Shown here: piece after piece, positions 1 to 12,070 of the stretch | How the letters are laid out: every line of letters starts with the position of its first letter | How positions within the stretch are numbered: the first letter of the stretch is position 1 | From: a virus | Taxonomy: Duplodnaviria; Heunggongvirae; Uroviricota; Caudoviricetes | Strand: one strand, 5' to 3' | DNA: 12,070 nucleotides | Virus record (IMG/VR): IMGVR_UViG_3300029721_000142 | Notes under the pieces: generated by a model | Seen by the model: the letters and a program-made list of their open reading frames with translations, nothing else | The model's database searches: none | Told to the model about the DNA's origin: nothing | Position numbers and translations under genes: made by a program

Positions 1-1230
1 ATGAGCAGAGCACTTAACAAACTGAGCGATACACAGCTGAGGAAAATCAACGGCACACCCGCCCAAAAAACAGCCTTTCTTAATGACGGTGGAAACCTGA
101 GCGTCAGGCATTCAACCAGTGGCCTTTTAACCTGGTATTTCACTTACAGGGCCGGAACGGGAAGGGGGGCACCACCGGAACGCATTAAGCTGGGAAATTA
201 TCCTGATCTGAGCCTGAAATCAGCCAGGGAAAAAGCCGCCCAGTGTCGCGCATGGCTGGCAGAGGGGAAAAATCCACGTCATGAAATGAATTACACCGTA
301 CAGGAAGCGTTAAAGCCGGTAACGGTTGGCGATGCGCTCACCTACTGGCTTGAGTCGTACGCAAAGGAAAACCGCGTGGATTATGCCGCCCTGAAAAAGC
401 GCCTTAATAATCACGTAATACAGCACATTGGTGCTATGCCGCTGGATAAATGCGAGCTACGGCACTGGCTGGCCTGTTTTGACCAGGTGGCAAAGCGAAC
501 GCCTGTTACTGCCGGATTCTTGCTACAGACGTGCAAACAGGCGCTTAAGTTCTGCCGGAGGCGGCGCTATGCAATCAGCAACGTTCTTGATGATATGAGT
601 GTGGCGGACGTTGGGAAAAAACCGGATATAAGCGAGCGCGTCTTAAGCACCAAAGAACTTGGCGAATTATTGCAGGCACTGGACAAAAAAATATTTTCCC
701 CTTACTACGTCGCACTAATCCGCCTCCTGATTGTTTTCGGATGCCGGACGGTAGAACTGAGGTTATCGGAGATCAGCGAGTGGGATTTTACCGAAATGCT
801 CTGGACCGTGCCGAAAGAACACAGCAAAACGAAGGTGGCAATATTCCGGCCCATACCGGAAGCAATACTGCCGTTCGTCACGCAGCTGGTGGAGCAGAAC
901 AGGCACACGGGCTTATTGCTGGGGGAAGTGAAACAGGAAACAAGCGTGTCGCAGTACGGCAGATTAGCGCACAGGAGGCTAAAACACCCTCACTGGTCAC
1001 TGCATGACATCCGGCGCACCTTTACAACCATGCTGAACGATTTAGGCGTTGATCCGCATGTCGTGGAGCAGCTTACAGGTCATCAGATGCCAGGGATGCA
1101 ACGAGTCTATAACCATTCCCGTTATCTGGATGCGAAACGTGACGCGCTGGATATGTGGACGGAGCGGTTAGGGATACTGGCGGGAACACATGAAAACGTA
1201 ACCACATTGCCAATAGCCAGAGAAATATAA
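1..1230 (+). CDS. int: Tyrosine recombinase / integrase, P4-type
   Basis: 409-aa ORF. C-terminal catalytic region carries the tyrosine-recombinase signature (LHDIRRTF ... LTGHQMPGMQRVYNHSRY, i.e. His-x-x-Arg then the Tyr nucleophile region). N-terminal ~80 aa (LSVRHSTSGLLTWYFTYR) resemble the arm-binding domain of P4-family integrases. Position at the island edge fits. Family assignment from recalled signatures. Confidence 0.9.
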   Translation: MSRALNKLSDTQLRKINGTPAQKTAFLNDGGNLSVRHSTSGLLTWYFTYRAGTGRGAPPERIKLGNYPDLSLKSAREKAAQCRAWLAEGKNPRHEMNYTVQEALKPVTVGDALTYWLESYAKENRVDYAALKKRLNNHVIQHIGAMPLDKCELRHWLACFDQVAKRTPVTAGFLLQTCKQALKFCRRRRYAISNVLDDMSVADVGKKPDISERVLSTKELGELLQALDKKIFSPYYVALIRLLIVFGCRTVELRLSEISEWDFTEMLWTVPKEHSKTKVAIFRPIPEAILPFVTQLVEQNRHTGLLLGEVKQETSVSQYGRLAHRRLKHPHWSLHDIRRTFTTMLNDLGVDPHVVEQLTGHQMPGMQRVYNHSRYLDAKRDALDMWTERLGILAGTHENVTTLPIAREI

Positions 1231-1255
1231 TTTTTTTTGCGATTTTTCAGGATGC

Positions 1256-1315
1256 GGACAACGTGAAACAACGAGACACAACGACGAACAACAAGGAACA
1301 AAATGGAACAACGGG
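1256..1315. repeat. Six tandem 10-bp repeats (ggacaacgtg / aaacaacgag / acacaacgac / gaacaacaag / gaacaaaatg / gaacaacggg; core RAACAAC) just downstream of int
   Basis: Seen directly: strict 10-bp periodicity over 60 bp, one helical turn per repeat, followed by an AT-rich stretch up to alpA. Candidate protein-binding array (integrase arm sites, AlpA or host factor sites). Confidence 0.6.
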
Positions 1316-1595
1316 TTAAAAATCAGCCATCGTAATAACCATTTGATTTTTATAGGTGTACTGTTTTTTTATACACTGGCGAATTACTCTTAAAAATATG
1401 TAAAAAAGGCGTAAAAGTAAAATTTTATGCCTTTGCATCATAATGAATTAAAAGAGTTTTTATTCTCATTCCCCCTGCTTCTGTAAAACGACCGCCGCCA
1501 GTGTTTGCCATTCCACAAACACCCTGACACAATCCGACACAACCCAACCCAATAATCCACCCAATGACTCTTTAAGAAACAACAAAGGGGGAATT

Positions 1596-1784
1596 GTGTT
1601 AAGCACAGATCGCTTTATACGTGAAAAAGAATGTCAGCAACTTACAGGCCTGAGCCGCTCATGTCGGTACCGCCTGGAAAAAGCCGGACAATTCCCATCA
1701 CGGCGTAAGCTGGGCGGTCGTTCCGTTGGCTGGTCTTTATCCGAAGTTCTGGCATGGAAGGACAGCTGCGAGGCAGTTCACTAA
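1596..1784 (+). CDS. alpA: AlpA-family phage transcriptional regulator (small HTH, excisionase-like)
   Basis: 62-aa ORF with GTG start at 1596 and RBS aaaggggga upstream. The sequence LTGLSRSCRYRLEKAGQFPSRRKLGGRSVGWSLSEVLAWK matches the AlpA family pattern (ITGLSRST.YRL...G.FP....LG.R.V.W...E...W). Position immediately after int is typical of P4-like elements and Gram-negative PICIs. Confidence 0.85.
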   Translation: MLSTDRFIREKECQQLTGLSRSCRYRLEKAGQFPSRRKLGGRSVGWSLSEVLAWKDSCEAVH

Positions 1785-1836
1785 TCAGGCTGGCGGCACA
1801 CAGCCGCCACCCATCCACTAATACAGAGATCTAACC

Positions 1837-2212
1837 ATGAATACTGGATATTCTCCCGAACAAGGGCGGGGCTTCGTTCGTCCTGAAAAACAGAATCTGC
1901 AAAATTTTGCCGAAATTATTCCGGTTATTTCCGGCCTTACTGGCGGGAGTGAAACCAATATTGCTAACGCCAGAGCGTTGCAGATGTTTGATGATAAAAA
2001 GGGAGTAAATTTAACTTACACCCCTGACGGCAATCAGAATATGAGCATTATCTCTGAGTCAGGTTTCTACAAACTAATAAAAACAAAAAGCGCCCCGTTG
2101 CCGGAGCGCCTTTGTGAACAATTAACCTACTGCGCAAAAAATGAATCTGAGCAGTGGGATTATATCAACCATGTGGAGAAGCGCCACAATTGCCGAATAA
2201 CGGGCAAAACAA
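1837..2212 (+). pseudogene. Protein-like 5' part of a 423-codon ORF (1837..3108); probable 3'-truncated gene remnant, possibly with a Bro-N/antirepressor-like fragment
   Basis: The first ~125 codons have normal protein composition (ISESGFYKLIKTKSAPLPERL is faintly Bro-N-like). From about 2212 to 2922 the same frame becomes Cys/Ser/Arg-rich nonsense while the opposite strand holds two well-formed small genes and a terminator. The frame reopens as a plausible small gene only at 2923. No in-frame stop exists before 3108. Confidence 0.3.
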
Positions 2213-2233
2213 AGGCCACCCGCTACGGTGGCC
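2201..2233 (-). terminator. Rho-independent terminator for the minus-strand two-gene operon
   Basis: Perfect 7-bp stem GGCCACC / GGTGGCC (2214-2220 and 2227-2233) with a 6-nt loop. On the minus strand it is followed by TTTGTTTTG. It lies about 80 nt downstream of the 62-aa gene stop. Confidence 0.5.
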
Positions 2234-2312
2234 CCTCGACACAAGCTACACGTTATCCCCAACGCATGAGCATTGCCAACAATGCCACATTTGCGGCTGG
2301 TGGGCAATGCAA

Positions 2313-2501
2313 TCAGTCTGGTTCAGTTCGTTGCCATACCTGCAATGAGCGCTTTTCCCTGTACTCTTTAAGGAATTGCTCAAGGGCAAAAGCACATGGC
2401 GCGAATCTTTCTGATTCATGCTCTATCTTTCTGCGCCGTCTTTTCCGTGCCGGTGATAATGTTTTGGTCAATTCTTTATCGGTCATTGTGTTGTCCTGCA
2501 T
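2313..2501 (-). CDS. Small basic protein (62 aa), downstream partner of the RHH gene; function unknown
   Basis: ORF in the same frame and operon as the RHH gene. Contains an arginine/lysine cluster (ARKRRRRK) followed by a predicted helical segment. An alternative start exists at the second Met (MTDKEL...). Confidence 0.45.
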   Translation of the reverse strand: MQDNTMTDKELTKTLSPARKRRRRKIEHESERFAPCAFALEQFLKEYREKRSLQVWQRTEPD

Positions 2502-2543
2502 AGCAATGCGCCGTAGTTCCTCACACCACGGCGCTGATGGTGA

Positions 2544-2723
2544 TTACTCTGGTTCTTTGGCCTTGCGCCGCTGGCGATATTCAACTTCTCGTTTTAATGC
2601 CGCAGTAACAAATTGCCCCGTACTTTCGCCAGGCATTTTTACCGCCTCAACATTGTTCATAACTTCATGCGGAACCCTTGCCGCAACGGTTTGTGATTTT
2701 GCGTTTACTGCTTTTGTCGCCAT
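2544..2723 (-). CDS. Ribbon-helix-helix (CopG/Arc/MetJ-like) DNA-binding protein, 59 aa; candidate repressor or antitoxin
   Basis: Hand-translated from the minus strand (below the ORF-track size cutoff): MATKAVNAKSQTVAARVPHEVMNNVEAVKMPGESTGQFVTAALKREVEYRQRRKAKEPE. Layout is beta strand (TVAARVP), helix A, loop, helix B, typical of RHH proteins. RBS GAGGGG sits 7 nt upstream of the ATG and an in-frame stop lies 5 codons upstream. It faces the operator cluster at 2773-2826. Confidence 0.65.
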   Translation of the reverse strand: MATKAVNAKSQTVAARVPHEVMNNVEAVKMPGESTGQFVTAALKREVEYRQRRKAKEPE

Positions 2724-2772
2724 GTGGTGTACCCCTCATAAAAAACAAATGCAGTATGCAGGAAAAAAAATA

Positions 2773-2826
2773 AGTGTTCAACACTTGACGTGTTTAACAC
2801 CTGGGTTTAAATTGGTGTTCAACACC
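2773..2826. promoter_or_regulatory. Operator cluster: three copies of the palindrome GTGTT(C/T)AACAC overlapping divergent promoters
   Basis: Seen directly: aGTGTTcAACACt (2773-2785), GTGTTtAACAC (2790-2800), gGTGTTcAACACc (2814-2826). A plus-strand promoter candidate is TTGACG (2785-2790), 17-nt spacer, TAAATT (2808-2813). A minus-strand promoter candidate is TTGAAC, 17-nt spacer, CATACT upstream of the RHH gene. Operators overlap the -35, spacer and +1 regions. Confidence 0.6.
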
Positions 2827-2922
2827 TTGTTGGCGCAAGGTGCAGAAACGACGAAACCCGGCAGTGCGCTAACACTAACCGGGCTTCTAACCACCAACGA
2901 TAGCGAAAGTATCGAGGTAGCT

Positions 2923-3108
2923 ATGAGAAATCATACCACACACCCGCAAGGGCGGGACTCGCACGACCTGAATAAATACATCTGGCGTTTTATCGCCCTG
3001 AGCACGGCACAACCGCGCGTGATTACCATCGAGGCCACCAGCGAACAGGAAGCGCGTCAGCAATCTCCTGATGGCTGCGTGATGGTATTCGCTGCCCGTA
3101 TTCGCTAG
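2923..3108 (+). CDS. Small protein (61 aa), tentatively Icd-like/Ash-region-like; first gene of the early operon
   Basis: ATG at 2923 with RBS GAGGT 5 nt upstream. Protein MRNHTTHPQGRDSHDLNKYIWRFIALSTAQPRVITIEATSEQEARQQSPDGCVMVFAARIR. The ATSE.EAR....FAAR motif resembles small Icd-like proteins found upstream of replication genes in P4-like prophages (from memory, unverified). Confidence 0.45.
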   Translation: MRNHTTHPQGRDSHDLNKYIWRFIALSTAQPRVITIEATSEQEARQQSPDGCVMVFAARIR

Positions 3109-3118
3109 GGGGTAGGCC

Positions 3119-3340
3119 ATGTGCAATAAAACCACACCGGACGCAGCAGCCGCCGCGCTCACTACGCTGATGCACGCGCTTATTGATATTGAATGCACGG
3201 CAGAGCTTGCGCAGGGAGAAGAACAGAAAGACCGGACAACGTTCGCCCAGGAATGTATCCGATACATCGCAACGCGGTCACTGAATGACGCTAAAAATAT
3301 TCTTGTTGCCGATTGTGAAAATGGGGGGGGTTATGCGTGA
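3119..3340 (+). CDS. Hypothetical protein (73 aa)
   Basis: ORF with RBS gggggtagg upstream, tightly packed in the early operon. The C-terminus runs through a G8 homopolymer and overlaps the next gene by 8 nt. Confidence 0.5.
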   Translation: MCNKTTPDAAAAALTTLMHALIDIECTAELAQGEEQKDRTTFAQECIRYIATRSLNDAKNILVADCENGGGYA

Positions 3341-3554
3341 TGATCGTTTTAATTCCCTGAAACAGGAATTTTCCGGCGTTCCTGATGATGCGGCTGATGC
3401 GCTTTCGTCAATGCCAGAGCTTATTAGAGCGGCTTTTTTCTTACTTTCCACGAGAGAATATAAATCAACGGGGCTTGATGTACTGAATATCGCCGCCGAT
3501 TATGCTGATTTCGTGACAGAGGTTATTTTAAGAAAAACGACGGACGGGGATTAA
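3333..3554 (+). CDS. Hypothetical protein (73 aa; MRDDRFNSLKQEF...)
   Basis: The ORF track starts this frame at 3285, but the ATG at 3333 directly follows the G8 tract (RBS-like) and avoids a long overlap with the upstream gene. Start choice is an inference. Confidence 0.5.
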   Translation: MRDDRFNSLKQEFSGVPDDAADALSSMPELIRAAFFLLSTREYKSTGLDVLNIAADYADFVTEVILRKTTDGD

Positions 3555-3555
3555 T

Positions 3556-3789
3556 ATGCGTGATATTTACCACGAAACAATAGACCGCGCATTTCTTGCA
3601 CTTTCTCACAGTGAAAACATGCTGGAAATATTGCGCATATGGCTTGAAACACTTGGCGACAATGAACGCGACAAACAAAAATCAAGAATTGCCACGGCAT
3701 TAATAACGCTTCTTGAGCCTGTAATAATGGAACTGCAAGAAATAGATCTATTGCACGACAGATATAAAGAACAGCACACCGGAGAATAA
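3556..3789 (+). CDS. Hypothetical protein (77 aa)
   Basis: ORF starting 2 nt after the previous stop, with protein-like helical composition. No family recognised. Confidence 0.55.
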   Translation: MRDIYHETIDRAFLALSHSENMLEILRIWLETLGDNERDKQKSRIATALITLLEPVIMELQEIDLLHDRYKEQHTGE

Positions 3790-3794
3790 AAATA

Positions 3795-4094
3795 ATGAAA
3801 CTTAAATATTCTGGCTTAACTGCCAGTGGCAACACTCACCCTAAATTTACGCGCGGTGATATTTACCGCGACCAGTACGGCGGCACGGTAATGATTAAGG
3901 GCGTGGAAGAACGGCGCGTAACCTACCGCCGTGAAGGTTACGAATATGATTGCGTGATGCCTGTTTATCAGTTCCGGCGTGATTTTTCTCTGGTACAGAC
4001 CGCGCCGCATAACGTGCCCACCAGCAACGCCAGGGCACGGGCAAACATCCAGAAGCTGAAAACCATGATTAACGGATTCAGGGGCAAGAAATGA
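3795..4094 (+). CDS. Hypothetical protein (99 aa)
   Basis: ORF whose stop overlaps the rep start (ATGA at 4091-4094), implying translational coupling. No family recognised with confidence. Confidence 0.55.
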   Translation: MKLKYSGLTASGNTHPKFTRGDIYRDQYGGTVMIKGVEERRVTYRREGYEYDCVMPVYQFRRDFSLVQTAPHNVPTSNARARANIQKLKTMINGFRGKK

Positions 4095-5491
4095 AAAGCG
4101 CACCGAACTTAAAAAAACAGCCTTACGACAAGATGACCGAAGTCATTATTTTTGCGGGTAGTGATGCCTGGGCACATGCGAAACAGTGGCAGGAACAGGA
4201 CGGGCGACTGGCTGGCGATAATGTGCCTCCCGTTGTGCTGGCTGATGATCAACTGGATGAACTGGCAGACCTGAGAATCATCGACGAGGGGCGCTATTGT
4301 GTCCGGCTGTACAAGGCAGGCCACATCAGGCCATCAAATATTAATGCCATTGCGCACAAGCTGGCGGCGGCGGGTGTAACTGATGCGAATTATTACCCCG
4401 AAGGGATGCACAGCCATATGCGGGAGAACTGGCGCGAATACCTGGAACGGGTGCGCGGGAAAGAGCCGGTGGAAGAAAAAAACCACCAGCGAAAAACCAC
4501 GCTACCGATGAGCGTTGGATCTACCGGATACGACACGCAACTGGATTACGTGGTTAAGGGGATTATTCCGGCGGTATCGCTATGCAGCATATACGGGGCT
4601 AGCGGGTCCTATAAATCATTCCTTGCCGGATCGTGGGCGTGCCATGTTGCCACTGGTCGCCAGTGGGGAGGCCGCAGGGTTGCACATGGTGCGGTTCTCT
4701 ATGTGGTTGGTGAAGGCGGTATAGGTGTTCCGCGTCGTGTAAAAGCCTGGGAGGTTGTGCACGATGAGCAGGTGAAAAATCTGTATCTGGTAAACCGCCC
4801 CATCTTTCCGGCTGCCCCGCTTGATGTTGATGAAATGGTTATCGCTGCCCGTCAGGTGGAGCGGGAAACGGGTAAACCTGTACGCATGATTATTCTGGAT
4901 ACGCTGGCGCGTTGCTTTGGTGGGAATGATGAAAATGATTCCCGTGATATGGGGGCGTTTATCCGTGGTTGTGACGAACTGAAACGACGCACAGGGGCCA
5001 CGGTGCTGGTGGTTCACCATTCCGGCAAGGATGAGACGAAAGGCGCGCGCGGTTCCAGTGCATTTCGTGCTTCGCTGGATGCTGAATACCGGATACGCAG
5101 GGAGGACGCAGGAAGCGAAGCGCTGGTTATCTCATGCACCAAAATGAAGGACGCGGAGGAACTCAAAGAAGCCGCATATGACTTACGCGTGGTGGAGCTT
5201 TTTACCGACGCTGACGGTGAATTAATCACGTCGCTGGTGGTGGTGGATGATCCGCGCCCTCCTGTTGAACTGGAGCGCATCGAGGAGGCAGGGAACAAGA
5301 CGGAAAACCATACCGCGCTATGGGGGTGCATCCGTTCACGCACACAGAACGGCGACAAGTGCACGATCCCGCTGTTACGTGATGACATGAAAAAGCTGGG
5401 GTATGAAATGAAAAACTTCCGGCGCTGGCTGTACAAGCTGGAAAAAGATGGGGTTATTCGTATCGATGGGGATGATGTAGCGCCGCTATAA
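4091..5491 (+). CDS. Replication protein: RecA-fold RepA/DnaB-like ATPase (AAA_25 type) with an N-terminal TOPRIM-like region
   Basis: 466 aa. P-loop IYGASGSYKSFLAG, Walker B MIILDTLARC, and the RepA-type motif VLVVHHSGKDETKGARGSSAFRASLD. N-terminal EVIIFAGSDAWAHA ... PVVLADDQLDE is suggestive of a TOPRIM-like domain (inference). Followed immediately by an iteron array. Confidence 0.8.
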   Translation: MKSAPNLKKQPYDKMTEVIIFAGSDAWAHAKQWQEQDGRLAGDNVPPVVLADDQLDELADLRIIDEGRYCVRLYKAGHIRPSNINAIAHKLAAAGVTDANYYPEGMHSHMRENWREYLERVRGKEPVEEKNHQRKTTLPMSVGSTGYDTQLDYVVKGIIPAVSLCSIYGASGSYKSFLAGSWACHVATGRQWGGRRVAHGAVLYVVGEGGIGVPRRVKAWEVVHDEQVKNLYLVNRPIFPAAPLDVDEMVIAARQVERETGKPVRMIILDTLARCFGGNDENDSRDMGAFIRGCDELKRRTGATVLVVHHSGKDETKGARGSSAFRASLDAEYRIRREDAGSEALVISCTKMKDAEELKEAAYDLRVVELFTDADGELITSLVVVDDPRPPVELERIEEAGNKTENHTALWGCIRSRTQNGDKCTIPLLRDDMKKLGYEMKNFRRWLYKLEKDGVIRIDGDDVAPL

Positions 5492-5682
5492 AAGTGAGGA
5501 GCAAAAGCGAGGGGGATAGAAAGAGGGCCAAAATTAGCCCGCTCTCCCTCACTTTTCGACCTGTATACATCCTCAAAAGTGAGGGGTAAAAAAATACTTA
5601 TGAAACACACACATAGAAAAACCGAAAATCCCAACTGCGACGAAGTGAGACGCTTGAAAAAGTGAGGCGAAAAAGTGAGAGG
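5491..5682. repeat. Putative origin of replication: iteron array of AAGTGAG(G/A) repeats around an AT-rich core
   Basis: Seen directly: AAAGTGAGG (5491-5499), variant AAAGCGAGGGG (5504-5514), inverted CCCTCACTTTT (5546-5556), AAAAGTGAGGGG (5575-5586), GAAGTGAGA (5642-5650), AAAAAGTGAGG (5657-5667), AAAAGTGAGAGG (5671-5682). An AT-rich stretch lies at 5587-5630. Iterons directly downstream of rep are the usual ori arrangement in PICI/SaPI-type elements. Confidence 0.55.
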
Positions 5683-5691
5683 TTGCGAGAA

Positions 5692-5943
5692 ATGACCCAA
5701 AAACGCAGAGACAGAACAGAGCCAAAATATAAAGCGTTAGACATGACTGAGCACACCTTAAAGGTGGCAATCAGAACGATAGACCGCCACACGCGGGAAG
5801 GATACGCGAAGGAACATCCCGACCTGATAAGCGCATTCATGACCACGGCGGCGGCAAACTTTGCCACGCTGACAGAACGGGAGATTGCCGAAGCGGAACA
5901 GGTAACAACCATCAACGTTAAAACCGGAGAGGTGGAATCATGA
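5692..5943 (+). CDS. Hypothetical protein (83 aa)
   Basis: ATG at 5692 with RBS GAGAGG upstream. The ORF-track start at 5662 lies inside the iterons. The stop overlaps the ssb start (ATGA). Confidence 0.5.
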   Translation: MTQKRRDRTEPKYKALDMTEHTLKVAIRTIDRHTREGYAKEHPDLISAFMTTAAANFATLTEREIAEAEQVTTINVKTGEVES

Positions 5944-6350
5944 CAGCACAGATAGCCGCTTACGGGCGGCTGGTGGACGACCCGCAGGTAAAACAGACCA
6001 GCAAGGGCACACCGATGACGCTGGCGCGTATGGCGGTCCCCCTTCCGTGCAGCCAGGCAGATGACGGAACGGCGACGATGTGGTTATCCGTCCTGGCATT
6101 TGGCAGACAGGCCGAAGCACTGGAAAGGCACCGCAAGGGTGAACTCCTGAGCGTGGCGGGTAACATGCAGATCAGCCAGTGGACTGGGCAGAACGGAGAA
6201 ACGCGGCAGGGTTATCAGGTTATTGCAGACAGCGTAATCAGTGCCCGTGCGGCACGTCCTGGCGGGAACAGACGCAAAACCACAGGCACACAGGGTAATC
6301 AGCTACCAGCGGGAGGCGATGACCCTTACGGTGATGATATTCCGTTCTGA
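5940..6350 (+). CDS. ssb: Single-stranded DNA-binding protein (phage-type SSB)
   Basis: 136 aa. OB-fold-like core (IAAYGRLVDDPQVKQTSKG ... WLSVLAFGRQAE ... GELLSVAGNMQISQWTGQNGETRQGYQVIADSV), a Gly/Gln-rich linker, and the hallmark acidic C-terminal tail DDIPF. Confidence 0.9.
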   Translation: MTAQIAAYGRLVDDPQVKQTSKGTPMTLARMAVPLPCSQADDGTATMWLSVLAFGRQAEALERHRKGELLSVAGNMQISQWTGQNGETRQGYQVIADSVISARAARPGGNRRKTTGTQGNQLPAGGDDPYGDDIPF

Positions 6351-6360
6351 GGGGGTGAGG

Positions 6361-6609
6361 ATGGTACATGACCGCATAGCGGAGGAACTCGAGGCAAAAG
6401 GCTTTTACCGGAGGGCGGCGGCACGATGGGGTGAAGTCATGCAACTGGTGGAGACAGACAAGGAACGGCATCAGGTTACGATGCGACGGCTGGAATGTTC
6501 CAGGAAGGCACAGAGGCCACCGGAGCCGCCAACGGAGAACTATGCAGACCTGAGAAATGCAGTAAATCGCACTTACGCAGACATGGGGCTGAGCAAATTA
6601 GCAGAGTAG
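6361..6609 (+). CDS. PerC-family-like transcriptional regulator (82 aa)
   Basis: ATG at 6361 after RBS gaggggg; the ORF-track start at 6241 overlaps ssb and is rejected. The N-terminus MVHDRIAEELEAKGFYRRAAARWGEVM matches my recollection of the PerC family signature (LE.KGLYRRAA.RW). Last gene before the double terminator. Confidence 0.55.
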   Translation: MVHDRIAEELEAKGFYRRAAARWGEVMQLVETDKERHQVTMRRLECSRKAQRPPEPPTENYADLRNAVNRTYADMGLSKLAE

Positions 6610-6632
6610 GAATACCAGAACCACACCACACA

Positions 6633-6654
6633 GCCGGAGCAATCCGGCTTTTTT
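6633..6654 (+). terminator. Rho-independent terminator (GCCGGA gcaa TCCGGC + T6)
   Basis: Seen directly: 6-bp GC stem, 4-nt loop, six T residues, 24 nt after the PerC-like stop. Confidence 0.7.
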
Positions 6655-6660
6655 GCGCCC

Positions 6661-6702
6661 AAAAAAAGCCCGATAAGGTCAGAGGTGGCTTATCGGGCTT
6701 TT
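6661..6702. terminator. Second, bidirectional-type terminator (A7, GCCCGATAAG, 11-nt loop, CTTATCGGGC, T4)
   Basis: Seen directly: 10-bp perfect stem flanked by an A-run and a T-run. Tandem with the previous terminator, separating the early and late operons. Confidence 0.65.
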
Positions 6703-6779
6703 GCATATGAGGTTTTTTGGTGCACTGACACACATGATCGGGATAATCATTTCATAATTTGCAACGCAACTCAATTTCA

Positions 6780-6830
6780 TTGCACAAAATGCAATCATGA
6801 TTATAATCATAACTGGATGAACATCCAGTT
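6780..6830 (+). promoter_or_regulatory. Late-operon promoter (TTGCAC, 16-nt spacer, consensus TATAAT) embedded in two perfect palindromes
   Basis: Seen directly: -35 TTGCAC (6780-6785); -10 TATAAT (6802-6807); 14-bp palindrome ATGATTATAATCAT (6797-6810) covering the -10; palindrome AACTGGATG-aa-CATCCAGTT (6811-6830) covering the predicted +1. RBS aagagga precedes the ATG at 6864. Confidence 0.55.
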
Positions 6831-6863
6831 ATGATTTTTTAAGTCAAAGAGGAATTTCTTACT

Positions 6864-7070
6864 ATGGCTGAAGAGAAAAAAGGCGGTGTTTCGGTGTACA
6901 TAAGCCCCGACATCGTGAAGGCGCTCAAGGAACGCCACCAGCAGAACGTAAAAGCAGGCATTGCGGCAGGACTTGATCCGCTGGCGATGGTTGAGCCGTC
7001 AACAGGCTGGCAGGTACGCGCCTATTTACGCGCGGCGCTGGGTATGAATCAGGTTCACGGGGGTGAATAA
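6864..7070 (+). CDS. Hypothetical protein (68 aa), first gene of the late/capsid operon
   Basis: ORF with a good RBS. Its stop overlaps the capsid gene start (TAATG), implying translational coupling. Function unknown; a scaffold or size-determination role is speculation. Confidence 0.6.
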   Translation: MAEEKKGGVSVYISPDIVKALKERHQQNVKAGIAAGLDPLAMVEPSTGWQVRAYLRAALGMNQVHGGE

Positions 7071-8125
7071 TGACAGTAAAAGCAATGGCACTTAACACTA
7101 ACCAGCTTTTTGCGTACCTGAATCGCGGGGATATTGCGGAATTTAAATTCAGTCCGCTGTTTACCACGCTGTTTTTCCCGAACGTGGCGACATTCAGCAC
7201 GCAAAACATCATGCTGGATACCCTGGACATTGAAGAAGTCACCATGTCGGCGTTTTGTTCGCCTATGGTGGGTAGCCAGGTTCAGCGCGATAAAGGGTAC
7301 GAAACCAGCACGATTAAACCTGGCTACATGAAGCCAAAGCACGAAATCGATCCAACGAAAACCATCATGCGCATGGCTGGAGAAGATCCGGCACAGCTTA
7401 ACGACCCTACCTATCGCCGTATGCGCCTGATTACTGGCAATATGCGCCGCCAGATAAACGCCATAAAAGCGCGCGTGGAATGGCTGGCGGTAAATGCGGT
7501 AACGACCGGAAAAAACATCATTGAAGGCGAAGGCATAGAGCGCTATGAAATCGACTGGAAGATACCGGAAAAAAACATCATAGAGCAGGCCGACGGGAAA
7601 AAATGGTCAGAGCAGGACAAAGAAACCCACGATCCAATCTATGATATCGAACTATACGCCGATCAGGCTGGTTGCCCCGCAAACGTCATGATTATGGGCG
7701 CTGAGGTATGGCGAACGTTACGCAGCTTTAAAAAATTCCGTGAGCTGTACGATCTTTCCCGTGGTTCAGAGTCCGCCGCAGAGCTGGCCTGTAAAAACCT
7801 GGGCGAAGTGGTGAGCTTTAAAGGCTATCTGGGCGATATTGCCCTTATCGTCTATTCCGGCAAATACACTGACAGCGACGGCACAGAAAAATATTTCCTT
7901 GAGCCTGATTTGCTTGTCCTGGGCAACACCAACAATAAAGGGCTGGTGGCCTATGGTGCGATTATGGATCAGGACGCAGTAAGAACGGGCGCAACGCAAA
8001 ACATGTTTTACCCGAAAAACTGGATTGAGGACGGCGATCCGGCGATTGAGTACGTGCAGACGCACAGCGCACCGCAGCCGGTTCCGGCAGATATTCGCAA
8101 ATTTGTTACCGTCAAAATTGGTTAA
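7070..8125 (+). CDS. Major capsid protein, lambda gpE-like (HK97 fold)
   Basis: 351 aa. Blocks of recalled similarity to lambda gpE (341 aa): EFKFSPLFTTLFF vs KFKFDPLFLRLFF; KPGYMKPKHEIDP vs TPGYVKPKHEVNP; DPTYRRMRLITGNMR vs DPAYRRRRIIMQNMR; KWSEQDKETHDPIYDIELYA vs EWSKRDKSTYDPTDDIEAYA; YPKNWIEDGDPAIEY vs YPKNWVTTGDPAREF. Similar length. Confidence 0.9.
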   Translation: MTVKAMALNTNQLFAYLNRGDIAEFKFSPLFTTLFFPNVATFSTQNIMLDTLDIEEVTMSAFCSPMVGSQVQRDKGYETSTIKPGYMKPKHEIDPTKTIMRMAGEDPAQLNDPTYRRMRLITGNMRRQINAIKARVEWLAVNAVTTGKNIIEGEGIERYEIDWKIPEKNIIEQADGKKWSEQDKETHDPIYDIELYADQAGCPANVMIMGAEVWRTLRSFKKFRELYDLSRGSESAAELACKNLGEVVSFKGYLGDIALIVYSGKYTDSDGTEKYFLEPDLLVLGNTNNKGLVAYGAIMDQDAVRTGATQNMFYPKNWIEDGDPAIEYVQTHSAPQPVPADIRKFVTVKIG

Positions 8126-8136
8126 CGGGGGATTCT

Positions 8137-8472
8137 ATGGACACTCCATACATTGAGTTATTTGCAGGCAGTCAGCAGGTCGCCACGACGCTGGTACATT
8201 TTGCCGCTGATGCTGGCGTTATTCAGGAATTTACCCCGCTGATGCTGGCGGACAATGGCGAGTTTAAGCCGTGGGATGGTAAGGAATCTGGCAAGGCTGT
8301 TTATCTGACCTCGTACCCTGTGGACACGTCAAAGCAGAAATCAGCACAGTGTTACAAGACGGGGATATTCAATATTGCCGCCGTTAACTGGCCTGAGAGC
8401 GTCGACACCGATGCGAAAAAATGCGCCGCCTTTGCGGGTTCCGGCGTATCCGTTCAGCCGCTGGCCCGATAA
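8137..8472 (+). CDS. Head decoration protein, lambda gpD-like
   Basis: 111 aa vs lambda gpD 110 aa. Recalled motif similarity: TPLMLADNGEFKPWDG vs TPLMLDTSSRKLVAWDG; YKTGIF vs YKSGTF; WPE; KKCAAFAGSGVS vs KKRTAFAGTAIS. Gene order is E-like then D-like, the reverse of lambda. Confidence 0.85.
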   Translation: MDTPYIELFAGSQQVATTLVHFAADAGVIQEFTPLMLADNGEFKPWDGKESGKAVYLTSYPVDTSKQKSAQCYKTGIFNIAAVNWPESVDTDAKKCAAFAGSGVSVQPLAR

Positions 8473-8484
8473 GCAGGGGGAACG

Positions 8485-8898
8485 ATGGCAACGAATGAAA
8501 GCATCATGACGCTACCGCTGGCGAGTAAATTTAAAGCCGAAGCGCGGGCAATGGCTGACAGAGGTTTATCAACCTATGAGGCCGTATATCAACTAAACAA
8601 ACTGGAAGAGCAGGACAAGCCGCGCGCTGATGCGATTATGGCGCTTCATGAGCATAAAGACTATCAGCCGCTGTTACGTGCAATGGCAAACGTGCCATGT
8701 ATTAGCGTCGATAATGCTCGTGAAATCCTGAACATGACCATAGAGCAGGAGCGCCCAAAGGTTGCACCAGAGCTTACCGCAGCCTTTGAAAACTTTATGG
8801 ACATGCACAGCCCGCAAGCCGTATCAGCTGGCATGGCATACGATGGCAGAAACCAGGGCGATGACGGCGACATCGATCGCATACTGAAAACCATCTGA
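8485..8898 (+). CDS. Hypothetical protein (137 aa) between the decoration gene and cos
   Basis: ORF with RBS cagggggaacg, followed by a terminator. No family recognised. It occupies the position that gpFI has after gene E in lambda (positional analogy only). Confidence 0.6.
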   Translation: MATNESIMTLPLASKFKAEARAMADRGLSTYEAVYQLNKLEEQDKPRADAIMALHEHKDYQPLLRAMANVPCISVDNAREILNMTIEQERPKVAPELTAAFENFMDMHSPQAVSAGMAYDGRNQGDDGDIDRILKTI

Positions 8899-8903
8899 GA
8901 CAA

Positions 8904-8926
8904 GGCCGGAGAAATCCGGCTTTTTT
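8904..8926 (+). terminator. Rho-independent terminator (GCCGGA gaaa TCCGGC + T6)
   Basis: Seen directly. The hairpin is nearly identical to the one at 6633-6654 (loop gaaa vs gcaa). Confidence 0.65.
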
Positions 8927-8927
8927 A

Positions 8928-8992
8928 CGGGTCCTTCCTGGAATTATGGCCCGTTACGGGGCGGCGACCTCGCGGGTTTTCGCTATTTATGA
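8928..8992 (+). other. cos-like element, left copy: cosQ-like flank + cosN (GGGCGGCGACCT, 8959-8970) + 22 bp of lambda-like left-end sequence; no R-site array
   Basis: Seen directly: cgggtccttcctggaattatggcccgttacg GGGCGGCGACCT cgcgggttttcgctatttatga. The 12-mer equals the phage lambda cohesive end, and the flanks resemble the lambda right end (ACGGGTCCTTTCCGG...GTTACG) and left end (CGCGGGTTTTCGCTATTTATGA), quoted from memory. It is an inverted duplicate (63/65) of 9676-9740. Confidence 0.75.
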
Positions 8993-9059
8993 CGTTTTTC
9001 CGTGAAGGTGACACCACCACCACTTGATTAATATTTAACCATGCAGTTAAGGTAACATT

Positions 9060-9494
9060 ATGATTGATAAAGCTTGTTTTGTAAGTCAGCAGGAAATAGC
9101 TGAACATTTCAAGGTTAACAGAACCACTATTCGCGCATGGACCAAACAGGGGATGCCGTATCTTAATGCGGATCGCGGAAAGTCTGGCGGTTATCACATC
9201 GGGCATACATTGCTTTGGTCTTCAGGTAAAAGCCGTCTTGAGGCCATCAGATATCACGTAGAAACCAGTGCGCTGGAAAAAATTATGTTTGCCAGGCTGC
9301 TTTCATCTGAGCGTGACGAGTACTCCAGTGAAGAAACAGAACATCGATTTGATGAAGGTTTGCAGATTTACGGCTATTCACCGGAAGATGTGAGCAAGGC
9401 ACGAAATAAAATGGCTGGCTTTCTGGCTGGGTGGCGTCATGCCGTAAGCGTTCGCCGTGCCAGCATGGAGCAATCAGCCGATACAGAACAGTAA
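9060..9494 (+). CDS. Small terminase subunit-like protein with a Nu1-type N-terminal DNA-binding domain; candidate packaging-specificity or redirection factor
   Basis: 144 aa. N-terminus MIDKACFVSQQEIAEHFKVNRTTIRAWTKQGMPYLNADRGKSGGYHI parallels lambda Nu1 MEVNKKQLADIFGASIRTIQNWQEQGMPVLRGGGKGNEVLY (winged HTH). The C-terminal half is unlike the Nu1 region that binds gpA. The gene sits between the two cos copies. Confidence 0.8.
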   Translation: MIDKACFVSQQEIAEHFKVNRTTIRAWTKQGMPYLNADRGKSGGYHIGHTLLWSSGKSRLEAIRYHVETSALEKIMFARLLSSERDEYSSEETEHRFDEGLQIYGYSPEDVSKARNKMAGFLAGWRHAVSVRRASMEQSADTEQ

Positions 9495-9562
9495 AGCCGA
9501 TAACTTGTTAATCACTCGCAGCAATGCATGTGATTTGTGCACACTTTCGGTTAACTGGTTCG

Positions 9563-9740
9563 ATGTCCGGTTTTAGTGTCTGTTTTTTGCGCATGTCCGG
9601 TTCATGGAAAGCATGTTTTTATATTTTTCATATGGTTAACTTGCAGAGAAACCGGACATGGATCCCGAAAAATTTTCATAAATAGTGAAAACGCGCGAGG
9701 TCGCCGCCCCGTAACGGGCCATAATTCCAGGAAGGACCCG
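9563..9740 (-). other. Complete cos-like site in inverted orientation: cosQ-like flank, cosN (9698-9709), three R-type repeats ATGTCCGGTT, AT-rich bend region
   Basis: Seen directly. cosN lies on the minus strand as aggtcgccgccc. Repeat copies are at 9563-9572 and 9593-9602 (direct) and 9650-9659 (inverted, nearest cosN), with an AT-rich segment at 9611-9633 between them. This mirrors the lambda cosN-R3-I1-R2-R1 layout but with a different repeat sequence (lambda R elements contain CGTTTCC). Confidence 0.75.
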
Positions 9741-9773
9741 ACGACACCAGACTATCAGAACGATGGGGGCACA

Positions 9774-10055
9774 ATGACAGAAGCCGAAATACTGCGATTA
9801 ATCCGCCGCGTTGCCGGAATCAGCCAGCAGGCCGACGAACAGACCACGCAGCCGGACAGCGTGACCGCCGAAAATTATGTTCGTGTGGTTGCTGAGGTGA
9901 TTCGCCGTAATGGTATCCAGCTTAATGATGTGGATATGCGCAACATACGGATCCGCGTTCTTGAAATGCTGGCCTACAATCGCCGCGTGGCACTGTATCG
10001 GGAAACGGAGAAAATTACGTACCACTGGAAGAAGCCGGAGCGGTTGCGGCGGTAA
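9774..10055 (+). CDS. Hypothetical protein (93 aa), last island gene
   Basis: ATG at 9774 with RBS gatggggg 5 nt upstream. The ORF-track start at 9576 would read through the cos repeat and is rejected. No family recognised. Confidence 0.55.
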   Translation: MTEAEILRLIRRVAGISQQADEQTTQPDSVTAENYVRVVAEVIRRNGIQLNDVDMRNIRIRVLEMLAYNRRVALYRETEKITYHWKKPERLRR

Positions 10056-10057
10056 CT

Positions 10058-10217
10058 GGTTGATATTTTCGAAATTCGCCAGCGGCGAACATCGGGGAAA
10101 CCAGCCTAACCCGTTGATATTTTCGGGAACCTCAAATTGAAGAGGTCGGAAACATAACCCGTCATATTCTGGATGCTGATAATTACCACGCAGCCCATTA
10201 AGGCCTAACCCGTTGAT
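10058..10217. repeat. Degenerate direct repeats at the island/chromosome junction (GGTTGATATTTTCG; CCTAACCCGTTGATATTTTCGGG; TAACCCGTCATATT; GCCTAACCCGTTGAT)
   Basis: Seen directly at 10058-10071, 10105-10127, 10155-10168 and 10203-10217. Candidate right attachment-site arm sites; the left att is outside the window so a core direct repeat cannot be confirmed. Confidence 0.4.
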
Positions 10218-10460
10218 TCTTCCACAATCCCCCATTGGGGGAGGCTGGGCGGCCTGCTGTGGGCTTTTCCACCATTGGTGGAAAGGCGCACATCTGGATC
10301 ATCATTACGGTGATCAAGGGTATGTAAAACCCACCAGCCTGATTGACATTTAACCGGAAAAAAGCCAGGTAGCCCCGTTATGGGGATCCCCATATCGACA
10401 TTAACGCCCCTCATGAATTGGCGCGCTTCCCCCTGGAAAGATGACCCGCCTGTATATTTC

Positions 10461-10490
10461 TTGTGTCTATTTGTTCCACGTTGTTTCATA
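10461..10490. repeat. Three tandem 10-bp repeats (ttgtgtctat / ttgttccacg / ttgtttcata), the inverted counterpart of the RAACAAC array at 1256-1315
   Basis: Seen directly. The reverse complement reads tatgaaacaa / cgtggaacaa / atagacacaa, sharing GAAACAACG, GGAACAAA and GACACAA with the left array. Lies 120-150 bp downstream of the phoQ stop. Confidence 0.4.
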
Positions 10491-10609
10491 CAGTGCAACG
10501 ATCGGTGTAGTTAATGGTGTAGTCAATTTGCGATTTTTAGCACTTTTTGCAGTGCAAATCATTTAATTAAATCAATGGCTTGCCTTGATGTAGTGATAAA
10601 AGGGCATAT

Positions 10610-12070
10610 TTATTCATCTTTCGGCGCAGAATGCTGGCGACCAAAAATCACCTCCATCCGCGCACCGCCCAGCATGCTCTCTCCGGCGACGATTTTACCC
10701 TCATATTGCTCGGTGATTTCGCGGGCTACCGCCAGCCCTACACCTTGCCCAGGGCGTAAAGTATCAACCCGTTGACCACGGTCGAAAATGACCTCTCGCT
10801 TGCTTAATGGAATACCGGGGCCATCATCCTCGACCACAATATAGAGATGCTCGTCGGTTTGCCTTGCAGAAATTTCGACAAACTCGAGGCAATATTTACA
10901 GGCATTATCCAGCACGTTGCCCATCACCTCGACAAAATCGTTCTGCTCACCGACAAAGCTGATCTCTGGCGAAATATCGAGAGAGATATTGACCCCTTTG
11001 CGTTGATACACTTTGTTCAGCGCTGAGGTGAGATTGTCCAGCAGTGGGGCGACCGGATGCAGCTCGCGGCTGAGCAATGTCCCGCCGCGCATACTGGCAC
11101 GATGCAGGTAGTAGCCAATTTGCTGTGAAATGCGGCTGATTTGCTCCAGCATTACCGGCTCAGCATCACTGACGCTCATCTTTTCACTACGCAGAGAACG
11201 CAGCGTACTTTGCAGCACCGCCAGTGGCGTTTTCAGACTATGGGTCAGGTCGGTGAGCGTCGTACGGTATTTGTCGTAACGTTCGCGTTCACTTTTTAAC
11301 AATCGGTTCAGGTTTCGTACCAGACTGGTCAGTTCTCGCGTTGTGGCTGGATTGAGCAATTCGCGGTTATGTTCTTCCAGTTCGCGGACTTCTTTTGCCA
11401 GGGCTTCGATGGGGCGTAAACTCCACCAGGCGGCGACCCACAGCAGCGGGATCACTAACAGCAGATTGGCTGAGAGCACATAGATAAACCAGCTCCAGAC
11501 CATATAGGAACTTTTTAGCTCCACCGGAATGGTATCCACCACCACAATGGTTAATTTTGGCATCCGCGATGTTGCCGGGTAGACGTTTACTGCCACCGAG
11601 TGGGTCATCTCCGCGTCGTCATCATCTTCCCGCACTTCCTGCAACTGTTGCTGTATCGAATGATCTCCACTCAGCAAGAGGCTGGTATCGTTAACATCCG
11701 CTTCAATTTCATGAAAACCATTCGATTTCAGCCAGTCAGGCTGGATCATCTTCATCAGCCAGGGCACGTCACGTTGCGCCCATAAAAGCTGCCCGTTCTC
11801 ATCATAAATTAGCGTCATGGTGGGGCTTTGCTTGTCGATATTTTCGGGTAACTCGACATGCAACTTATTGTTTTCCCACTTCGCAAGGGTATAGAACAGA
11901 TTGCTCTCGCCACGTAACAGCCGAAACGTAGTTTTATCGAAACTGACGCTATAACCGATCAGCGCGACCATTCCGTAGGCAAGCGAAAGCACCAGTACTA
12001 CCGCTGCCGTTGCCAACAGAAAACGTACCCGCAGCGAGAGCGGGAAAAAAAGACGCAGTAATTTTTTCAT
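10610..12070 (-). CDS. phoQ: Sensor histidine kinase PhoQ (PhoP/PhoQ two-component system)
   Basis: 486-aa ORF spanning to the window edge. Two transmembrane segments flank a periplasmic sensor domain with the acidic patch EDDDDAE, followed by HAMP, the phosphoacceptor His box ([12 protein letters not shown]) and an ATPase domain with G boxes (DDGPGI, GQGVGL). Sequence matches E. coli PhoQ as I recall it. Confidence 0.97.

Follow-up and report, generated by a model that had tools for sequence, protein, structure and literature searches.

What kind of element lies beside phoQ in this viral DNA? The 12,070-nt stretch that we analysed (the window) carries an integrase gene, a replication module and phage-like head genes to the left of phoQ, which a reading of the letters alone (below, the sequence-only reading) had taken for a helper-dependent satellite rather than a prophage. 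Our comparisons bear this out: EcCICFT073 has the same integration site, the same order of genes and proteins that are nearly identical, and to judge from these sequence matches the island at phoQ is very probably a classical Gram-negative phage-inducible chromosomal island (PICI) of the EcCICFT073 type. EcCICFT073 was the first well-studied E. coli PICI and is the prototype of the Gram-negative cos-type elements (Fillol-Salom 2018, PMC6092414; 2019, PMC6739421); it has been mobilised in experiments by lambda, phi80 and a CFT073 prophage (PMC6092414, PMC6739421), and its helper-dependent induction, excision, replication, packaging and interference have been demonstrated with lambda, phi80 and CFT073 phage 4.

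Pfam, PHROGs and repeat scans recovered the integrase, AlpA, RepA-type replicase with iterons, SSB, PerC, head genes, cos and phoQ where the sequence-only reading had placed them (window positions 1-10,611). The integrase, regulatory and early genes are arranged as follows:

1-1230, plus strand: int, a tyrosine integrase with an arm-binding domain (Pfam Arm-DNA-bind_3 5e-18, Phage_integrase 6e-17)
1231-1595, plus strand: int-alpA spacer, with 10-nt tandem repeats (1258-1311 and 1526-1553) and a promoter-like site (1505-1533) upstream of alpA
1596-1784, plus strand: alpA, predicted activator of the rightward island genes (PF05930 3e-18)
2313-2723, minus strand: leftward mini-operon, a YlcI/YnfO (DUF3950) protein (2723 to 2544) and then a 57-aa protein (2486 to 2313)
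2923-3789, plus strand: an Icd-like gene (2923-3108), then three small conserved ORFs (3119-3340, 3333-3554, 3556-3789) (phrog_6196 1.7e-50; phrog_5146/2512/2196; gene calls of the relative L011)
3795-4094, plus strand: DUF4222 protein, overlapping the rep start (PF13973 1.6e-24)

The int-alpA spacer may function as it does in the prototype, whose AlpA activates its own promoter (PMC6092414). The mini-operon matches phrog_949 (8.6e-22) and phrog_21027 (1.6e-15), consistent with the RefSeq annotation of relatives, and is followed at its 3' side by a strong minus-strand terminator with a 12-bp stem (2113 to 2086). A 423-aa ORF at 1837-3108 was rejected as a gene, being a composite reading frame; apart from two that are apparently spurious, the ORFs above 200 aa are limited to those of int, RepA, the capsid protein and phoQ.

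DNA identity between the window and CFT073 is 97.4% for 5764-12070 and 94% for 1-3137. AlpA (62/62), PerC (82/82), RppA (144/144), the 93-aa c1505 product (93/93) and the decoration protein are 100% identical to those of EcCICFT073, Int matches at 405 of 409 residues (99%) and the capsid protein at 98.9%; most island proteins fall between 93 and 100%, and every island gene is full length. Attachment site (ycfD/roxA-phoQ), core and gene order are shared, as is a cos1-rppA-cos2 cassette with inverted cos sites. The YlcI-like protein (59% identical) and SSB (87%) differ more, and the island is 10.78 kb long in the near-identical copy L011 versus 11.4 kb for EcCICFT073. The main difference is a swapped replication module:

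4091-5491, plus strand: rep, a RepA/AAA_25 helicase-type replication initiator (AAA_25 2.4e-43)
5490-5682, no strand assigned: putative replication origin, where an A-rich stretch is surrounded by five AAAGTGAGR iterons, four of them direct and one inverted
5692-5943, plus strand: 83-aa conserved protein (phrog_1231 4e-53)
5940-6350, plus strand: SSB (SSB domain 1.2e-15)
6361-6609, plus strand: PerC-family protein, an accessory gene (PF06069 2e-35)

The window's RepA has 466 aa, whereas CFT073 encodes a 584-aa D5_N/DUF5906/Pox_D5 primase-helicase, and the two have only their N-terminal 122 aa in common (62%). Identical 466-aa RepA proteins occur in other PICIs and, at other sites, in capsid-forming PICIs. 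The five AAAGTGAGR copies lie at 5491-5680, immediately past the stop codon of repA (0.18 expected by chance; five reached in 0 of 200 shuffles), and published PICI origins likewise lie just 3' of rep. A terminator-like hairpin (6632-6657) follows the PerC gene.

The packaging region reads as follows:

8928-9059, plus strand: cos1, with cosN at 8959-8970, followed as far as rppA by a cosB region that is not lambda-like
9060-9494, plus strand: rppA, encoding a redirecting-phage-packaging protein of 144 aa
9663-9740, minus strand: cos2, inverted relative to cos1, with cosN at 9698-9709
9774-10055, plus strand: 93-aa conserved protein, c1505 (phrog_1561 2e-53; found in L006-L011)

The exact lambda cosN 12-mer GGGCGGCGACCT is present at 8959-8970 (plus strand) and 9698-9709 (minus strand), two copies being reached in no shuffle, and each cosN sits within one arm of a 78-nt inverted repeat whose arms are 91% complementary. 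A GGGTCCT motif in cos1 is presumably like the lambda cosQ. Phage similarity in the cos1 region ends at about 9010, where cosB should begin. A lambdoid-phage similarity that ends at cosB is the published pattern for both cos1 and cos2 of the prototype, and the window's cos1 matches 'CFT073 cos.1' (published Fig. S5). A small terminase was considered for the packaging gene and rejected: its product is RppA, the same protein as EcCICFT073 c1503 in all 144 residues, and matches the RppC crystal structure 6hlk at 5e-31. The 93-aa gene beyond cos2 takes the rightmost place in both classical and capsid-forming PICIs.

The island's right boundary and its insertion site lie within the window:

10056-10601: right arm, with arm-type repeats GGTGTAGTTAAT / GGTGTAGTCAAT at 10504-10527
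10602-10611: attR core GGGCATATTT, overlapping two bases of the phoQ stop codon; identity to K-12 begins exactly at 10602
10610-12070, minus strand: phoQ, an intact 486-aa ORF, chromosomal flank outside the island

Comparison with the island-free K-12 phoQ locus, a check that the sequence-only reading had proposed, gave the attachment core and the right boundary at 10602, from which point the phoQ region is 100% identical to K-12; the core so derived independently agrees with the published EcCICFT073 core GGACATATTT (ycfD-phoQ). The direct repeat was seen in L011, a public contig (GCA_024519035.1) that differs by 2 bases across the whole window (99.98% identical) and in which the island, 10,782 bp in all, is bounded by perfect 10-bp repeats and flanked by roxA and phoQ. 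Its left core occupies the positions 171-180 nt before the int ATG. Int is thus the leftmost gene, as had been proposed, but position 1 is the edge of the window and not of the island; by comparison with L011, attL and the left 171-180 nt of the island would lie outside the window. The arm-type repeat pair of the right arm recurs at the left end, directly upstream of int.

The earlier remark, itself hedged, that this might be an uncommon integration locus does not hold: the literature lists ycfD-phoQ as the site where both EcCICFT073 and EcCIRM12579 attach (Table S1), and of 5426 complete E. coli genomes 600 (~11%) have the island junction. Nor is the island core genome, the roxA-phoQ junction being empty in 4822 of the 5426; among the 604 genomes without an empty junction, 600 have the island's left junction, which marks this as a site that PICIs use and prophages do not. 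To the left of int come roxA and then pepT and potABCD in L011, L001, L002 and CFT073, with no phage genes, and we found no prophage genes left of int in L001, L002, L005 or L011. The element is one already described, a close EcCICFT073 variant in the same published roxA(ycfD)-phoQ site.

The same assignment follows from the component definitions of PMC10085698, the source of both the SatelliteFinder 'Type A' PICI definition and the P4-like component list. Comparing by hand, we found all five PICI core components, hence 'Type A', the fifth being the capsid-morphogenesis homologue (Phage_cap_E 2e-52). Classical Gram-negative PICIs measure about 8-15 kb and are without lysis, tail, portal and large terminase genes; the L011 copy falls within this range, and the Pfam and PHROGs scans of the ORFs agree with the sequence-only reading that portal, large terminase, tail and lysis genes are absent. 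A tyrosine integrase stands at one end, with a chromosomal site bearing direct repeats (the repeats as seen in L011), and an AlpA-family activator follows int. The island has its own replication initiator with iterons immediately 3', in an allele that differs from the prototype's, and a packaging hijack module made up of an Rpp protein and a phage-like cosN with a non-phage cosB.

The steps of the following cycle have been shown experimentally for the prototype, and we extend them to the window's island through its sequence identity. The island would have been integrated by its own tyrosine integrase at the 10-bp core in the phoQ 3' end. When a lambdoid cos-type helper enters lytic growth, a phage signal would turn on alpA, AlpA would turn on the rightward island genes and Int would excise the island, whose replicon, probably with the RepA/AAA_25 helicase acting on the AAAGTGAGR iterons and the island SSB assisting, would generate concatemers. 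RppA would then join the helper small terminase (lambda Nu1 type) in a mixed DNA-binding domain that fails to recognise phage cosB but recognises the cosB of island cos1; this retargeting would block phage packaging, while the helper terminase cuts and packages island DNA. The DNA would leave in full-size capsids made by the helper and fitted with helper tails, and integrate at roxA-phoQ of a new cell. Four island copies (4 x 10.78 kb = 43.1 kb) would presumably fit within the packaging limits of lambda.

An island can be a PICI by descent and yet, in this strain, be an immobile relic that is neither inducible nor packageable. Other roxA-phoQ islands, EcCIRM12579 among them, share the site and integrase arm with the window's island but are mosaic, with 146-aa or 180-aa Rpp/TerS-like alleles, a missing PerC gene or a broken repA. 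Decay at this very site is seen in an O26-type island (L002), with an internal repA stop and a truncated ORF, and L001 has no PerC gene. Against a relic, the genes of the window's island are full length and mostly 93-100% identical to those of a mobilisable prototype, cosN is exact at both sites, the iterons are intact, dN/dS is far below 1, and a near-identical copy, L011, has perfect att repeats. At least 80% of the window is carried by 384 genomes, and its exact cos1-rppA-cos2 allele by only 53. We consider a relic quite improbable.

The head genes raise the further possibility of a satellite that makes or remodels its own capsids:

6864-8898, plus strand: head-gene block c1498-c1501, encoding a 68-aa protein, the capsid protein, the decoration protein and a 137-aa protein
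7070-8125, plus strand: gpE-like major capsid protein (Phage_cap_E 2e-52)
8137-8472, plus strand: gpD-like head decoration protein (HDPD 2.5e-17)
8485-8898, plus strand: 137-aa protein resembling the C-terminal scaffold part of a lambdoid head protease (Nu3-like)

Here the gpE-, gpD- and Nu3-like proteins would serve to make heads or alter their size, as happens in capsid-forming PICIs or with the SaPIbov5 Ccm. Capsid, decoration and scaffold-like proteins are all encoded and all under purifying selection (dN/dS 0.06-0.38 across the block), and the island capsid proteins form a lineage whose identity to the phage capsid proteins in the collection does not exceed 47%. The front half, int-alpA-DUF4222-rep-SSB-PerC, is moreover the same as in true capsid-forming PICIs of the EcCIEDL933 type (Alqurainy et al., bioRxiv 10.1101/2022.09.08.507074), and three of these (L007, L008, L010) have the identical 466-aa RepA and the terminal 93-aa gene. 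Capsid-forming PICIs, however, produce their own small heads with an HK97-type capsid protein, protease, portal, connectors, HNH, TerS and TerL; L007 and L010 have the full portal/protease/connector/HNH/TerS/TerL set, whereas the ORF list, Pfam and PHROGs showed no portal, protease, connector, HNH or terminase gene in the window's island, which uses RppA and lambda-type cos instead. SaPIbov5, a cos-type S. aureus pathogenicity island, likewise combines a helper cos site with a major capsid homologue (Ccm), but Ccm demonstrably resizes helper capsids while no phenotype has been found for the E. coli homologue; SaPIbov5 is regulated by the Stl repressor rather than an AlpA activator, and the sequences are unrelated. 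In the prototype, deletion of c1499 or c1500 left interference and transfer unchanged, DNA packaged with lambda as helper was of phage size only, and EcCICFT073 in which c1498-c1501 had been replaced by cas9 or melA (the latter with phi80 delta-cosN as helper) still gave lysates and was still transduced. A capsid-making satellite is on this evidence very improbable.

A P4-like satellite dependent on a P2-type helper would share with this island a P4-family-type integrase, an AlpA/Vis-like regulator, an Icd-like gene, a size of ~11 kb and the need of a helper for particles, but we give it almost no credence: the cos sites are lambda-type and not P2/P4-type, RppA targets a lambda-type small terminase, the helper would be lambdoid rather than P2-like, and Pfam and PHROGs scans returned no Psu, Delta, Sid, Ash/epsilon or P4 alpha primase; PICIs, unlike P4, also have no plasmid state (PMC6092414). 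A decayed lambdoid prophage reduced to head genes and cos could account for the gpE/gpD homologues and the lambda-like cosQ and cosN, but its probability is negligible given a compact layout that recurs at the same site (the 600 junction-bearing and 384 window-bearing genomes), head genes only 45-47% identical to their phage counterparts, a non-lambdoid replicon of its own with AlpA control, and no CI/Cro-type immunity, lysis, tail, portal or terminase genes in the window by ORF list, Pfam or PHROGs.

The classical PICI model is incomplete, because the head genes are under purifying selection and yet have no role in it. The block of 68-aa, gpE-like, gpD-like and Nu3-like proteins could be a functioning capsid module with an overlooked role, which we think rather unlikely. 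The published tests used lambda, phi80 and a resident CFT073 prophage as helpers; with other natural helpers, the block's proteins might assemble together with those of the helper head or take their place, and could resize, stabilise or re-label particles. If this were true, the classical E. coli PICIs would stand, in function, midway between elements that only steal capsids and the capsid-forming PICIs.

EcCICFT073, a published and experimentally dissected element, is the prototype of the Gram-negative phage-inducible chromosomal islands (PICIs; PMC6092414). The island in the window is a close variant of it and sits in its published site, with the same gene order and site found in CFT073. The sequence-only reading had taken the region for a phage satellite, and its near-identity to the dissected EcCICFT073 shows this to be right; domain, PHROG and cosN matches recovered the components that it had listed (int, alpA, RepA-type helicase, SSB, PerC, head genes, cos and phoQ), and no ORF in the window matched portal, large-terminase, tail or lysis families. 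Membership tests rejected assignment of the island as a capsid-forming PICI, as a P4-like satellite or as a prophage remnant. Every island gene except two small ones lies on the plus strand.

Principal genes of the window (coordinates, strand, assignment)
1-1230, +, int, with arm-binding and catalytic domains
1596-1784, +, alpA
3795-4094, +, DUF4222 gene, overlapping the start of rep
4091-5491, +, 466-aa AAA_25 RepA-type helicase
between the RepA and SSB genes, +, 83-aa gene
5940-6350, +, SSB
6361-6609, +, PerC-family gene, accessory
first of the head genes, +, 68-aa gene
7070-8125, +, major capsid protein, lambda gpE-type
8137-8472, +, decoration protein, gpD-type
8485-8898, +, 137-aa gene
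9060-9494, +, RppA, 144-aa helix-turn-helix protein
9774-10055, +, 93-aa gene
10610-12070, -, phoQ (flank)

DNA identity to CFT073 is 97.4% over 5764-12070, 94% over 1-3137 and 88% over 3109-4456, and there is no match over 4456-5764, which holds most of rep and the putative origin. At the protein level, AlpA, PerC, the decoration protein and the 93-aa protein are 100% identical to their EcCICFT073 counterparts, followed by Int (99%), the capsid protein (98.9%), the 68-aa protein (c1498, 98.5%), the 137-aa protein (c1501, 93%) and SSB (87%); the 144-aa protein is identical at 144/144 positions to c1503, the "redirecting phage packaging" protein RppA. We do not assert that the PerC-family product activates the LEE virulence locus, because a later paper found the PerC-like genes of EcCICFT073 and EcCIEDL933 to be without effect on LEE1 fusions.

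The replication module is where the two islands part: EcCICFT073 carries a 584-aa D5_N/DUF5906/Pox_D5 primase-helicase, whereas the window carries a RepA/AAA_25 helicase. All that these proteins have in common is a 122-aa N-terminal domain (62% identity; window 4091-4456, CFT073 locus L005 10242-10616) that belongs to no Pfam family, such that one N-terminal domain is joined to two unrelated helicase engines, with a recombination breakpoint within the gene. Five AAAGTGAGR iterons directly 3' of repA, against 0.18 expected by chance, bear out the earlier description of iterons adjoining this gene, and we infer that they function as the origin. The identical 466-aa RepA occurs at roxA-phoQ in L009 and in the near-identical public contig L011 (GCA_024519035.1), and at other att sites in L006, L007, L008 and L010. 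Among the latter, the capsid-forming PICIs L007, L008 and L010 combine the window's RepA with portal, protease, connectors, HNH, TerS and TerL, and L006 combines it with a 629-aa ClpP-protease/capsid fusion; the terminal 93-aa gene is common to all four. Front and back island modules recombine freely, and front-half exchange between PICI types has already been described (PMC10085698).

The borders were defined by comparison with K-12, in which the roxA (ycfD)-phoQ spacer is only 75 bp. From 10602 to its right end the window shows 100% identity with K-12, and on the roxA side of relatives K-12 identity stops after the same GGRCATATTT; the core is therefore GGGCATATTT (10602-10611), two bases of which are common to the phoQ stop codon. 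The published attachment core of EcCICFT073 is GGACATATTT, with ycfD-phoQ as the att gene (Fillol-Salom et al. 2018, Table S1, PMC6092414). A tRNA scan of the window found no tRNA; the attachment site is not a tRNA. L011, which has 2 mismatches across the 12,070 bases of the window, carries a perfect second core copy 171-180 nt upstream of int, giving an island of 10,782 bp whose left neighbours are roxA, pepT and potABCD. Of the island span first proposed, the right end near the phoQ 3' end holds; position 1 is the int ATG and not the island edge. Pairs of GGTGTAGTYAAT repeats near both island ends look like integrase arm sites. The arm-type repeat CGGTGTAGTTAATGGTGTAGTYAATT lies inside both ends (window 10502-10529; L011 5863-5890), and the same string is the listed 'att core' of EcCIDI14 (Table S1, PMC6092414), an entry in which an arm repeat may have been mistaken for the core. 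Motifs of the TTGTTCCA/TTGTTTCA type are arrayed in tandem 10-nt units directly after int (1258-1311), with related motifs in opposite orientation near the right end (10458-10488) and at the left end (L011 about 5826-5850); accessory proteins of recombination may bind to them.

Among 5426 complete E. coli genomes, the roxA-phoQ junction is uninterrupted in 4822 and a roxA-attL-island junction is present in 600. Together with the published att site, this occupancy makes roxA-phoQ a common PICI site, contrary to the initial suggestion of an uncommon locus. At least 80% of the window is present in 384 of the complete genomes searched, and its exact cos1-rppA-cos2 cassette in 53. The island of L002 (O26-type strain 20.1), also at roxA-phoQ, has an internal stop in repA (9852-11252) and a 180-aa 'terminase small subunit' allele where RppA would be, which suggests decay or allele turnover in the family.

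In the packaging region there are two exact copies of the lambda cosN 12-mer, one at 8959-8970 (+) and one at 9698-9709 (-), each within one arm of a 78-nt inverted repeat (91% complementary) whose arms flank the 144-aa gene on both sides. The left copy lies upstream of rppA and corresponds to the site published as 'cos.1'. Resemblance to lambdoid phages extends over cosQ and cosN and ends near 9010, in agreement with the published observation that the island cosB is unlike phage cosB, and RppA matches the RppC crystal structure (5e-31). In the prototype, alpA is switched on by helpers (lambda, phi80 and a CFT073 prophage) and not by the SOS response itself; AlpA activates the island genes, excision and replication need int and the replication gene, transfer requires the helper's small terminase, and the packaged DNA is phage-sized (PMC6092414). 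RppA and the helper's small terminase are described as forming a heterodimer that blocks recognition of phage cos and gains specificity for island cosB. Because AlpA and RppA are identical and the cos sites near-identical, the best inference is that a helper would likewise induce alpA in the window island, leading to excision and replication and then to RppA-redirected packaging. Given lambda packaging limits, a lambda-size head would hold about four island copies (4 x 10.78 = 43.1 kb). Since cos2 is inverted, it should not terminate packaging begun at cos1; in the prototype, efficient helper-mediated transfer needs cos1, deletion of cos2 increased transfer, and deletion of the two cos sites together abolished it (PMC6092414).

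For the head genes, the reference phage proteins were those of the icd prophage of CFT073 (terminase, gpE/gpD-type head genes, S49 protease), a lambdoid cos-type prophage about 7 kb from EcCICFT073 (L004/L005, 1.378-1.44 Mb). The capsid protein shares 45% identity with that of this helper-type prophage and no more than 47% with any of 402 phage matches, and the decoration protein is 43% identical to its phage counterpart. Over 83 aa, the 137-aa protein is 39% identical to the scaffold-like C-terminal end of the lambdoid head protease, and it matches phrog_53 (positions 495-567 of 583); its tblastn search against phages gave one match only, so the scaffold-like call depends on phrog_53 and on the pairwise alignment with the C-terminus of the CFT073 prophage protease. 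Comparison of island variants gave dN/dS values of 0.06-0.14 (capsid gene), 0.08-0.16 (decoration gene) and 0.25-0.38 (137-aa gene), which resemble those of int. By these comparisons, purifying selection maintains a diverged lambda-like capsid/decoration/putative scaffold set in these islands. Deletion of c1499 or c1500 in the prototype had no phenotype (PMC6092414), and when c1498-c1501 were swapped for cargo genes lysates were still made and the island was transduced (phi80 helper in the melA construct). Literature searches for a described function of these genes found none. The head-gene block is preceded, at a distance of 28 nt, by a perfect palindrome with two 15-nt arms, AATCATAACTGGATG aa CATCCAGTTATGATT, and a T-run after it (6805-6836); this could act as operator or terminator.

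Gene callers give 1837-3108 (+) as a single 423-codon protein, and the frame is still open in L001, a relative with its island at roxA-phoQ (474 aa), and in CFT073 (L005, 428 aa). We rejected it as a composite frame: its N-terminus has weak Ant/Bro-like similarity only, two leftward genes with PHROG support, which end at a strong terminator, lie antisense to its middle, its final 61 codons are an Icd-like gene, and no long ORF exists at the equivalent place in L007 and L008. The leftward mini-operon (2086-2850, -) comprises a YlcI/YnfO-DUF3950 gene and a 57-aa gene, has a terminator with a 12-bp stem (2113->2086), and is separated from the rightward Icd-like gene by a divergent promoter-like region. 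These islands have been described as unidirectional. Promoter and terminator totals in the window did not exceed those of shuffles, and single strong hairpins alone were used from that scan. The only Rfam match in the window, symR-like at 2850-2922 (-), reached 33 bits where the gathering score is 61 and was rejected as below threshold; the mini-operon and this region may form a small regulatory switch or antisense RNA.

PICIs have been catalogued in the thousands, and the literature already describes this element together with its integration site, attachment core and packaging-hijack mechanism. In annotation, the 144-aa gene should be named RppA rather than a small terminase or hypothetical protein; the cos1/cos2 pair accounts for the 78-nt inverted repeat; and the 423-aa ORF is no gene. 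The sole part of the locus with research interest is the selective value of the head genes, whose removal has no known effect. A strain bearing the island should resist, and exploit, lambda- and phi80-type phages.

Follow-up and report, generated by a model that had tools for sequence, protein, structure and literature searches.

Helically Phased Arrays as Candidate AlpA Operators in an EcCICFT073-Type Phage-Inducible Chromosomal Island

Results

Organization of the Island and Its Relatives

The window (the whole stretch of 12,070 nucleotides analysed here) starts at the ATG of the integrase gene int and ends in phoQ, on the minus strand. EcCICFT073, the prototype phage-inducible chromosomal island (PICI) of E. 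coli, which is inserted between roxA and phoQ in strain CFT073, is a close relative, with 97–98.6% nucleotide identity across most of the window, and the island of the window is likewise placed between roxA and phoQ. The int product is 98–100% identical to the integrases of EcCICFT073 and of the O157 islands. It is followed, in order, by alpA, genes for a RepA-like helicase, SSB, and PerC, lambda-type capsid and decoration genes, and a gene for a small HTH protein. The features discussed below are the following.

1..1230, plus strand: int, a P4-family tyrosine integrase with an N-terminal arm-DNA-binding domain (Pfam Arm-DNA-bind_3, Phage_int_M, Phage_integrase)
1256..1315, plus strand: array A, six 10-bp units with consensus G-R-A-ACAA-C-G-W, a proposed AlpA operator array
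1316..1470, no strand: AT-rich tract (25% GC) between arrays A and B
1336..1348, minus strand: match to the IHF consensus, AATCAAATGGTTA, 20 bp downstream of array A, a putative IHF site
1505..1533, plus strand: predicted alpA promoter, TTGCCA, 17-nt spacer, TG-n-CACAAT (TGaCACAAT)
1516..1545, plus strand: array B, CAAACAC / GACACAA / GACACAA at 10-bp spacing, with degenerate units to about 1565
1596..1784, plus strand: alpA, a 62-aa winged-helix protein (Pfam Phage_AlpA)
10461..10490, minus strand: array C, GAAACAAC / GGAACAAA / GACACAAG, in the right (P) att arm, −144 to −115 from the core centre
10504..10527, plus strand: doubled motif, GGTGTAGTTAAT GGTGTAGTCAAT, candidate arm-type sites of the integrase; the left arm has a second copy in the same orientation
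10570..10582, plus strand: match to the IHF consensus, between the doubled 12-bp motif and the core
10594..10616, no strand: att core, TGATAAAA - GGGCATA - TTTATTCA, from the comparison of attL (L001), attR (window), and the empty K-12 site

Island diversity was sampled from E. coli genomes, about 989 of which gave a match, and from metagenome contigs. The islands compared occupy five integration sites (roxA/phoQ, abgR/smrA, tqsA, cspD/clpS, and a magnesium-chelatase fragment), to which metagenomic relatives are added. The integrase scan of genome contigs gave at least one locus (in Shigella flexneri), and the search for AlpA homologues gave 19 proteins.

Relative to EcCICFT073 the window is a mosaic (positions 2577–3117 and 4238–5763, compared with the CFT073 locus L010). 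The replication module has a RepA/AAA_25 helicase (4091–5491) here and a primase in CFT073, and a 423-aa ORF (1837–3108), which has no family match, aligns with L010 only at its 5′ end and at 2836–3117. A decayed copy of the island is found at the same site in strain Z1323PEC0013 (L005, 4110–4130), where the integrase is truncated near codon 374 and fused to DNA that lies some 150 bp to the left of the array in the right arm; this remnant consists of int′ and the right arm, and of nothing else. In strain CREC-629 the DNA upstream of int (L017, about 395–525) is the right-arm sequence of the islands called type 2 below (L019, reverse complement, 9550–9680) and not chromosomal, an arrangement that suggests tandem or recombinant islands.

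A Six-Unit Array with a Strict 10-bp Period

Array A starts 26 bp after the int stop codon. Its units, which start at 1256, 1266, 1276, 1286, 1296, and 1306, read in order GGACAACGTG / AAACAACGAG / ACACAACGAC / GAACAACAAG / GAACAAAATG / GAACAACGGG, and are base for base those of CFT073. An invariant ACAA core is present in six copies at exact 10-bp spacing (1258...1311), and TRF finds a period of 10. A previous, sequence-only reading of the window had described six tandem RAACAAC units with a strict 10-bp period at 1256–1315. Number and period stand, and so does the core of the motif, as ACAA is present in all six units, but the literal RAACAAC is found in only three of the six. Among 2000 windows simulated with a first-order Markov model, the longest exact 4-mer run of period 10 was two in 1577 cases, three in 422, and four in one; a further 5000 simulations, run with the A-rich composition of the region, likewise gave a longest run of four. 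Since simulated runs never exceed four, chance does not explain the six units of array A. A role at the RNA level was ruled out: array A folded as RNA gives no structure signal (z = +0.8), and Rfam has no match anywhere in the window, which is consistent with a role at the DNA level.

Other Phased Clusters Are Confined to the att Arms and the int–alpA Region

The left att arm, which the window lacks, was supplied by L001, a genome with 99.8% identity, and scanned together with the window. Phased ACA[AC] units form four clusters of three or more, against 0.13 expected: array A (six units), array B at 1519–1542 (three units), 10461–10484 on the minus strand (three units), and the left arm (four units). 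Within the 12 kb scanned, phased clusters are confined to the two att arms and the int–alpA intergenic region.

Array C reads GAAACAACGT / GGAACAAATA / GACACAAG on the reverse complement, that is, three units spaced by 10 bp, which bears out the shorter inverted array previously noticed at 10461–10490; it is unchanged in O157-type islands and in islands at the tqsA site. The four units of the left (P′) arm adjoin int and are oriented like the right-arm units. The clear ones lie at +89..+122, and looser GAAAC-type units lie nearer the core, at +23..+67; the latter constitute a fifth, weaker cluster that was aligned by hand. Arrays A and B are inverted relative to the att-arm arrays. The units TGAAACAACG, TGGAACAA, and AGACACAA are common to array A and the arms, and a 75-nt segment is duplicated between the left and right arms.

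This distribution modifies two earlier statements. The arrays had been placed near both ends, but array A lies about 1.43 kb inside the island, the left junction being outside the window, about 177 bp upstream of the int ATG. The position of array A after int had seemed at odds with textbook layouts; this is an artefact of a window that begins at the int ATG, as the left arm upstream of int has arrays of its own where they would be expected. Array A is part of the regulatory region between int and alpA, along with array B over the predicted alpA promoter.

The att Core and a Doubled 12-bp Motif That Follows the Integrase Arm Domain

The crossover lies within GGGCATA (window 10602–10608), between TGATAAAA and TTTTATCA, which are the core sites in inverted orientation, and the crossover region overlaps the phoQ stop codon (10610–10612). 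Integration linked to a tRNA is ruled out, as the site is the roxA–phoQ intergenic region, with the crossover at the phoQ stop codon. Integrases that are 78–90% identical are found at other sites (cspD/clpS, abgR/smrA, tqsA). The tqsA site is common to L013/L014 and L015, whose arm domains differ; hence, site choice and arm recognition appear to be separable.

A tandem 12-bp pair (GGTGTAGTTAAT GGTGTAGTYAAT, or GGTGTAGTYAAT twice) is present once in each arm, at −101..−78 and +132..+155 from the core centre. It is also found at 11955–11978 in L001, at about 11207–11230 in L018, and at 7875–7898 and 19452–19475 in L020. In L013 and L014, residues 1–60 of the integrase are 70% identical to those of the O157-type integrase and the remainder 92–97%. 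The doubled motif of these two islands reads GGTGTAGTCACT in the left arm and GGTGTAGTCACT/TCATT in the right arm, about 14 kb apart, and AlpA and the 10-bp arrays are unchanged despite the altered motif (TCACT). The 3′ half of the motif thus varies with the N-terminal domain of the integrase (TTAAT, TCACT, TCATT), and distant integrases are associated with GGTGCAGTCAGT (L024) and TGGTCCAAA (L022). Because it shifts with the integrase arm domain at both arms, the doubled motif is a better candidate for the arm-type sites than the 10-bp arrays, and judging from this co-variation it probably represents them. The 10-bp arrays do not co-vary with the arm domain, being identical in L013/L014. Array C and the left-arm arrays are close enough to the core for arm sites (tens to about 150 bp), and array A, about 1.43 kb from the core centre, is not.

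A similar arrangement is known from helper-embedded PICIs (HE-PICIs), where tgTGTATTGCantgTGTATTGCa occurs as a co-oriented tandem 12-bp pair, once per att arm and at fixed distances from the crossover, with copies 81 bp upstream and 132 bp downstream of the centre (PMC10111431). That motif was reported to be absent from other PICIs, and its binder, the integrase arm domain or AlpA, was left open (PMC10111431). What tgTGTATTGCantgTGTATTGCa matches here is the neighbouring GGTGTAGTYAAT motif, not the 10-bp array, and the assignment of the doubled motif to the integrase would answer the question of the binder raised by the HE-PICIs.

There are six IHF-consensus matches in the window, against 0.59 expected. 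Three copies of TAACYSGTTGATATTTTCG (10053–10071, 10107–10125, and 10206–10217) contain one such match each; these repeats follow the small HTH gene, close to the right end, and could be related to packaging or to cos.

AlpA and the int–alpA Intergenic Region

The AlpA protein of the window is identical to that of EcCICFT073. Its AF2 model (pLDDT 88) is a winged helix, and the best structural matches of the model are excisionases: 8c3t (GIsul2), RdfS (8dgl), Pukovnik Xis (4j2n), and TorI (1z4h), with TM values of 0.83–0.90 for 8c3t and of 0.63–0.70 for 4j2n. The sequence also matches PDB 8c3t (E = 2.6e-6). AlpA therefore models as an excisionase-type winged helix, and from its Phage_AlpA family and these matches it qualifies as a small directionality factor of winged-helix type encoded by the island. 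Work on EcCICFT073 showed that AlpA activates the fragment with its own promoter and leaves the expression of a Pint fusion unaffected, and that AlpA over-expression leads to int-dependent excision and replication (PMC6092414). No repressor is known for Gram-negative PICIs, and alpA induction requires a helper-phage factor (PMC6092414). The primers of the published PalpA-lacZ fragment that is activated by AlpA map to 1198–1653 of the window, which includes arrays A and B. The Pint primers of the 2018 supplement have no exact match in CFT073, and the position of that fragment is imprecise. A literature search found no mapped AlpA site in PICIs.

The predicted alpA promoter is the only sigma-70-like match within 1100–1900; the scan found no second sigma-70 promoter closer to array A, and manual candidates were poor. 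Its architecture is kept in O157-type islands (TTGCCA-17-AACAAT) and in type-2 islands (TTGCAT-17-TGaCACGAT). Array B extends over the predicted −10 and the start region, one of its units containing the −10 hexamer CACAAT, and it is kept as a phased array in other lineages. Thus, the AlpA-activated fragment contains both arrays, the promoter in it is a predicted one, and the regulation is activation, not repression. Read by eye, the IHF-consensus match AATCAAATGGTTA is kept in L007 and has one mismatch in O157-type islands. The AT-rich tract holds a conserved block (1378–1395) and a conserved hairpin (1405–1434) with a 12-bp stem, AAAGGCGTAAAA...TTTTATGCCTTT (−16.6 kcal/mol, z = −5.1, plus strand). 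On the minus strand this hairpin is followed by a U-run, as in a terminator of leftward transcription, and either an antisense RNA or the int transcript could stop here.

Conservation and Co-Variation of the Arrays

The six phased ACAA-type cores of array A are kept in eight lineages, where the spacers have diverged widely and the 10-bp phase has suffered no indels. The ACAA columns vary in 2 of 48 cases, against 29 of 72 for the non-core columns (Fisher p = 3.9e-6, eight lineages). An almost constant core amid variable spacers argues that a phased, protein-binding core is under selection, and speaks against a relic of slippage. The earlier proposal of a protein-binding array on one face of the helix is in agreement with this, as by their pattern of substitution the units appear to behave as selected, helically phased sites.

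The type-2 islands (L003, L004, L017, and L019) keep the integrase β-strand segment and the doubled motif. Their AlpA is 59% identical, with a recognition helix CRTTRYELEK instead of the SRSCRYRLEK of type 1, and in both arms, as well as upstream of alpA, the array units have the form CGAAC(AA). By hand tally, CGA precedes the core in 13 of 16 type-2 units and in 1 of 16 type-1 units. A fis-site island from another species (L020) combines a type-2-like AlpA helix and TTCG-type arrays with a different integrase and a different doubled motif. L024, with a CRTTRY helix and yet TGAAC units, is an exception, and the link between helix and flank is imperfect. Type-1 and type-2 lineages also differ throughout, and this half of the comparison is confounded by shared descent. 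On these alignments, the flank of the arrays seems broadly to follow the AlpA variant. Together with L013/L014 this constitutes a double dissociation: the doubled motif changes with the integrase arm domain, and the array flanks change with the AlpA type. The type-2 islands have no array directly after int, so that array A is lineage-specific rather than essential.

A comparison with the att regions of related P4-type integrases had been proposed earlier as a check. It yields arm arrays in the relatives of the island, but not in CP4-57 of K-12, used as positive control, where the DNA upstream of intA has a doubled 12-bp motif (TAGGCCCA twice) and no clear 10-bp ACAA-type array. The distant islands L020, L022, L024, and L027 are alike in overall architecture; their arrays are short and imperfect and lend weak support.

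Discussion

The Arrays as Candidate AlpA Operators

Directionality factors typically bind head-to-tail to repeats that are one helical turn apart. The arrays fit this description, with six ACAA cores at 10-bp spacing in array A and three to four units in array B and the arms. The arm arrays also lie beside the integrase sites and an IHF-like site, as expected of an excision factor; array A is outside the arms. Clusters found only in both arms and in the int–alpA region follow the distribution known for dual-function directionality factors. The reading that we prefer, to which we would give a probability of roughly 0.6, is that the arrays are AlpA operators that serve both excision and autoactivation. 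An EcCICFT073-type island would then carry four strictly phased "AlpA box" clusters, plus the weaker fifth, a view we hold with the same confidence. That AlpA is the protein bound by the 10-bp arrays is, at these odds, an argument from distribution, partial co-variation, and elimination. The sequence-only reading had proposed either the integrase or an excision or regulatory factor as binder; the latter now has AlpA as its best candidate, and the right att arm also holds members of the motif family, in inverted orientation.

Under the AlpA reading, each 10-bp unit (about G-R-A-ACAA-C-G) would take one AlpA monomer, and units one helical turn apart would line up monomers head-to-tail in a cooperative, DNA-bending filament like those of Xis, Cox, and Apl. 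AlpA bound in the att arms, where the arrays adjoin an IHF-like site and the doubled sites proposed for the integrase, would give the excisive complex its shape. In the alpA promoter region, which arrays A and B flank and overlap, AlpA would drive the positive autoregulation measured for EcCICFT073, with the six near-consensus units of array A serving as a high-affinity nucleation site that makes the switch cooperative. Both the binder and the route from binding to activation are what we infer.

In phage 186, five repeats for Apl lie at att and another seven at the switch promoters (PMC7498355). Apl, like P2 Cox, is a small DNA-binding protein encoded nearby that controls both excision and transcription (PMC7498355), and both resemble the present case in having tandem repeats spaced by a helical turn at att plus a set at promoters, where Apl has seven repeats and array A six. 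The differences are that Apl and Cox repress the promoters they cover, whereas AlpA of EcCICFT073 activates its own fragment, that arrays are found here on both att arms, and that the protein belongs to the Phage_AlpA family and not to that of Cox or Apl. The Xis proteins of lambda (X1-X1.5-X2), Pukovnik, and Gifsy-1 share the head-to-tail winged-helix monomers on phased repeats beside arm sites and IHF; lambda has three sites on one arm only, no such promoter array, and negligible sequence similarity. P4 Vis and CP4-57 AlpA are of the same protein family and have the same gene neighbourhood beside a P4-type integrase. P4 excision is reported to require Vis, which bends att DNA (cited in PMC6092414, PMC7498355), and CP4-57 AlpA is reported to raise intA expression (PMC6092414).

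Two other proteins invite comparison. BldC of Streptomyces is a small protein of MerR/Xis fold that binds head-to-tail to variable numbers of direct repeats and activates or represses. The BldC–DNA structure (6ama) is among the fold matches of the AlpA model, but BldC is a chromosomal developmental regulator without a role in recombination and recognizes another repeat sequence. The Pseudomonas aeruginosa AlpA, a Q-like antiterminator, shares with the PICI protein its name and an HTH acting on a promoter-embedded element. It is much longer (DNA-contact residues extend up to 142), its N-terminal ring enters the RNA exit channel, and a single protomer binds one 6-bp element between −35 and −10. 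The 62-aa PICI AlpA consists of the winged-helix module only, and hence the mechanism of its namesake is not transferable; with its different architecture and single 6-bp site, the antiterminator model was ruled out.

Alternative Binders

It is unlikely that the 10-bp units are integrase arm-type sites recognized by the Arm-DNA-bind_3 domain, with array A titrating the integrase or allowing it to regulate alpA. The arm sites P′1–P′3 of lambda are consecutive and about 10 bp apart, units of the family lie in both att arms next to the core, and the arm unit GTTGTAG resembles the GGTGTAG of the doubled motif. As no repressor is known for Gram-negative PICIs (PMC6092414), an integrase acting as one is conceivable. 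Yet it is the doubled motif, not the 10-bp array, that changes with the arm domain, in both arms some 14 kb apart, and this stands against the integrase alternative raised in the sequence-only reading, as the arrays of those islands are constant. The four half-sites of the doubled motif, two per arm, fit an integrase tetramer, as proposed for HE-PICIs (PMC10111431), array A is too distant to be an intasome arm, and the array flank broadly tracks the AlpA variant with the β-strand segment of the integrase constant.

Similarly improbable is a different binder altogether, such as an OmpR/PhoP-type response regulator, a nucleoid protein, or a helper-phage inducer of alpA. OmpR/PhoP-type winged-helix regulators read direct repeats phased by 10–11 bp (e.g., GAAACA or TGTTTA), six contiguous 10-bp half-sites reproduce the layout of F1–F3 at ompF, and the units GAAACAAC and TGTTTCA resemble what we take to be OmpR b-half-sites or PhoP-box half-sites. 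The AACAA core is also common to type-1 and type-2 islands in the same host, and the helper-phage factor needed for alpA induction (PMC6092414) would suit such a binder. However, OmpR/PhoP half-sites alternate or come in pairs, whereas one unit is here repeated uniformly six times, and the flanks differ with the AlpA type within one host species. The same arrays are found at unrelated chromosomal sites, and the adjacency to phoPQ is thus coincidental. Found beside the integrase sites in both att arms, they suggest that the element itself encodes the binder, as an accessory factor of recombination.

That array A is a non-functional relic of replication slippage or of the duplication of an att-arm segment is very improbable. 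The near-identity of its units to the arm units TGAAACAACG, TGGAACAA, and AGACACAA, the 75-nt duplication between the arms, and the type-2 islands without array A would be compatible with such an origin, but one would expect a relic to decay uniformly and to gain indels, and not to keep, in eight lineages, conserved cores among free spacers in an indel-free 10-bp phase (p = 3.9e-6). Replication iterons were ruled out by location: the replication genes are at 4091–5491 and contain no phased ACAA cluster; the published PICI ori is downstream of pri.

Promoter Activation by AlpA

The main difficulty of the AlpA reading is the layout of array B, which is awkward for simple activation. It lies over the predicted −10 and start, a position that in the Apl and Cox systems leads to repression. 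As AlpA nevertheless activates, either the promoter prediction is wrong or the mechanism of activation is unusual. Classical directionality factors are also usually found on one arm, not on both. Furthermore, Pint is unaffected by AlpA (PMC6092414), though on the AlpA reading the protein should bind the left arm.

A more speculative version of the AlpA reading, which we consider doubtful, has a factor of Xis fold activating its own promoter from flanking and overlapping filament sites. The elements would be array A upstream, the IHF-like site, the 25%-GC tract, and array B over −10 and start; activation would come from the remodelling or unsilencing of the AT-rich tract, or from wrapping of the promoter. 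Since the arrays of the alpA region are inverted relative to those of the arms, the same filaments could couple the alpA switch to the excisive complex. Such a mode of activation, if real, is not described for Xis, Cox, or Apl proteins and would explain the repressor-free silence of Gram-negative PICIs.

Among the phage satellites of Gram-negative bacteria, islands of the EcCICFT073 type serve as the reference model, with AlpA as their master switch. The present analysis gives candidate AlpA operators, with consensus G-R-A-ACAA-C-G, together with a defined att core, and opens the way to ask how one small protein couples excision to a self-amplifying induction. Operator arrays of this kind are known from P2 and 186, and the advance is incremental rather than a new principle. 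Orthogonal pairs of AlpA and operator (GRAACAA vs. CGAACAA) could be engineered for PICI-based delivery vehicles. As for the doubled motif, the DNA upstream of intA in CP4-57 of K-12 (L028, 700–770) has a 12-bp-spaced pair, TAGGCCCATTGA TAGGCCCAACGA, together with an inverted copy, and from such sequences doubled arm-type sites may be general for P4-type integrases.

Follow-up and report, generated by a model that had tools for sequence, protein, structure and literature searches.

The junction between alpA and the following open reading frame, ORF3, of a phage-inducible chromosomal island (PICI) holds a GC-rich inverted repeat, and we asked whether this hairpin has a function and, if so, on which strand it would act. 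The DNA analysed is a stretch of 12,070 nucleotides recorded in IMG/VR as a virus (IMGVR_UViG_3300029721_000142), referred to here as the window. AlpA is the master switch of Gram-negative PICIs, and its excess leads to runaway island replication and cell death. Because of this role of AlpA and of the Icd-like division inhibitor encoded downstream, a conserved RNA structure at the alpA-ORF3 junction of a model island is a plausible tuner of how sharply the island is switched on; if the hairpin is inert, the current model of island induction stands unchanged. The hairpin has no match in Rfam and is described nowhere in the PICI literature that we searched.

The window is a complete EcCICFT073-type island

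The window is a complete PICI of the EcCICFT073 type, a kind of E. coli phage satellite, inserted between roxA and phoQ, the same site as that of EcCICFT073 in strain CFT073. It has the int-alpA left end, replication module, capsid gene, cos and specific att site of such an island (Table 1), and profile searches added DUF4222, a RepA-like AAA_25 helicase, SSB and capsid E to its gene content. In CFT073, a primase takes the place of this RepA-type helicase. Over positions 1400-2200, the window shows 100% identity to E. coli strain 266917_2, and this segment has a match in 1102 of the 5426 complete genomes of E. coli. The alpA stop region, the hairpin and the start of ORF3 are identical in sequence to those of EcCICFT073, whose AlpA is annotated as WP_000953274.1, the accession also found in the strain matching the window.

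The promoter-like site upstream of alpA, whose motifs TTTGCCA and CACAAT are conserved in related elements, is the likely source of the transcript carrying the hairpin. A perfect palindrome overlaps the -35 element of this site; one relative has it with one mismatch, and it is absent from the other relatives compared. Farther upstream, the short direct repeats clustered between int and alpA are candidate binding sites for AlpA or for the arm domain of the integrase.

ORF3 ends in an Icd-like cell-division-inhibitor domain (aa 381-423), and its first 16 codons are part of the conserved alpA module. Past the conserved GRGFVRP (GGGCGGGGCTTCGTTCG), at ~1885 and 16 codons from the start of ORF3, similarity to most related elements ends abruptly; at this point, the conserved alpA module and a mosaic Bro zone probably meet at a recombination boundary. 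ORF3 fits the layout reported for PICIs of Gram-negative hosts, an integration zone followed by a Bro zone (PMC10111431). Wholly inside ORF3, the opposite strand carries a YlcI/YnfO-family gene, and PGAP annotates pieces of ORF3 separately in related genomes; ORF3 may be a composite of a Bro-N part, a region of antisense genes and an Icd-like part rather than one simple gene.

Table 1. Coordinates of the hairpin and of the features discussed with it. Positions are those of the window unless another locus is named.
Feature	Position	Strand	Description
int	1-1230		left end of island
Short direct repeats	1268-1312		ACAACG / GAACAA (e.g. ACAACGAGACACAACGACGAACAACAAGGAACAAAATGGAACAA); int-alpA intergenic; conserved in relatives
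Perfect 7-bp palindrome	1501-1522		GTGTTTG-CCATTCCA-CAAACAC; overlaps alpA promoter -35 (TTGCCA, 1505-1510)
Promoter-like site upstream of alpA	1505-1533	+	TTGCCA-17-CACAAT with TG
alpA	1596-1784	+	62 aa; GTG start; TAA 1782-1784; PF05930 E=3e-18
Spacer, alpA stop to stem	1785-1790	+	6 nt
Hairpin	1791-1809	+	5′ arm TGGCGGC 1791-1797, loop ACACA 1798-1802, 3′ arm GCCGCCA 1803-1809
Spacer, stem to ORF3 ATG	1810-1836	+	27 nt; C-rich, G-poor; weak Shine-Dalgarno GAGA
ORF3	1837-3108	+	423 aa; P4 Eta-like composite; weak Bro-N match at N-terminus
Second minus-strand unit	2076-2167	-	extended -10 TGaTATAAT ending ~2159; ~40 nt past it, strong terminator of 12 pairs, 2113->2086, then TGTTTTTATT
Minus-strand module	2204-2310	-	terminator stem 2233->2214, then TTTGTTTTGC
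Minus-strand module, L113	1703-1791	-	conserved counterpart
Terminator, L113	1732->1713	-	GGCGGCC-CTGCAT-GGCCGCC then TTTGTTTTAT
Minus-strand module, L003	3145-3260	-	conserved counterpart
YlcI/YnfO-family gene	2544-2723	-	59 aa; NF041551 E=2e-16
Promoter-like site ahead of Icd-like ORF	2785-2813	+	TTGACG-17-TAAATT
SymR-like two-hairpin RNA	2850-2922	-	RF01809, 33 bits, E=0.0036, under gathering score
Short Icd-like ORF	2923-3108		NF033153 E=3e-19
Lambda-like cos	8953-9002		94% identical to lambda cos region
phoQ (host gene)	10610-12070	-	right end; 486 aa; NF008077 E=2e-288

Structure of the hairpin and chance expectation

Reading positions 1400-2200 confirmed the perfect 7-bp inverted repeat described at 1791-1809 in an earlier note on this sequence, and the profile match in Table 1 confirmed that the gene upstream is alpA; the distances of 7 nt from the alpA stop and 28 nt to the next ATG given there are right when counted to the first base of each feature. 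Six of the seven perfect pairs are G-C, the loop has 5 nt, and all thermodynamic folds predicted contain the hairpin. With short flanks, its predicted stability is approximately -17 kcal/mol as plus-strand RNA and -20 kcal/mol as minus-strand RNA, and the minus-strand folds of hairpin variants are in general slightly more stable than the plus-strand folds. The element has the GC-rich stem of at least 5 bp and the short loop of an intrinsic terminator, and a U-rich tract 0-2 nt past the stem is absent from both strands in the window: CCCAUCCACU follows the stem on the plus strand, and on the minus strand the tail is GCCUGAUUAG, with 3 U in 10. A terminator scan called 1791-1809 on neither strand, though it found the terminator at 2113->2086 nearby. 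The tails and the scan thus bear out, for both strands, the earlier view that this is not a canonical terminator.

Other structures at the junction were rejected. RNAalifold proposed a long-range helix between the 3′ end of alpA and ORF3 codons 3-6, and single folds showed a 5-bp helix, AUCCA/UGGAU, around the ORF3 start; the support for these amounts to one one-sided change, with a shift of register between subclades and breakage in recombinant haplotypes. A stimulator of stop-codon read-through or frameshifting was dismissed on the grounds that ORF3 lies in another frame, that no slippery site precedes the stop and that a 5-nt indel in the spacer breaks conservation of the frame.

Taken by itself, a perfect 7-bp hairpin can be explained by chance: we counted 13 of them (some nested) in the window against 4.8 ± 2.5 in first-order shuffles, 32% of the shuffles hold at least one hairpin equally or more GC-rich, and the heptamer TGGCGGC is present 6 times where 3.0 would be expected. 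Since the pattern is common by chance, its significance must rest on comparison with relatives, and it is the conservation of the stem in these that makes the hairpin more than chance.

The stem is conserved and the loop is free within the alpA clade of the window

We compared 76 loci coding for an AlpA at least 90% identical (from E. coli genomes, Shigella and IMG/VR) together with 25 metagenome contigs. Scanning genome contigs for further variants yielded only 3 loci, and the stem variants in the 25 metagenome loci were all already known. The hairpin is present once in every locus of the clade, always 6 nt from the alpA stop, and these 6 nt are themselves variable (TCAGGC, TCACGC, TCAGAC or AAAGAC). 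Single copies, always beside alpA, were found in 84 of 196 loci; no second copy exists in the window or in 49 kb of the CFT073 chromosome.

Among 36 haplotypes, diversity (pi) was 0.030 for the 14 stem sites, compared to 0.169 for the loop, 0.126 and 0.150 for the two spacers and 0.172 for third codon positions of alpA. The stem is thus approximately 6-fold less diverse than 160 neighbouring non-coding and third-codon sites (0.178). When 14 of the 160 sites were resampled, a mean as low as that of the stem was obtained with P = 0.0014, a value that treats sites as independent in a recombining, mosaic family. Deep differences that split the clade affect 29% of the 160 comparison sites and 0 of the 14 stem sites (P = 0.006). 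Among 76 non-coding flank blocks of 7+5+7 nt, the block at 1791 ranks second lowest in diversity, the lowest being the overlapping block that starts 1 base upstream. Diversity falls exactly at both arms and climbs in the intervening loop, which varies at 4 of its 5 positions and has five forms (ACACA, ACGCA, ACACC, GCACC and ATACA). Because stem diversity is low and deep splits are absent from it compared to its neighbours, the stem appears to be under purifying selection, which would fit selection on pairing and on sequence alike.

The few arm variants are informative about the strand. GTCGCCA (6 loci) and TGGCGGT (1 locus) arose independently, and in each the plus strand keeps a G.U pair where the minus strand has an A.C mismatch. 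The variant GCCACCA (3 loci) is a wobble on the minus strand only, leaving a strand signal of 2:1 for plus, and GCCGCCT or GCCGCCC (5 loci) lose the terminal pair. In one lineage, the loop changed from ACACA to ACACC to GCACC and gained an eighth pair, G1798-C1802. The spacer 1810-1836 is variable, with a 5-nt indel in the O157-type subclade. RNAalifold recovered the hairpin with no compensatory double substitution within its 7 pairs; the 6 consensus pairs show 0 double changes, 3 one-sided G.U changes, 1 break and 2 terminal mismatches. Covariation is absent because the clade is shallow.

Locus L056 and two sister loci make up the only subclade with a central mismatch in the plus-strand stem (GCCACCA). 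A new perfect 9-bp hairpin, CCGATACCG-GGATCT-CGGTATCGG, is inserted there approximately 15 nt downstream of the alpA hairpin (L056, ~1535-1560) and may compensate for its weakening.

The alpA transcript runs through the hairpin

The EcCICFT073 reporters pJP1288 and pJP1290 are both alpA-dependent, and induced lambda and phi80 lysogens switch on pJP1290 (Fillol-Salom et al. 2018). We mapped the primers of that study onto the window and found that these published reporters already bracket the hairpin. The insert of pJP1288 (1198-1784) stops at the alpA stop codon and lacks the hairpin, and that of pJP1290 (1198-2270) comprises the hairpin and 434 nt of ORF3, ending 460 nt beyond the hairpin. The promoter-like site of alpA lies within the published PalpA fragment (1198-1784), and the alpA promoter region alone is also AlpA-dependent in published reporters. 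Since pJP1290 is expressed and inducible, the alpA transcript carries the hairpin and runs past it, and any termination there is incomplete. RNA polymerase thus reads through the hairpin into ORF3, in a qualitative sense drawn from the published reporters. A plus-strand U-tract was found in none of the hairpin variants. AlpA-dependence does not need the hairpin, since pJP1288 is also AlpA-dependent.

These results bear on the proposal, made in the earlier note, that the hairpin modulates read-through from alpA into ORF3. A stem conserved throughout the clade with a free loop speaks for it, and modulation of expression across the alpA-ORF3 junction probably remains the best reading.

A possible stabilising and decoupling role on the plus strand

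Stable 3′-proximal hairpins block 3′-to-5′ exonucleases, with the result that the upstream cistron outlives the downstream one. Approximately 7 nt past the stop codon is also about where the mRNA exits a terminating ribosome, as judged from ribosome footprints. As our best explanation, held tentatively, we propose that the hairpin is a stem-loop in the plus-strand mRNA with two inferred roles, to stabilise the alpA cistron and to make it less tightly coupled to the toxic eta/Icd-like genes downstream. The hairpin would act as RNA in the untranslated spacer of the alpA-ORF3 co-transcript. With its first stem base 7 nt past the stop, approximately the closest distance allowing this, it could stay folded while ribosomes terminate, and would then be a barrier to 3′-to-5′ decay or become a processed 3′ end, in either case sparing the alpA cistron. 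Together with the 52-nt spacer and the weak Shine-Dalgarno sequence, it would uncouple translation of ORF3 from that of alpA. The predicted outcome is that AlpA, a positive autoregulator, is favoured over the toxic eta/Icd-like products encoded downstream.

Several findings favour this explanation: the low diversity of the stem, the conserved distance of 6 nt to the stop, the free loop, the added eighth pair, the wobbles that pair only on the plus strand, the presence of an inserted 9-bp hairpin downstream in the subclade with the central mismatch and the passage of the alpA transcript in pJP1290. Transcripts of the minus strand, moreover, would first meet two canonical terminators. Against it, the 7 pairs show no compensatory double substitution, the GCCACCA variant wobbles only on the minus strand, and the minus-strand folds are in general slightly more stable. 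The decoupling part is favoured by the sister clades, in which the next ORF lies 8-12 nt past alpA behind a strong Shine-Dalgarno sequence. The stabilising part is generic, as it fits any hairpin between two cistrons.

Minus-strand termination and the terminators of other alpA clades

The strongest competing explanation, which we consider unlikely, is that the hairpin acts on the minus strand as a fail-safe terminator or insulator, stopping leftward antisense transcripts from the region of ylcI/ynfO and of the antisense RNAs and thereby shielding alpA and int, with a weakened copy in the window. Minus-strand genes and RNAs do lie to the right of the hairpin, among them ylcI/ynfO. In 5 of 20 haplotypes, TAAAAAGAC replaces TAATCAGGC, which gives the minus strand the tail GUCUUUUUAG; in this type (L041; AAAGAC spacer variants), the terminator scan does call the hairpin as a minus-strand terminator. 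In the L056 type, changes in stem and flank produce a 12-pair minus-strand stem followed by UUUU, with a predicted fold of -16.6 kcal/mol on the minus strand versus -8.5 kcal/mol on the plus strand. However, the minus-strand tail in the window is poor in U and its site is not called, and the U-tract variants L053, L055 and L076 carry an A.C mismatch on the minus strand. Leftward transcripts would, in addition, meet two canonical terminators (2233->2204 and 2113->2086) before the hairpin, and no credible minus-strand promoter was found between 2086 and 1810.

A further argument for minus-strand termination was that a sister clade has a canonical minus-strand terminator directly beside alpA. In this larger clade, whose AlpA is ~60-67% identical (84 IMG/VR loci), the GC hairpin just past alpA is a canonical intrinsic terminator of the minus strand, as in L113 (Table 1), with a minus-strand YlcI/YnfO-family gene 75-700 nt to its right. 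Its arms covary (GGCGGCC/GGCCGCC, GGCGACC/GGTCGCC, GGCAGCT/AGCTGCC and AGCGGCC/GGCCGCT), even through changes from Gly-Arg to Ser-Cys in the overlapping plus-strand ORF, and 4 of its 4 non-Watson-Crick cells are G.U on the minus strand. Alignment ruled out that the hairpin at 1791-1809 is its homologue. The orthologue of this terminator in the clade of the window is at 2204-2233 (GGCAAAACAAAGGCCACC-CGCTAC-GGTGGCC), and in L003 at 3175->3155; the window clade has ~290 nt extra between alpA and the terminator module, taken up by the hairpin, the spacer and the first ~80 codons of ORF3. Since the look-alike terminator aligns to 2204-2233, the hairpin at 1791-1809 is a separate element specific to the clade of the window. 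In other alpA clades, the next ORF starts 8-12 nt past the alpA stop behind a strong Shine-Dalgarno sequence (GGGG or GGAG), with no hairpin, and the CP4-57 alpA of K-12 has no comparable hairpin at its stop.

The minus strand of ORF3 holds several further elements (Table 1). The module at 2204-2310 is conserved in L113 and L003. Approximately 50-60 nt upstream of its terminator is a conserved promoter-like site, TTGACC-17-TGgTATCCT in L113 with TTGCCC in the window, and the arrangement suggests an antisense RNA of ~50-60 nt encoded within the Eta-like gene, in its 5′ portion. In the window, the copy at 2204-2233 escaped the terminator scan, perhaps as a G.T extension of the stem consumes the T-run. 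The second minus-strand unit would produce an RNA of ~75 nt antisense to ORF3 codons 84-110; the 131-nt segment is found in 393 of 5426 E. coli genomes, often unannotated. Farther right, the SymR-like RNA is antisense to the 5′ leader and Shine-Dalgarno sequence (GAGG, 2915-2918) of the short Icd-like ORF and abuts the internal ATG at 2923. This layout looks like a type I toxin-antitoxin pair, as judged from the predicted features. Weak SymR matches also occur in L003, L082, L098 (44 bits), L113, L139 and L150.

Relic, protein-binding palindrome and induction checkpoint

It is rather unlikely, if only slightly more so than minus-strand termination, that the hairpin has no function now and is a chance or relic GC palindrome, persisting because of the recent origin of the alpA module and its spread as one block. 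The frequency of perfect 7-bp hairpins by chance, the lack of compensatory substitutions, the tolerance of single mismatches and the lack of the hairpin in other alpA clades would all fit such a relic. It does not readily account for neighbours that have diverged (29% deep splits) around a stem in which 0 of 14 sites did (P = 0.006, and P = 0.0014 for mean diversity), nor for a dip in diversity placed exactly at the arms with a rise in the loop.

A weaker possibility, which we regard as improbable, is that a dimeric protein binds the palindrome as DNA and thereby controls passage from alpA to ORF3; this protein could be AlpA or a factor of the helper phage or of the host. The element is a perfect dyad with arms spaced at a constant 5 bp, the sequence of the arms is nearly invariant beyond what pairing demands, and AlpA is a DNA-binding protein. 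Yet each element has a single copy, arm variants that break the symmetry persist in 15 loci, no promoter-like site on which a bound activator could act was found downstream of the hairpin, and AlpA-dependence is seen both with 1198-1784 and with the alpA promoter region alone, neither of which holds the hairpin. A lone extra half-site near the alpA promoter, GCCGCCA at 1494-1500, is missing from related elements, and for this reason an AlpA operator with its second half-site there, beside the alpA -35, was rejected.

We give very little credence to a last reading, in which the hairpin is a checkpoint of helper induction. A factor from the helper or the island, such as an antiterminator, RNA-binding protein or nuclease, would recognise it as RNA or DNA and gate transcription or translation on the way from alpA to the eta/Icd-like and replication genes; if true, the hairpin would belong to the pathway through which lambda and phi80 induce islands of the EcCICFT073 type.

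Comparison with known systems

The AlpA of Pseudomonas aeruginosa is an antiterminator with a target terminator, tB (PMC9371919, PMC7969949). Its likeness to the system described here is limited to the name and to the position of a hairpin behind a regulated promoter: the antiterminator is a far larger protein with a 21Q-like fold, whereas the island AlpA is a 62-aa PF05930 protein. The analogy was rejected, as the proteins are unrelated and AlpA-dependence here is seen without the hairpin.

Lambda-type nut sites combine a boxA with a boxB hairpin a few nt farther on, in which a stem of 5 bp carries a conserved GNRNA-like pentaloop. The hairpin shares with boxB a short stem, a pentaloop and a place in an early transcript, and the element is one that lambda and phi80 induce, but its loop is freely variable and not of the GNRNA type, its stem has 7-8 bp, and no boxA is adjacent. 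A nut site was rejected: the boxA-like GGTCTTTA at 1745-1752 is 39 nt upstream and is coding sequence of the conserved AlpA motif VGWSLSE, and the loop sequence changes within the clade. Immunity RNAs of the P1/P4 type (Rfam C4 and isrK) were not found at E<=10 in 1200-2400, at E<=1 in the whole window or at E<=0.1 in 14 related loci.

The vis-eta junction of satellite phage P4 has the same gene order, an AlpA/Vis homologue and then an Eta-like gene of the Bro network that has a Kil/Icd-like part at its end, and regulation at that junction decides the expression of the toxic downstream genes (PMC10111431). P4 and the sister clades are tightly coupled there, whereas alpA and ORF3 in the window are separated by a 52-nt spacer with the hairpin.

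Compared to intrinsic terminators, the hairpin has a similar GC-rich 7-bp stem and a loop in the 4-6-nt range, with a U-run on the minus strand in a few variants (L041, L056); it differs in that the window copy lacks a U-tract, is read through and is not orthologous to the sister-clade terminator.

The hairpin would work most like the stabiliser stem-loops found between cistrons, such as the REP hairpins between malE and malF. Unlike REP/BIME elements, which occur as many intergenic copies, it is present as a single, non-dispersed copy per element (one per locus in 84 of 196 loci, and one in the window and 49 kb of CFT073), and its 7-bp stem is short. Like the stabilisers, it is stable, GC-rich and without a U-tract, it stands behind the stop codon of the upstream gene, and the transcript continues past it. 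Differential stability or expression of the two cistrons would be the expected effect. The hairpin adds a new case to a familiar class of elements, in a model island that has been studied closely.

Follow-up and report, generated by a model that had tools for sequence, protein, structure and literature searches.

A ribbon–helix–helix protein, co-varying promoter palindromes and a SymR-like antisense RNA as a candidate repressor switch in a Gram-negative PICI

YlcI, a 59-aa ribbon–helix–helix (RHH) protein of an EcCICFT073-type island, co-varies across related islands with the palindromes on the divergent promoters next to its gene, and a natural swap between this island and EcCICFT073 has exchanged the N-terminal part of YlcI, both promoters and all operators as one cassette. 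The island was analysed in a window of 12,070 nucleotides, the whole stretch of IMG/VR virus record IMGVR_UViG_3300029721_000142 studied here. We consider it probable that YlcI represses the rightward promoter PR and the leftward promoter PL through three palindromes, with an antisense RNA as a second lock, an exchangeable repressor/operator cassette and p57, the product of the neighbouring gene, as a passenger. That the RHH protein is a repressor switch had been proposed in an original prediction made from the DNA letters without database searches; this reading is now strongly supported by comparative data, namely the co-variation, the cassette swap and the presence of operators on both divergent promoters, from which we infer DNA binding, repression and autoregulation by YlcI.

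The global repressor of Gram-negative PICIs has been described as unclear; PICI induction requires AlpA, and AlpA overexpression alone induces EcCICFT073 (PMC6092414). The ylcI/operator module is carried by this same AlpA-inducible island, and a cognate RHH/operator cassette in the prototype is a candidate for the missing PICI repressor. It is possible, if slightly on the doubtful side, that Gram-negative and capsid-forming PICIs, EcCICFT073 included, possess an unrecognised two-layer immunity composed of RHH/operator cassettes and a SymR-like RNA, with AlpA overriding a lock rather than simply activating. If this is true, AlpA, until now regarded as the only master regulator, would act by such an override, and the many specificity classes would make co-resident islands heteroimmune. 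Such classes may allow several islands, of which one E. coli genome can carry up to six, to live side by side without repressing one another, and antirepressors of helper phages or satellites may be aimed at these same classes. Engineering of PICIs into delivery vehicles is also under way, and its designs would have to take account of a repressor/antisense lock on the replication operon that had gone unrecognised. Furthermore, the finding suggests a function for YlcI/YnfO (DUF3950). The full-text literature searched gave no functional description of this family, of RHH proteins in PICIs, of the Icd-like protein or of the antisense RNA; most subscription journals lay outside its scope, so this is not proof of novelty.

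The island, the ylcI gene and the divergent promoters

The window carries the hallmarks of a Gram-negative PICI of the EcCICFT073 type: the gene order int–alpA–...–primase/rep, a size of about 10 kb and a specific attachment site, the island lying between roxA and phoQ as EcCICFT073 does (Table 1). Positions 1501–2576 are 99.1% identical to CFT073, and positions 2836–3117 are 91.5% identical (blastn). In more than 25 loci, from Xenorhabdus, Proteus, Pectobacterium, Serratia, Klebsiella and others, int and alpA are followed by a variable slot, leftward ylcI and, divergent from it, the rightward icd-like gene leading on to the primase. In place of the small genes of this region, current annotation often shows a spurious long ORF read from the other strand.

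Table 1. Features of the island, with positions in the window
Feature	Position	Strand	Evidence or remark
int	1-1230		ORF list
alpA	1596-1784		PF05930, 65.8 bits (Pfam profile search)
Terminator-like hairpin	2209..2236	-	GGGGCCACC-GUAGCG-GGUGGCCUU, then UGUUUUG; end of leftward ylcI–p57 operon
p57	2313..2486	-	57 aa, arginine-rich; ATG at 2486 preceded by AGGA; second gene of leftward operon, variable cargo slot
ylcI	2544..2723	-	59 aa, YlcI/YnfO-family RHH gene; proposed operator-binding repressor
Swapped immunity cassette	2577..2835	.	ylcI codons 1–49, both promoters and all operators; nothing aligns to EcCICFT073 (blastn)
PL, leftward promoter	2753..2781	-	Predicted; −35 TTGAAC (2781->2776, within O3), 17-nt spacer, −10 CATACT (2758->2753)
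Operator O3	2774..2784	.	Predicted; GTGTTCAACAC; overlaps PL −35, abuts PR −35; at −61 from ylcI ATG in its own specificity class
PR, rightward early promoter	2785..2813	+	Predicted; TTGACG (2785-2790), 17 nt, TAAATT (2808-2813)
Operator O2	2790..2800	.	Predicted; GTGTTTAACAC; overlaps last base of PR −35 and spacer; at −77 from ylcI ATG in nearly all relatives
Operator O1	2815..2825	.	Predicted; GTGTTCAACAC; 2 nt past PR −10, spans expected start site; about −100 to −102 in relatives
Inverted repeat	2823..2842	+	CACCTTG-6-CAAGGTG; 5' end of PR transcript; arms covary in relatives
Candidate SymR-like cis-antisense RNA	2843..2922	- (2922->2843)	About 80 nt; two hairpins, U-rich tail
Icd-like gene	2923..3108	+	First gene of rightward early operon, leading to RepA-type helicase; NF033153 69 bits, ORF list, synteny
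Extended −10 of predicted antisense-RNA promoter	2930..2938	-	TGGTATGAT; within Icd-like codons 3–6
RepA-type helicase	4091-5491		ORF list
Capsid gene	7070-8125		ORF list

The 59-aa minus-strand RHH gene that had been proposed, despite its absence from the ORF list then available, is confirmed. Its product matches the NCBIfam family NF041551 (YlcI/YnfO) with 59.7 bits (E 2.1e-16; curated cut-off 30 bits), residues 9–50 spanning the entire profile. The gene was missed only by that ORF list, since RefSeq annotates ylcI in other genomes. The Pfam family DUF3950 (PF13132) gave no match to the window YlcI in a Pfam profile search (gathering cut-off 25 bits); the 65-aa allele of a related locus (L036) matches it with 28.3 bits. 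YlcI has the RHH fold (Arc/MetJ/CopG), with a β-α-α topology and a G-x-S/T/N turn opening helix 2, and in the 59-aa form just a basic tail of about nine residues extends past helix 2.

Upstream of ylcI, the palindrome GTGTTYAACAC occurs in three exact copies, a count reached by none of 200 dinucleotide-preserving shuffles. These copies had been placed on the −35, spacer and +1 of the rightward promoter, and O2 and O1 are indeed so positioned. PR points towards the Icd-like gene and the genes for replication, and its TTGAC beside the middle operator is conserved in all relatives. PL scores 8/12 against the consensus, under the scan cut-off; relatives keep a (C/T)ATACT −10 at the corresponding position, and a Shine–Dalgarno sequence (GAGGGG) precedes the ylcI ATG. 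The position of the repeats precisely on promoter elements tells against a reading of YlcI as a ParG/omega-type centromere-binding or replication accessory protein, with the repeats serving as a partition or copy-control site of the excised island. Neither the island ORF list nor the annotation of the relatives contains a ParA or partition ATPase, and according to published work the origin is situated downstream of pri (PMC10111431); a partition role is extremely improbable.

Co-variation of YlcI with the operators and a natural cassette swap

Some 30 related islands, drawn from many Enterobacterales, carry two to four copies of a palindrome specific to their lineage, located at matching positions (about −100, −77, and −32 or −61). 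Most relatives have a further palindrome just past the PL −10. Conservation is highest for two sites, at −77 and about −100, which in every lineage flank elements of PR: the −35, the spacer and the start site. This distribution bears on the possibility that YlcI does no more than autoregulate the leftward cargo operon locally, with PR under the control of AlpA and the antisense RNA and the overlap of the palindromes with PR having little effect. Such a role would fit the overlap of O3 with the PL −35, the additional site near the PL −10 in most relatives and the sufficiency of AlpA for inducing EcCICFT073 (PMC6092414). Nevertheless, it is the sites around PR that are best conserved throughout, two of the three window sites lie on PR and the layout is what a repressor of divergent promoters would have, so that we regard purely local autoregulation as unlikely.

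Operator sequence and YlcI change together, the same β-strand motif being found with the same operator across genera. The β-strand KSQT[VLI]AAR is paired with GTGTTRAACAC in E. coli, Edwardsiella, Pectobacterium and Kosakonia, and KS[KR]KLEAR is paired with GTGTCAGCCAC in Pectobacterium and Xenorhabdus. In a Mantel test, operator distance correlated significantly with β-strand distance (r 0.60) and also with helix distance (r 0.59). Since the β-strand does no better than the helices, the statistic reflects shared descent and not a β-strand-specific code, and we dropped it as support for β-strand recognition.

The natural swap is seen in the comparison with EcCICFT073, which has GTGGGCCACAC operators in place of the window palindromes (Table 1). 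Between the two islands p57 is identical and the Icd-like protein nearly identical, yet the operators differ completely. One AlpA accession (WP_000953274.1) is shared by CFT073 and an island whose operators are of the window type. By elimination, YlcI is therefore the sole protein that tracks the operators. The palindromes could instead be read by AlpA, the Icd-like protein or p57, with YlcI doing something else: AlpA is a DNA-binding regulator, and the Icd-like protein matches two PHROGs labelled 'transcriptional repressor' (phrog_6196 and phrog_1743). However, with one AlpA occurring beside two different operator sequences and only YlcI residues 1–49 changing with the operators, a reader other than YlcI is hardly credible.

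At the corresponding place in O157 islands, an Arc-like RHH protein is accompanied by two GGTAATTACC palindromes. Alignment of the YlcI profile with this protein (hhalign) gave the expected register at 2.7% probability, which is not significant.

The second gene of the leftward operon

Behind the RHH gene, the original prediction placed a basic protein of 62 aa in a minus-strand operon ending in a terminator. The gene exists, but its product is probably shorter: initiation at an alternative ATG further upstream, at 2501, would yield 62 aa (2313..2501, minus strand), and 57 aa is likelier because most homologues start at the sixth residue. p57 matches phrog_21027 (E 1.6e-15). Its homologues (n = 36, mostly 57 aa) are confined to E. 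coli and Shigella, with dN/dS of 0.17–0.44 in divergent pairs, and AF2 predicts a disordered Arg-rich N-terminus and one long helix. The operon does appear to end in a terminator, as a GC-rich hairpin followed by UUUGUUUUG folds with −21.9 kcal/mol (z −2.3), though it is absent from the list of a consensus terminator scan. The same scan listed another minus-strand terminator-like site at 2113..2086.

The two proteins had alternatively been proposed to form a toxin–antitoxin or addiction pair, which as a type II module would make YlcI an autoregulated antitoxin and p57 a toxin that together stabilise the island. The profile search suggested at the time, of both proteins against toxin–antitoxin families, covered Pfam, NCBIfam, PHROGs and PADLOC and turned up neither a toxin nor a defence family; p57 itself has no Pfam, NCBIfam or PADLOC match and no recognisable toxin family or fold, only the predicted disordered tail and helix. 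Nor is the supposed toxin always adjacent. In 10 of the 23 relatives examined ylcI is monocistronic, and unrelated genes fill the slot in the rest; Xenorhabdus and Tenebrionibacter loci have 161–266 nt from the ylcI stop to the end of alpA, with no ORF of at least 35 aa. Conversely, p57 also occurs in O157 islands behind the unrelated Arc-like RHH gene. YlcI has neither a toxin-binding domain nor a C-terminal toxin-neutralising extension, ending in its short basic tail, and two of the three operators are on the other promoter, PR. We rejected the toxin–antitoxin reading, which with a dispensable partner and no toxin or defence match is very unlikely. The p57 gene is real, yet we take it for a passenger that occupies a variable cargo slot and is expressed from the repressor promoter, and not for an obligate partner of YlcI.

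The candidate antisense RNA, the proposed switch and known systems

Opposite the PR leader lies a predicted structured minus-strand RNA that went unseen in the original prediction. Its 15 base pairs are 98.6% paired and 12 of them show compensatory changes, which none of 500 shuffles equalled; the strand test gave 21 G.U against 0 A.C pairs, favouring an RNA from the minus strand. The folding energy is −35.1 kcal/mol (z −5.2), and the U-tract is interrupted. The RNA sequence is complementary to that of the PR leader, the Icd-like Shine–Dalgarno sequence (GAGG, 2915-2918) included. Upstream of its 5' end, TAnnnT is present in 24 of 24 aligned sequences (7 nt away in the window), the middle bases varying. 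Judged by its sequence, it has the attributes of a SymR-type cis-antisense RNA: a location opposite a 5' UTR and Shine–Dalgarno sequence, a putative promoter and terminator of its own and a structure conserved on the antisense strand. Its expression and effect are predicted.

The Rfam symR model (RF01809) matches the RNA with 33.3 bits (E 1.5e-4) and a related locus (L008) with 40.4 bits, both far under the gathering score of 61. Our own model, R1, scores 75 bits on the window and 55–72 bits in loci on which it was not trained, and its match to K-12 symR (24.3 bits, E 0.002) falls on precisely the annotated coordinates and strand. Some Gram-negative PICIs are reported to carry C4/isrK-type RNAs (PMC10111431). 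In the window, neither C4, isrK nor any other Rfam family reached its gathering score, and C4 and isrK had no match at E<=10 in 2650-3150; a C4/isrK/P4-CI-type immunity RNA in the leader was rejected for want of an Rfam match.

In the switch that we propose, YlcI would bind the three 11-bp palindromes as an RHH repressor, most likely as dimers. Occupation of O2 (−35 and spacer) and O1 (start site) would shut PR and turn off the Icd-like gene and the replication operon, and occupation of O3 would cover the −35 of its own promoter PL, giving negative autoregulation of ylcI. The second lock would be the antisense RNA of about 80 nt, transcribed leftward from the extended −10 within the Icd-like gene and ending just before O1; fully complementary to the PR leader and the Icd-like RBS, it could block translation or destabilise leaky transcripts. 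The N-terminal part of YlcI and the operators would form a single exchangeable specificity cassette, and related islands would thus be 'heteroimmune', like lambdoid phages. As AlpA alone induces EcCICFT073 (PMC6092414), YlcI cannot be an insurmountable lock. Helper-induced AlpA may override it, perhaps by convergent transcription from alpA across ylcI, perhaps through the Bro-N/Ant proteins, whose genes follow alpA in intact relatives. We dropped the Pseudomonas aeruginosa AlpA antiterminator as a read-through analogy; it is an 8-helix Q-like factor, whereas the AlpA here is a 62-aa PF05930 protein.

The proposed arrangement resembles that of P22 immI, in which an RHH repressor (Mnt/Arc) is divergent from the promoter that it represses (Pmnt/Pant) and an operator palindrome overlaps both promoters. 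Also shared would be an antisense RNA, sar in P22, that starts from a promoter inside the downstream gene and covers its RBS, and antirepressor (Ant/Bro-N) genes in the neighbourhood. Nevertheless, there are differences. The first is the number of operators, three here and one in P22. The second lies in what is controlled: ant in P22, but the Icd-like gene and a satellite replication operon here. In addition, the present element is a satellite and depends on AlpA as well. No relation between YlcI and Mnt/Arc was detected at the sequence level.

The repressor Stl (Rpr) of SaPIs and Gram-positive PICIs is likewise encoded divergently from the satellite excision–replication operon, between int and the replication module. 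However, Stl is a large HTH repressor lifted by binding of a helper-phage protein, whereas YlcI is a 59-aa RHH protein that is not known to interact with any helper protein. Induction here requires AlpA (PMC6092414). P1/P7 immI (c4 RNA–icd–ant) and the P4 CI RNA are comparable in having an Icd-type gene at the head of an operon held down by a small RNA, with Bro-N/Ant genes nearby; their RNAs are processed from the sense transcript, whereas the RNA here is cis-antisense.

E. coli K-12 YlcI (DLP12) and YnfO (Qin), which carry the DUF3950 name, belong to the same NCBIfam family as the window YlcI and share its RHH-like sequence pattern. We dropped K-12 ylcI as a model owing to its different genomic context, in a late region beside nohD, and to the absence upstream of a divergent promoter with a comparable array of three palindromes.

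The symE/SymR locus of E. coli K-12 offers a parallel for the RNA: an antisense RNA of 77–80 nt with two hairpins that starts beside a start codon and covers the Shine–Dalgarno sequence of a repressor-controlled gene. The two RNAs are linked by sub-threshold matches in both directions, of Rfam symR to the window and of R1 to K-12 symR. The target differs, being Icd-like and not SymE, as does the proposed repressor, an RHH protein in place of LexA. The SymR-type antisense cassette would not be confined to the single chromosomal symER locus but occur far more widely.

The ylcI locus and its divergent promoters

This window is a phage satellite from E. coli, of EcCICFT073 type, that occupies the site between roxA and phoQ, with phoQ at its right end; over 1501-2576 it is 99% identical to this prototype island of CFT073. 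Relatives were sampled by a scan of one genome per species, and more than 25 of the 31 loci obtained share the gene order int, alpA, variable segment, ylcI, divergent promoter region, Icd-like gene and primase.

Features of the window island
Feature	Position	Strand	Remarks
Integrase	1-1230		
alpA	1596-1784		PF05930, 65.8 bits
Truncated Bro-N gene	1837-2130 (about)	+	
Hairpin with U-tract	2209-2236	-	able to end the leftward operon
p57 ORF, long form, 62 aa	2313-2501	-	phrog_21027, E 1.6e-15
ylcI ORF, 59 aa	2544-2723	-	ORF list
Leftward promoter PL		-	-35 TTGAAC inside leftmost palindrome, 17-nt spacer, -10 CATACT
Rightward promoter PR	2785-2813	+	TTGACG-17-TAAATT
Extended -10 of predicted antisense RNA	2938-2930	-	TGGTATGAT, 7 nt upstream of 5' end
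RepA-type helicase	4091-5491		
ssb, capsid and decoration genes			present

Both minus-strand ORFs of the original prediction are found in the ORF list. The 59-aa product scores 59.7 bits against the NCBIfam YlcI/YnfO family (cut-off 30), also matches phrog_949 and is annotated by RefSeq in other genomes. An alignment of 33 homologues displays the ribbon-helix-helix (RHH) signature: after a short N-terminal strand with R-V-P at its end come helix A, a turn with invariant G-E-S, and helix B. AlphaFold (mean pLDDT 79.6) models an extended N-terminus followed by helices at residues 19-28 and 35-56; neither Foldseek nor a sequence profile searched against the PDB returned a match.

The three predicted palindromes are exact copies of GTGTTYAACAC at 2774-2784 (O3), 2790-2800 (O2) and 2815-2825 (O1), a count reached in none of 200 shuffles, and the terminator expected for the minus-strand operon has its candidate in the hairpin at 2209-2236. 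About 100 nt past it, inside the Bro-N remnant, lies another terminator-like hairpin with a U-run (2086-2113, minus strand; -20.5 kcal/mol, z -4.9), which could be a second or backup terminator. An operator copy with one mismatch (GTGTTAAGCAC) is situated on the alpA start codon (1596-1606); it is probably fortuitous, because alpA is 99% identical in CFT073, whose operator differs.

Exchange of the proposed repressor and its operators between islands

The decisive comparison for identifying the reader of the palindromes is a natural swap between the window and EcCICFT073. Identity between the two is 99.1% as far as position 2576 and 91.5% beyond position 2836, with no alignment between, and the swapped block comprises exactly YlcI residues 1-49, both promoters and all operators. 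The CFT073 version carries the β-strand KSQALKAR and the operator GTGGGCCACAC. Its p57 is identical to that of the window and its Icd-like protein nearly so, and one AlpA accession is common to CFT073 and an island with window-type operators; none of these three can therefore be the specific reader. Judged from their sequences, YlcI alone among these island proteins changes together with the operators. At this position O157 islands carry an RHH protein that is Arc-like and unrelated, together with two GGTAATTACC palindromes. The swap and this replacement thus indicate a slot in which repressor and operator are replaced together as one cassette, a pattern shared with heteroimmune lambdoid phages. 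Transfer of the cassette from genus to genus also seems to occur without the remaining island: in an Edwardsiella hoshinae relative (L002, 3800-4180), YlcI (residues 1-57) and the operators hardly differ from those of the window, while int and alpA are only 23-33% identical.

Upstream of each ylcI in the relatives there are two to four copies of an 11-bp, mostly palindromic motif, whose positions are conserved (about -100, -77, and -32 or -61 relative to the ylcI ATG) and whose sequence varies from lineage to lineage. The rightward -35 TTGAC adjoining the middle site and the leftward -10 (C/T)ATACT are kept throughout.

YlcI β-strands and the operators found with them
β-strand	Operator	Lineages
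KSQT[VLI]AAR	GTGTTRAACAC	E. coli, Edwardsiella, Pectobacterium, Kosakonia
KSQ[SA]LK[SA]R	GTGTGGCCCAC	Dryocola, Yokenella, E. coli CFT073
KS[KR]KLEAR	GTGTCAGCCAC	Pectobacterium, Xenorhabdus
KSQK[VL]Q[AT]R	GTGGA[GC]TCCAC	Serratia, Enterobacter pulveris, Tenebrionibacter
KSQKMSAR	CTGGCACCCAG	Xenorhabdus beddingii, Proteus hauseri
KSAKKNIR	TGTGCGCACA	E. coli

Operator distance follows β-strand distance (Mantel r 0.60, p 2e-4), a link that shows joint descent only, because the helices correlate equally well (r 0.59). N-terminal arms of the form MAT[KG].. occur with GTG...CAC operators and M[TS](R)D.. with CTG...CAG, a pairing that spans about three independent lineages and hints that the arm may read the outer bases and the β-ribbon the centre.

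The suggestion that the RHH protein acts as a repressor switch has thus gained strong comparative support, as operators swap with YlcI in a cassette located at divergent promoters. Assigning the YlcI/YnfO family this role is apparently new; no function was found for it in the literature searched, a set thin in subscription journals, so that an earlier description is possible. Its part as an exchangeable specificity cassette in Gram-negative and capsid-forming PICIs likewise appears to be new. For this zone, a later PICI survey names only Bro-network genes and C4/isrK RNAs (PMC10111431).

A predicted antisense RNA opposite the Icd-like leader

At gathering scores, Rfam gave no match in the window. 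A permissive scan of 2650-3150 returned a full-length match to the SymR antitoxin RNA at 2850-2922 on the minus strand (33.3 bits, E 1.5e-4, short of the 61 bits that Rfam sets as gathering score), and the corresponding strand of a Pectobacterium relative (L008) scored 40.4 bits. Two hairpins are supported by a 24-sequence alignment, in which 98.6% of cells are paired and 12 of 15 pairs show compensatory changes; none of 500 shuffles was as good, and slid controls collapsed. When the stems are taken as minus-strand RNA, they include 21 G·U pairs, and they lack the A·C pairs that a plus-strand RNA would show as G·U; the structure under selection is therefore that of a minus-strand transcript. 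Every one of the 24 sequences has a TAnnnT hexamer upstream of the 5' end, with variation in the middle bases of the hexamer and in the codons that overlap it, and the second hairpin is followed by a U-rich tail. For the predicted RNA (2922→2843) the folding energy is -35.1 kcal/mol (z -5.2). In E. coli islands outside the training set, a covariance model trained on the aligned sequences gave a single match at each locus, always on the expected strand (55-72 bits); in a 12-kb K-12 region it matched only the annotated symR, whose coordinates and strand it reproduced exactly (24.3 bits, E 0.002). The alignment of the minus strand thus supports a real RNA. It would be fully complementary to the leader of the PR transcript, including the Icd-like Shine-Dalgarno sequence, and would end about 18 nt before O1. 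The symE/SymR locus has the same geometry, with LexA where an RHH protein is found here.

Between the terminator of this RNA and O1, at the extreme 5' end of the PR transcript, lies an inverted repeat (CACCTTG-6-CAAGGTG, 2823-2842) with arms that covary among the related islands (TTGAATG/CATTCAA, CTTGAGT/ACTCAAG, CACCTTGA/TCAAGGTG); it could act as a hairpin that stabilises the 5' end or as a further site bound by a protein. In L036, another E. coli island, the annotated 111-aa 'Icd-like' CDS (2094-2429) spans the whole antisense-RNA region (2145-2225), its start codon probably having been called too far upstream. Three relatives have the Rfam int-alpA RNA motif (RF02996) above its gathering score in the interval from int to alpA (L003, 6853-6921; L005, 6893-6961; L018, 6519-6587).

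The p57 slot and probable operation of the proposed switch

The basic protein proposed behind ylcI has a real gene, p57, with 36 homologues; most of these begin at an internal methionine preceded by AGGA, so the product is probably 57 aa (2313-2486) rather than 62. Divergent pairs indicate purifying selection (dN/dS 0.17-0.44) and indels are in-frame. A disordered arginine-rich N-terminus, which we would guess binds nucleic acid, is predicted to precede a single long helix. The alternative reading of the two genes as an addiction or toxin-antitoxin pair is not supported. The partner is dispensable and its homologues were found in E. coli and Shigella only; in 10 of 23 relatives examined ylcI stands alone, followed directly by the end of convergent alpA with no ORF of at least 35 aa between, and the others hold unrelated genes in the slot, among them one for a RES-domain protein. 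Searches of Pfam, NCBIfam and PADLOC matched p57 to no family, toxin and defence families included, and the 33-homologue alignment of the RHH protein contains no C-terminal neutralising domain. With the toxin-antitoxin reading unsupported, p57 is best regarded as cargo in a variable slot, transcribed from the repressor promoter. The RES-domain protein, from Pectobacterium polonicum (L008, 4495-5283), has 262 aa (PF08808, 71.5 bits), and its gene lies about 300 nt downstream of ylcI, where E. coli has p57.

In the most likely mechanism, YlcI dimers on O1 and O2 of the quiescent island would block PR, and occupancy of O3 would limit the promoter of ylcI itself; a constitutive antisense RNA would silence leaky leader transcripts, keeping the Icd-like gene and replication operon off. 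The class of mechanism is classical: an RHH repressor at divergent promoters combined with a cis-antisense RNA. The immI region of P22, with Mnt, Arc and sar, has a similar arrangement. Induction of EcCICFT073 requires AlpA, which the helper phage induces, and AlpA is also enough to bring it about (PMC6092414). Since that island contains the ylcI/operator/antisense module, AlpA would have to override the proposed lock, and two routes are compatible with the anatomy. The first would be convergent transcription from alpA across p57 and ylcI into the early operon. The second would be through the Bro-N, AntA/B or Rha antirepressor genes behind alpA in intact relatives: other E. coli islands (L036-L038) have an intact Bro-N, AntA/AntB or Rha gene there, oriented as alpA and convergent with ylcI. 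This gene is truncated in the window and in a relative identical in this region (L001), and the CFT073 annotation has no intact Bro-N or antirepressor gene after alpA.

Opposite p57, ylcI and the entire promoter/operator region runs a plus-strand stretch of 423 open codons (1837-3108), in the reading frame used by the Icd-like gene. Seven of eight E. coli loci keep this frame open for 700-1100 nt upstream of the Icd-like gene, and among 23 loci of other genera 14 do so for at least 400 nt. RefSeq PGAP renders it as 'Bro-N' or 'Icd-like' pseudogenes; the annotation of LR881103, a packaged capsid-forming PICI, places a hypothetical protein of 325 aa in it and omits ylcI. The frame may be a side effect of the conserved genes on the other strand.

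Follow-up and report, generated by a model that had tools for sequence, protein, structure and literature searches.

The stretch of DNA analysed here (the window) comprises 12,070 nt of IMG/VR virus record IMGVR_UViG_3300029721_000142, and the feature under study is an open reading frame of 423 codons on its plus strand, which runs from an ATG at 1837 to a TAG at 3106-3108, just as it had been drawn in the initial annotation. The ORF sits in an EcCICFT073-type phage-inducible chromosomal island (PICI) between roxA and phoQ; the island in the window abuts phoQ, and in NCTC86 the same island lies beside roxA. Its assignment to this type is based on the common orientation of int, alpA and the replication module, on the chromosomal site and on its closeness to the prototype, and the island genes comprise an integrase, AlpA, DUF4222, an AAA_25 helicase, SSB, and homologues of capsid protein E and decoration protein D. 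The following features were found at the locus.

1596-1784, plus strand: alpA, an AlpA-family regulator gene, upstream in the island operon (Pfam Phage_AlpA, E 3e-18; AlpA family/HTH regulator in relatives according to PGAP)
1837-3108, plus strand: composite ORF, 423 codons
1837-1982, plus strand: 5' remnant of an antirepressor gene of the AntA/AntB type (codons 1 to ~48), with the ant start codon retained (91% nt identity)
1975-2079, plus strand: internal BRO-N antirepressor fragment, codons ~47-81 (92% nt identity)
2080-2922, plus strand: stop-free corridor, codons 82-362 (281 codons), in the shared-wobble register relative to the nested minus-strand genes
2086-2113, minus strand: terminator hairpin with U-run (from a scan; fold -20.5 kcal/mol, z -4.99)
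2214-2233, minus strand: second terminator-like hairpin of the minus-strand operon (fold -18.5 kcal/mol, z -2.2), followed by UUUGUUUU on the minus strand
2313-2501, minus strand: 62-aa gene, second in the nested operon (phrog_21027, E 1.6e-15)
2544-2723, minus strand: YlcI/YnfO-family gene, 59 aa, first in the nested operon (NCBIfam NF041551, YlcI_YnfO_N)
2774-2784, 2790-2800 and 2815-2825, no strand: three copies of the 11-bp palindrome GTGTTYAACAC, putative operators bracketing a plus-strand promoter
2785-2813, plus strand: predicted sigma-70-like promoter, TTGACG / 17 nt spacer / TAAATT, facing icd (consensus scan only)
2850-2922, minus strand: SymR-like cis-antisense sRNA gene with a terminator hairpin at its end (Rfam RF01809, sub-threshold)
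2923-3108, plus strand: Icd-like gene, 61 aa, codons 363-423 (NF033153), with its own GAGG ribosome binding site at 2914-2917

Counted from stop to stop, the frame is open for 428 codons (1822-3105) and forms the third longest open run in the window, exceeded by phoQ and the helicase gene. Pfam, NCBIfam and PHROG profiles match it only at its two ends, and codon periodicity of substitutions is confined to icd, both of which bear out the earlier suspicion that the ORF is not one conventional protein-coding gene. It is a composite of an antirepressor remnant (codons 1-81), the corridor (82-362) and the Icd-like gene (363-423), and along the corridor lie, in this order, the two minus-strand terminators, the antisense of the 62-aa gene, the antisense of the YlcI/YnfO gene, the promoter/operator region and the antisense of the sRNA. 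In public records the ORF is named 'host cell division inhibitor Icd-like protein', while its CFT073 counterpart is the hypothetical protein c1487 (AAN79956.1, 428 aa), found in the same place after int and alpA; window positions 1780-3160 are 96.8% identical to CFT073 over 81% of the query. As a gene of EcCICFT073, the prototype Gram-negative PICI, c1487 is the direct counterpart of the window ORF with respect to position and island genes, but the window copy ends 7 codons earlier at the TAG at 3106, where T replaces the C of relatives (CAG to TAG) and 7 residues are lost. Public contigs encoding the exact product number 16 for the 423-aa form, 353 for a 430-aa form and 452 for the 428-aa c1487 form, and PGAP offers four different annotations of the same 99.9%-identical DNA. 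Judging from gene order, c1487 would be the 'ORF3' whose reporter fusion in EcCICFT073 was reported to depend on AlpA; the same study described these islands as AlpA-induced and 'transcribed unidirectionally', and called it unclear whether they have a repressor (PMC6092414).

The 5' part of the ORF is made up of pieces of antirepressor genes. Positions 1780-1982 are 91% identical to the 5' end of an intact 266-aa ant gene at a related locus (L003), with protein similarity of the ORF N-terminus to two relatives (P0026/P0028) running up to '...ARAL', and positions 1975-2079 are 92% identical in nucleotides to codons ~63-98 of intact 192-aa BRO-N genes (L012/L020). Similarity to real proteins stops at codon 81 (nt 2079), after '...FYKLI', and not at codon ~125, where the protein-like part had been thought to end; intact relatives (P0011, 175 aa; P0059, 192 aa) read on as '...FYKLIARSRKATTPG...'. 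The BRO-N (PF02498) match of the ORF reached 17.2 bits against a cutoff of 25.6 and covered only model positions 34-85 of 96, and 1975-2079 is a BRO-N fragment of ~35 codons rather than a member of the BRO-N family. Pfam gave no match to AntA/AntB (PF08346) in the ORF, where the similarity comprises the first ~48 codons of the 266-aa genes and ends before most of the domain. The breakpoints of the remnant fall at ~1980 and ~2079, and the pieces in the window are ordered as ant 5' end, internal BRO-N piece, ant 3' flank and BRO-N 3' flank: positions 2079-2135 match L003 positions 3154-3210, 16 nt past the ant stop, which makes hairpin 2086-2113 homologous to sequence 3' of intact ant genes, and a hairpin resembling 2214-2233 is also found 3' of intact BRO-N genes (L020, L053). 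By these similarities, codons 1-81 are a dead chimeric antirepressor remnant with an AntA-type 5' end and an internal BRO-N piece, and the window carries a recombination or deletion scar rather than a cassette insertion. The intact relatives of 175, 192 and 266 aa agree with the reading of the 5' part as a truncated gene. The truncation itself had been ascribed to insertion of the minus-strand regulator (RHH) cassette; this cause was rejected because relatives (L003, L012, L013 and L020) possess an intact AntA/AntB (266 aa) or BRO-N (192 aa) gene followed by this cassette in the opposite orientation, and other genera have the cassette as well. For the window lineage, the best explanation appears to be that deletion or recombination fused the remnant in frame to the corridor.

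At the other end, the 61-aa gene at 2923, regarded from the outset as a separate and plausible gene, scores 69 bits against NF033153 (cutoff 25), with residues 19-61 aligned to model positions 1-47 of 48, and belongs to that family; its substitutions are concentrated at codon position 3. This match covers only codons 381-423 of the 423-codon ORF, and phrog_6196 reaches 24 residues upstream of ATG 2923. The gene, whose name Icd-like is inherited from P1 Icd, heads the replication operon. A phage collection searched for Icd gave a single match.

The 59-aa product of the first gene of the nested operon scores 59.7 bits against NF041551 (cutoff 30) over model positions 1-42 of 42, which places it in the YlcI/YnfO family; it also matches phrog_949 (E 8.6e-22) and has orthologues in 9 other Enterobacterales taxa. 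YlcI/YnfO-type products are putative DNA-binding repressors. The AlphaFold monomer (pLDDT 78) is predicted to have an N-terminal segment and two helices, compatible with a ribbon-helix-helix fold, and one homologue (P0301) is named 'CopG-like ribbon-helix-helix' by one source, while Pfam DUF3950 was matched by two of 11 YlcI variants. No Pfam RHH family was significant for the YlcI members, the weak matches being PSK_trans_fac (E 0.011), HicB_lk_antitox (0.22) and CB_ParB_C (0.012); a PDB profile search with YlcI gave no match, and a Foldseek search of the AlphaFold model against PDB gave no significant one. The 62-aa product of the second gene carries a conserved 'RFAPCAFALE.FLKEY' motif, its 57-aa version is annotated by PGAP as WP_000130015.1 in CFT073 and others, and many diverged variants of the gene exist, all in the same register. 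Downstream, the minus-strand terminator that had been placed at 2201-2233 does exist as a hairpin, but it occupies 2214-2233, and hairpin 2086-2113 is the stronger of the two (-20.5 vs -18.5 kcal/mol).

The three putative operator repeats are located in the divergent promoter region, and none of 200 shuffles reached the observed number of palindromes. The repeats keep their positions while their core differs from one YlcI variant to the next (GTGTTCAACAC, GTGTAAGACA, GTGGCTGACA, GTGCGATTCA, GTGTGTTTCA, GTGAATACCA and TGTGCGCACA), and a TTGAC/TTGAA box immediately 5' of the second repeat is kept across the operator variants. Between this region and icd, positions 2850-2922 match the full length of the SymR model RF01809 with 33.3 bits, below the gathering score of 61 (E 9e-5 in a search of only positions 2700-3000, 301 nt), and a Klebsiella locus gives a second sub-threshold match of 41.1 bits at the same position. 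The predicted RNA folds at -36.6 kcal/mol (z -4.46), and six pairs of its 3' stem are kept through changes on both sides among 54 sequences. Its 5' end is complementary to the icd GAGG box in the Shine-Dalgarno region and abuts the ATG, so that 2850-2922 combines a conserved structure with a cis-antisense position at the translation start of its target, as in SymR. In common with the SymE/SymR type I toxin-antitoxin system, the element has two hairpins and a near-identical GUGUU.GCGCAC loop region, and lies antisense to the ribosome binding site of the adjacent ORF; it differs in that the target is an Icd-like gene instead of SymE and in its score of 33.3 against a threshold of 61. Rfam at gathering thresholds gave no match in the window, and a C4/IsrK-type RNA was not found there even at permissive E-values.

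Over the 281 codons of 2080-2922, the ORF frame contains no stop and the two remaining plus frames 14 and 15. With 9.8 stops expected under a first-order Markov model, P(no stop) is ~5e-5, in line with the initial view that the run is statistically unusual; for the parts of the corridor that face no minus-strand gene, 6.3 stops are expected (P ~2e-3). The plus strand at 2251-2700 has more C than G and is T-rich and A-poor.

Conservation of the stop-free frame extends to ~95 E. coli/IMG-VR loci and nine further Enterobacterales taxa, with nested genes that are mosaic and 40-60% identical. Counted from the upstream gene stop to the icd start over 700-1260 nt, the icd frame holds 0-1 stops and the other plus frames 12-28 in the window and in 12 of 13 related loci, making 13 of 14 E. 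coli loci. Of 80 IMG/VR loci collected by means of the Icd motif only, ~85% show open runs of 280-480 codons. Seven short exceptions still carry an open frame of 209-401 codons through the cassette, shifted by indels and overlapping the icd-frame open stretch in six of the seven. In vB_KppS-Ant, a phage-like element whose Icd is 65% identical, a 324-codon ORF begins with an ATG overlapping the upstream TGA (ATGA), and ylcI is nested in the same register. Loci of other genera were reached via YlcI homologues and exact-protein look-ups; in Salmonella, Klebsiella, two Pectobacterium species, Serratia, Proteus, Xenorhabdus, Rouxiella and one further Enterobacteriaceae, this register has 0 stops opposite ylcI and the other two have 1-5. 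Their open runs measure 180-521 codons, and most extend from the stop of the upstream gene to that of the first gene downstream; in Proteus the run starts 676 nt past the annotated upstream gene, and in Salmonella and Klebsiella it ends 15-59 nt before the next gene and is not in frame with it. The corridor start codon overlaps or abuts the upstream gene stop in most architectures, including relatives with intact ant/bro genes, in a context where the downstream plus-strand genes overlap or abut one another as well, while in some architectures the corridor starts without an obvious ATG, with GTG/TTG only. In ~10% of E. coli loci, as well as in Salmonella and Klebsiella, the corridor frame differs from the icd frame and is open nonetheless. 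Homologues that conserve the entire length, which the initial annotation had held to speak against its reading, are thus at hand as far as the open frame is concerned, but the amino acid sequence of the ORF middle is not conserved.

Conservation at the protein level resides on the other strand. Opposite ylcI, replaced sites have a mean BLOSUM62 score of +0.09 in the minus frame, which supports the view that the two minus-strand genes are what is conserved as protein, and of -1.18 in the plus frame, where the replacements look random; differences distribute over the minus codon positions as 8196/4455/12950. Substitutions by codon position amount to 26/26/48 in icd and to 58/63/65 in the spacer, which has no periodicity. 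Purifying selection on amino acids is not seen along the whole ORF, and the alignments establish conservation of the minus-strand proteins and its lack in the plus-frame corridor sequence.

What is kept in the plus frame is the exclusion of stop codons. Among 91 distinct nested-gene sequences (6,094 codons), this antisense register contains 0 stops, against 310 and 251 in the other two, whereas this register has 0.027-0.033 stops per codon in control genes from the same islands, for which reason a general codon-pair bias was rejected. A classical shadow ORF was rejected as well, the codon-aligned antisense register being full of stops (310). When synonymous codons were drawn at random with the proteins fixed, the joint probability of an open frame was 1e-6 to 1e-8 for 13 clusters sharing <60% identity and 1e-5.8 for the loci of other genera; these values overstate independence because the loci are related by descent and recombination, a kinship that the other-genera loci and the 13 diverged clusters lessen but do not remove. 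The nested proteins as they are would lead one to expect 1-2 stops per gene in this register. Among de-replicated at-risk codons, the stop-making synonymous choice was taken 0 times out of 179, with 21.7 expected; every Tyr codon (33/33) is preceded by a purine-ending codon, and the at-risk codons differ among genera (TCG/TCA/TCC, CCC/CCG/CCA, CGC/CGG/AGA) and never end in T. The ylcI-icd spacer behaves alike, as 61 distinct sequences hold 13 stops in the icd frame vs 382 and 271 in the other frames, and its phase is kept in 10 of 14 length classes (54/61 sequences). The frame is evidently kept open by selection on stop codons only, a selection that extends to spacer lengths and to synonymous codon choice within the nested genes.

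From these sequence statistics we infer that the corridor is translated. On balance, we consider it probable that the ORF is a composite whose corridor is kept open by selection for translatability, with AlpA-driven transcription being carried across the antisense module, and this selection probably serves that transcription. Ribosomes on the AlpA-activated alpA/ant transcript would translate without interruption across ~0.7-1.3 kb of antisense sequence, and translation would prevent Rho termination on C-rich untranslated antisense RNA; alternatively, the translating ribosome may melt the two hairpins, such that termination would not occur there. The upstream transcript could thereby reach icd and the replication genes, also reading antisense through the repressor operon, while transcripts from the operator-controlled promoter at 2785-2813 would use icd's own ribosome binding site, which the antisense RNA may mask. 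The Rho/terminator rationale draws on polarity in general and on the analogy with P1 immI and P4 immunity. As a side observation, a Pseudomonas AlpA is described as an antiterminator (PMC7969949), which we treat as a lead only; if AlpA were a processive antiterminator, ribosome protection might be unnecessary.

Several other explanations were weighed against this one. That the regulator cassette inserted into a gene and truncated it, leaving downstream a stop-free run as a chance feature of non-coding or antisense sequence, fits the truncated 5' part, and for the window alone probabilities of ~5e-5 to 2e-3 are unusual but possible somewhere in a large scan; the cassette, however, adjoins ant/bro genes that are intact, both in relatives and in other genera, and the open frame recurs in ~95 loci and nine further taxa despite mosaic, 40-60% identical nested genes and bears the synonymous-site and spacer-length signatures of selection. 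This explanation is already contradicted and hardly credible, and the related view of the stop-free run as a by-product of truncation falls with it, the same register being open in islands with an intact upstream gene. Only slightly more credible is a passive origin from constraints on the minus strand, such as the amino acid composition, codon-pair bias or base skew of small basic proteins. The register does share wobble positions with the minus-strand genes, a stop requires Tyr after a C/T-ending codon or His/Gln after a T-ending codon, several of these residues cannot make a stop because they are preceded by Glu, Lys, Met or Trp, and A is scarce on the plus strand of this region. Against this stand the stops of the control genes in the same register (0.027-0.033 per codon) and the 1-2 stops per gene expected from the actual proteins, and a minus-strand constraint would not deplete the non-coding spacers (13 vs 382 and 271) or hold their lengths in phase.

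We also deem it unlikely, though less so, that the ORF encodes a real long protein, that is, an N-terminally extended Icd whose extension tolerates almost any sequence, for example as a disordered or membrane-associating tail, and from which stops are excluded for that reason. In most loci the open frame does have the conserved Icd domain at its end, 300-430-aa products are frequently called by PGAP and by gene callers, and phrog_6196 extends 24 residues upstream of ATG 2923. Nevertheless, neither amino acid conservation nor codon periodicity is seen outside icd, the extension in the window includes a dead antirepressor fragment, and between islands the extension differs completely because it is the antisense of unrelated cassette variants; a corridor that is open out of the icd frame in ~10% of E. 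coli loci, Salmonella and Klebsiella fits a role of translation as such better than a fusion protein. A similarly small chance is given to the idea that corridor translation is favoured by selection because it regulates the nested elements, either by an excludon-like silencing of the repressor operon or by removing the SymR-like RNA from the icd leader. The putative repressor, the operators and the sRNA gene are all crossed in antisense by the corridor, a geometry like that of excludons and antisense-controlled switches, but transcription alone would give antisense interference, and nothing here points to a need for the ribosome. This idea and the preferred reading, in which translation carries AlpA-driven transcription across the module, are compatible and inseparable by sequence data.

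Parts of this arrangement resemble known systems. In P1 immI, as Biere and co-workers reportedly found in 1992, and in P4, according to the Deho and Ghisotti laboratory, a small antisense RNA is said to target a translation start, and translation of an upstream ORF to be needed for continued transcription. As in P1 immI (c4 antisense RNA, icd, ant) and P4 immunity (CI RNA, leader ORFs, Rho-dependent termination), an Icd-family ORF heads the operon; here, in contrast, the opposite strand encodes the RNA in cis, this RNA is SymR-like rather than C4, the antirepressor gene is upstream of icd instead of downstream, and translation would cover hundreds of codons in antisense to protein-coding genes. 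With the excludons of Listeria, whose long antisense transcripts are also mRNA for downstream genes, the locus would share an operon transcript that crosses an opposing regulatory operon and then expresses genes, but their antisense segment is described as untranslated RNA, whereas the one at the present locus is kept translatable at the codon level, as judged from the sequence. Classical shadow ORFs are antisense ORFs whose length is owed to codon bias, and they are known from the codon-aligned antisense register. They, too, are long open frames opposite real genes and are often miscalled by gene finders, but here the codon-aligned register has 310 stops and the shared-wobble register 0, and neither the non-coding spacers nor a change to an unrelated cassette variant closes the frame.

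The published EcCICFT073 model does not include a nested opposite-strand operon, operators, an antisense RNA or a selected stop-free frame (PMC6092414), and in the literature on c1487, on YlcI/DUF3950, on PICIs with ribbon-helix-helix proteins and on antisense/Rho/overlap, we found no description of the stop-free frame or the nested module. We tentatively propose that AlpA-type enterobacterial islands may contain an unrecognised nested control module, consisting of a YlcI-type repressor operon, variant-specific operators and a SymR-like RNA masking the icd start, together with a ribosome corridor, and that AlpA induction might drive translated antisense transcription which resists Rho and terminators, overrides the repressor and starts replication; doubt about this full scheme still outweighs our confidence in it. 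If it holds, these islands would possess the repressor whose existence the literature called unclear, and Gram-negative PICIs would gain a candidate repressor/operator/antisense-RNA switch beside a published model built on the activator AlpA only and on 'unidirectional' transcription (PMC6092414). It would also explain the four incompatible PGAP gene models and the spread of 300-430-aa 'Icd-like proteins' and 'BRO-N pseudogenes' in databases. Translatability, and not protein sequence, would then be the selected trait of ~300 codons, a clear natural case of a long frame kept open without conserving the encoded sequence, through synonymous constraint on the opposite strand, and one that would bear on how overlapping and antisense ORFs are judged and on transcription-translation coupling in foreign DNA.

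The window is an EcCICFT073-type phage-inducible chromosomal island, in which the 423-codon plus-strand ORF reported in the initial annotation is confirmed. The features referred to below are:

1-1230: integrase, the first island gene of the window
1596-1784: alpA (AlpA-family regulator gene), between the integrase and the 423-codon ORF
1837-3108, plus: 423-codon composite ORF
2086-2113, minus: hairpin with U-run, 3' of the nested operon
2214-2233, minus: hairpin with U-run, 3' of the nested operon
2313-2501, minus: 62-aa gene (phrog_21027)
2544-2723, minus: YlcI/YnfO-family gene (ylcI), match over the NCBIfam cutoff
2774-2784, 2790-2800 and 2815-2825: three copies of the 11-bp palindrome GTGTTYAACAC, in the ylcI-icd spacer
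2785-2813, plus: promoter-like site facing icd, bracketed by the palindromes
2922 to 2850, minus: SymR-like two-hairpin antisense RNA, directly upstream of the icd start
2923-3108, plus: Icd-like gene (icd)
after the 423-codon ORF: rest of the island (several small ORFs, a DUF4222 gene, an AAA_25/RepA-type helicase, SSB)
after the island genes, minus: phoQ

Near-identical islands are present in E. coli, the NCTC86 copy adjoining roxA, and related sequence was found in about 1,750 of 5,426 complete genomes; CFT073 matches 81% of window 1780-3160 at 96.8% identity. Within 7070-8472 the island also encodes a 351-aa homologue of lambda major capsid protein E (Pfam E 2e-52) and a 111-aa homologue of the head decoration protein D, in agreement with the capsid-related genes described for islands of this type.

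Family-model matches are confined to the two ends of the ORF, with weak BRO-N/antirepressor matches at residues ~42-91 and an Icd-like match at residues 381-423. Protein-like sequence had been proposed to reach about codon 125, but protein homology stops at codon 81. Window 1780-1982 corresponds to the 5' end of intact 266-aa AntA/AntB genes (91% identity) and 1975-2079 to internal codons of intact 192-aa BRO-N genes (92%), while 2079-2135, including the first hairpin, matches non-coding DNA 16 nt 3' of intact ant genes (91%), and 2205-2330, including the second, matches DNA immediately 3' of an intact BRO-N gene (73%). The 5' part of the ORF is a recombination scar. Full-length relatives, which the initial annotation had proposed to seek with the N-terminal 125 residues, were recovered by that search: a 175-aa protein (P0011), in which the AntA/BRO chimera is already present, and an intact 192-aa BRO-N protein (P0059), both running on as '...FYKLIARSRK...' to a C-terminal '...EFYFGNRIQ'. 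Insertion of the nested minus-strand cassette (ylcI and the 62-aa gene) had been suggested as the cause of the truncation, which is not borne out, as the cassette also lies on the opposite strand 3' of intact ant/bro genes in ETEC4077, 2014C-3599, strain 130119 and many IMG/VR contigs, and its position is the same in other genera. A deletion in the window joined the dead antirepressor start in frame to a stop-free corridor (codons 82-362, window 2080-2922), either by chance or under selection, giving the 423-codon ORF.

The long stop-free run was rightly called unusual, as the corridor contains 0 stops in the ORF frame, compared with 14 and 15 in the other plus frames and 9.8 expected under a Markov model (P ~5e-5). 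Thirteen of 14 E. coli loci, namely the window plus 12 of 13 relatives, carry 0-1 icd-frame stops in the 700-1260 nt separating the upstream-gene stop from the icd start, where the other plus frames hold 12-28. In ~85% of 80 IMG/VR loci recovered by Icd peptide patterns alone, the frame terminating at the icd stop is open for 280-480 codons. In seven short-run loci, a spacer indel shifts the open frame out of icd phase, yet the cassette is still crossed by a 209-401-codon open frame, which overlaps the icd-phase open stretch in six of the seven. The nested module is strongly mosaic, with at least 13 protein clusters below ~60% identity, among them YlcI types of 59, 65 and 99-106 aa, CopG-like types and several forms of the second nested gene; one locus has four nested ORFs. 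On these comparisons, freedom from stops in this frame characterises the family despite the mosaic nested module.

The second nested gene (homologues in related loci L012-L096) encodes 55-75 aa with very variable ends and a conserved core, 'RFAPCAF.LE.FLKEY' or 'KFALEDF', and its gap to ylcI is 3, 42 or 57 nt, in every case a multiple of three. CATG at 2721-2724 comprises both the ylcI start codon (minus, 2723-2721) and an in-frame plus-strand ATG (2722-2724).

Relative to the open frame, all nested genes occupy a single register, the one where third codon positions coincide between the two strands. In a set of 91 distinct nested-gene sequences totalling 6,094 codons, stops number 0 in this shared-wobble register and 310 and 251 in the other two antisense registers. 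A general codon-pair bias could be excluded as the cause, because control genes of the same islands carry 0.027-0.033 stops per codon in the same register. A plus-strand stop there requires a minus-strand Tyr codon after a C/T-ending codon, or a His/Gln codon after a T-ending one. If synonymous codons were drawn at random for the actual proteins, the chance of staying open would be 0.06-0.9 per gene and 1e-6 to 1e-8 jointly over the 13 clusters, whose loci are not independent. At 179 context-de-replicated at-risk sites, stop-making choices were seen 0 times against 21.7 expected from codon usage elsewhere in the same genes, and 33 of 33 Tyr codons are preceded by a purine-ending codon. Over 61 distinct sequences of the ylcI-icd spacer, the icd frame contains 13 stops and the other frames 382 and 271; 10 of the 14 spacer length classes (54 of 61 sequences) keep the phase. 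Codon periodicity of substitutions is absent from the spacer (58/63/65), compared with 26/26/48 in icd. Opposite ylcI, mean BLOSUM62 at replaced sites is +0.09 in the minus frame and -1.18 in the plus frame, with differences of 8196/4455/12950 by minus codon position. By these measures, the conserved protein frame opposite ylcI is the minus one, and the plus-frame protein of the corridor is not conserved.

YlcI homologues pointed to identically organised islands in Salmonella, Klebsiella, Pectobacterium carotovorum, P. zantedeschiae, Serratia, Proteus, Xenorhabdus, Rouxiella and one further Enterobacteriaceae. Opposite ylcI, the shared-wobble register is stop-free in 11 of 11 loci, the other registers having 1-5 stops. 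At-risk codons have turned over between genera (TCG/TCA/TCC, CCC/CCG/CCA, GGG/GGC, CGC/CGG/AGA) and are T-ending in none (joint probability 1e-5.8 if loci are taken as independent, which related loci are not). The open runs span 180-521 codons, and most begin no later than the stop codon of the upstream island gene and close at the stop codon of the first gene downstream. In the phage-like element vB_KppS-Ant, ylcI is nested in the same register in a 324-codon ORF whose ATG overlaps the upstream TGA; at some corridor starts an ATG is missing.

The GTGTTYAACAC count was reached by 0 of 200 shuffles. In other loci the repeats keep their positions and the core varies with the YlcI variant, the pattern expected of a repressor and its putative operators, suggesting that YlcI, with its putative RHH fold, and the repeats may be swappable repressor-operator specificity modules. 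The SymR model matches 2850-2922 over its full length at a sub-threshold score of 33.3 bits (E 9e-5 with 301 nt searched), and the match is found again, also sub-threshold, in Klebsiella. The fold far exceeds shuffles (z -4.46), compensatory changes preserve pairing in the terminator stem (54 sequences), and the 5' end is complementary to the icd GAGG box, the ribosome-binding site. On the minus strand, an extended -10-like TGGTATGAT box, identified by eye, closely precedes the 5' end of the RNA and falls within the first icd codons.

At 3106, a C-to-T change relative to 99.9%-identical relatives converts CAG to TAG and shortens Icd by 7 residues (61 aa versus 68); in the relatives, the icd stop (3127-3129) overlaps the ATG of the next ORF (3119) by 11 nt, an overlap absent from the window. 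For this one sequence, at 99.9% identity, PGAP gives four different gene models: a 310-aa Icd-like protein; a BRO-N pseudogene, ylcI and a 68-aa Icd; or a 57-aa hypothetical protein and ylcI with a 135-aa or a 66-aa Icd. The 134-135-aa 'Icd-like' models start at the plus-strand ATG at 2722-2724. The exact 423-aa product is deposited publicly as 'Icd-like protein', its CFT073 form being c1487. In four related loci (L001, L003, L008, L016), PGAP pseudogenes named 'BRO-N domain-containing protein, missing C-terminus' or 'Icd-like protein, missing C-terminus' extend across sequence antisense to both ylcI and the 62-aa gene. These calls appear to arise because long corridor ORFs, deposited earlier as proteins, served as alignment targets, and the annotation error therefore seems to be self-propagating.

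An exclusion of stops that is specific to one frame and extends to opposite-strand synonymous sites, non-coding spacers and indel lengths is, on the sequence evidence, explained only by a triplet-reading process in that frame, namely plus-strand translation. Since the encoded sequence is free to vary, uninterrupted translation appears to be the selected property. AlpA activates EcCICFT073-type islands, and an EcCICFT073 ORF3 reporter is AlpA-dependent (PMC6092414). An antisense RNA read through the corridor would be ~1 kb, richer in C than in G and pyrimidine-rich; left untranslated, it would be an expected Rho substrate, and a translating ribosome would block formation of both hairpins. By analogy, a Rho/terminator rationale may be proposed for the corridor. 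In P1 immI, ant transcription requires icd translation, and in P4 immunity Rho-dependent termination is suppressed by leader translation. Both are precedents for the translation-dependent transcription that we infer here, whereby transcripts started upstream would reach icd and the replication genes only if translated throughout the antisense module.

What the first reader, a model, noticed from the sequence alone, without database searches (positions are those of the whole stretch)
3119..4094. Four tightly coupled small ORFs (73, 73, 77, 99 aa) precede rep: unknown early functions, candidate helper-interference or anti-defence genes
The genes are separated by 8-nt overlap, 2 nt, 5 nt and an ATGA overlap, showing strong operon structure under the operator-controlled early promoter. 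None carries a signature I recognise. In satellites and phages this position often holds host-takeover, helper-interference or anti-defence proteins.
Basis: inference. Interest (0 to 1): 0.45.

Follow-up and report, generated by a model that had tools for sequence, protein, structure and literature searches.

The report
Early small genes of a PICI satellite
The four small genes are real and sit at the start of the replication operon of a known type of E. coli phage satellite; one is the known regulator RgdR, three have unknown function, and the first two are joined or split by an unstable run of G bases.

Summary
ORFs 3119-3340, 3333-3554, 3556-3789 and 3795-4094 are conserved, under purifying selection and tightly packed. 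One correction: the ORF2-ORF3 spacer is 1 nt, not 2. The window is an EcCICFT073-type phage-inducible chromosomal island (PICI) next to phoQ, with int, alpA, Icd-like, Rep, SSB, PerC, capsid and decoration homologues, Rpp and two lambda cosN sites.

ORF4 is not unknown. It is RgdR (DUF4222), 81% identical to ECs1581 and 94% to CFT073 C1493, and always ATGA-coupled to rep. A DUF4222 gene also overlaps the replication-initiator gene in one lambdoid phage lineage.

ORF3 is a conserved acidic partner that usually lies directly upstream of rgdR. ORF1 and ORF2 are a mosaic accessory pair. Their boundary is a G-run (G8 here) that varies from G7 to G10 among 131 related loci. G7 and G10 (29%) fuse them into one 144-145-aa protein; G8 and G9 leave two coupled genes. 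Both halves are equally constrained in either state.

Nothing supports an anti-defence or helper-interference role. In the prototype island, interference maps to rppA. The function of ORF1-3 remains unknown: no family names one and structure models were of low confidence. This is an ordinary region with one modestly interesting unstable junction.

The parts
2774..2827 (+). Three copies of the palindromic motif GTGTTNAACAC that bracket a sigma-70-like promoter (TTGACG-17-TAAATT, 2785-2813). This is the candidate operator/promoter of the early operon.
   Evidence: consensus matches only, function not tested
2923..3108 (+). Icd-like small basic protein (61 aa), the first gene of the operon, directly upstream of ORF1.
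   Evidence: NCBIfam NF033153 E 2.7e-19; phrog_6196
3119..3340 (+). ORF1, 73 aa, acidic (pI 4.5), predicted helical hairpin. It is the N-half module of the ORF1/ORF2 pair (phrog_5146; N-half of phrog_2512).
3323..3330 (+). G8 homopolymer at the ORF1/ORF2 boundary. It encodes the Gly residues at the ORF1 C-terminus and lies 2 nt upstream of the ORF2 ATG, where a Shine-Dalgarno would sit. Its length varies from G7 to G10 among relatives.
3333..3554 (+). ORF2, 73 aa, acidic (pI 4.4), helical. It is the C-half module (phrog_24341; C-half of phrog_2512). It starts with ATGCGTGAT, overlapping the ORF1 stop.
3556..3789 (+). ORF3, 77 aa, acidic (pI 5.0), phrog_2196. This conserved small protein usually lies directly upstream of rgdR, including in the capsid-forming island EcCIEDL933. 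Its start repeats the ATGCGTGAT junction motif.
3795..4094 (+). ORF4 = RgdR orthologue (DUF4222), 99 aa, basic (pI 10.2), RGD motif at residues 20-22. Its stop overlaps the rep start (ATGA).
   Evidence: PMC3378721
4091..5491 (+). Rep, a RepA-type helicase (AAA_25), 466 aa. Its N-terminal ~122 aa are shared with primase-type Rep proteins of sister islands.

Best explanation
The stretch is the promoter-proximal part of the replication (early) operon of an EcCICFT073-type phage-inducible chromosomal island (PICI) integrated next to phoQ. It holds three evolutionary units, not four independent genes.

1. ORF4 is RgdR, a small basic DUF4222 protein predicted (at low confidence) as a short beta-sheet core plus a C-terminal helix.
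- Shown: it is always made from a frame overlapping the start of the replication initiator gene.
- Inferred: its native job is in the island's replication or early control, as a weakly DNA-associated cofactor produced together with Rep.
- The published effects of its orthologues on host genes (LEE1 up, motility down) would then be the consequence of leaky expression.

2. ORF3 is a conserved acidic helical protein that almost always sits directly upstream of rgdR. Inferred: it partners or modulates the basic RgdR.

3. ORF1 and ORF2 are a variable, mosaic accessory pair of acidic helical proteins that work together. Fusion in some relatives is the Rosetta-stone type of evidence for this.
- Shown: their boundary is a hypermutable G-run that encodes the glycine linker and sits where the ORF2 Shine-Dalgarno would be. 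G8 and G9 give two translationally coupled polypeptides; G7 and G10 give one 144-145-aa fusion. Selection does not distinguish the two states.
- Inferred, with low confidence: their biochemical target is a helper or host protein.
For: Element identity:
- int, AlpA, Icd-like and AAA_25 Rep.
- SSB, PerC, capsid E and head-decoration D homologues.
- Rpp homologue (PDB 6HLK, E 5e-31).
- Two exact lambda cosN 12-mers inside a 78-nt inverted repeat.
- Same roxA-phoQ site in the closest complete genome.

RgdR:
- Pfam DUF4222, E 1.6e-24.
- 81% identical to ECs1581 and 94% to CFT073 C1493 (identity), with the RGD motif present.
- ATGA coupling to rep in 57 of 57 loci, although rep is helicase-type or primase-type.
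- A bona fide DUF4222 ORF overlaps the start of an O-like initiator gene in 68 loci of one lambdoid phage lineage.

ORF3:
- The ORF3-like gene is directly upstream of DUF4222 in EcCIEDL933 and in other islands.

ORF1/ORF2:
- The two halves match the two halves of phrog_2512.
- Fused 144-155-aa proteins dominate the top hits.
- Distant relatives carry the halves as separate 72-77-aa proteins.
- A 121-aa gene separates the halves in the closest complete genome.
- The G-run is G7 in 33 loci, G8 in 61, G9 in 30 and G10 in 5, out of 131 loci from two collections.
- G-run length loses its correlation with flank divergence above about 0.1%.
- Control homopolymers in the same loci are nearly invariant.
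- dN/dS is the same in split and fused loci.
- The AlphaFold2 model shows two helical hairpins joined by a low-confidence linker.
Against: - No biochemical or structural evidence assigns a function to ORF1-3. There is no Pfam, NCBIfam, PADLOC or PDB sequence match.
- Both structure models are of low confidence (pLDDT 60 and 56) and Foldseek found nothing significant.
- The replication-linked role of RgdR rests on synteny only. The phage evidence comes from a single lineage (86-100% identical queries).
- The published RgdR phenotypes concern host transcription, not replication (PMC3378721).
- The ORF3-RgdR pairing is broken in at least one island, where an ORF2-like gene precedes DUF4222.
- Some G-run length calls could be assembly errors.
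Confidence: 0.55

Rival explanations
1. One reading: the small ORFs, especially ORF1/ORF2 and perhaps ORF3, are helper-interference, host-takeover or anti-defence proteins that bind and inhibit a helper or host protein.
For: - The proteins are small, acidic and helical, and sit early in the operon.
- The slot between Icd-like and ORF3 is mosaic: alternative ORF1 alleles, alternative ORF2 tails, inserted genes, and presence or absence.
- dN/dS is moderately high at 0.3-0.4.
- The family is narrow, with 40 representatives among 1.84 billion proteins, and ORF3 is absent from deposited phage genomes.
Against: - There is no similarity to any characterised inhibitor.
- In EcCICFT073, deleting rppA alone restored lambda plaque titres nearly to those on the island-free host (PMC6739421).
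- No anti-defence profile library was available here, so this could not be tested directly.
Confidence: 0.2
2. The G-run is a true contingency (phase-variation) switch. Changing between fused and split ORF1-ORF2 changes the activity or specificity of the protein, giving the satellite population pre-adapted variants.
For: - The homopolymer length is polymorphic at G7-G10 in two independent collections.
- The length changes between near-identical flanks.
- Other homopolymers in the same loci are stable.
Against: - The in-frame fraction (29%) is about what random lengths would give.
- ORF2 keeps its own ATG and Shine-Dalgarno-like stretch in every state, so nothing is switched off.
- Both halves are equally constrained in either state.
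- Distant relatives manage with two separate genes and no G-run.
Confidence: 0.12
3. ORF1/ORF2 in this window is a frameshifted pseudogene of a 145-aa gene, either decaying or the product of a sequencing error.
For: A relative that is near-identical across this junction and downstream, though 95.7% identical over the whole 1,477-base query, has one G fewer and a single annotated 148-aa ORF. Fused forms are the best-scoring database hits.
Against: - G8 is the most common state, in 61 of 131 loci.
- The exact 73-aa ORF2 is on at least 1000 contigs.
- Two independent assemblies reproduce the allele.
- dN/dS is the same in split loci.
- Distant homologues are separate genes starting at the same Met.
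Confidence: 0.05
4. RgdR is purely a host-directed transcription modulator, for example an antagonist of nucleoid-protein silencing, carried as a cargo or virulence gene with no role in the island's own cycle.
For: Published phenotypes of the orthologues: LEE1 activation, motility repression, Congo-red binding and weak non-specific DNA binding. Effects were seen from the uninduced island (PMC3378721; PMC10877973). A promoter-like site inside ORF3 (3700-3728) could drive rgdR on its own.
Against: - The gene is encoded by all analysed E. coli PICIs (PMC6092414), including those in strains without LEE.
- It is always overlapped with rep.
- DUF4222 is also coupled to an initiator gene in a phage lineage.
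- Cargo genes in PICIs usually sit at the ends of the element, not inside the replication operon.
Confidence: 0.2

Closest known systems
RgdR (ECs1581, E. coli O157 OI-51 / EcCIEDL933) and C1493 (EcCICFT073)
   Same: ORF4 is 99 aa and a DUF4222 protein. It is 81% identical to ECs1581 and 94% to C1493, keeps the RGD motif, and sits in the same position directly upstream of the replication gene of an island at the same chromosomal site.
   Different: It has six substitutions relative to C1493. Its activity on LEE1 or motility was not tested. The rep gene here is RepA-helicase type, whereas EDL933 has a DUF927 primase.
EcCICFT073, the prototype Gram-negative PICI (Fillol-Salom 2018, 2019)
   Same: Both have int, alpA, the small-ORF block, rgdR, pri-rep, SSB, PerC, capsid and decoration homologues, Rpp, two cosN sites, and insertion next to phoQ (PMC6092414).
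   Different: This is a mosaic allele. The best complete-genome match to the 2724-4200 region is only 95.7% identical and carries an extra gene. The window also has an inserted minus-strand module with a YlcI/YnfO-like gene.
Homopolymeric-tract contingency loci (slipped-strand phase variation, as in Neisseria or Haemophilus)
   Same: A run of at least 7 G lies inside coding sequence. Its length differs between near-identical relatives and changes the reading frame.
   Different: No product is switched off, because the downstream half keeps its own start codon. There is no sign of selection on frame. Switching within a strain was not measured.
Early small-gene blocks upstream of the primase in P4-like satellites (for example epsilon and orf151 upstream of alpha)
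   Same: Small early genes lie between the immunity/regulatory region and the replication gene of a satellite. This comparison rests on my own knowledge of P4, not on a test here.
   Different: No sequence similarity was detected to any named family. PICIs and P4 are reported to share only distant homologues of AlpA, Pri-Rep and Int (PMC6092414).

Membership tests
RgdR / DUF4222 (PF13973) | Pfam DUF4222 match above the gathering score | tested here: met
   85.7 bits against a cut-off of 27, E 1.6e-24, residues 16-68
RgdR / DUF4222 (PF13973) | Full-length (99 aa) orthology to the studied proteins ECs1581 and C1493, with the RGD motif at residues 20-22 | tested here: met
   81% identity over 99 aa to ECs1581; 94% to C1493/AAN79962 (P0167; sequence, identity); TRGDIY is visible in the sequence
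RgdR / DUF4222 (PF13973) | Activates LEE1 and represses motility | not testable with these tools
   This needs reporter and motility assays. It is reported for the orthologues in PMC3378721.
EcCICFT073-type PICI | int, alpA and pri-rep core in this order, with no lysis or tail genes, and a size of about 10-15 kb | tested here: met
   int 1-1230, alpA 1596-1784, rep 4091-5491; the element ends before phoQ at about 10.5 kb
EcCICFT073-type PICI | Rpp (redirecting phage packaging) protein and lambda-type cos sites | tested here: met
   9060-9494 matches RppC (PDB 6HLK, E 5.3e-31); exact GGGCGGCGACCT at 8959-8970 (+) and 9698-9709 (-)
EcCICFT073-type PICI | Induction and high-frequency transfer by a helper phage | not testable with these tools
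   This requires experiments.
Anti-phage defence or anti-defence gene | Similarity to a known defence or anti-defence family | tested here: inconclusive
   There was no PADLOC hit for any of the ORFs, but PADLOC covers defence systems only. No anti-defence library was available.
Phase-variable contingency locus | Homopolymer in coding sequence with length polymorphism among close relatives | tested here: met
   G7 to G10 in 131 loci, changing at 0.1-0.5% flank divergence; control runs are stable
Phase-variable contingency locus | Tract length switches expression of a product on and off | tested here: not met
   ORF2 keeps its ATG and upstream G-rich stretch in all states. Both halves are intact in nearly all loci and equally constrained.
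Programmed ribosomal frameshift or transcriptional slippage site | A conserved out-of-frame arrangement that requires a shift to make the long product | tested here: not met
   The frame relation is not conserved: 29% of loci are in frame, and the split loci fall into two different out-of-frame states.

The most novel reading that the evidence does not exclude
The G7-G10 run at the ORF1/ORF2 boundary is a working contingency switch in a phage satellite. Slippage toggles an early accessory protein between a tethered two-domain form and two free subunits, which changes which helper or host factor it engages. This would be phase variation by slipped-strand mispairing used by an E. coli mobile element in its conflict with phages.
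Probability: 0.1. Interest if true: 0.6.

Novelty: new member of a known kind. Interest (0 to 1): 0.3.

Why it matters
The region is the least studied part of a well-known satellite family. The work places three facts on record:

- The gene next to rep is RgdR, a regulator known only for its effects on virulence genes. Its invariable coupling to replication initiators, in islands and in one phage lineage, suggests where to look for its native function.
- ORF3 is its regular neighbour.
- The ORF1/ORF2 pair is a natural fusion/split polymorphism driven by an unstable G-run. This predicts a physical complex, and it warns annotators that '73 + 73 aa' and '145 aa' entries are the same locus.

None of this changes the general picture of how these islands work.

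Tried and rejected
- Profile searches of ORF1-3 against Pfam, NCBIfam and PADLOC gave nothing usable. PHROGs gave only families of unknown function.
- Sequence and profile searches of the Protein Data Bank found nothing for ORF3, ORF4 or the ORF1-2 fusion.
- AlphaFold2 on the fusion (28 sequences) gave pLDDT 59.8, and on RgdR (30 sequences) 56.0. Foldseek against the PDB gave no hit better than E 0.28, so no fold assignment is claimed.
- I tested whether ORF1, ORF2, ORF3 and the optional 77-aa gene are paralogues. hhalign probabilities were 1% or lower, so this was rejected.
- The exhaustive search of 1.84 billion representatives found only 40 relatives and no informative fusion partner. The 477-aa and 823-aa hits look like a read-through call and a spurious match.
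- Rfam found nothing at gathering score.
- ORF3 has no match in 50,697 deposited phage genomes.
- The pseudogene and sequencing-error readings of the ORF1/ORF2 split were considered and rejected.
- A programmed frameshift was rejected because the frame relation is not conserved.

Full report
**1. What is in the window**

The window carries a phage-inducible chromosomal island (PICI) of the EcCICFT073 type, the prototype Gram-negative PICI (PMC6092414, PMC6739421). Its genes are:

| Coordinates | Feature | Evidence |
|---|---|---|
| 1-1230 | tyrosine integrase | |
| 1596-1784 | AlpA | |
| 2313-2501 and 2544-2723, minus strand | two small genes; the second is YlcI/YnfO-like | |
| 2923-3108 | Icd-like gene | NCBIfam E 2.7e-19, |
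| 3119-4094 | the four ORFs of the finding | |
| 4091-5491 | RepA-type helicase (AAA_25) | |
| 5940-6350 | SSB | |
| 6241-6609 | PerC | |
| 7070-8125 | lambda E-type capsid homologue | |
| 8137-8472 | D-type head decoration homologue | |
| 9060-9494 | Rpp homologue (PDB 6HLK RppC, E 5.3e-31) | |
| 8928-9005 and 9663-9740 | 78-nt inverted repeat; each arm holds an exact lambda cosN 12-mer | |
| 10610-12070, minus strand | phoQ | |

In the closest complete E. coli genome, the same island lies between roxA and phoQ.

**2. The observation**

- ORF1/ORF2 overlap by 8 nt.
- ORF3/ORF4 are separated by 5 nt.
- ORF4/rep overlap as ATGA.

They are real coding regions:
- The junction geometry is conserved in 57-67 related loci.
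- Median pairwise dN/dS is 0.28-0.39.
- The exact proteins occur on 38 (ORF1) or at least 1000 (ORF2, ORF3, ORF4) public contigs.
- Two independent assemblies reproduce the exact allele.

A promoter-like site at 2785-2813 is flanked by three GTGTTNAACAC repeats. No + strand terminator-like site follows before the end of rep. This fits one operon running Icd-like, ORF1-4, rep. These are consensus matches only.

**3. ORF4 is a known gene**

- ORF4 hits Pfam DUF4222 at E 1.6e-24.
- It is 81% identical to RgdR/ECs1581 of E. coli O157 and 94% identical to C1493 of CFT073.
- It keeps the RGD motif.

RgdR activates the LEE1 promoter, represses motility and shows weak non-specific DNA binding. C1493 complements it (PMC3378721; PMC10877973). 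It is reported to be encoded by all analysed E. coli PICIs (PMC6092414).

New observations here:
- The rgdR stop overlaps the rep start (ATGA) in 57 of 57 loci. This holds whether rep is a 465-471-aa helicase type or a 582-707-aa primase type.
- The rep types share their first ~122 residues at 65% identity.
- A 59-aa DUF4222 ORF (E 7.9e-19) overlaps the start of an O-like replication initiator gene (HTH_36/DnaD_N) in 68 loci of one lambdoid phage lineage.

I therefore infer that the protein's native role is tied to replication or early control. The host phenotypes would follow from its leaky expression. This inference rests on synteny only.

The AlphaFold2 model is of low confidence (pLDDT 56). 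It shows four short strands and a C-terminal helix. Foldseek found nothing significant.

**4. ORF3**

- ORF3 is a 77-aa acidic protein (pI 5.0) in phrog_2196, a family of unknown function.
- It is very conserved in E. coli and absent from deposited phage genomes.
- A distant homologue occupies the same place directly upstream of rgdR in the capsid-forming island EcCIEDL933 (BLASTP E 2e-8; hhalign 87.5%). The same holds in two other island types (98.6% and 67%).
- In one island, an ORF2-like gene carrying an ORF3-like C-terminal tail takes this place instead.
- The last codons of ORF3 (HTGE) contain the GGAG that precedes rgdR.

An acidic partner for the strongly basic RgdR (pI 10.2) is a reasonable guess. 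It is untested.

**5. ORF1 and ORF2**

These two ORFs match the two halves of one PHROG family, phrog_2512.

In a relative that is near-identical across this junction and downstream (E. coli SW070917; 95.7% identical over the whole 1,477-base query), the G-run at 3323-3330 is one G shorter. There, a single 148-aa ORF is annotated.

A pattern scan across two collections gave the following G-run lengths:

| G-run length | Loci (of 131) | Reading |
|---|---|---|
| G7 | 33 | fused |
| G8 (as in the window) | 61 | split |
| G9 | 30 | split |
| G10 | 5 | fused |
| interrupted run | 2 | split |

- G7 and G10 fuse the two ORFs into a 144-145-aa protein. This is 29% of loci, about the one-third expected without selection on frame.
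- G8 and G9 leave two genes. ORF2 then starts 2 nt after the run.
- Loci with identical flanks nearly always share the G length (11 of 13 pairs).
- The length already differs at 0.1-0.5% flank divergence and is random above 1%.
- Other homopolymers of 5-8 nt in the same loci are almost invariant.

The tract is therefore specifically unstable, and read errors are an unlikely general explanation.

Both halves are intact in nearly all loci. They are equally constrained in split and fused loci.

An exhaustive search found only 40 representatives of the family. Among distant relatives, the halves are separate 72-77-aa proteins without a G-run. In the closest complete genome, a 121-aa gene lies between them.

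My reading:
- Two genes is the ancestral arrangement.
- The G-run, which supplies both glycine codons and a Shine-Dalgarno-like stretch, makes accidental fusions that are tolerated.
- The two proteins therefore probably act together.

The AlphaFold2 model (pLDDT 60) shows two helical hairpins joined by a low-confidence linker.

ORF2 and ORF3 both begin with ATGCGTGAT, overlapping or abutting the previous stop. This repeated junction may help module exchange.

**6.

- No evidence for anti-defence or helper interference was found.
- In EcCICFT073, deleting rppA restored lambda plaque titres nearly to those on the island-free host. That study cloned only the genes downstream of the origin.
- The mosaic, presence/absence behaviour of the ORF1/ORF2 slot leaves an accessory conflict role possible for that pair.

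**7. Verdict**

- The operon structure is confirmed.
- One of the four ORFs is already known, and two are halves of a split/fusion pair.
- Function is still unknown for three.
- The region is ordinary for this family.
- The unstable G-run junction and the link between DUF4222 and replication initiators are the only points of modest interest.

**Limits**

- The dN/dS values come from pairwise counts on mosaic alignments.
- Loci from public collections may include related strains.
- No experiment was possible.

Noticed in passing
window 2850-2922, minus strand: A sub-threshold Rfam match to the SymR antisense RNA family (33.3 bits against a gathering score of 61, E 4.7e-4, full-length model, two stem-loops). 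It lies antisense to the leader and ribosome-binding site of the Icd-like gene. This could be a cis-antisense control of a toxic small gene.
   Followed up: no
window 8928-9005 and 9663-9740: A 78-nt inverted repeat (91% complementary) flanks the rpp gene. Each arm contains an exact lambda cosN 12-mer GGGCGGCGACCT (8959-8970 on +, 9698-9709 on -). This matches the two cos sites reported for EcCICFT073.
   Followed up: partly
window 1837-3108, + strand: A 423-aa open frame runs across the minus-strand genes. Its 5' part resembles the start of a longer Icd-like gene that is annotated as a pseudogene in relatives. It looks like a mosaic scar left by insertion of the minus-strand module 2313-2723, not a gene.
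   Followed up: partly
window 2544-2723, minus strand, and 2774-2827: A YlcI/YnfO-family protein (59 aa) is transcribed divergently from the early operon. It looks by eye like a ribbon-helix-helix protein. Next to it are three GTGTTNAACAC palindromes that overlap the promoter-like site. This is a candidate repressor-operator pair.
   Followed up: no
window 3700-3728, + strand (inside ORF3): A promoter-like site (TTAATA-17-AATAAT with an extended TG) lies about 65 nt upstream of the rgdR start. It might explain the published rgdR phenotypes from uninduced islands.
   Followed up: no
window 4091-4456 (Rep residues 1-122); L019: The N-terminal ~122 residues of Rep are shared (65% identity) between helicase-type (466 aa) and primase-type (584 aa) Rep proteins. 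A recombination boundary therefore lies inside rep, and ORF3, rgdR and the Rep N-terminus travel as one block.
   Followed up: partly
L001 9397-9640; proteins P0003, P0019, P0132: Some relatives carry an extra 77-aa gene (MSQEITLQQ...) between Icd-like and ORF1. In H1 (L001) this junction carries a run of A, and the 77-aa gene is read as fused to ORF1 in some records (217-221-aa proteins; P0019 on 52 contigs). This may be a second frame-unstable junction. The A-run length in the fused records was not examined.
   Followed up: partly
L141 2980-3159 (Escherichia phage vB_EcoS-733R5, ON470608.1): A clear DUF4222 ORF on the + strand is not annotated. The record instead annotates a hypothetical protein on the opposite strand (2938-3225). 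The replication gene may also start 66 nt earlier than annotated.
   Followed up: partly

Follow-up and report, generated by a model that had tools for sequence, protein, structure and literature searches.

An Iteron Array Directly Downstream of a RepA-Family Helicase Gene as the Probable Replication Origin of a Gram-Negative Phage-Inducible Chromosomal Island

Genes and Features of the Locus

The DNA analyzed here (the window, 12,070 nucleotides) contains, in this order, int, an alpA-type regulator gene, a DUF4222 gene, rep, ssb, perC and the capsid and decoration genes. This gene content and a DNA identity of 97–100% to the reference islands EcCICFT073 and EcCI042 identify the window as a phage-inducible chromosomal island (PICI). 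The right end of the island is marked by a 36-nt repeat at 10493–10528 and abuts phoQ. Homologous islands are found between roxA/ycfD and phoQ, which is also the listed attachment site of EcCICFT073 (between ycfD/roxA and phoQ). The published att core GGACATATTT was absent from the window. Besides Rep, the only replication protein detected in the window was a single-stranded DNA-binding protein (SSB).

The features of rep and of the region downstream of it are as follows.

4091–5491, + strand: rep, encoding a 466-aa initiator-helicase (Pfam AAA_25, E 2.4e-43)
4238–5763, + strand: segment without DNA homology to EcCICFT073, comprising the rep body and the iteron region (blastn of the window against CFT073)
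5288–5488, + strand: predicted winged-helix origin-binding domain of Rep (aa 400–466; AF2 and Foldseek)
5414–5416, + strand: codon of Asn442, the specificity-linked residue
5417–5446, + strand: recognition helix of the predicted winged helix (aa 443–452)
5491–5499, + strand: left iteron L1, AAAGTGAGG, overlapping the rep stop codon; relatives have a copy at the same position
5504–5512, + strand: left iteron L2, AAAGCGAGG, with one mismatch, 13 nt after L1
5521–5527, + strand: possible decayed third left copy, AAGAGGG, with two mismatches
5546–5556, − strand: inverted iteron, the left arm of the inverted pair, reading CCCTCACTTTT on the + strand
5562–5569, no strand: palindromic core TGTATACA, exactly at the dyad center of the inverted pair
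5575–5585, + strand: direct iteron, the right arm of the inverted pair, AAAAGTGAGGG (motif scan)
5586–5641, no strand: A/T-rich gap, A-rich on the + strand, separating the inverted pair from the right iteron set
5642–5650, + strand: right iteron R1, GAAGTGAGA (motif scan)
5659–5667, + strand: right iteron R2, AAAGTGAGG (motif scan)
5672–5680, + strand: right iteron R3, AAAGTGAGA, overlapping the likely ribosome-binding site (GAGAGG) of the next gene
5683–5689, + strand: possible decayed fourth right copy, TTGCGAG, with two mismatches
5692–5943, + strand: next gene, encoding an 83-aa protein (phrog_1231; RefSeq homologue WP_000192401)
5940–6350, + strand: SSB of the island, part of the replication module (Pfam SSB, E 1.2e-15)

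Iteron Array

The heptamer AAGTGAG occurred six times in the window when both strands were searched, at positions 5492, 5548 (minus strand), 5577, 5643, 5660, and 5673, and all six copies were inside 5492–5679. The chance expectation for the full window was 1.09 copies, and six or more copies were found in 0 of 200 shuffles. No second cluster of the motif was found anywhere else in the window. The sequence-only reading had counted at least seven copies of AAGTGAG(G/A) within 190 bp. The clustering and the G or A that follows each exact copy were borne out, but the exact copies number six and the seventh is the one-mismatch AAAGCGAGG at 5504–5512. The iterons are 7–9 nt long and spaced by 13–17 nt. 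The array begins within the stop codon of rep (TAA, 5489–5491) and ends 3–12 nt upstream of the next ATG (5692).

Some copies differ from those at the matching sites of related loci, where they are intact. The equivalent of L2 is intact in three relatives (L004, L006, and L007), with unchanged spacing. Similarly, the site of AAGAGGG reads GGTGAGG in L004, L006, L007, and L010, and that of TTGCGAG reads GAGTGAGG or AGGTGGGG in L004 and L005. Judged against these relatives, two to three copies appear to have decayed, so the activity of the origin could be reduced.

The iterons form two sets, a left one at 5491–5585 and a right one at 5642–5689, which flank the A/T-rich gap. The partner of the single inverted copy is a direct copy that is also to the left of the gap, and the right set is entirely direct. 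As had been claimed, the two arms (5546–5556 and 5575–5585) form an inverted repeat, which is perfect over 11 nt and has a spacer of 18 nt. The TGTATACA core within this spacer is a candidate nucleation site for melting. The 56-nt gap has an A+T content of 66%, which rises to 77% at 5590–5619, and the AT-rich stretch noted earlier is thus real though modest. The latter segment falls in the 99th percentile of low duplex stability within the window, of which the least stable place lies elsewhere. The gap is a candidate DNA-unwinding element.

Rep Protein

Rep, whose RefSeq product name is "helicase RepA family protein", consists of a shared N-terminal part (aa 1–122), a RecA-fold ATPase core similar to RepA and DnaB (aa ~148–390) and a C-terminal winged helix (aa ~400–466). 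Among solved structures, the only relative that a sequence search found was the RSF1010 RepA helicase (1G8Y, E 0.0055). A fold search with the full-length AF2 model matched RadA/RAD51 folds. The helicase core of this model was poor (overall pLDDT 63). The search was informative for the RecA-like core only and gave no information on the N-terminal domain. Phage proteins, which were helicase-primases with identities of up to 54%, matched the helicase core only. No phage record matched Rep over its full length, and no phage homology was found at the DNA level.

The C-terminal domain is confidently predicted to be a winged helix. Its pLDDT was 82–93 in the full model and 85.8 when modeled alone, and its predicted topology is helix-helix-helix-strand-strand. 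Foldseek matched this domain to winged-helix domains only, with TM scores of 0.6–0.7 and weak E-values (0.03–0.2), as expected for 72 residues. A sequence search of the PDB with this domain gave no match, and the fold assignment comes from AF2 and Foldseek.

Conservation and Residue–Base Co-variation

Related islands had been suggested as a place to look for the same iteron, and an array after the rep stop codon is indeed conserved across the 85 related loci compared, which came from many Enterobacterales. Within the 270 nt that follow the rep stop codon, the density of the locus-specific iteron heptamer was 14 per kb, compared with 0.14 per kb elsewhere. The loci share a layout, in which the first direct copies are at the stop codon, followed by an inverted pair centered on a TATA-like dyad, then an A/T-rich gap and a second direct set. 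The inverted/direct pair was found in 73 of the 85 loci. The modal spacer was present in 54 loci, in which the six positions at the center of the dyad were T in 53, A in 50, T in 54, A in 54, T in 50, and A in 47, irrespective of iteron type. The equivalent gap averaged 67% A+T against a background of 52% and was above background in 65 of 68 loci. The array of relatives also stops just short of the next ATG, and the layout is kept in loci whose downstream genes differ. A Rep homologue with a matching iteron array is also encoded on a circular Klebsiella record of 17 kb, a finding that is suggestive, though no proof, of autonomous replication.

The base after GTG in the iteron tracked a single residue of Rep, number 442 in the window, with which the recognition helix of the predicted winged helix starts, in all 79 loci that could be scored for this pairing. 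Asn was paired with A (36/36), His with G (10/10), Lys with G (26/26) and Ser with C (7/7). On the tree of the helicase core, the residue and the base switched at least seven times and were matched every time. For instance, E. coli alleles that have His in place of Asn, with a near-identical helicase core, have GTGGG in all copies, including the inverted one. Such a correlation is not proof of direct contact by residue 442. Possibly, this one residue, at the N-terminal end of the recognition helix, accounts for most of the iteron specificity.

Exchange of rep and Array Among Islands

Comparisons with reference islands indicate that the rep body and the array were swapped together as one cassette, which also includes the first ~70 nt of the gene for the 83-aa protein. 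In a sliding comparison, positions 4751–5750 of the window were 100% identical to EcCI042, and the segment replaced relative to EcCICFT073, which is confined to 4238–5763, was 99–100% identical to EcCI042. A 241-nt query around the array was 100% identical to strain 042 and many O157:H7 genomes and 99.6% identical to RM12579, and the EcCI042-type origin is also present in EcCIRM12579 and in islands of O157:H7/O55:H7. Carriers of this rep-ori allele amounted to about 490 of 5,426 complete E. coli genomes, including those of the O157:H7, O26, O103, and O111 lineages. EcCI042 is listed as a PICI by Fillol-Salom et al. (2018, ISME J; PMC6092414), in which the Rep of 042 is among four "Pri-Rep" alleles compared. 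The iteron sequence was not found in the supplements of that paper (PMC6092414). Exchange of rep-ori as a unit accounts for the mosaic make-up of islands and for possible incompatibility groups.

Function of the Region

Given the PICI context, the joint exchange of rep and array and the co-variation between Rep and iteron, we conclude, with a probability of about 85%, that 5489–5691 is the vegetative, Rep-dependent replication origin of a Gram-negative PICI and is of the SaPI/PICI type. This agrees with the sequence-only reading, which had placed the likely island origin directly after rep and had likened the order of a RepA-type ATPase gene and an array to the rep-ori arrangement of SaPI/PICI elements; a RepA-family helicase gene is indeed immediately 5' of the array in a PICI.

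The repeats might instead be Rep sites with a mainly regulatory role, in the expression of orf83-ssb-perC or in Rep titration for copy control, with initiation occurring elsewhere or otherwise. The right iterons abut or overlap the ribosome-binding region and the start of the next gene, where Rep binding may regulate, and the array of relatives also ends right before the next ATG. Moreover, control roles are known for plasmid iterons. However, the motif cluster is the only one in the window, a consensus scan found no promoter-like site in the region, and the inverted pair, the TATA dyad and the A/T-rich gap are kept despite different downstream genes. In addition, the equivalent region of EcCICFT073, whose Rep belongs to a different family, is needed for replication: its rep-ori segment drove plasmid maintenance, which was lowered by deletion of rep or ori (PMC6092414). 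A mainly regulatory role is thus improbable.

A protein different from Rep might also bind the array, for example at a packaging or partition site; candidates are the DUF4222 protein, the 83-aa protein and factors of the helper phage or the host. This reading is about half as probable as the regulatory one. Both the DUF4222 gene and the first part of the downstream gene are in or beside the exchanged segment and are also co-inherited in E. coli. Nevertheless, the iteron base tracks a residue in the winged helix of Rep across genera with differing downstream genes, and the window contains no partition genes. Finally, a functionless chance or low-complexity purine-rich repeat, with which the A-rich region and the degenerate copies would agree, is refuted by the shuffles, the 100-fold local enrichment across 85 loci, the concerted change in all copies and the co-variation.

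Other assignments were also rejected. Regarding a promoter or terminator, the consensus scan gave no promoter, and the one weak terminator-like hairpin, on the minus strand (5540–5525), was no more than was found in shuffles. No Rfam family of structured RNA was identified anywhere in the window. Of a possible LexA box at CTGTATACAT, only one half-site fits by eye (CTG-N10-CAA, not CAG), and the sequence varies among alleles.

Proposed Mechanism

If 5489–5691 is the origin, Rep would be made after helper-phage induction and excision of the island. Its C-terminal winged helix would read the iterons, in which the base after GTG would be specified by residue 442. Rep oligomers would form on both iteron sets, and on the inverted pair they would assemble head-to-head. 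This head-to-head assembly is one that we infer solely from the conserved inverted pair and the TATATA dyad. The duplex might then open at the TGTATACA dyad, at the neighboring A/T-rich tract or at both, and the RecA-fold, RepA-like ring helicase would self-load onto the opened strands, with the island SSB covering the single strands. Synthesis is assumed to depend on host primase and DNA polymerase III, because no recognizable primase catalytic domain is encoded among the island genes.

A stricter version combines self-loading by a helicase of the RecA-fold RSF1010 RepA/DnaB class with a fused winged-helix reader, specificity set by one residue, and opening at the TATATA dyad rather than at the AT-rich tract. 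We offer this combination tentatively, at somewhat below even odds. Such a Rep would be a compact self-loading model, with helicase and origin reader fused, in a class that normally needs a loader, and the correspondence between one residue and one base would be a simple handle for re-targeting it.

Comparison with Known Replication Systems

The core of P4 alpha/ori-crr replicons, an alpha-type primase with an SF3 helicase, does not fit a Rep whose core has a RecA fold, and PICI Reps are treated as distinct from P4 alpha (PMC6092414). An iteron plasmid origin of the Rep_3 (RepA, RepE or pi) kind, of which the initiator is a tandem winged-helix protein lacking helicase activity, was also rejected, as AAA_25 was the sole Pfam domain of Rep, none of the proteins of the window matched Rep_3, and the iterons are 7–9 nt long, not 17–22 bp in helical phase. 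Similarly, no DnaA box (with up to two mismatches), IHF consensus or GATC was found in 5480–5700, which argues against an origin dependent on DnaA, IHF or SeqA.

The region shares with IncQ plasmid RSF1010 the helicase core family (Pfam AAA_25) and an iteron-based origin. In RSF1010, a separate RepC reads the iterons and RepB' primes at ssi sites. In contrast, helicase and predicted winged helix form a single protein in the window, where no gene resembling that of RepC or RepB' was found. An IncQ replicon was thus rejected, as only the helicase core is shared and SSB is the only other replication protein of the window. The arrangement also resembles, as a functional analogy only, the core origins of SV40 and papillomaviruses, in which inverted short elements, bound by the origin-binding domain of a head-to-head helicase, flank an easily melted center beside an A/T tract; the proteins there are unrelated (SF3) and the hosts are eukaryotic.

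SaPI Reps bind iterons via a C-terminal winged helix and self-load, and the SaPI origins of Rep1, Rep2, and PriRep5 directly follow rep and have 6–12 penta- or hexanucleotide iterons, in opposite orientations, on both sides of an AT-rich region (PMC9371898). Gram-negative PICI origins are located immediately 3' of rep and have two iteron sets around an AT-rich region (PMC6092414). Similar to these, the array in the window is immediately 3' of a PICI initiator-helicase gene, its iteron sets surround an A/T-rich gap, as 65 of 68 relatives agree, and its Rep combines a helicase with a C-terminal winged helix, of which the fold is predicted from modeling and the iteron specificity is suggested by co-variation. 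Different from the SaPIs, however, the inverted pair is to the left of the AT-rich tract while the right set is all direct, and the core of Rep has a RecA fold like that of RSF1010 RepA/DnaB, whereas the AAA+ cores of the SaPI Reps belong to SF3 or SF6 (MCM-like). Helicases of the RSF1010 RepA/DnaB class usually require a separate initiator or loader.

Compared with EcCICFT073, the origin occupies the same slot of the same backbone, directly after rep. Both origins have many short iterons in both orientations, which in EcCICFT073 include an inverted pair around an AT-rich stretch, and over their N-terminal ~122 residues the two Reps share 62% identity. However, the 584-aa Pri-Rep of EcCICFT073 is of the D5_N/DUF5906/Pox_D5 (SF3) type, its iterons are TCTACC/GGTAGA, and there is no DNA similarity over 4238–5763. 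Compared with EcCI042, the origin sequence is identical, while the rest of the window has the EcCICFT073 backbone and abuts phoQ; EcCI042 itself is located in tqsA. With an identical sequence in a named reference island, the practical value of assigning the origin is one of annotation, and this kind of origin has already been described for PICIs, to which the window adds nothing categorically new. The modest new points are the helicase core, which has a RecA fold similar to RSF1010 RepA, the residue–base code and the near-invariant TATATA at the dyad. If true, a self-loading Rep with a RecA fold would set this replicon apart from the SaPIs, whose known Reps are of the SF3 and SF6 types.

Iteron Array Downstream of rep

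The iteron array started inside the rep stop codon (TAA, 5489-5491) and ended just 5' of the ATG of the next gene (5692). AAGTGAG was found six times on both strands of the 12,070-nt window, all within 5492-5679. The expected number was 1.09 per window in dinucleotide-preserving shuffles, and six or more copies were found in 0 of 200 shuffles.

Features of the array in the window
5492, 5577, 5643, 5660 and 5673, + strand: AAGTGAG, exact match
5548, - strand: AAGTGAG, exact match
5562-5569: TATA core TGTATACA, exactly on the dyad of the inverted pair

The sequence-only reading had counted at least seven copies; six were exact and the seventh was AAAGCGAGG at 5504, which was identified in a one-mismatch search with AAAGTGAGR. 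The inverted repeat that it described was perfect, with 11-nt arms at 5546-5556 and 5575-5585 and an 18-nt spacer, and its A/T-rich stretch was present, though moderate (77% A+T at 5590-5619). The latter was at the 99th percentile of low stacking energy in the window, in which less stable places exist elsewhere. No promoter-like site was found in the array region by consensus scan, nor was a convincing terminator. Moreover, 5480-5700 contained no DnaA box, IHF site or GATC, and the window contained no Rfam families.

A 20-codon ORF was also found in the A/T-rich gap (5597-5662; ATG 5600, TGA 5660-5662). Its start context CTTATGAAACA was kept in most E. coli alleles examined, and in the allele L008 a RefSeq pseudogene CDS begins at the equivalent ATG. 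The spacing to the nearest Shine-Dalgarno-like sequence was long. The ORF (5600-5662) is more likely to be a DNA element than a gene.

The identities of the E. coli alleles L004-L009 in the array region ranged from 70 to 76%, with an unchanged layout: the first iteron at the stop codon, the next 13 nt on, then one inverted copy, a core of CTGTATACA, one direct copy, an A-rich stretch and 3-4 further copies before the next ATG. In L005 and L008, AAGTGGG replaced AAGTGAG in every copy, including the inverted one. The Reps of these two alleles had a helicase core nearly identical to that of the window Rep and differed in the last ~60 residues, notably by Asn442 to His. The Reps of L007 and L009 were 63-64% identical overall to the window Rep and had the C-terminus with Asn in common; their iteron was still AAGTGAG. 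The sequence-only reading had proposed looking for the iteron in related islands; the array and its layout recurred in these alleles and across genera.

Co-variation of Rep and Iteron

One genome per species was scanned for the cross-genus set, which comprised 80 loci with Rep identities of 52-70% from Xenorhabdus, Kosakonia, Pantoea, Pectobacterium, Serratia, Morganella, Erwinia, Klebsiella and other genera. Among 85 loci, the locus-specific heptamer occurred at 14/kb in the 270 nt 3' of the rep stop vs 0.14/kb in the remaining ~5.7 kb, a ratio that is inflated because the heptamer was picked as the commonest one in the 270-nt region of each locus. Despite this inflation, there is no doubt that the local iteron enrichment is real. 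The residue just before the K-x-F-x-R-W helix aromatic predicted the base after A-R-R-T-G, with zero exceptions.

Rep residue, base after GTG and iteron (six other loci with fewer than four iteron copies were left out)
Asn: A; iteron GTGAGG; 36/36 loci
His: G; iteron GTGGGGA; 10/10 loci
Lys: G; iteron GTGGGGGA; 26/26 loci
Ser (RKSF): C; iteron GTGCGGCA; 7/7 loci

In a neighbour-joining tree built from the helicase core, at least 7 changes of the iteron base and 8 of the residue were counted, always in step, which speaks against shared ancestry alone as the cause of the match. The comparison shows the Rep C-terminal domain and the iterons to be matched partners at the sequence level.

Conserved Dyad, A/T-rich Gap and Probable Origin

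In 73 of 85 loci, a direct iteron faced an inverted one with matching specificity. The modal spacer was present in 54 loci, where the central six positions were T53 A50 T54 A54 T50 A47 of 54 and the dyad centre was TATATA or TATACA whatever the iteron type. This centre (window 5562-5569 and homologous positions in the compared loci L004-L090) was more conserved than the iterons. The gap between the inverted pair and the right iteron set had a median of 64 nt and a mean A+T content of 67% vs 52% background, and was above background in 65 of 68 loci. Given that both are conserved, the TATATA dyad and the A/T-rich gap are both candidates for the site at which initial opening would occur. The published model names the AT-rich region alone. 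A motif around CATTACTGG recurred in the AT-rich gap of many relatives (e.g., L039, L041, L043, L064, L085, and L090) and in the tested origin of the CFT073 locus (L003, 7690-7720), where it forms a hairpin with GCCAGTAA; it was absent from the window. This motif might be a priming or host-factor site.

In Gram-negative PICIs, the origin lies directly 3' of the gene for the replication initiator (Fillol-Salom et al., 2018; PMC6092414), and a later survey located it downstream of pri (PMC10111431). The rep-ori segment of EcCICFT073 let a thermosensitive plasmid persist, and deletion of rep or ori abolished or reduced maintenance (PMC6092414). Co-variation with Rep, conservation of the dyad and of the A/T-rich gap, and the precedent tested in CFT073 support the earlier proposal that the array is the probable replication origin of a Gram-negative PICI; we infer the mechanistic steps beyond sequence anatomy and co-variation. 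The right iteron set and the ribosome-binding region of the next gene overlap, as might be expected if the Rep sites were purely regulatory, but an origin is much more likely than regulation because of the dyad, the gap and the CFT073 precedent. Binding of the array by another co-inherited protein is unlikely, as the iteron co-varies with Rep across genera whose neighbouring genes differ.

The Klebsiella pneumoniae record CP018459.1 (L090; circular, 16,971 bp), which was deposited as a plasmid, is satellite-like: it has genes for integrase, capsid, head-tail adaptor, terminase and tape measure. An RKSF-class Rep homologue and a matching GTGCGGCA array in the same layout were also present, and the circular record is consistent with an episomal form of such an element. 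NZ_CP148328.1, a 10.8-kb E. coli 'plasmid' with DUF4222 and a primase-like gene, looks like another satellite-like element.

Rep Protein

Rep matched only AAA_25 in Pfam (aa 148-315), and its sole solved relative by sequence was the RSF1010 RepA hexameric helicase (1G8Y, E 0.0055). The full-length AF2 model had a mediocre core (mean pLDDT 63), and its high-probability fold matches were RadA/RAD51 (RecA folds). The pLDDT of aa 400-466 was 82-93 in this model; modelled alone, the C-terminal domain had a pLDDT of 85.8 and a helix-helix-helix-hairpin topology. Every top Foldseek match of this domain was a winged-helix DNA-binding domain (TM 0.6-0.7, with weak E of 0.03-0.2), including archaeal MCM C-terminal WH, IdeR/DtxR, LexA, MexR, Fur, and human MCM4/MCM8 WH. 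In the model, the third (recognition) helix spans aa 443-452 and has Asn442 at its N-terminal cap.

The CFT073 Pri-Rep, otherwise unrelated to the window Rep, had an N-terminus (L003 5742-6116) that was 62% identical to Rep aa 1-122 (window 4091-4456). The latter also matched part of the phage 'DNA primase' PHROG phrog_864 (profile 84-185 of 1064); no primase catalytic domain was detected. AF2 gives this ~122-aa domain an alpha/beta fold, and no Pfam family covers it. The rep-ori cassette has its left recombination boundary here, and the domain could be an adaptor module that the two Reps have in common, or a module related to priming.

Exchange of the rep-ori Module and Island Context

The window was 93-99% identical to CFT073 over 1-2576, 3118-4237, and 5764-12070, whereas blastn found no DNA homology to CFT073 for 4238-5763, a stretch that takes in the rep body, all of the iteron region and ~70 nt at the start of the next gene. 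Replacement of these parts together indicates that rep and the array are one exchangeable module. In a sliding comparison, ~3500-6000 was 98.5-100% identical to EcCI042 (exactly 100% over 4751-5750) and its flanks resembled CFT073. With a 241-nt query around the array, identity was 100% for E. coli 042 and for many O157:H7 genomes and 99.6% for O55:H7 RM12579. By this identity, the rep-ori module of the window is that of the named reference PICI EcCI042, whose Rep is one of four alleles compared in 2018 (PMC6092414). The island is a mosaic of an EcCICFT073-like backbone (98-99.6%) and an EcCI042-type segment (~3500-6000). The ssb stretch 6001-6250 was only ~80% identical to either island, and coverage of the window was at most 94% in any complete E. 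coli genome.

The window genes, in one direction, encode a tyrosine integrase, an AlpA-type regulator, a 423-aa Ant/repressor-like protein, small proteins including DUF4222, the 466-aa Rep, an 83-aa protein, SSB, PerC, capsid, decoration and a small HTH/TerS-like protein, followed by host phoQ on the opposite strand. The intact 423-aa ORF (1837-3108) is Ant-like in its N-terminal segment, and its C-terminus matches PHROGs annotated as phage 'transcriptional repressor'; the equivalent region was fragmented or pseudogenised in the RefSeq islands examined. Genes for the lambda E-like capsid, D-like decoration and small HTH/TerS-like proteins were at 7070-8472 and 9060-9494. Phage interference by EcCICFT073 was reported not to be due to its capsid and decoration homologues.

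In RefSeq genomes with the same module, the island was between roxA (ycfD) and phoQ, the attachment site of the model Gram-negative PICI EcCICFT073 (PMC6092414, supplementary table), where the CFT073 island has essentially the same gene order. The first bases of the window are the integrase start codon, so that the left junction of the island falls outside it. A 36-nt sequence (10493-10528) was repeated upstream of int in CFT073, NCTC9112, and O103:H2 12009, and is likely attR. The published att core GGACATATTT had no match anywhere in the window.

Comparison with Known Systems

The array is a known kind of feature, with a sequence identical to that of a named reference island. Modestly new are the predicted RecA-fold, RepA-class helicase with a fused winged helix, the residue-base correspondence without exception and the near-invariant TATATA dyad. 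SaPI Reps are self-loading helicases, whose C-terminal winged helix reads penta-/hexanucleotide iterons just downstream of rep, flanking an AT-rich region (PMC9371898). Different from the window Rep, SaPI Reps are SF3/SF6 and the Rep of EcCICFT073 is D5-type: a 584-aa D5_N/DUF5906/Pox_D5 'Pri-Rep' in the same slot, followed by a 288-nt intergenic region where copies of another iteron, CTGTCTACC / GGTAGAYA, are densely packed around an AT-rich stretch and occur in both orientations.

Follow-up and report, generated by a model that had tools for sequence, protein, structure and literature searches.

Packaging operon I of the SaPIs is under LexA control (Ubeda et al. 2007, as cited in PMC5052747). 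As far as that citing account describes it, this operon resembles the locus analyzed here in that a morphogenesis/packaging operon of a satellite has its own promoter with an operator for the host SOS repressor (predicted in our case), apart from the master switch. The two systems differ in three respects. (i) The host here is Gram negative and the LexA motif is CTG-N10-CAG, with control predicted from the sequence. (ii) The terS and cpm genes of SaPI operon I are unrelated to the lambda gpE- and gpD-like capsid and decoration genes found here. (iii) The SaPI master switch is the repressor Stl, whereas here it is the activator AlpA. SaPI operon I is the closest precedent, with the same logic apparently applied in an unrelated satellite, to unrelated genes, and through a different LexA motif.

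In EcCICFT073, the prototype Gram-negative cos phage-inducible chromosomal island (PICI), AlpA is the master activator, and the induction of alpA is helper dependent and not SOS dependent (PMC6092414). LexA control of the EcCICFT073 capsid operon is discussed neither in that study, which did not test it for the capsid-operon genes, nor in PMC6739421; LexA occurs in the reference lists only. Because EcCICFT073 and LexA meet in the papers examined only via a SaPI citation, LexA control of capsid genes in Gram-negative PICIs appears to be undescribed. Likewise, our literature search for transcription start or SOS expression data on the capsid-operon genes returned none.

The stretch of DNA analyzed here (12,070 nucleotides, IMG/VR record IMGVR_UViG_3300029721_000142; “the window”) is a complete EcCICFT073-type PICI, a phage satellite of Escherichia coli, located between roxA and phoQ. 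It combines int, alpA, a replication module, cos sites, and rpp in about 10 kb with its own attachment site and is devoid of lysis and tail genes. With EcCICFT073 it shares the insertion by phoQ, the gene order (that of the capsid operon is the order of c1498 to c1501), two cosN sites, and Rpp, while it differs in two parts: a RepA-like helicase takes the place of the primase, and the segment that follows alpA is another one. The spacer between perC and the capsid operon differs from that of EcCICFT073 at 3 of 257 positions. The Rpp protein matches the RppC structure 6hlk (E 5e-31), and phrog_3255 and phrog_1999 were matched in the capsid operon. E. coli 181.1 carries a nearly identical island, also between roxA and phoQ, and the spacer/promoter region is present in 595 to 620 of 5426 complete E. 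coli genomes (about 11%), among them CFT073, ATCC 25922, and O157:H7 (O-island 51). Searches of genome contigs gave no match to the capsid peptide and, among the matches listed for the 17-mer, chance ones in unrelated taxa. The features of the island are listed in Table 1.

Table 1. Genes and regulatory elements of the island (window coordinates)
Feature	Position	Strand	Remarks
Integrase	1-1230		
AlpA	1596-1784		PF05930
423-aa protein, function not assigned			between AlpA and RgdR in the listed gene order
RgdR/DUF4222	3795-4094		
RepA-like helicase	4091-5491		
SSB	5940-6350		
PerC-family gene, 82 aa, PchE-like	6361-6609	+	last in early/replication operon; PF06069, E 6.4e-36
Intrinsic terminator 1	6632-6655 (hairpin 6632-6649)	+	7-bp G+C-rich stem and T6; terminator scan, RNA fold
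Terminator 2	6664-6702	.	bidirectional in form; 14-nt arms between A run and T run; inverted repeat I2
Dyad 1, ATTTCA-N5-TGCAAC	6749-6765	.	2 mismatches to ATTGCA-N5-TGCAAT
Dyad 2, ATTGCA-N5-TGCAAT	6779-6795	.	perfect; overlaps -35 and spacer
-35 hexamer TTGCAC	6780-6785	+	3/6 identical to TTGACA
First palindrome ATGATTATAATCAT	6797-6810	.	-10 and flanks
-10 hexamer TATAAT	6802-6807	+	6/6 consensus; 16-nt spacer after -35
Long inverted repeat	6805-6842	+	perfect 15-nt arms 6805-6819 and 6822-6836, then T run; terminator-like as RNA
Predicted LexA (SOS) box AACTGGATGAACATCCAGTT, CTG-N10-CAG	6811-6830	.	core of second palindrome; about -3 to +17 of predicted start
Shine-Dalgarno AAGAGGA, first gene of capsid operon	6847-6853	+	from sequence; invariant in alignment A1
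Capsid operon: 68-aa protein, gpE-like major capsid, gpD-like decoration, 137-aa protein	6864-8898	+	PF03864, E 2e-52; PF02924, E 2.5e-17
Packaging region: exact lambda-type cosN 12-mers flanking rpp (9060-9494)	8959-8970 and 9698-9709	+ and -	
phoQ		opposite	last in the listed gene order

A preliminary description of the region between perC and the capsid genes had drawn attention to a promoter embedded in two palindromes. All of the elements it named were read at the positions claimed: the two hexamers, the palindrome ATGATTATAATCAT, and a second palindrome with the core AACTGGATG-aa-CATCCAGTT (6811 to 6830). The observed promoter/palindrome feature is therefore real. The -10 hexamer agrees with the sigma-70 consensus at 6/6 positions and the -35 hexamer at 3/6, with a spacer of 16 nt (16 to 18 nt being the sigma-70 spacing). 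Because of this -35 match, which falls below its threshold, a consensus promoter scan did not list the capsid promoter, and the claim of a strong promoter is not established. The layout TTGC-N18-TATAAT occurs in 79 of 80 islands chosen by their capsid protein; the TTGC of the -35 is invariant in our alignment A1 (EcCICFT073 reads TTGCTC), and the -10 of the L002-type islands is TAAAAT. Upstream, the PerC-like gene is followed by two terminator hairpins, as described, which jointly fold at -36.2 kcal/mol (z = -4.4); L002-type islands also have a two-hairpin arrangement, of different sequence. These features support the view, already expressed in the preliminary description, that the capsid cluster would be a separate transcription unit behind two terminators with its own conserved sigma-70-type promoter.

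Some other candidate features of this region were dropped. The only matches to a CRP site had 3 mismatches and occurred at chance frequency. A comparison with known RNA families gave no score close to the gathering threshold. A cos site inside the promoter region was ruled out, both exact cosN 12-mers lying at 8959 and 9698. The 68-aa product of the first gene was considered as a ribbon-helix-helix autoregulator; its structure model has two helices (pLDDT 73) and gave zero fold matches at E <= 0.001, and a comparison with PDB sequences returned no meaningful match. With no DNA-binding fold in the structure model comparison, a role of this protein as a DNA-binding autoregulator is unsupported.

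The core of the second palindrome has the form of a LexA box, i.e., a 20-bp dyad, CTG-N10-CAG, with an A/T-rich center. It begins 3 nt past the conserved TATAAT and spans the predicted start (6812 to 6815), promoter and start being themselves predictions, and the conserved ribosome-binding site lies downstream of it. The arms, CTGGAT and ATCCAG, are identical to those of the E. coli K-12 ruvA box (CGCTGGATATCTATCCAGCA), and they match those of cho as well; AACTGGATGAACATCCAGTT agrees with the LexA consensus TACTGTATATATATACAGTA at 13/20 positions, and the ruvA and cho boxes do so at 14/20. The SOS boxes of ruvAB and cho thus share their variant half-sites and the 20-bp dyad with the present box, and their heterology indices (HI) are similar to its own. 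They differ from it in the central four bases, and the present box is part of a mobile element, is enclosed in a longer perfect palindrome, and immediately follows a consensus -10.

For scoring, we used a symmetric count matrix of our own, built from 16 K-12 boxes and different from the published one; the 16 boxes were all located at SOS genes in the K-12 MG1655 genome (NC_000913.3). The capsid-promoter box, the best-scoring site of the window, has an HI of 6.2, which lies within the range of the 16 true boxes (leave-one-out HI, 2.0 to 16.1; median, 7.7) and is better than their median. When ruvA and cho were held out of the matrix, it scored 6.36, compared with 10.0 for ruvA and 9.1 for cho. 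The score also stands apart from the background: the 15 hits at HI <= 9 within 73.6 kb of K-12 DNA were all known boxes (no false hits), Markov shuffles reached HI <= 6.3 at a rate of about 2e-7 per position, and in 1.38 Mb of unrelated loci an HI <= 8 was reached only at three sites, which belong to two further PICIs.

In a first set of 61 islands, retrieved with the pattern of dyad 1 (see below), the CTG-N10-CAG box was found at the same offset in 54. Because conservation of dyad 1 in a set picked by its own pattern is circular, the counts were repeated on 80 loci selected by the capsid protein. The box is kept in 79 of these 80 islands, which comprise 45 distinct promoter variants, and it is identical in EcCICFT073. 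At this orthologous position the critical bases CTG and CAG are invariant, while the center (AA, TT, or TA) and the two outermost positions vary (alignment A1). Two changes that would break a hairpin (G6819A and C6825A, giving GGATA and CATACAG) approach the LexA consensus and lower the HI to 5.3 to 5.5; such a pattern would be expected of a LexA site and not of a stem. More distant islands carry boxes of their own. In a Salmonella island (capsid 68% identical), GACTGGATGAAAATCCAGTA directly follows TATAAT, and in a Lelliottia island (capsid 59% identical), a different canonical box, CACTGTTTTTTCATACAGTT (HI 5.8), precedes the first gene of the capsid operon by 26 nt. The boxes of these two islands may be taken as an independent footprint of a LexA site. 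No box is present at the capsid promoter of the L002-type E. coli islands or of the capsid-forming PICI (cf-PICI) L004, nor at that of the islands from Edwardsiella, Serratia, Cedecea, and Scandinavium, the 56% E. coli type, and the 52% Salmonella type. LexA control of the capsid promoter, as predicted from the boxes, is accordingly not universal among PICIs.

We consider it probable that the region from 6740 to 6863 is the promoter-operator of the capsid/packaging operon and that the segment from 6811 to 6830 is an operator for the host LexA. As proposed in the preliminary description, a separate unit, its promoter, and a dyad-symmetric operator for a dimeric repressor over the start region are retained in this interpretation, the second palindrome being the LexA box; the identity of the repressor, the role of the PerC-like protein, and that of the first palindrome are not. 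The repressor had been thought to be encoded by the island or the helper and to be released on helper infection; given the good match to the host LexA box, it is most likely host encoded and freed by the SOS response. The sequence elements, their statistical strength, and their conservation are computational results, from which we infer that LexA binds at the capsid promoter, where its transcription starts, and that it responds to SOS. According to this model, the early operon would end at the two terminators after perC, and the sigma-70-type promoter would drive the genes for the 68-aa protein, the gpE-like capsid protein, the gpD-like decoration protein, and the 137-aa protein. In an undamaged cell, a LexA dimer on the box would keep the operon off: since the box lies 3 nt past the -10 and over the predicted start, the bound dimer would stand in the way of RNA polymerase. 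DNA damage would lead to RecA-stimulated self-cleavage of LexA and hence to derepression of the operon, and the same damage signal would induce a lambdoid helper prophage, by which alpA is switched on (PMC6092414). The PerC-like protein would stand outside this mechanism, and a second input through the dyads described below is likely.

If this model is true, a LexA operator on the capsid operon adds a direct host SOS input to the AlpA-controlled Gram-negative PICIs. The parallel with SaPI operon I would then suggest that unrelated satellites have been wired convergently. Because the promoter region is found in such a proportion of complete E. coli genomes, SOS-inducing antibiotics would then switch on satellite genes in many clinical strains.

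An alternative explanation concerns the second palindrome, which was correctly recognized in the preliminary description but is longer than reported there, with perfect 15-nt arms followed by a T run. Arms of 15 nt were not obtained in any of 300 Markov shuffles of the window (longest shuffled arm, 12), and the perfect palindrome exceeds the need of LexA by 6 nt per side. The 32-bp inverted repeat with its T run might act mainly as an RNA hairpin, i.e., as a third terminator or insulator against read-through from the early operon or as a stabilizing 5′ stem-loop, the likeness to a LexA box being incidental. The repeat was listed by the terminator scan and folds as RNA at -17.7 kcal/mol (z = -5.3), with a stem of 14 to 15 bp of which only 4 are G-C pairs. 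Over 32 variants, 95.8% of the cells are paired; one-sided changes mostly give G-U pairs on the plus strand (16 cells), and three pairs, all in the outer arms, show two-sided changes, a result reached by shuffles in 3/500 cases for pairs and 0/500 for cells. Moreover, AATCAT/ATGATT, the outer arms, are retained in the Salmonella island despite an indel. The two-sided changes would imply a second constraint on the outer pairs, beyond that of a LexA box.

We nevertheless regard this explanation as unlikely. The stem would be fully transcribed only from upstream of the two stronger terminators, which already lie 110 to 180 nt upstream. The operon's own RNA, if begun 7 nt past TATAAT, would be without the left outer arm and could not be terminated by the hairpin; an upstream -10 candidate, CATAAT (6753 to 6758), from which the whole hairpin would be transcribed, was dropped as it lacks a conserved -35. 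The pair 6810/6831 is unpaired in 12/32 variants, the uncompensated changes in the upper stem are those that approach the LexA consensus, and the Lelliottia box makes a poor hairpin and a good LexA box. In inverted repeats, template-switch mutation can also produce two-sided changes in the absence of selection. The outer arms may be a back-up insulator against read-through or a template-switch by-product in a quasi-palindrome, and the functions of hairpin and LexA box could coexist.

The two most widely conserved dyads of the region were missed in the preliminary description. These are 17-bp elements of the form ATTKCA-N5-TGCAAY, 30 bp apart and centered near -57 and -27 (dyads 1 and 2). Among the 80 capsid-selected islands, the exact pattern of dyad 1 is present in 72 and that of dyad 2 in 75. 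The dyads also occur in L002-type islands and in the cf-PICI L004; both are preserved in the Salmonella island, and there are two perfect TTGCA-N5-TGCAA dyads in the Edwardsiella island. The dyads are more widely conserved than the LexA box and point to a second regulator, which they probably bind. Readings of the dyads and the AT-rich repeats as sites for sigma-54, NtrC, NsrR, a marbox, IHF, CytR, or Fur were dropped by eye for a poor fit of spacing or conserved positions.

This breadth of conservation raises the question of whether the dyad pair is decisive, binding an activator or an AlpA/Q-like loading factor from the early operon, with the LexA-like box adding little. Such an arrangement would be reminiscent of the Pseudomonas aeruginosa AlpA and lambdoid Q antitermination cassettes, with which the locus shares a conserved element between -35 and -10, a hairpin and T run before the first gene, and an AlpA-family protein: dyad 2 is placed like the AlpA element of the P. 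aeruginosa alpB promoter, downstream of which lies a terminator (PMC7969949), and the AlpA of the island belongs to the same Pfam family, PF05930. The elements are unrelated in sequence, however, the Pseudomonas one being GGGACG-N5-GGTA, and the hairpin here overlaps the -10, so that it lies only partly inside the transcript predicted from the capsid promoter. Sequence and transcript geometry therefore give no support to antitermination at the capsid promoter. No protein has been linked to the dyad motif, and the alpA promoter of this island has no similar dyad, though AlpA autoactivates. AlpA and integrase types differ widely among islands with near-identical dyads (AlpA identity, 53 to 100%, or AlpA undetected). 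As this explanation would also leave the statistical strength and the independent recurrence of the LexA box unaccounted for, we think it quite improbable that the dyads act in place of LexA.

LexA and the dyads may instead act together. Tentatively, the promoter could be seen as a two-key gate at which LexA holds the start site and a second regulator binds the dyads, a possibility for which we would claim limited confidence. The dyads, shared across genera and PICI classes, including capsid-forming PICIs, would then represent a general “late” control site of Gram-negative PICIs. In this view, related islands wire LexA differently, and those with a strong box directly before alpA would be SOS inducible without a helper signal.

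The first palindrome was proposed as an operator in the preliminary description; nothing in our analysis shows it to be one. Its 12-bp core, TGATTATAATCA, is invariant in A1 and contains the -10, and its outermost pair (6797/6810) is A-T in 14, C-G in 8, and unpaired in 10 of 32 variants. Shuffled windows contain a 14-bp palindrome about 0.95 times on average, and its probability in 164 nt with the local AT-rich composition is P = 0.027; the first palindrome alone is for this reason only marginally beyond chance. The corresponding segment is not palindromic in the L002-type and cf-PICI promoters. AATCAT (6805 to 6810) can pair with ATGATT either at 6797 to 6802 or at 6831 to 6836. Most of the first palindrome would appear to consist of the -10 hexamer and of flanks that are part of the long inverted repeat. 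A half-site, ATAATCAT, was also reported at 6743 to 6750; it is present there but not conserved, reading ATAAACAT in EcCICFT073 and varying in relatives. The window has five copies of ATAATCAT, against 0.46 expected, and three of the five lie in the promoter region.

Members of the PerC family are linked to LEE regulation (PMC6092414), and the PerC-like protein was previously put forward as a candidate regulator of the capsid promoter. A regulator gene should co-occur with its target promoter; of the 60 islands that have the promoter and in which the interval from SSB to the promoter is covered, 27 are without perC, and 21 of those 27 keep the LexA box. Judged by this distribution, perC behaves as an optional cargo gene and apparently not as a regulator of the capsid promoter. 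The explanation offered in the preliminary description, in which a dimeric repressor of the island or helper sits on both palindromes until helper infection, with the PerC-like protein or AlpA as regulator, draws on two palindromes that are real and overlap the -10 and the start, on the A-T to C-G exchange at 6797/6810, and on the requirement of AlpA for the PICI cycle (PMC6092414), but it is very unlikely in view of the highly specific match of the second palindrome to the host LexA box, the near-chance first palindrome, the absence of perC from so many islands, the variation of integrase and AlpA among near-identical promoters, and the perC-to-capsid spacer, whose similarity to phage DNA was not above chance when operators or late promoters shared with a helper phage were sought.

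Besides the capsid promoter, the window contains a second LexA-like box, TACTGTTTTTTTATACACTG (1359 to 1378), between int and alpA, with the second best HI of the window (8.0) and CAC in place of CAG. The int-alpA spacers of other islands have different boxes (HI 4.8 to 9.5); in the island L135, the box (HI 4.8) is flanked by a TATGAT -10-like hexamer on one side and by an alpA-like gene on the other. The predicted LexA boxes suggest more than one kind of wiring for the SOS input of these satellites.

The two TTGCA-N5-TGCAA dyads and the TATAAT hexamer of the capsid operon promoter are also found in L004, a capsid-forming PICI (L004:4757-5281). L004 carries an HK97-type head module; its leader differs from that of the window and is longer, and there is no LexA box at L004:4757-5281. 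The promoter module is thus swapped between PICI classes.

LexA-like boxes also occur between int and alpA. The box in the window, which has CAC in place of CAG (heterology index, 8.0), lies 237 nt upstream of alpA, and differing boxes (AGCTGTACAGAAAACCAGTA, TACTGGTTTTTTATACACTA, and AACTGTACAAAAAAACAGTA) occupy the int-alpA position in related islands. In one of these islands, L135, a strong LexA-like box (heterology index, 4.8) has a TATGAT hexamer on one side and, on the other, an ORF resembling alpA.

Features located in the window
Feature	Coordinates	Strand	Remarks
RAACAAC-form short direct repeats	1250-1316		about eight in a run, immediately past the integrase gene
LexA-like box TACTGTTTTTTTATACACTG	1359-1378		int-alpA spacer
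423-aa ORF	1837-3108		immediately 3' of alpA
137-aa protein gene	8485-8898		phrog_1999
Lambda cosN 12-mer GGGCGGCGACCT	8959-8970	+	exact
rpp gene	9060-9494		
Lambda cosN 12-mer GGGCGGCGACCT	9698-9709	-	exact, opposite orientation
Short perfect inverted repeats (several)	10228-10400		close to the right end of the island

The 137-aa protein, which weakly matches the C-terminal portion of phrog_53 (head maturation protease family; E value, 1.7e-10), may be a scaffold-like fragment. In the more distant relatives L342 to L349 (capsid identity, 52 to 56%), the same slot of the capsid operon, immediately 3' of the decoration gene, is occupied by a second AlpA-family gene (PF05930; 114 to 145 aa; e.g., L342:4402-4746). 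The two cosN copies, which enclose rpp, correspond to cos1 and cos2 described for EcCICFT073.

The 423-aa ORF, which has no Pfam match, is possibly an accessory or defense gene; in this segment the window departs from L001, its nearest complete relative among the islands, whose annotation there lists short Icd-like and YlcI/YnfO genes. The RAACAAC repeats could be arm-type sites for a recombinase or excisionase, and the right-end inverted repeats include one at 10266 whose arms are 9 nt long, as well as a palindrome of 16 bp at 10379. Separately, the Salmonella relative L338 encodes a hok/gef-family toxin (PF01848; L338:5452-5604) downstream of a Nu1-like gene.

Follow-up and report, generated by a model that had tools for sequence, protein, structure and literature searches.

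Near-identical predicted terminators flank the capsid gene cluster of an EcCICFT073-type phage satellite

The virus record IMGVR_UViG_3300029721_000142, analysed here at its full length of 12,070 nucleotides (the window), carries a capsid gene cluster bounded by two near-identical hairpins. Both are predicted Rho-independent terminators, and they are probably paralogous copies of a single terminator that is reused at the ends of rightward units in E. coli EcCICFT073-like islands. We propose that common descent and mosaic recombination in this lineage account for their near-identity, with no functional need for the two ends to match.

The island and its capsid cluster

The window is a phage-inducible chromosomal island (PICI) of E. 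coli of the EcCICFT073 type, a phage satellite, inserted between roxA and phoQ. It encodes an integrase, AlpA (PF05930), a RepA helicase, SSB and PerC. Its assignment as a PICI rests on int, alpA, replication genes, lambda-type cos sites lacking the phage cosB, and rpp, all in one direction and at a chromosomal site. EcCICFT073 is the prototype Gram-negative PICI (PMC6092414, PMC6739421, PMC9026076), and it has the same order: int, alpA, replication genes, ssb, perC, c1499 (capsid), c1500 (decoration), cos1, c1503 (rppA) and cos2. It differs in having a primase where the window has a RepA-type helicase. Over positions 6600-9060 the window and CFT073 are 97.4% identical, and both hairpins are present in CFT073 (NC_004431.1, 1385231 and 1387503) and in Nissle 1917-type elements. 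Terminators go unmentioned in the published descriptions of EcCICFT073; indeed, the word "terminator" is absent from PMC6092414, PMC6739421 and PMC9026076. The literature on O-island 51 / CP-933C gave no transcript-end information for the region. Both hairpins are previously unannotated, and they are an ordinary kind of element.

The features of the region are as follows.

6361-6609, + strand: perC-family regulator gene (PF06069 PerC, E = 2e-35), last of the early (replication and accessory) block
6633-6654, + strand: hairpin 1, GCCGGA-GCAA-TCCGGC plus T6 (GCCGGAGCAATCCGGCTTTTTT), predicted Rho-independent terminator
6656-6705, - strand: back-to-back hairpin, A7-GCCCGATAAG...CTTATCGGGC-T4, from fold and score
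6779-6807, + strand: promoter-like region of the capsid genes, read from the sequence and kept in relatives
6864-8898, + strand: capsid gene cluster, tightly packed or overlapping (open reading frames, Pfam, PHROGs)
6864-7070, + strand: orf68, open reading frame
7070-8125, + strand: major capsid protein, lambda gpE type (PF03864, 2e-52)
8137-8472, + strand: head decoration protein, gpD type (PF02924, 2.5e-17)
8485-8898, + strand: orf137, open reading frame
8905-8926, + strand: hairpin 2, GCCGGA-GAAA-TCCGGC plus T6 (GCCGGAGAAATCCGGCTTTTTT), predicted Rho-independent terminator
8929-8970, + strand: cos1, with cosQ-like heptamer GGGTCCT (8929-8935) and cosN GGGCGGCGACCT (8959-8970, exact match)
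9060-9494, + strand: rppA, identical in 144 of 144 residues (100%) to its positional counterpart in CFT073
9698-9739, - strand: cos2, inverted, with cosN (9698-9709, exact) and cosQ (9739-9733), no adjoining hairpin

We take the heptamer GGGTCCT to be cosQ from its likeness to that of lambda. The perC coordinates agree with the RefSeq CDS of the window-identical locus L001, which maps to 6361-6609. The stretch 6864-8898, a late or capsid operon in the original prediction, comprises capsid and decoration homologues, which correspond to c1499 and c1500 of EcCICFT073 (PMC6092414), and two small open reading frames. Deleted singly, c1499 and c1500 were each dispensable for transfer (PMC6092414). 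The gene beyond the cluster had been called TerS. It is actually rppA, by its complete identity to the CFT073 protein, and RppA is a TerS-binding protein that acts on the TerS of the helper phage to redirect packaging (PMC6739421); its own resemblance to TerS is confined to the N-terminal HTH region. Two functional cos sites have been reported for EcCICFT073 (PMC6092414).

Ahead of orf68, a promoter-like region with -35 TTGCAC (6780-6785), a 16-nt spacer and -10 TATAAT (6802-6807) is kept in the E. coli, Salmonella and Edwardsiella relatives, and it scores below the threshold of the promoter scan. A candidate operator, the palindrome ATTGCA-N5-TGCAAT (6779-6795), overlaps this region.

Anatomy of the hairpins and of the upstream junction

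As originally noticed, the two hairpins differ in one loop base; it is the second loop position alone. Each has a 6-7 bp stem containing four or five G-C pairs, a 4-nt GNRA-type loop and T6 immediately 3' of the stem. Hairpin 1 begins 23 nt past the perC stop codon, and hairpin 2 lies 6 nt past the orf137 stop codon and 2 nt ahead of cosQ. When the flanks are included, the two sites make up a direct repeat of 30 nt, 87% identical (6628-6657 and 8900-8929). Within the window, the pattern GCCGGAGNAATCCGGCTTTTTT, allowed up to 3 mismatches, matches the two hairpins only, and 0 of 200 dinucleotide-preserving shuffles of the window contained two matches (mean 0.00).

The core of each hairpin folds at -12 to -13 kcal/mol. 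In RNA folding, hairpin 1 gave the expected structure at -12.6 kcal/mol (z = -3.3), its stem lengthened to 6632-6649 by an A-U pair; hairpin 2 also folded as expected, at -18 kcal/mol (z = -4.5), with flanking A/U pairs lengthening the stem. The classical terminator score is positive for both, and the d'Aubenton-Carafa-type score of hairpin 1 is about 14. The terminator scan listed hairpin 1 and missed hairpin 2, presumably because the maximal stem of the latter consumes three T's and leaves too few for the tail rule; we read this omission as an artefact of the scan and not as evidence against hairpin 2. An Rfam search of the whole window, with an E-value threshold, returned no family at either hairpin. 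The earlier reading of both hairpins as terminators is supported by their full intrinsic-terminator anatomy. Its coordinates were right for hairpin 1 and one base early for hairpin 2, which was said to start at 8904 and starts at 8905. Position 8904 is a G, able to add a G.U pair to hairpin 2. A 7-bp stem with U6 typically makes an incomplete terminator.

The back-to-back hairpin at 6656-6705 folds at -21 to -24 kcal/mol on either strand, and its terminator score is 13.9 for the minus strand and -0.9 for the plus strand. The best reading is of a predicted minus-strand terminator (T7 on the minus strand) with a weak plus-strand backup role. In the distant relatives this position holds unrelated GC stems and a long A-run. 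No convincing minus-strand promoter feeding it was found by eye or by promoter scan.

On the preferred reading, hairpin 1 would end the early block (alpA, the replication genes, ssb and perC) and, with the minus-strand hairpin at 6656-6705, may form a two-way boundary. The capsid cluster would restart from its own promoter-like region near 6780-6807, and hairpin 2 would end the capsid unit, leaving cos1 and rppA outside it. Past hairpin 2, a promoter for rppA is weakly predicted (GTGACA-16-AATATT, 9008-9035); if rppA has no such promoter, it would need read-through, and hairpin 2 would then fall short of a full stop. The hairpin anatomy and placement, the cluster's own promoter-like region, the kept positions of the predicted terminators and the minus-strand terminator candidate fit a separated capsid transcription unit. 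Insulation of that unit from the early genes and from the cos module, as originally suggested, is plausible on these sequence features; actual termination, its efficiency and insulation as the purpose are what we infer from them. Three separately controlled units are predicted in all (early and accessory genes; capsid genes; cos and rppA). This would add transcription-unit boundaries to the map of EcCICFT073, the best-studied Gram-negative phage satellite, and gives exact coordinates at which to distinguish independent from read-through expression of rppA and the capsid genes.

Recurrence of the hairpin in related elements

Close copies were surveyed in 80 elements, namely the window and 79 relatives identified by their capsid protein. 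Without exception the 166 copies have the orientation of the coding strand, and 161 of them start 5-25 nt past a stop codon that closes an open frame of 50 codons or more. They lie downstream of genes and point in the same direction. Hairpin 1 occupies the perC/capsid junction in 50 of 80 relatives, as also in L001, and in 21 others of the 80 it is found about 170 nt more to the upstream side, where a second cos-like segment comes after it. Many elements carry the hairpin a third time, arranged as perC-hairpin-orf75-hairpin. An identical hairpin is placed after the stop codon of orf93, ssb or perC, whether or not the island has the capsid module, and in capsid-less islands it comes after the last early gene. 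Near-identity is not a property of the capsid module: early operons of capsid-less islands end in this hairpin too, and many elements contain it three times.

The loops of these capsid-homology relatives are GCAA, GAAA and GTAA, more rarely GAAAA and GAAG. Variation falls on the N of a GNRA-type loop, consistent with a constraint at the RNA level. Two of the three stem variants are transitions giving G.U pairs (GCTGGA and TTCGGC). Hairpin 2 is invariant in 72 aligned relatives, in which its T-run is 6 to 9 nt long; among the relatives generally the T-run ranges from T5 to T9, with the sole exception of L082, where it is deleted. Conservation of the hairpin is no higher than that of the preceding 15 nt of coding sequence.

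Of 5426 complete E. coli genomes, 1250 have the hairpin, at a median of 2 places per carrier genome, which makes it part of the accessory and not of the core genome. In about a quarter of complete E. coli genomes the 22-nt sequence marks this satellite family, and it could help to delimit such islands. REP/BIME-like palindromes and miniature mobile elements were considered and rejected on the single orientation of the copies, their placement after stop codons and their absence from 77% of genomes. The 21-nt hairpin pattern was also seen in viral contigs encoding no island proteins.

More distant relatives were reached through protein homologues and their contigs; a scan for the capsid protein with one genome per species gave no relative. 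Where the capsid protein is 87% identical, the upstream hairpin is GCCGGGA-TTTT-TCCCGGC, with one extra, compensated base pair. The downstream hairpin is unrelated in an E. coli relative with 65% capsid identity (TCGCGAGG...CCTCGCGA plus T8); it is AGCCGAT-ACC-ATCGGCT plus T6 in a Salmonella relative (68%) and GGGCGCTAACTAGCGCCC plus T6 in an Edwardsiella relative (65%). All three of these hairpins separate the capsid module from a cosQ-like sequence, with a gap to cosQ of about 10 to about 38 nt. Structure is kept despite sequence change, through G.U transitions, the extra compensated pair and whole replacement by an unrelated hairpin with a T-run; within the close family the stem does not vary, and the compensated changes are found at a few more distant loci. 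Thus the position of a predicted terminator is conserved, and only in the EcCICFT073-like lineage are the two ends alike. The expectation that the same hairpin flanks capsid modules in related elements is realised among close relatives but fails at 65-68% capsid identity, where the ends differ.

Other readings and known systems

Chance convergence of two independent GC-rich terminators has a vanishingly small probability and is effectively refuted already. Terminators often have short GC-rich stems and GNRA loops, and the 21-nt pattern does turn up in the viral contigs without island proteins. However, no shuffle of the window (0 of 200) gave two matches, the likeness reaches into the flanks (30 nt at 87%), and the same sequence recurs at homologous junctions family-wide. 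We regard it as highly improbable that hairpin 2 is an extension of cosQ recognised by terminase or by Rpp-TerS, its likeness to hairpin 1 being secondary. The U-tract does end just 2 nt ahead of cosQ, and in sibling and capsid-less islands the hairpin stands immediately ahead of a second cos type with matches in phages CP-1639, 1720a-02 and mEp460. Against this, helper-type phages have cosQ and cosN without the hairpin, and so does cos2, even though it reportedly functions (PMC6092414). The T-run that separates hairpin from cosQ is 6 to 9 nt long, the gap widens to between about 10 and about 38 nt in the distant relatives, and in window-type elements hairpin 1 and the third copies have no adjacent cos. 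Moreover, homology to lambdoid phages excludes hairpin 2 because it starts at 8921-8924, and homology between cos1 and cos2 starts at cosQ. Hairpin 2 is common neither to the helper-phage cos nor to cos2, and the same is true for the second cos type; membership of cos is rejected on the phage and cos2 alignments.

A role at the DNA level, in which short repeats at junctions allow cassettes (orf75, the capsid module) to be gained, lost or swapped by recombination and near-identity is itself selected, seems quite unlikely. It draws on the homology blocks that contain the capsid gene, 55 of 80 of which begin at 6622-6662, in hairpin 1 or the adjacent hairpin, and on the variation among elements in a cassette bounded by two copies (perC-hairpin-orf75-hairpin). 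In sibling elements the upstream copy precedes the second cos-like segment, and the repeated unit there is therefore hairpin plus cosQ. The right-hand breakpoint, however, lies within cosB (8999-9005) and not at hairpin 2; all copies point one way, just past stop codons and with a U-tract, none of which a pure recombination site needs; and the two ends of the distant relatives hold terminators of unrelated sequence. A length of 22 bp is at or below that usual for efficient RecA recombination. Modular acquisition, as first suggested, finds support in the left breakpoints at hairpin 1 but not in the right ones.

It is also possible, though unlikely, that the hairpins are conditional or partial terminators, which would stop transcription in the resting island and after induction be read through to give one rightward unit that includes rppA. 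The read-through would come from an antitermination factor (the island AlpA, or helper Q for embedded copies) or from leakage that sets expression ratios. Every island gene is rightward, AlpA is required for expression and transfer (PMC6092414), and the predicted rppA promoter is weak. The window AlpA falls in PF05930, and Pseudomonas aeruginosa AlpA is a processive antiterminator (PMC7969949, PMC9371919); some relatives lie inside helper-prophage late operons, from which late transcription is expected to enter the island (PMC10111431). However, the window AlpA has no match at E <= 1 to the solved P. aeruginosa AlpA structures, its sole PDB match being another AlpA-family protein. An AlpA-type switch would be expected to have a terminator in the stretch from the alpA promoter region to the first genes beyond it; none was found near that promoter or just past alpA, where a hairpin lacks a T-run. 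A literature search found no link of the island AlpA to antitermination, and the capsid cluster's own kept promoter-like region would be unnecessary if read-through supplied its expression. A broader scheme, distinctly unlikely in our view, would place all the junction terminators under common regulation: at rest they would keep perC, the capsid genes and rppA separate, and upon helper induction a single antitermination activity (AlpA or Q) would yield one late transcript across cos. A related thought is that cos may be kept deliberately transcription-free by a terminator 2-38 nt upstream, unlike the cos of helper phages.

The lambda tR'/Q system and the P. aeruginosa AlpA bypass (PMC7969949, PMC9371919) share with the island a one-directional mobile element, internal intrinsic terminators and an AlpA-family regulator; they differ in that no promoter-close terminator or loading site was found in the island. 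Lambda nut boxB likewise has a short stem and a GNRA-like loop (GAAA or GAAAA), but boxB lacks a U-tract and has boxA ahead of it, whereas the island hairpins carry U6. A lambda nut site (boxA plus boxB) was rejected on this U6 and on a search near 6633 and 8905, which gave no boxA-like sequence.

For paralogous terminators at the ends of units, the preferred reading, intrinsic terminators at mobile-element module boundaries are expected and ordinary. Terminator-bounded cassettes ("morons") and mosaic module junctions are reportedly known in lambdoid prophages from the work of Hendrix and Juhala. The island resembles them in that perC and orf75 each have their own terminator and homology breakpoints coincide with a terminator; it differs in that one terminator sequence serves every unit. 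Canonical E. coli Rho-independent terminators have the same GC stem, GNRA-type 4-nt loop, U-tract, placement after the stop codon and gene orientation, with no structural difference from the hairpins described here. What is unusual is the reuse of one sequence at two or three junctions and family-wide.

The island and its two hairpins

From position 1 to about 10,000 every gene of the window lies on the plus strand. The element is an EcCICFT073-type phage-inducible chromosomal island, of the same kind as O-island 51/CP-933C, and its insertion site is between roxA and phoQ in E. coli. Over 6600-9060 the window is 97.4% identical to the prototype island of E. coli CFT073, in which both hairpins described here are present (NC_004431.1, positions 1385231 and 1387503).

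Features of the window
1-1230, plus: integrase
1596-1784, plus: AlpA-family regulator (PF05930)
1837-3108, plus: 423-aa ORF; by PHROGs, an Ant/Bro anti-repressor-like N-terminal part and a repressor-like C-terminal part
after the 423-aa ORF and before the helicase gene, plus: DUF4222 gene
4091-5491, plus: RepA-type helicase
5940-6350, plus: SSB
6361-6609, plus: PerC
6633-6654, plus: hairpin 1, GCCGGAGCAATCCGGC then T6
6656-6705, minus: second hairpin, six bases past the T6 of hairpin 1; A7 before, only T4 after
between PerC and the major capsid gene, plus: orf68
6780-6785 and 6802-6807, plus: promoter-like region before orf68, TTGCAC (-35-like), 16-nt spacer, perfect TATAAT
7070-8125, plus: major capsid protein, lambda gpE type
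8137-8472, plus: decoration protein, gpD type
8485-8898, plus: orf137, PHROG of unknown function
8905-8926, plus: hairpin 2, GCCGGAGAAATCCGGC then T6
8959-8970, plus: cosN of cos1 (the cos site downstream of hairpin 2), exact
9698-9739, minus: cos2, lambda-type and inverted; exact cosN (9698-9709) plus cosQ
downstream of the lambda-type cos site, plus: 144-aa protein (RppA) with an N-terminal HTH region

The original prediction had reported two near-identical hairpins with T6 at the two ends of the capsid cluster, and they are indeed there, with a single loop base as their sole difference; hairpin 1 had been placed exactly, and hairpin 2 begins at 8905, one base later than the 8904 first given. 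Flanking bases included, the two copies make up a direct repeat 30 nt long and 87% identical. The predicted RNA folds reach -12.6 kcal/mol (z = -3.3) for hairpin 1 and -18 kcal/mol (z = -4.5) for hairpin 2, and the classical hairpin-plus-T-tail terminator score is positive for both. An automated terminator scan of the window listed hairpin 1 and missed hairpin 2, in our reading an artefact, as the maximal stem takes three T's from the tail.

The gene beyond cos, originally taken for TerS, encodes a protein with 100% identity to its positional counterpart in CFT073, RppA, which binds the helper phage TerS and redirects packaging to the island cos (PMC6739421). The capsid and decoration genes of EcCICFT073 (c1499 and c1500) have been deleted individually and are reportedly dispensable for transfer and interference (PMC6092414).

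The hairpin in related elements

It had been suggested that the same hairpin be sought around the capsid modules of relatives. Among 80 viral-contig loci with capsid proteins 94-100% identical, the hairpin flanks the capsid cluster on both sides in nearly all of those that cover the DNA concerned. All 166 copies point in the direction of the genes, and 161 of them begin 5-25 nt past a stop codon. Hairpin 2, GGCCGGAGAAATCCGGC, is invariant across 72 aligned loci; the 15 coding bases 5' of it are equally invariant, so its conservation is not exceptional. Its T-run (8921-8926 in the window) varies from 6 to 9 T among loci L003-L082, as do the next bases, and the change in length shifts the spacing between hairpin 2 and cosQ without apparent constraint. 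In the upstream copy the stem is kept and the loop reads GCAA, GTAA or GAAA, more rarely GAAAA or GAAG; the base that changes is the one a GNRA-type loop leaves free. The stem varied in three ways only: GCTGGA and TTCGGC, transitions giving G.U pairs, and TACGGC, a mismatch. A third copy, some 360 nt upstream, is present in many elements, whose order is then perC-hairpin-orf75-hairpin.

The hairpin is not confined to capsid modules, as an exact-pattern scan of viral contigs together with tblastn mapping of the island proteins showed. Capsid-less islands carry it 3' of the last early gene (orf93, ssb or perC), with a cos-like sequence directly 3' of the hairpin. Of 5426 complete E. coli genomes, 1250 have the hairpin, at a median of two places per positive genome, and about 600 have the capsid module, a distribution that marks a satellite-family signature and not a core-genome terminator. 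The pattern is present as well in viral contigs that encode no island protein, so independent origins of the sequence are possible.

More distant contigs, with capsid homologues of 87% to 65% identity, were compared at both ends of the cluster.

Hairpins in distant relatives (capsid identity in parentheses)
E. coli L200/L201 (87%): upstream, GCCGGGA-TTTT-TCCCGGC, one extra compensated pair; downstream, the standard GAAA hairpin
E. coli L205/L206 (65%): upstream, as L200/L201; downstream, unrelated TCGCGAGG...CCTCGCGA then T8, about 38 nt before cosQ
Salmonella L202 (68%): no such upstream hairpin on the plus strand; downstream, AGCCGAT-ACC-ATCGGCT then T6, 17 nt before cosQ
Edwardsiella L203 (65%): no such upstream hairpin on the plus strand; downstream, GGGCGCTAACTAGCGCCC then T6, before a cosQ-like sequence

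Wobble variants of the GCCGGGA-TTTT-TCCCGGC type include L200 and L206, and most hairpins of these relatives have good terminator scores. They offer the strongest comparative evidence that a terminator has probably been selected between the capsid genes and cos, and they show that the two ends need not match. In L201 (9334-11056), L203 (6908-11047) and L204 the satellite capsid module adjoins a full lambdoid head set (gpW, portal, protease, D, E), which looks like the helper-embedded island of PMC10111431.

Sequences flanking the capsid cluster

The second hairpin at 6656-6705 scores 13.9 as a terminator on the minus strand, where it has T7, and -0.9 on the plus strand. At its position the distant relatives have unrelated GC stems and the same long A-run (L200, ~4597-4632; L202, ~4582-4630; L203, ~4600-4645). 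With plus-strand hairpin 1 it makes a back-to-back pair, which would halt transcription arriving from either side. Such a minus-strand terminator would imply that a leftward RNA, so far unannotated and perhaps a small RNA of ~100-150 nt, starts somewhere in 6706-6860; a convincing minus-strand promoter for it was sought and not found.

The promoter-like region before orf68 is common to the window and to the Salmonella and Edwardsiella relatives. Its -35-like TTGCAC is overlapped by the palindrome ATTGCA-N5-TGCAAT (6779-6795), upstream of which lies a related TTTGCAA...TCAA motif, the whole conserved region spanning 6745-6807. The -10 element and predicted start site are overlapped by a perfect 15-bp palindrome followed by T5 (AATCATAACTGGATG/CATCCAGTTATGATT, 6805-6841); L015 does not conserve its left arm, and L200 lacks the palindrome. 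It might serve as an operator, or block read-through transcripts while sparing those that begin at the local promoter.

On the other side, cos2 lies inside a conserved 159-codon ORF (9576-10055), resembles lambda more closely than cos1 does in the bases right after cosN (TATTTATGAAAATTTT), and is the counterpart of the second cos site that has been reported in EcCICFT073 (PMC6092414). In sibling and capsid-less islands (L015 3396-3500; L096, L106, L122 and others) a second cos type directly follows the same hairpin, with a conserved cosQ and a cosN-like sequence, GGGCGGGAGG...; this ~170-nt segment is absent from the window. Two different cos types flank the capsid module in L015-like elements and may widen their helper-phage range.

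Probable termination and competing explanations

From the observed anatomy, orientation, placement and comparative pattern of the hairpins we infer termination and its efficiency. Both are probably intrinsic terminators ending two successive rightward units: hairpin 1 would end the early and accessory genes and hairpin 2 the capsid cluster, with cos1 and rppA beyond the second terminator. Their near-identity would come from descent and recombination in a lineage using one terminator everywhere. Similarity by chance is a weaker explanation; the two hairpins are the only matches to the pattern in the window at up to three mismatches, and two matches arose in none of 200 dinucleotide-preserving shuffles. 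A role within cos is likewise weaker. The U-tract of hairpin 2 does end only 2 nt before the cosQ-like GGGTCCT (8929-8935); yet lambdoid-phage homology begins inside the T-run (8921-8924), homology between cos1 and cos2 begins at cosQ, and the second cos type matches phages CP-1639, 1720a-02 and mEp460, and Stx-converting phages, only from cosQ onward. These three comparisons show that hairpin 2 is joined to cos and is not part of it. Nor do we favor a pure recombination junction. In homology blocks containing the capsid gene, drawn between the window and each of the 80 relatives, 55 left edges fall at 6622-6662, at hairpin 1 or its neighbor, and 48 of the 66 right edges (blocks not running off a contig) fall at 8999-9005, inside cosB and not at hairpin 2. 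The modular acquisition originally suggested thus finds support at the upstream hairpin only; the exchanged unit is the capsid cluster with hairpin 2, cosQ and cosN, and the variable cosB travels with its own rpp allele.

The main rival, which we consider unlikely, holds that the terminators leak or that induction overrides them. In its favor, the island is one-directional and AlpA-dependent (PMC6092414), the AlpA of Pseudomonas acts as a processive antiterminator (PMC7969949, PMC9371919), the rppA promoter prediction is weak, and helper late operons enclose some of the relatives (PMC10111431). However, no terminator was found near the alpA promoter, the solved Pseudomonas AlpA has no detectable match to the window AlpA, and the capsid genes are preceded by a conserved promoter-like region of their own. 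The three main papers on EcCICFT073-like islands do not mention terminators, and the hairpins add new, so far unannotated cases of a very familiar class of element to a satellite that was already characterised. One terminator at every junction, and its position right before cos, are descriptive and unsurprising to a specialist; greater significance would follow only if the terminators were a co-ordinated, antitermination-controlled set.

The orf137 product also matches the C-terminal part of phrog_53 (head-maturation protease family; E = 1.7e-10), a region corresponding in lambda to the nested scaffold protein; it is labelled a head-tail connector in some RefSeq records and may be a scaffold-like protein. 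Inside the 423-aa ORF, the minus strand holds a strong terminator-like hairpin (2113-2086; 12-bp stem and T-run) and a weak, below-threshold symR-like Rfam match (2850-2922), and small minus-strand genes are annotated in this zone of related islands.

Follow-up and report, generated by a model that had tools for sequence, protein, structure and literature searches.

Among the Gram-negative phage-inducible chromosomal islands (PICIs), EcCICFT073 of E. coli CFT073, the prototype of the cos type, has been studied experimentally (Fillol-Salom et al. 2018 ISME J; 2019 Mol Cell), and its helper-dependent induction, packaging and high-frequency transfer have been demonstrated (PMC6092414, PMC6739421). 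Two cos sites were reported in this island, and the names c1499 for the capsid gene and c1500 for the decoration gene date from a 2018 study (PMC6092414). A capsid gene is carried by 21 of the 29 reference GN-PICIs (PMC10111431) and, in the SatelliteFinder model of PICIs, counts among the five core components (PMC10085698). In EcCICFT073, the deletion of c1499 or c1500 left both the interference with lambda and the transfer by resident prophages intact, and all of the DNA packaged with lambda as the helper was phage-sized (PMC6092414). When the genes were expressed singly, only c1503 (RppA, 144 residues) blocked lambda, and HK97 was insensitive to it (PMC6739421). Additionally, EcCICFT073 islands in which c1498–c1501 had been swapped for cas9 or melA were still packaged and transduced by phi80.

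The DNA analyzed in the current study, a stretch of 12,070 nucleotides (the window), carries an EcCICFT073-family Gram-negative PICI of approximately 10.8 kb between roxA and phoQ, a copy that is known from its sequence alone. Membership was assessed against the Gram-negative PICIs of the EcCICFT073 type, namely SatelliteFinder PICI Type A. A tyrosine integrase gene (int, 1..1230; Pfam Arm-DNA-bind_3 5e-18, Phage_integrase 6e-17) stands at one end, adjoined by an AlpA-type regulator (1596..1784; Pfam Phage_AlpA 3e-18). The island has its own replication module, comprising a RepA-family AAA_25 helicase (4091..5491; Pfam AAA_25 2.4e-43, phrog_2850, and phrog_906 'DNA polymerase/primase' 3e-53) and a single-strand DNA-binding protein (5940..6350; Pfam SSB 1.2e-15). 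The final gene 5' of the capsid operon encodes a PerC-family regulator (6361..6609; Pfam PerC 2.1e-35), a family to which the annotations of CFT073 and of O157:H7 strain LSU61 also assign its counterpart. A capsid morphogenesis gene orthologous to c1499, a packaging-redirection gene and helper-type cos sites complete the set, and all assigned genes are on the + strand in a rightward layout at a dedicated chromosomal attachment site. The last island gene is a conserved 93-aa ORF (9774..10055; phrog_1561 2e-53), annotated at the same position in CFT073 and in the compared loci L001 and L004–L006. The junctions were set by comparison with the empty roxA-phoQ site of K-12 MG1655, and the right junction (10602..10611, attR core about GCATATT) abuts the phoQ stop codon. 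No tail, holin, portal, head-tail connector or TerL gene was found among the scanned island ORFs. The initial annotation had described the region as lacking portal, protease and large terminase genes, and indeed no match to these families was obtained between int and phoQ, where tail and lysis genes are also absent; it had further advised a search for a portal or terminase to the left of int, a position directly occupied by roxA in relatives with the island at this site (e.g., L001). No Rfam family was present in the window at the gathering threshold, and the 5027 defence models of PADLOC gave no match among the ten ORFs scanned.

Comparison with CFT073 revealed the same roxA/phoQ attachment site and the same gene order, int-alpA-...-rep-SSB-PerC-orf68-capsid-decoration-137aa-cos1-rppA-cos2-orf93. 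Identity to the CFT073 counterparts is 100% for the decoration protein and RppA and 93% for the 137-aa protein, while the capsid protein differs from the CFT073 structure PDB 3BQW by 3 substitutions over 350 aligned residues (E = 1.7e-238). The two islands diverge in the variable zone from alpA to the replication genes and also in the replication module: EcCICFT073 encodes a 584-aa D5-type primase ('DNA primase family protein'), whereas the present island encodes a 466-aa RepA/AAA_25 helicase, and a Pfam scan found no D5_N primase domain in its replication module. The same RepA-type module is present in other islands at the roxA/phoQ site. The window copy is a mosaic variant of EcCICFT073 and not a new type; the initial annotation knew of no described satellite family with this complement of genes, but the EcCICFT073-type GN-PICI had already been published (PMC6092414, PMC10111431, PMC10085698). 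As the capsid and decoration genes had been both described and knocked out in EcCICFT073, their occurrence here is an ordinary finding, apart from the scaffold homology described below.

The capsid genes belong to a late operon of four tightly packed genes, and the initially proposed unit, including its 68-aa and 137-aa ORFs, was confirmed. The stop codon of orf68 (6864..7070) overlaps the start of the capsid gene (7070..8125), and the decoration gene (8137..8472) and the 137-aa ORF (8485..8898) follow after gaps of 11–12 nt. Terminators consisting of a hairpin plus a T-run lie on both sides of the unit on the + strand: two hairpins end the upstream transcription unit (6632-6649 and 6664-6702; z = -4.4), and an intrinsic terminator closes the four genes (8902..8929; a -16.6 kcal/mol hairpin, then UUUUUU). 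The terminator at 8902 is an 87% identical copy of that at 6628-6657. The predicted promoter/operator region of the operon (6703..6863, + strand) contains a TATAAT box, TTGCA repeats and a palindrome at 6805-6836, and the interval 6700-6875 showed 96% mean column identity when aligned among six islands. Since the left arm of the palindrome varies without compensating changes, it is more likely to be an operator than an RNA hairpin. An attenuator or terminator hairpin at this position was rejected on the basis of this uncompensated variation and of its overlap with the TATAAT box.

The first gene, orf68, is the c1498 orthologue by position and matches phrog_3255 (8e-37). Its dN/dS values range from 0.14 to 0.44, and the AF2 model shows a beta-hairpin with two helices (pLDDT 74.6). 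Searches of Pfam and NCBIfam assigned orf68 to no family, and it does not resemble lambda gpW. A ribbon-helix-helix fold, also considered, was unsupported, the best Foldseek match of the AF2 model against the PDB having E = 1.7.

Profile searches bore out the gpE-like and gpD-like assignments made at the outset. The 351-aa product of the second gene is a lambda gpE-type (HK97-fold) major capsid protein (Pfam Phage_cap_E E = 2e-52; phrog_29 E = 3e-109), with 44% identity to lambda gpE and 45% to the capsid protein of the CFT073 helper. The third gene, the c1500 orthologue, encodes a gpD/SHP-type head decoration protein of 111 aa (Pfam HDPD E = 2.5e-17; PDB 1TD0 5.6e-13) that is 36% identical to lambda gpD. 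All four ORFs of the operon are intact in six diverged copies, among which dN/dS was 0.07–0.16 for the capsid gene, 0.04–0.25 for the decoration gene and 0.16–0.55 for the 137-aa ORF. These substitution ratios indicate that the capsid module is under purifying selection. The module was found in 592 of 5426 complete E. coli genomes (about 11%), where its attachment sites number at least three. The capsid gene also precedes the decoration gene in PICIs of Salmonella, Edwardsiella and E. coli, whose capsid proteins are 56–68% identical; these diverged relatives were reached through protein-database and contig look-ups, and the species-representative genome scan with the capsid protein yielded no confirmed relative. 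No phage capsid protein among 50,697 records was more than 48% identical to that of the island.

The fourth gene, the c1501 orthologue by position, is a homologue of the C-terminal domain of lambdoid gpC/Nu3 scaffolds, and the initial statement that the island has no scaffold is therefore probably wrong. Alignment of its 137-aa product by hhalign with a lambdoid scaffold alignment including lambda Nu3 gave a probability of 96.2% (E = 2.7e-9), and an F-E-x-F-M-x-x-H-S-P motif is common to the protein and the gpC/Nu3 C-terminal region. The protein matches phrog_1999 and, with 1.7e-10, positions 495–567 of the 583 of phrog_53 (head maturation protease), and it is 39% identical to residues 416–493 of an S49 peptidase (501 aa) from the helper prophage of CFT073 (BLASTP E = 3e-11). 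Its remote homologues match scaffold and capsid-assembly PHROGs. The protein itself contains no protease domain, the sole protease-related signal in the island being this non-catalytic C-terminal scaffold domain. BLASTP against lambda Nu3 found nothing (E = 3.4), so that the link to Nu3 runs only through the gpC-type protein of the CFT073 helper and the profiles. A PDB sequence search gave no match, the AF2 model is all-helical with low confidence (pLDDT 55.8), and only 9 matches were obtained among 1.84 billion representative proteins. The NCBI label of this family, 'phage head-tail connector protein', was rejected, as it is supported by no profile. The scaffold-like gene is missing from more distant PICIs that retain the capsid and decoration genes, which indicates that it is not an obligatory partner of the pair. 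What appears to be new here is the reading of this neighboring "unknown" gene as a short scaffold protein, which is unmentioned in the EcCICFT073 and PICI literature that we found.

Adjoining the operon are a packaging gene and two cosN sites, all overlooked by the initial annotation. The gene rppA (9060..9494, + strand; 144 aa) encodes a protein that matches RppC in PDB 6HLK with 5e-31. A cos1-type site (8928..9005, + strand) contains the exact lambda cosN GGGCGGCGACCT at 8959-8970, and an inverted cos2-type site (9663..9740, - strand) contains the exact lambda cosN at 9698-9709, the two sites being the arms of one 78-nt inverted repeat. For EcCICFT073, published work has shown that the island is induced by a lambdoid helper of the cos type (lambda, phi80 or CFT073 phage 4) and that RppA and the helper TerS form a heterodimer, which retargets the helper terminase to cos1 (PMC6739421). 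The packaged DNA has the length of a phage genome and enters phage-sized heads that bear helper tails; we infer that each head would hold approximately four copies of the 10.8 kb island.

Several described systems resemble the operon in part. The capsid-forming PICIs (cf-PICIs, EcCIEDL933 type) share with the island the backbone of int, alpA and replication genes and an HK97-fold capsid protein of their own; however, their gene set extends to portal, protease, head-tail connectors, HNH, TerS and TerL, and the small heads that they form are their own, whereas the island has none of these genes. Helper-embedded PICIs (HE-PICIs, e.g., 11capE; PMC10111431), to which the compared loci L009 and L011 belong, contain the same capsid-then-decoration pair with the same backbone, but they are inserted in helper late genes, whereas the island occupies a chromosomal site. 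In the SaPIs, the capsid homologue Ccm of SaPIbov5 and the short scaffold C-terminus mimic CpmB of SaPI1 both have counterparts in the island, and transfer does not require the cpm genes despite their conservation (PMC6893505), just as deletion in the present type of operon is tolerated. Nevertheless, Ccm, CpmA and CpmB have no sequence relationship with the island proteins, the island adds a decoration protein, and the SaPI proteins demonstrably redirect head size, whereas EcCICFT073 with lambda gives phage-sized heads. The Nu3-D-E genes of lambda form a homologous trio, with the scaffold C-terminal domain related at the profile level. As noted initially, the island has the E-like before the D-like gene whereas lambda has D before E, and the trio as a whole runs in precisely the opposite order on the same strand (E-D-Nu3-like), with no portal or terminase adjacent; moreover, the lambda scaffold gene overlaps the protease gene, whereas the island homologue has no overlapping protease gene. 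P4-like satellites share with the island only the integrase and AlpA types, and no ORF matched the P4-like markers Sid/Psu, Delta, Epsilon or the alpha primase-helicase in Pfam or PHROG.

The region is very probably best explained as the late operon of an EcCICFT073-family PICI that is spread by helpers; a role of the operon in shell formation is a tentative proposal that we hold at somewhat below even confidence. According to this proposal, the operon would be an accessory 'shell kit' that still depends on the helper: heads of T=7 size would be built on the helper portal and protease core from the satellite capsid, decoration and scaffold-like subunits, which would supplement or replace the helper gpE and gpD. 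The kit would be redundant with lambda and phi80 and would bring a benefit where the capsid supply of a natural helper is limiting, incompatible or interrupted, and such redundancy would account for the lack of a laboratory phenotype. This same lack counts against the role, the entry of the proteins into particles being a proposal, and co-assembly with the helper is uncertain because the identity to helper capsid proteins is only 44–45%. A more specific form of the proposal, which we regard as doubtful, is that of a three-part satellite-specific kit, in which the capsid protein and the decoration protein that pairs with it are joined by a truncated, CpmB-like mimic of the helper Nu3 C-terminus; with natural lambdoid helpers other than lambda and phi80, this kit would produce satellite-made or chimeric heads on the helper portal or would rescue helpers with interrupted capsid genes. 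A precedent for the 137-aa ORF is SaPI1 CpmB, likewise a mimic of a helper scaffold C-terminus and not needed for transfer (PMC6893505). If this form were true, the island would represent an intermediate stage between classical and capsid-forming PICIs.

The initial annotation had instead suggested smaller satellite heads or poisoning of helper capsid assembly. For the helpers used, both were negative: the DNA packaged with lambda was all phage-sized, the deletion of c1499 or c1500 did not relieve interference, and RppA alone of the expressed genes blocked lambda. The capsid-gene deletion that it recommended, with measurement of transfer and helper titre, had already been published, and transfer and lambda interference were unchanged (PMC6092414). 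These results leave room for a role of the operon with natural helpers other than those used. A restricted version, in which the satellite capsid and truncated scaffold mimic force small heads or disturb the assembly of helper heads with certain natural helpers only, is improbable in our estimation. In its favour, head size is redirected by the capsid homologue Ccm of SaPIbov5 and a scaffold C-terminus is mimicked by SaPI1 CpmB (PMC6893505), small heads are also made by PmCI172, a Pasteurella PICI with a capsid homologue, and the 137-aa ORF, homologous to the Nu3 C-terminal domain, is short (lambda Nu3 has 201 aa). Packaging a 10.8 kb monomer by cos would, however, require a much smaller head, and none has been seen. 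The dispensability of the operon for transfer would also suit a non-structural role, in which the capsid-like proteins act as decoys, immunity factors or regulatory factors and not as particle components, for example by titrating the helper scaffold or protease, shielding from capsid-sensing host defences or excluding competing lambdoid phages. Anti-phage functions are common in satellites (PMC10085698), and a scaffold C-terminal mimic could compete for binding sites on the capsid protein; nevertheless, neither the role nor these particular forms of it receive more than slight credence from us, as no ORF scanned matched a defence model, expression of the single genes did not inhibit lambda, and the conservation of the capsid protein together with the decoration protein that pairs with it suggests a real capsid lattice.

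That the operon might be a neutral relic, either a captured helper late-gene cluster or the leftovers of a degraded lambdoid prophage that are now functionless, is very improbable. The absence of a laboratory phenotype would agree with it, and PICIs are known to capture helper late-gene clusters (PMC10111431). However, the ORFs are intact in every copy examined and under strong purifying selection, 11% of complete E. coli genomes contain the module, with several attachment sites among them, conservation upstream of the operon reaches 96% in the control region, and the PICI-specific gene order persists down to 56% capsid identity while phage relatives reach at most 48%. A degraded lambdoid prophage head operon in particular was rejected, as core genes flank the 10.8 kb island, the gene order is reversed, the ORFs are intact, dN/dS is well below 1 and phage capsids are no more than 48% identical; the element is a satellite island, as initially stated.

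About a tenth of complete E. coli genomes thus keep a satellite capsid and decoration pair that is selected yet dispensable in the laboratory, which is a puzzle, and the scaffold homology offers a concrete handle on why the pair is kept. The answer would show whether classical Gram-negative PICIs give structural subunits to the particles that carry them, with bearing on helper range, on the evolution of satellites towards cf-PICIs and on engineered PICI delivery vehicles. In such vehicles, the c1498–c1501 block is routinely swapped for cargo.

By gene content and position, the island in the window is an EcCICFT073-family Gram-negative PICI. E. coli CFT073 carries the same gene string at its roxA/phoQ site, and the island differs substantially from EcCICFT073 only in its variable zone and in its replication module, which has been exchanged. 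The plus-strand genes begin with the integrase (1-1230) and an AlpA-family gene (1596-1784), after which the variable zone extends to DUF4222 (3795-4094), followed by a 466-aa RepA/AAA_25 helicase (4091-5491) and SSB (5940-6350). CFT073 has a 584-aa D5-type primase (L002, 2242-3996) instead of this helicase; its late module is nearly identical. Each replication version is found together with this capsid operon in further strains, one in L001, a roxA/phoQ relative, and L004 from O157:H7 LSU61, the other in the islands L005 and L006, and such mosaicism is ordinary among these islands. In the variable zone, the 423-aa ORF at 1837-3108 had no Pfam or PADLOC match and, as listed, is unlikely to be genuine; in related islands this zone is occupied by several small genes (YlcI/YnfO family, Icd-like), some on each strand.

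Relative to the empty K-12 roxA-phoQ site (L012, 1242-1316), the right junction falls at about 10602-10611, adjoining the stop of phoQ (10610-12070, minus strand), which gives an island of about 10.8 kb. The attachment core is approximately 7 bp, GCATATT, abutting the phoQ stop codon, and the insertion lies inside the 75-bp roxA-phoQ spacer. The last island gene, after cos2, encodes a conserved 93-aa protein of the uncharacterized family phrog_1561 (9774-10055); CFT073, L001, and L004-L006 each have a gene of this size at the corresponding position.

The profile searches proposed in the initial annotation bore out its lambda-like capsid and decoration proteins. For the ORF at 7070-8125, the hits were Pfam Phage_cap_E at 2e-52 and phrog_29, the "major head protein" family, at 3e-109; its product shares 44% identity with lambda gpE and, over 350 aligned residues, departs by three substitutions from the "putative capsid protein of prophage" in PDB 3BQW. 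The ORF at 8137-8472 matched Pfam HDPD (2.5e-17), shares 36% identity with lambda gpD and 100% with its CFT073 counterpart, and has 1TD0, a head decoration protein, as its top PDB match. Together with orf68 (6864-7070) and a 137-aa ORF (8485-8898), these genes were described as one operon; this reading is reasonable, since the four ORFs are tightly packed and hairpin-plus-T-run terminators lie both upstream (6632-6649, 6664-6702) and downstream (8902-8923). The stretch 6700-6875, which includes the upstream control region, showed 96% mean column identity in the alignment of six copies, and conservation of the intergenic region 6703-6863 exceeds that of synonymous sites in the downstream operon genes. 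This region contains a TATAAT box, repeats of TTGCA(A/C), and a palindrome at 6805-6836 that is perfect over 15 bp; the core, CTGGATGAACATCCAG, is near-invariant, with one substitution among the six copies, and the palindromic region is probably an operator. The PerC-family gene directly upstream of the operon (6361-6609, plus strand) matched Pfam at 2e-35, with a weak ANR-family match; a role of PICI-borne PerC-like genes in virulence regulation has been discussed (PMC11773190).

The absence of portal, protease, and large terminase genes was also upheld, as no island ORF matched portal, catalytic protease, large terminase, tail, or lysis families. The suggested inspection of the region left of int led, in relatives with an island at roxA/phoQ, to the core gene roxA, with no portal, protease, or large terminase gene beside the module. 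The further statement that the island lacks a scaffold is probably wrong. The 137-aa protein, 93% identical to its CFT073 counterpart, matches the C-terminal end of phrog_53 "head maturation protease" (positions 495-567 of 583), and over its last 83 residues it shares 39% identity (E=3e-11) with a 501-aa S49 peptidase (residues 416-493), the gpC/Nu3 equivalent of the CFT073 lambdoid prophage beside icd. The few remote homologues match PHROGs annotated as "head scaffolding protein" or "capsid assembly protein", as well as phrog_1999, the family of the 137-aa protein itself. The alignments show common repeats and an F-E-x-F-M-x-x-H-S-P-x-x-V motif, recognizable in lambda Nu3 as well, and profile-profile comparison with a lambdoid scaffold alignment including lambda Nu3 gave 96.2% probability (E=2.7e-9). 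By these comparisons, the 137-aa ORF, which contains no protease domain, is related to the gpC/Nu3 scaffold C-terminus, a relation of which we found no mention in the literature cited here. The island thus carries a homologue each of lambda Nu3, D, and E, and their order (E-D-Nu3-like) is the exact reverse of that in lambda, in agreement with the inversion noted initially. The "head-tail connector protein" label that NCBI occasionally gives this family was supported by no profile.

Downstream, a 144-aa ORF (9060-9494) is 100% identical to RppA of CFT073, which has the same length, and matches the RppC structure 6HLK (5e-31). It is bracketed by a 78-nt inverted repeat (arms 8928-9005 and 9663-9740, 91% complementary), and each arm contains one exact lambda cosN, GGGCGGCGACCT, at 8959-8970 on the plus and 9698-9709 on the minus strand, so that the packaging gene lies between two oppositely oriented cos sites, in agreement with the published cos1 and cos2 of EcCICFT073. 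A small terminase of the Nu1 type, full-length at 180-185 aa, fills the RppA slot in O157:H7 LSU61 (L004, 11242-11784, annotated small terminase subunit) and, by Pfam Phage_Nu1, in Salmonella (L008, 10678-11235) and other PICIs of E. coli (L010, a PICI relative, and L011, a metagenome contig, both 10948-11490), indicating that related islands use either Rpp or a complete TerS beside the same capsid-decoration pair.

The satellite island with its own shell genes stands, whereas its supposed novelty does not, as its type and shell genes are already known. The proposed capsid-gene deletion has been done: deleting c1499 (capsid) or c1500 (decoration) of EcCICFT073 changed neither lambda interference nor resident-prophage transfer (Fillol-Salom et al., PMC6092414). 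When genes downstream of the origin were cloned singly, c1503 (RppA) was the only one to block lambda (Fillol-Salom et al. 2019, PMC6739421), and engineered islands carrying cas9 or melA in place of c1498-c1501 were still packaged and transduced by phi80 (PMC10530653, PMC10460865). The EcCICFT073 capsid homologue, with normal head size with lambda, was noted in a review (Dokland 2019, PMC6893505), and the SatelliteFinder PICI model, which yielded 375 complete (Type A) elements, 97% in E. coli, counts "capsid morphogenesis" among its five core components (PMC10085698).

What is left of interest is the function of a widespread, selected module, a question made more testable by the scaffold homology. 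A neutral relic is highly improbable. Each of the four ORFs remains intact in all six copies compared, which come from three attachment sites; Nei-Gojobori dN/dS is 0.07-0.16 for capsid, 0.04-0.25 for decoration, 0.16-0.55 for the 137-aa gene, and 0.14-0.44 for orf68, and this pattern of substitution indicates that the genes are kept by selection. Counted when at least 80% of its 2035 bp was found, the module occurs in 592 of 5426 complete E. coli genomes, at roxA/phoQ, allE/allC, and tqsA, and the nearest capsid proteins among 50,697 phage records reach 46-48% identity at best; on these searches, it is common and satellite-specific.

We tentatively favor the operon as an accessory shell kit, whose subunits would assemble on a helper portal and protease core, supplementing or replacing helper gpE and gpD. 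With lambda and phi80 such a kit would be redundant; it would be of use where helper capsid supply is limiting, incompatible, or interrupted. SaPI1 offers a precedent: cpmA and cpmB are conserved and CpmB mimics the helper scaffold C-terminus, but both are dispensable for transfer (PMC6893505). The near-identical EcCICFT073 is induced by a lambdoid helper, and RppA binds helper TerS, retargeting the terminase to cos1 (PMC6739421); packaging is of phage-genome length in phage-sized heads (PMC6092414), which at 4 x 10.8 kb, or about 43 kb, would correspond to approximately four island copies per head. The mechanisms initially suggested, size redirection or poisoning of helper capsid assembly, were negative with standard helpers, and their action with helpers other than lambda seems unlikely; a non-structural decoy or exclusion role is, in our judgment, quite unlikely.

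The capsid-then-decoration order is kept in Salmonella, Edwardsiella, and E. coli PICIs with 56-68% identical capsid proteins, and the scaffold-like gene is not retained in these distant islands. Two relatives sit inside helper prophage late genes, one in a portal gene (L009, Edwardsiella tarda, 786-10394) and one in capsid gene E (L011, 1919-11783); each has its own capsid-then-decoration pair, and both are examples of the published helper-embedded PICIs. In a Logan contig, the 463-aa protein P0072, at 56% identity to the capsid protein, combines Phage_cap_E and HDPD domains in one chain, either as a natural fusion of capsid and decoration proteins or through a frameshift in the assembly.

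Follow-up and report, generated by a model that had tools for sequence, protein, structure and literature searches.

The window, as the whole stretch of 12,070 nucleotides analysed here will be called, carries rppA between two cos sites in mutually inverted orientation, and these left and right copies are almost certainly the published cos1 and cos2 that flank rppA in EcCICFT073. To this module the analysis adds three features that appear to be new. Comparison with phage genomes makes it very probable that cos2 was copied from the cos of a PhiR12-type phage; there is little doubt that the segment occurs in both orientations among natural genomes; and a conserved CACCACCACCAC block lies in cos1. 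The inverted cos pair itself has already been published, and these three features extend a known system modestly. An interpretation made earlier from the letters alone, here called the sequence-only reading, is partly supported. The accessible portions of the EcCICFT073 papers (PMC6092414, PMC6739421) report neither inversion nor a phage origin of cos2. A literature search on PICI, cos site and inversion found no report, and one on PhiR12 phages returned unrelated papers only.

The island and its inverted cos pair

The window is a phage-inducible chromosomal island (PICI), an E. coli phage satellite of the EcCICFT073 type or one related to EcCICFT073 as a mosaic. Its inverted-cos region is 99.2% identical to positions 1387478-1388389 of E. 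coli CFT073, with no differences over the 751 bp from cosN to cosN. In the CFT073 annotation the island is flanked by roxA and phoQ and contains an integrase, a regulator, a primase, an SSB, a lambda E-type capsid protein, a D-type decoration protein and small ORFs. The Pfam families found among the window ORFs (integrase, AAA_25 replication protein, SSB, Phage_cap_E and HDPD) agree with this layout, and the window shows the PICI gene layout at the same chromosomal att site, roxA/phoQ. The two islands thus share element type, integration site and RppA protein; they differ in the replication module and in the left cosQ–cosN spacer, where the window shows conversion to the allele of the right arm. 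Both cos sites of EcCICFT073 have already been described and tested (Fillol-Salom 2018, PMC6092414). Among the sequences of Fillol-Salom 2018 and 2019, the supplementary 'CFT073 cos.1' is the left copy of the window (from 8924) and 'cos.2' is the reverse complement of the right copy (to 9744).

The inverted cos-type repeat is real. Its arms, 8928-9005 on the plus strand (cos1) and 9663-9740 on the minus strand (cos2), are 78 nt long with 91% complementarity and lie 657 nt apart. Within them the 65-nt segments 8928-8992 and 9676-9740 match at 63 of 65 positions, as the sequence-only reading had stated, and the first 47 nt (8928-8974 and 9694-9740) are identical; a perfect inverted match of 47 nt within 12 kb is not due to chance. 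Within I2, cos1 and cos2 differ at two positions, 8975 and 8982. Each arm contains the lambda cohesive-end 12-mer GGGCGGCGACCT, which has just two sites in the window, at 8959 (+) and 9698 (−), both preceded on the 5′ side by TTACG as in lambda-type cosN. In cos1 the cosQ core occupies 8928-8938, cosN 8959-8970 and an I2-like block 8971-8999; in cos2 cosN lies at 9698-9709 and the cosQ core at 9730-9740. Alignment of both copies with lambda (DE3), phage 21 and PhiR12_1, a comparison that the sequence-only reading had proposed, shows conservation of cosQ (CGGGTCCTT), of cosN and of the I2-like block TCGCG..TTTTC.CTATTTATGA. Among the aligned columns that are invariant with lambda, phage 21 and PhiR12 are those of the cosQ motif ACGGGTCCTT, which precedes cosN by about 30 nt, and those of the I2-like block that follows cosN. 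Use of this lambda-type cosQ–cosN by a lambdoid helper terminase, also anticipated from the letters, accords with published genetics: the island is transferred by lambda, phi80 and CFT073 phage 4 (Fillol-Salom 2018/2019, PMC6092414, PMC6739421), and a plasmid with either cos1 or cos2 is transducible by lambda and phi80 (PMC6092414; PMC6739421), an indirect sign that terminase cuts these sites to give 12-nt cohesive ends.

The sole gene between the arms, which the sequence-only reading had called TerS-like, is rppA (9060-9494, plus strand), encoding a redirecting-phage-packaging protein of 144 aa that is identical to CFT073 WP_000565609.1. Residues 2-125 match the RppC structure in the PDB (6hlk, E=5e-31), with its TerS-like winged-helix and dimerisation domain, and the N-terminus MIDKACFVSQ is that of RppA in the alignment of the Fillol-Salom paper. 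Its neighbours are one ORF that is capsid-associated and another of 93 aa that has no Pfam match; the island integrase lies about 8 kb away. The left arm begins directly 3′ of a hairpin with a T-run (GGCCGGAGAAATCCGGC followed by TTTTTT; 8902-8927, plus strand; fold −14.1 kcal/mol, z=−3.07, then U6) that marks the end of the upstream capsid-like operon. A scan for promoter and terminator consensus sequences gave weak matches only, and this hairpin was not among them.

Phage ancestry of cos2 and second cos sites in other islands

The cosB of cos2 (9563-9659, minus strand) consists of three ATGTCCGGTT boxes around an AT-rich spacer, at 9650-9659, 9593-9602 and 9563-9572. Exact matches to the box occur at three sites in the window, 9563 (+), 9593 (+) and 9650 (−), which span 97 bp; with one mismatch allowed there are four matches, where 0.69 would be expected by chance. 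Counted from cosN the boxes stand at +51 (forward), +108 (inverted) and +138 (inverted). The cos sites of lambda (R3 +53, R2 +114 inverted, R1 +154) and phage 21 (+54, +112, +154) share with cos2 the cosN 12-mer, cosQ and the I2 block, and their R3 and R2 positions lie within 6 nt of those of cos2. The lambda architecture that the sequence-only reading saw in the right copy therefore holds for the R3–spacer–R2 layout but not for the third box, which is opposite in orientation to lambda R1. The box sequence also differs, CATGTCCGGTT in cos2 as against CGTTTCC in lambda and (C/G)(A/G)TGTCGG in phage 21. Unlike the lambda and phage 21 sites, cos2 has no terS gene after it and cos1 has no triple box.

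A much closer relative of cos2 is found among phages. In a search of the phage collection in cos2 orientation, the Escherichia phages PhiR12_1, PhiR12_2, PhiR12_4 and PhiR12_5 matched it with 93% identity over 179 nt. This similarity (PV340549 and relatives) runs from cosQ to R1, though the cosQ–cosN spacer differs from that of the island; from +43 to +147 cos2 and the PhiR12_1 cos are identical at 104 of 105 positions, and the CATGTCCGGTT boxes stand at +51, +108 and +138 in both. In PhiR12_1 the matching stretch lies directly upstream of a gene annotated 'terminase subunit Nu1', whose product carries Pfam Phage_Nu1. At +146 the phage site has an additional forward half-site, ATGACCGGTT, which makes up a near-palindrome together with the +138 box and which one island, L018, also has. 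The homology of the window cos2 ends at +148, so that it lacks the +146 half-site; it is likewise without a Nu1-family terS, and what follows +148 is the 3′ end of rppA in antisense. Thus cos2 is a copy of the site and not of a phage packaging operon. The boxes, which the sequence-only reading had regarded as island-specific determinants of specificity, are those of PhiR12-type phages, and the response to RppA is exerted only through the cosB of cos1; that part of the reading fails.

Packaging through a copy of the helper's cos is known for SaPIbov5, SaPIbov4 and 11capE, and cos2 resembles them in this respect. In the helper-embedded satellite 11capE, 258 bp match the cos region of its helper at 90% identity, and two putative cos sites have been reported for SaPIbov4 (PMC6092414). 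The present island differs in combining a helper-type cos with a second, Rpp-specific cos, the two being mutually inverted. The cosB regions of the published helpers are lambda-type (lambda, phi80) or 21-type (CFT073 phage 4), not PhiR12-type. A PhiR12-type cosB, along with the 5′ portion of the terS that belongs to it, occurs in 1154 of the 5426 complete E. coli genomes. On these comparisons, the prospect that cos2 lets PhiR12-type helpers package the island without Rpp is about evenly balanced.

Second cos sites of other kinds are found in related islands. In strain 142 and L029 a left site consisting of cosB1 and rppA′ is paired with a right site bearing cosB3, a third cosB type with ACAACAACC boxes, so that inverted cos pairs are present also in islands that combine cosB1 and cosB3. 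L005, L016 and L017 have cosB2, with rpp remnants only, on the left and cosB3 on the right. L018, again with cosB3 on the right, has a fuller phage-like cosB2 on the left that extends into the first nine Nu1 codons, fused in frame to the C-terminal half of RppA. RppB islands show the same inverted geometry (72-nt arms, 657 nt between them) with another cosN type; the two arms there are 78% similar and do not have the same cosN. The rpp islands of Klebsiella and Salmonella have a single cos. cosB3 was found in islands only (46 genomes), and the collections searched contain no phage counterpart of cosB3, or of the right cos of RppB islands, beyond cosQ–cosN–I2. On present data this leaves the generalization that every second cos copies a helper unsupported.

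It might be argued that cos2 has no function and was left behind by a past recombination with a PhiR12-type phage, being tolerated but not selected. Deletion of cos2 raises transfer by lambda and phi80 (PMC6092414), which is consistent with that idea and implies that cos2 can be costly. The missing +146 half-site, the occurrence of cosB3 at the same place in other islands and the ability of rpp islands of other genera to manage with one cos point in the same direction. Conservation argues otherwise. Among seven cos2-type sequences (one phage and six island copies, which are few and related), none of the 30 box columns is variable, against 14 of the 75 other columns between +43 and +147 (Fisher one-sided p=0.006), and the boxes stay invariant while the spacers vary even in the most diverged copy, that of L017. 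Moreover, cosQ and cosN are intact in all copies compared, and an inverted second cos has been kept in at least four island architectures as well as in the RppB islands with their other cosN. That cos2 is a leftover seems rather unlikely.

Natural inversion of the cassette

The naturally invertible unit is 8928-9740, with exchange inside the identical 47-bp stretches 8928-8974 and 9694-9740. A query composed of the left flank, the arm and the reverse-complemented interior was matched as one unbroken alignment over its entire length (100%) in 15 complete genomes, and over 93% of it in another 9. Recombinational inversion was among the possibilities that the sequence-only reading had listed for the second copy, and these 15 genomes bear it out. 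The window orientation, with cosB2 beside the right flank, is found in 41 complete genomes; the inverted pair, which CFT073 also has, is not peculiar to this strain. The left flank stands beside cosB1 in 68 complete genomes; the difference between 68 and 41 implies some 27 islands that have cosB1 and a different right-hand site. Where the genomic context encodes exactly RppA, two of ten examples are flipped.

The clearest case is L004, from strain WP4-S17-ESBL-08, in which rppA lies on the opposite strand with the same protein accession and at the same phoQ site. Positions 9149-9961 of L004 are the exact reverse complement of 8928-9740 of the window (813/813), while the flanks are collinear: the two sequences agree at every position for 1900 bp on the left side, across the 751 bp of the interior and for 560 bp on the right side. 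Elsewhere in the island, and in the phoQ flank, L004 departs from the window. L008 and L009 are further flipped NCBI assemblies. A proposal of recurrent flipping (at least two independent clean flips), based on flank SNPs, was dropped, for zero-length branches allow a single event. Flank SNPs do not make the flipped islands L004, L008 and L009 each other's nearest relatives, yet they have a common phoQ flank, and a single event may lie behind all the flipped islands sampled.

Several features of the arms bear on how the flip takes place. The left cosQ–cosN spacer occurs as two alleles, one of which is that of the right arm; arm identity is accordingly 47 bp in the window and in L004 and 25 bp in CFT073. 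The I2 regions are mosaic among islands. All 15 clean flips carry the allele with 47-bp identity and none was found among the sampled islands with the 25-bp allele, in a sample that is small and clonal.

One possibility is that the helper terminase itself makes the inversion, by cutting both cosN sites to release a 751-bp fragment that is religated either way. Such cutting would leave both inner ends with 5′-GGGCGGCGACCT and both outer ends with its complement, and L005-type islands have a join, of a left-flank-type cosQ spacer to a cos2-type cosB side, that falls within 25 bp around cosN. Two observations weigh against this mechanism. The left arm of the window has the cosQ spacer of the right arm, which gene conversion can produce and cutting at cosN cannot, and the limitation of clean flips to the 47-bp allele fits a dependence on homology length, small and clonal though the sample is. 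Religation by the terminase is thus improbable as the source of the inversion. The fuller version, a flip-flop cassette cut and religated at the terminase sites whose two cosB types give two helper specificities, appears equally doubtful. Most likely, the flip arises by homologous recombination or gene conversion between the arms, perhaps stimulated by terminase cuts at cosN.

The cassette recalls the G segment of Mu (Gin), the C segment of P1 (Cin) and bacterial invertons, each a short segment between inverted repeats that is found in both orientations. A programmed, phase-variable inverton controlling rppA expression or the choice of helper would accommodate the small size of the segment, its inverted repeats, its natural occurrence both ways and the weak promoter-like sites for rppA inside it. 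However, no dedicated invertase or recombinase gene was found in or beside the segment in the ORF list and Pfam matches (the integrase is remote), and the repeats are cos sites, which belong to terminase, rather than recombinase sites. After a flip each cos keeps its own cosB and rppA its own upstream region, with no obvious change in coding, promoter or output. A programmed switch is therefore very improbable. That the flipped orientation is an assembly artefact is scarcely credible: inverted repeats can mislead assemblers, but the 78-bp arms are shorter than a single read, the orientation recurs in 15 complete genomes from different laboratories and sources and in L008 and L009, and PGAP calls an intact rppA on the opposite strand.

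Proposed division of labour between the two cos sites

The question of why there are two cos sites is posed in the accessible part of the EcCICFT073 literature (PMC6739421). Published genetics assigns the principal role to cos1. Its deletion lowers transfer of EcCICFT073, and deletion of both sites abolishes it, while cos2 is dispensable with lambda and phi80 helpers (PMC6092414). RppA binds the helper TerS (Fillol-Salom 2019, PMC6739421) and boosts transfer of cos1 plasmids only; in plasmids with swapped cosB regions the response is limited to the cosB of cos1, and a phi80 chimera that carries this cosB becomes RppA-dependent (PMC6739421). Helper-dependent transfer and interference with the helper through Rpp–TerS have likewise been published for CFT073 (PMC6739421). 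The cosB that is recognised by RppA–TerS in the chimeras lies at 9000-9140 on the plus strand, where the primers phi80quimera-cosB-3m/4c map (9000 and 9140), and it overlaps both the promoter region of rppA and the initial 81 nt of the gene.

This cosB differs from the triple-box type. It has no ATGTCCGGTT box and no triple repeat; one conserved block lies in it, CACCACCACCAC-TTGATTAATATTTAA, at 9012-9038 on the plus strand, which starts +54 from cosN, the position of R3 in lambda. The phage collection searched contains no counterpart of cos1 beyond about +90, the matches covering cosQ–cosN–I2. Rpp-linked cos sites from E. coli, Klebsiella and Salmonella share a conserved CACCACCACCAC-TTGATTAA at the R3 position. 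Five sources were compared: the window, the E. coli RppB island L024, Klebsiella L020 and Salmonella L023 and L027, those other than the window having been found by protein search followed by look-up of the encoding contigs. (A scan of genome contigs across species with the RppA protein gave no match.) In all five, CACCACCACCAC is followed by (T/A)TGATT(A/G)A at a fixed distance from a TTATGA block, despite differing cosN. The block is accordingly a candidate Rpp recognition element, a proposal based on conservation.

The sequence-only reading had taken the left copy to lack a cosB. It is right that the ATGTCCGGTT boxes are absent there, but the region 9000-9140 works as a cosB with RppA in the published swaps. 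A view that makes the right copy the true initiation site, by virtue of R repeats peculiar to the island, and the left a cosB-less terminator, decoy or relic draws on the three repeated boxes, which stand at lambda-like R3/R2 positions in the right copy only. Against it, the lambda and phi80 deletions and cosB swaps show the reverse, with cos1 required and its cosB conferring RppA dependence; the boxes are common to phages; and the left copy has at the R3 position a CACCACCACCAC block conserved in several genera. This view can hardly be right, and the functional assignment is reversed: the supposedly cosB-less cos1 is the copy that matters for lambda and phi80.

The explanation that we favour joins the published module to a phage-derived cos2, an Rpp-independent route of entry into particles and an inversion of low cost; as a whole it is somewhat more probable than not. 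Published genetics shows that, with lambda and phi80, the heterocomplex of RppA and helper TerS initiates at cos1, which has its cosB at 9000-9140. The ATGTCCGGTT boxes of cos2 would be the TerS-binding R boxes of PhiR12-type phages, and the most likely use of cos2 would be direct packaging of the island by PhiR12-type helpers with no need of Rpp. Since both cosB sides face inward, each site could package the whole concatemer, in opposite directions. Flipping the 751-bp cassette alters nothing local to either site and should therefore cost little, which would allow both orientations to persist; the inversion may be a near-neutral by-product of recombination between the arms. An inverted cos pair, unlike a direct pair, would also be unable to lose rppA through recombination.

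If cos2 has the role proposed, it adds a second and very common class of helpers that need no Rpp: one cos belongs to the satellite's own Rpp system, and the other copies the packaging site of a prophage family present in about one-fifth of complete E. coli genomes. The conserved CACCACCACCAC block offers a candidate for the element that Rpp recognises, and the inversion polymorphism shows that, within satellites, recombination uses cos sites as substrates.

Other cosB and cosN types

The third type of cosB, cosB3, which occupies the right-hand position in other islands, carries ACAACAACC boxes at offsets from cosN of about +51, about +111 (inverted) and about +188. It was located at 2600-2800 of L029, 9480-9700 of L005 and 3100-3290 of L018, compared loci with other island architectures. 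The type is present in 46 complete genomes, in islands only; a phage or prophage counterpart was sought, and none was found. L018 (E. coli 2012C-4221) also encodes a 69-aa fusion ORF (2858-3067), in which codons 1-9 of a PhiR12-type Nu1 are joined in frame with the C-terminal half of RppA, the redirecting-phage-packaging protein of the window. The fusion lacks a DNA-binding domain; upstream of it is a fuller, phage-like cosB2, the type found at the right-hand site (cos2) of the window.

The architecture of the window recurs in L024, an E. coli island encoding RppB, where an inverted cos pair spans 2362-3162; the arms, of 72 nt, are 78% alike and are separated by 657 nt. The cosN of this island (GGGTACGTGTACGCGC / GGGTAGCCATACGCGC) is nevertheless unlike that of the window. 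The right-hand boxes of L024 (TTCCGGTT / AACCGGAA) have the core TCCGGTT in common with the cos2 boxes.

Some genomes, for example NZ_CM182088.1 and LH50-c (NZ_CP100500.1), harbor at least two islands of the EcCICFT073-type family, which occupy separate sites and differ in their cosB combinations.

The right end of the island

Just beyond the right arm lies a 93-aa ORF (9774-10055), which has no match in Pfam and is conserved across all island architectures examined. A repeat search of the window (families D5/D7/I7) revealed copies of AAC(C/T)(C/G)GTTGATATTTTCG between this ORF and phoQ, close to the right end of the island. Three are direct (10053-10071, 10107-10125 and 10207-10216) and one is inverted (10758-10775). 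Possibly these copies serve the integrase as arm-type sites or are associated with att.

Capsid-type genes and a mosaic island

Among the genes of the satellite in the window are those for a major capsid protein of the lambda E type (7070-8125; PF03864) and a decoration protein of the D type (8137-8472; PF02924). Such genes are already known in Gram-negative PICIs, and transfer has been reported not to need them.

The replication module differs among islands. An AAA_25 replication protein of 466 aa is encoded at 4091-5491 of the window (compared with L001 5764-7518), whereas in CFT073 and in the flipped island L004 its place is taken by a D5_N/DUF5906 primase of 584 aa. Despite this difference, the 751 bp of cos-rppA-cos are 100% identical. 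The island of the window is a mosaic.
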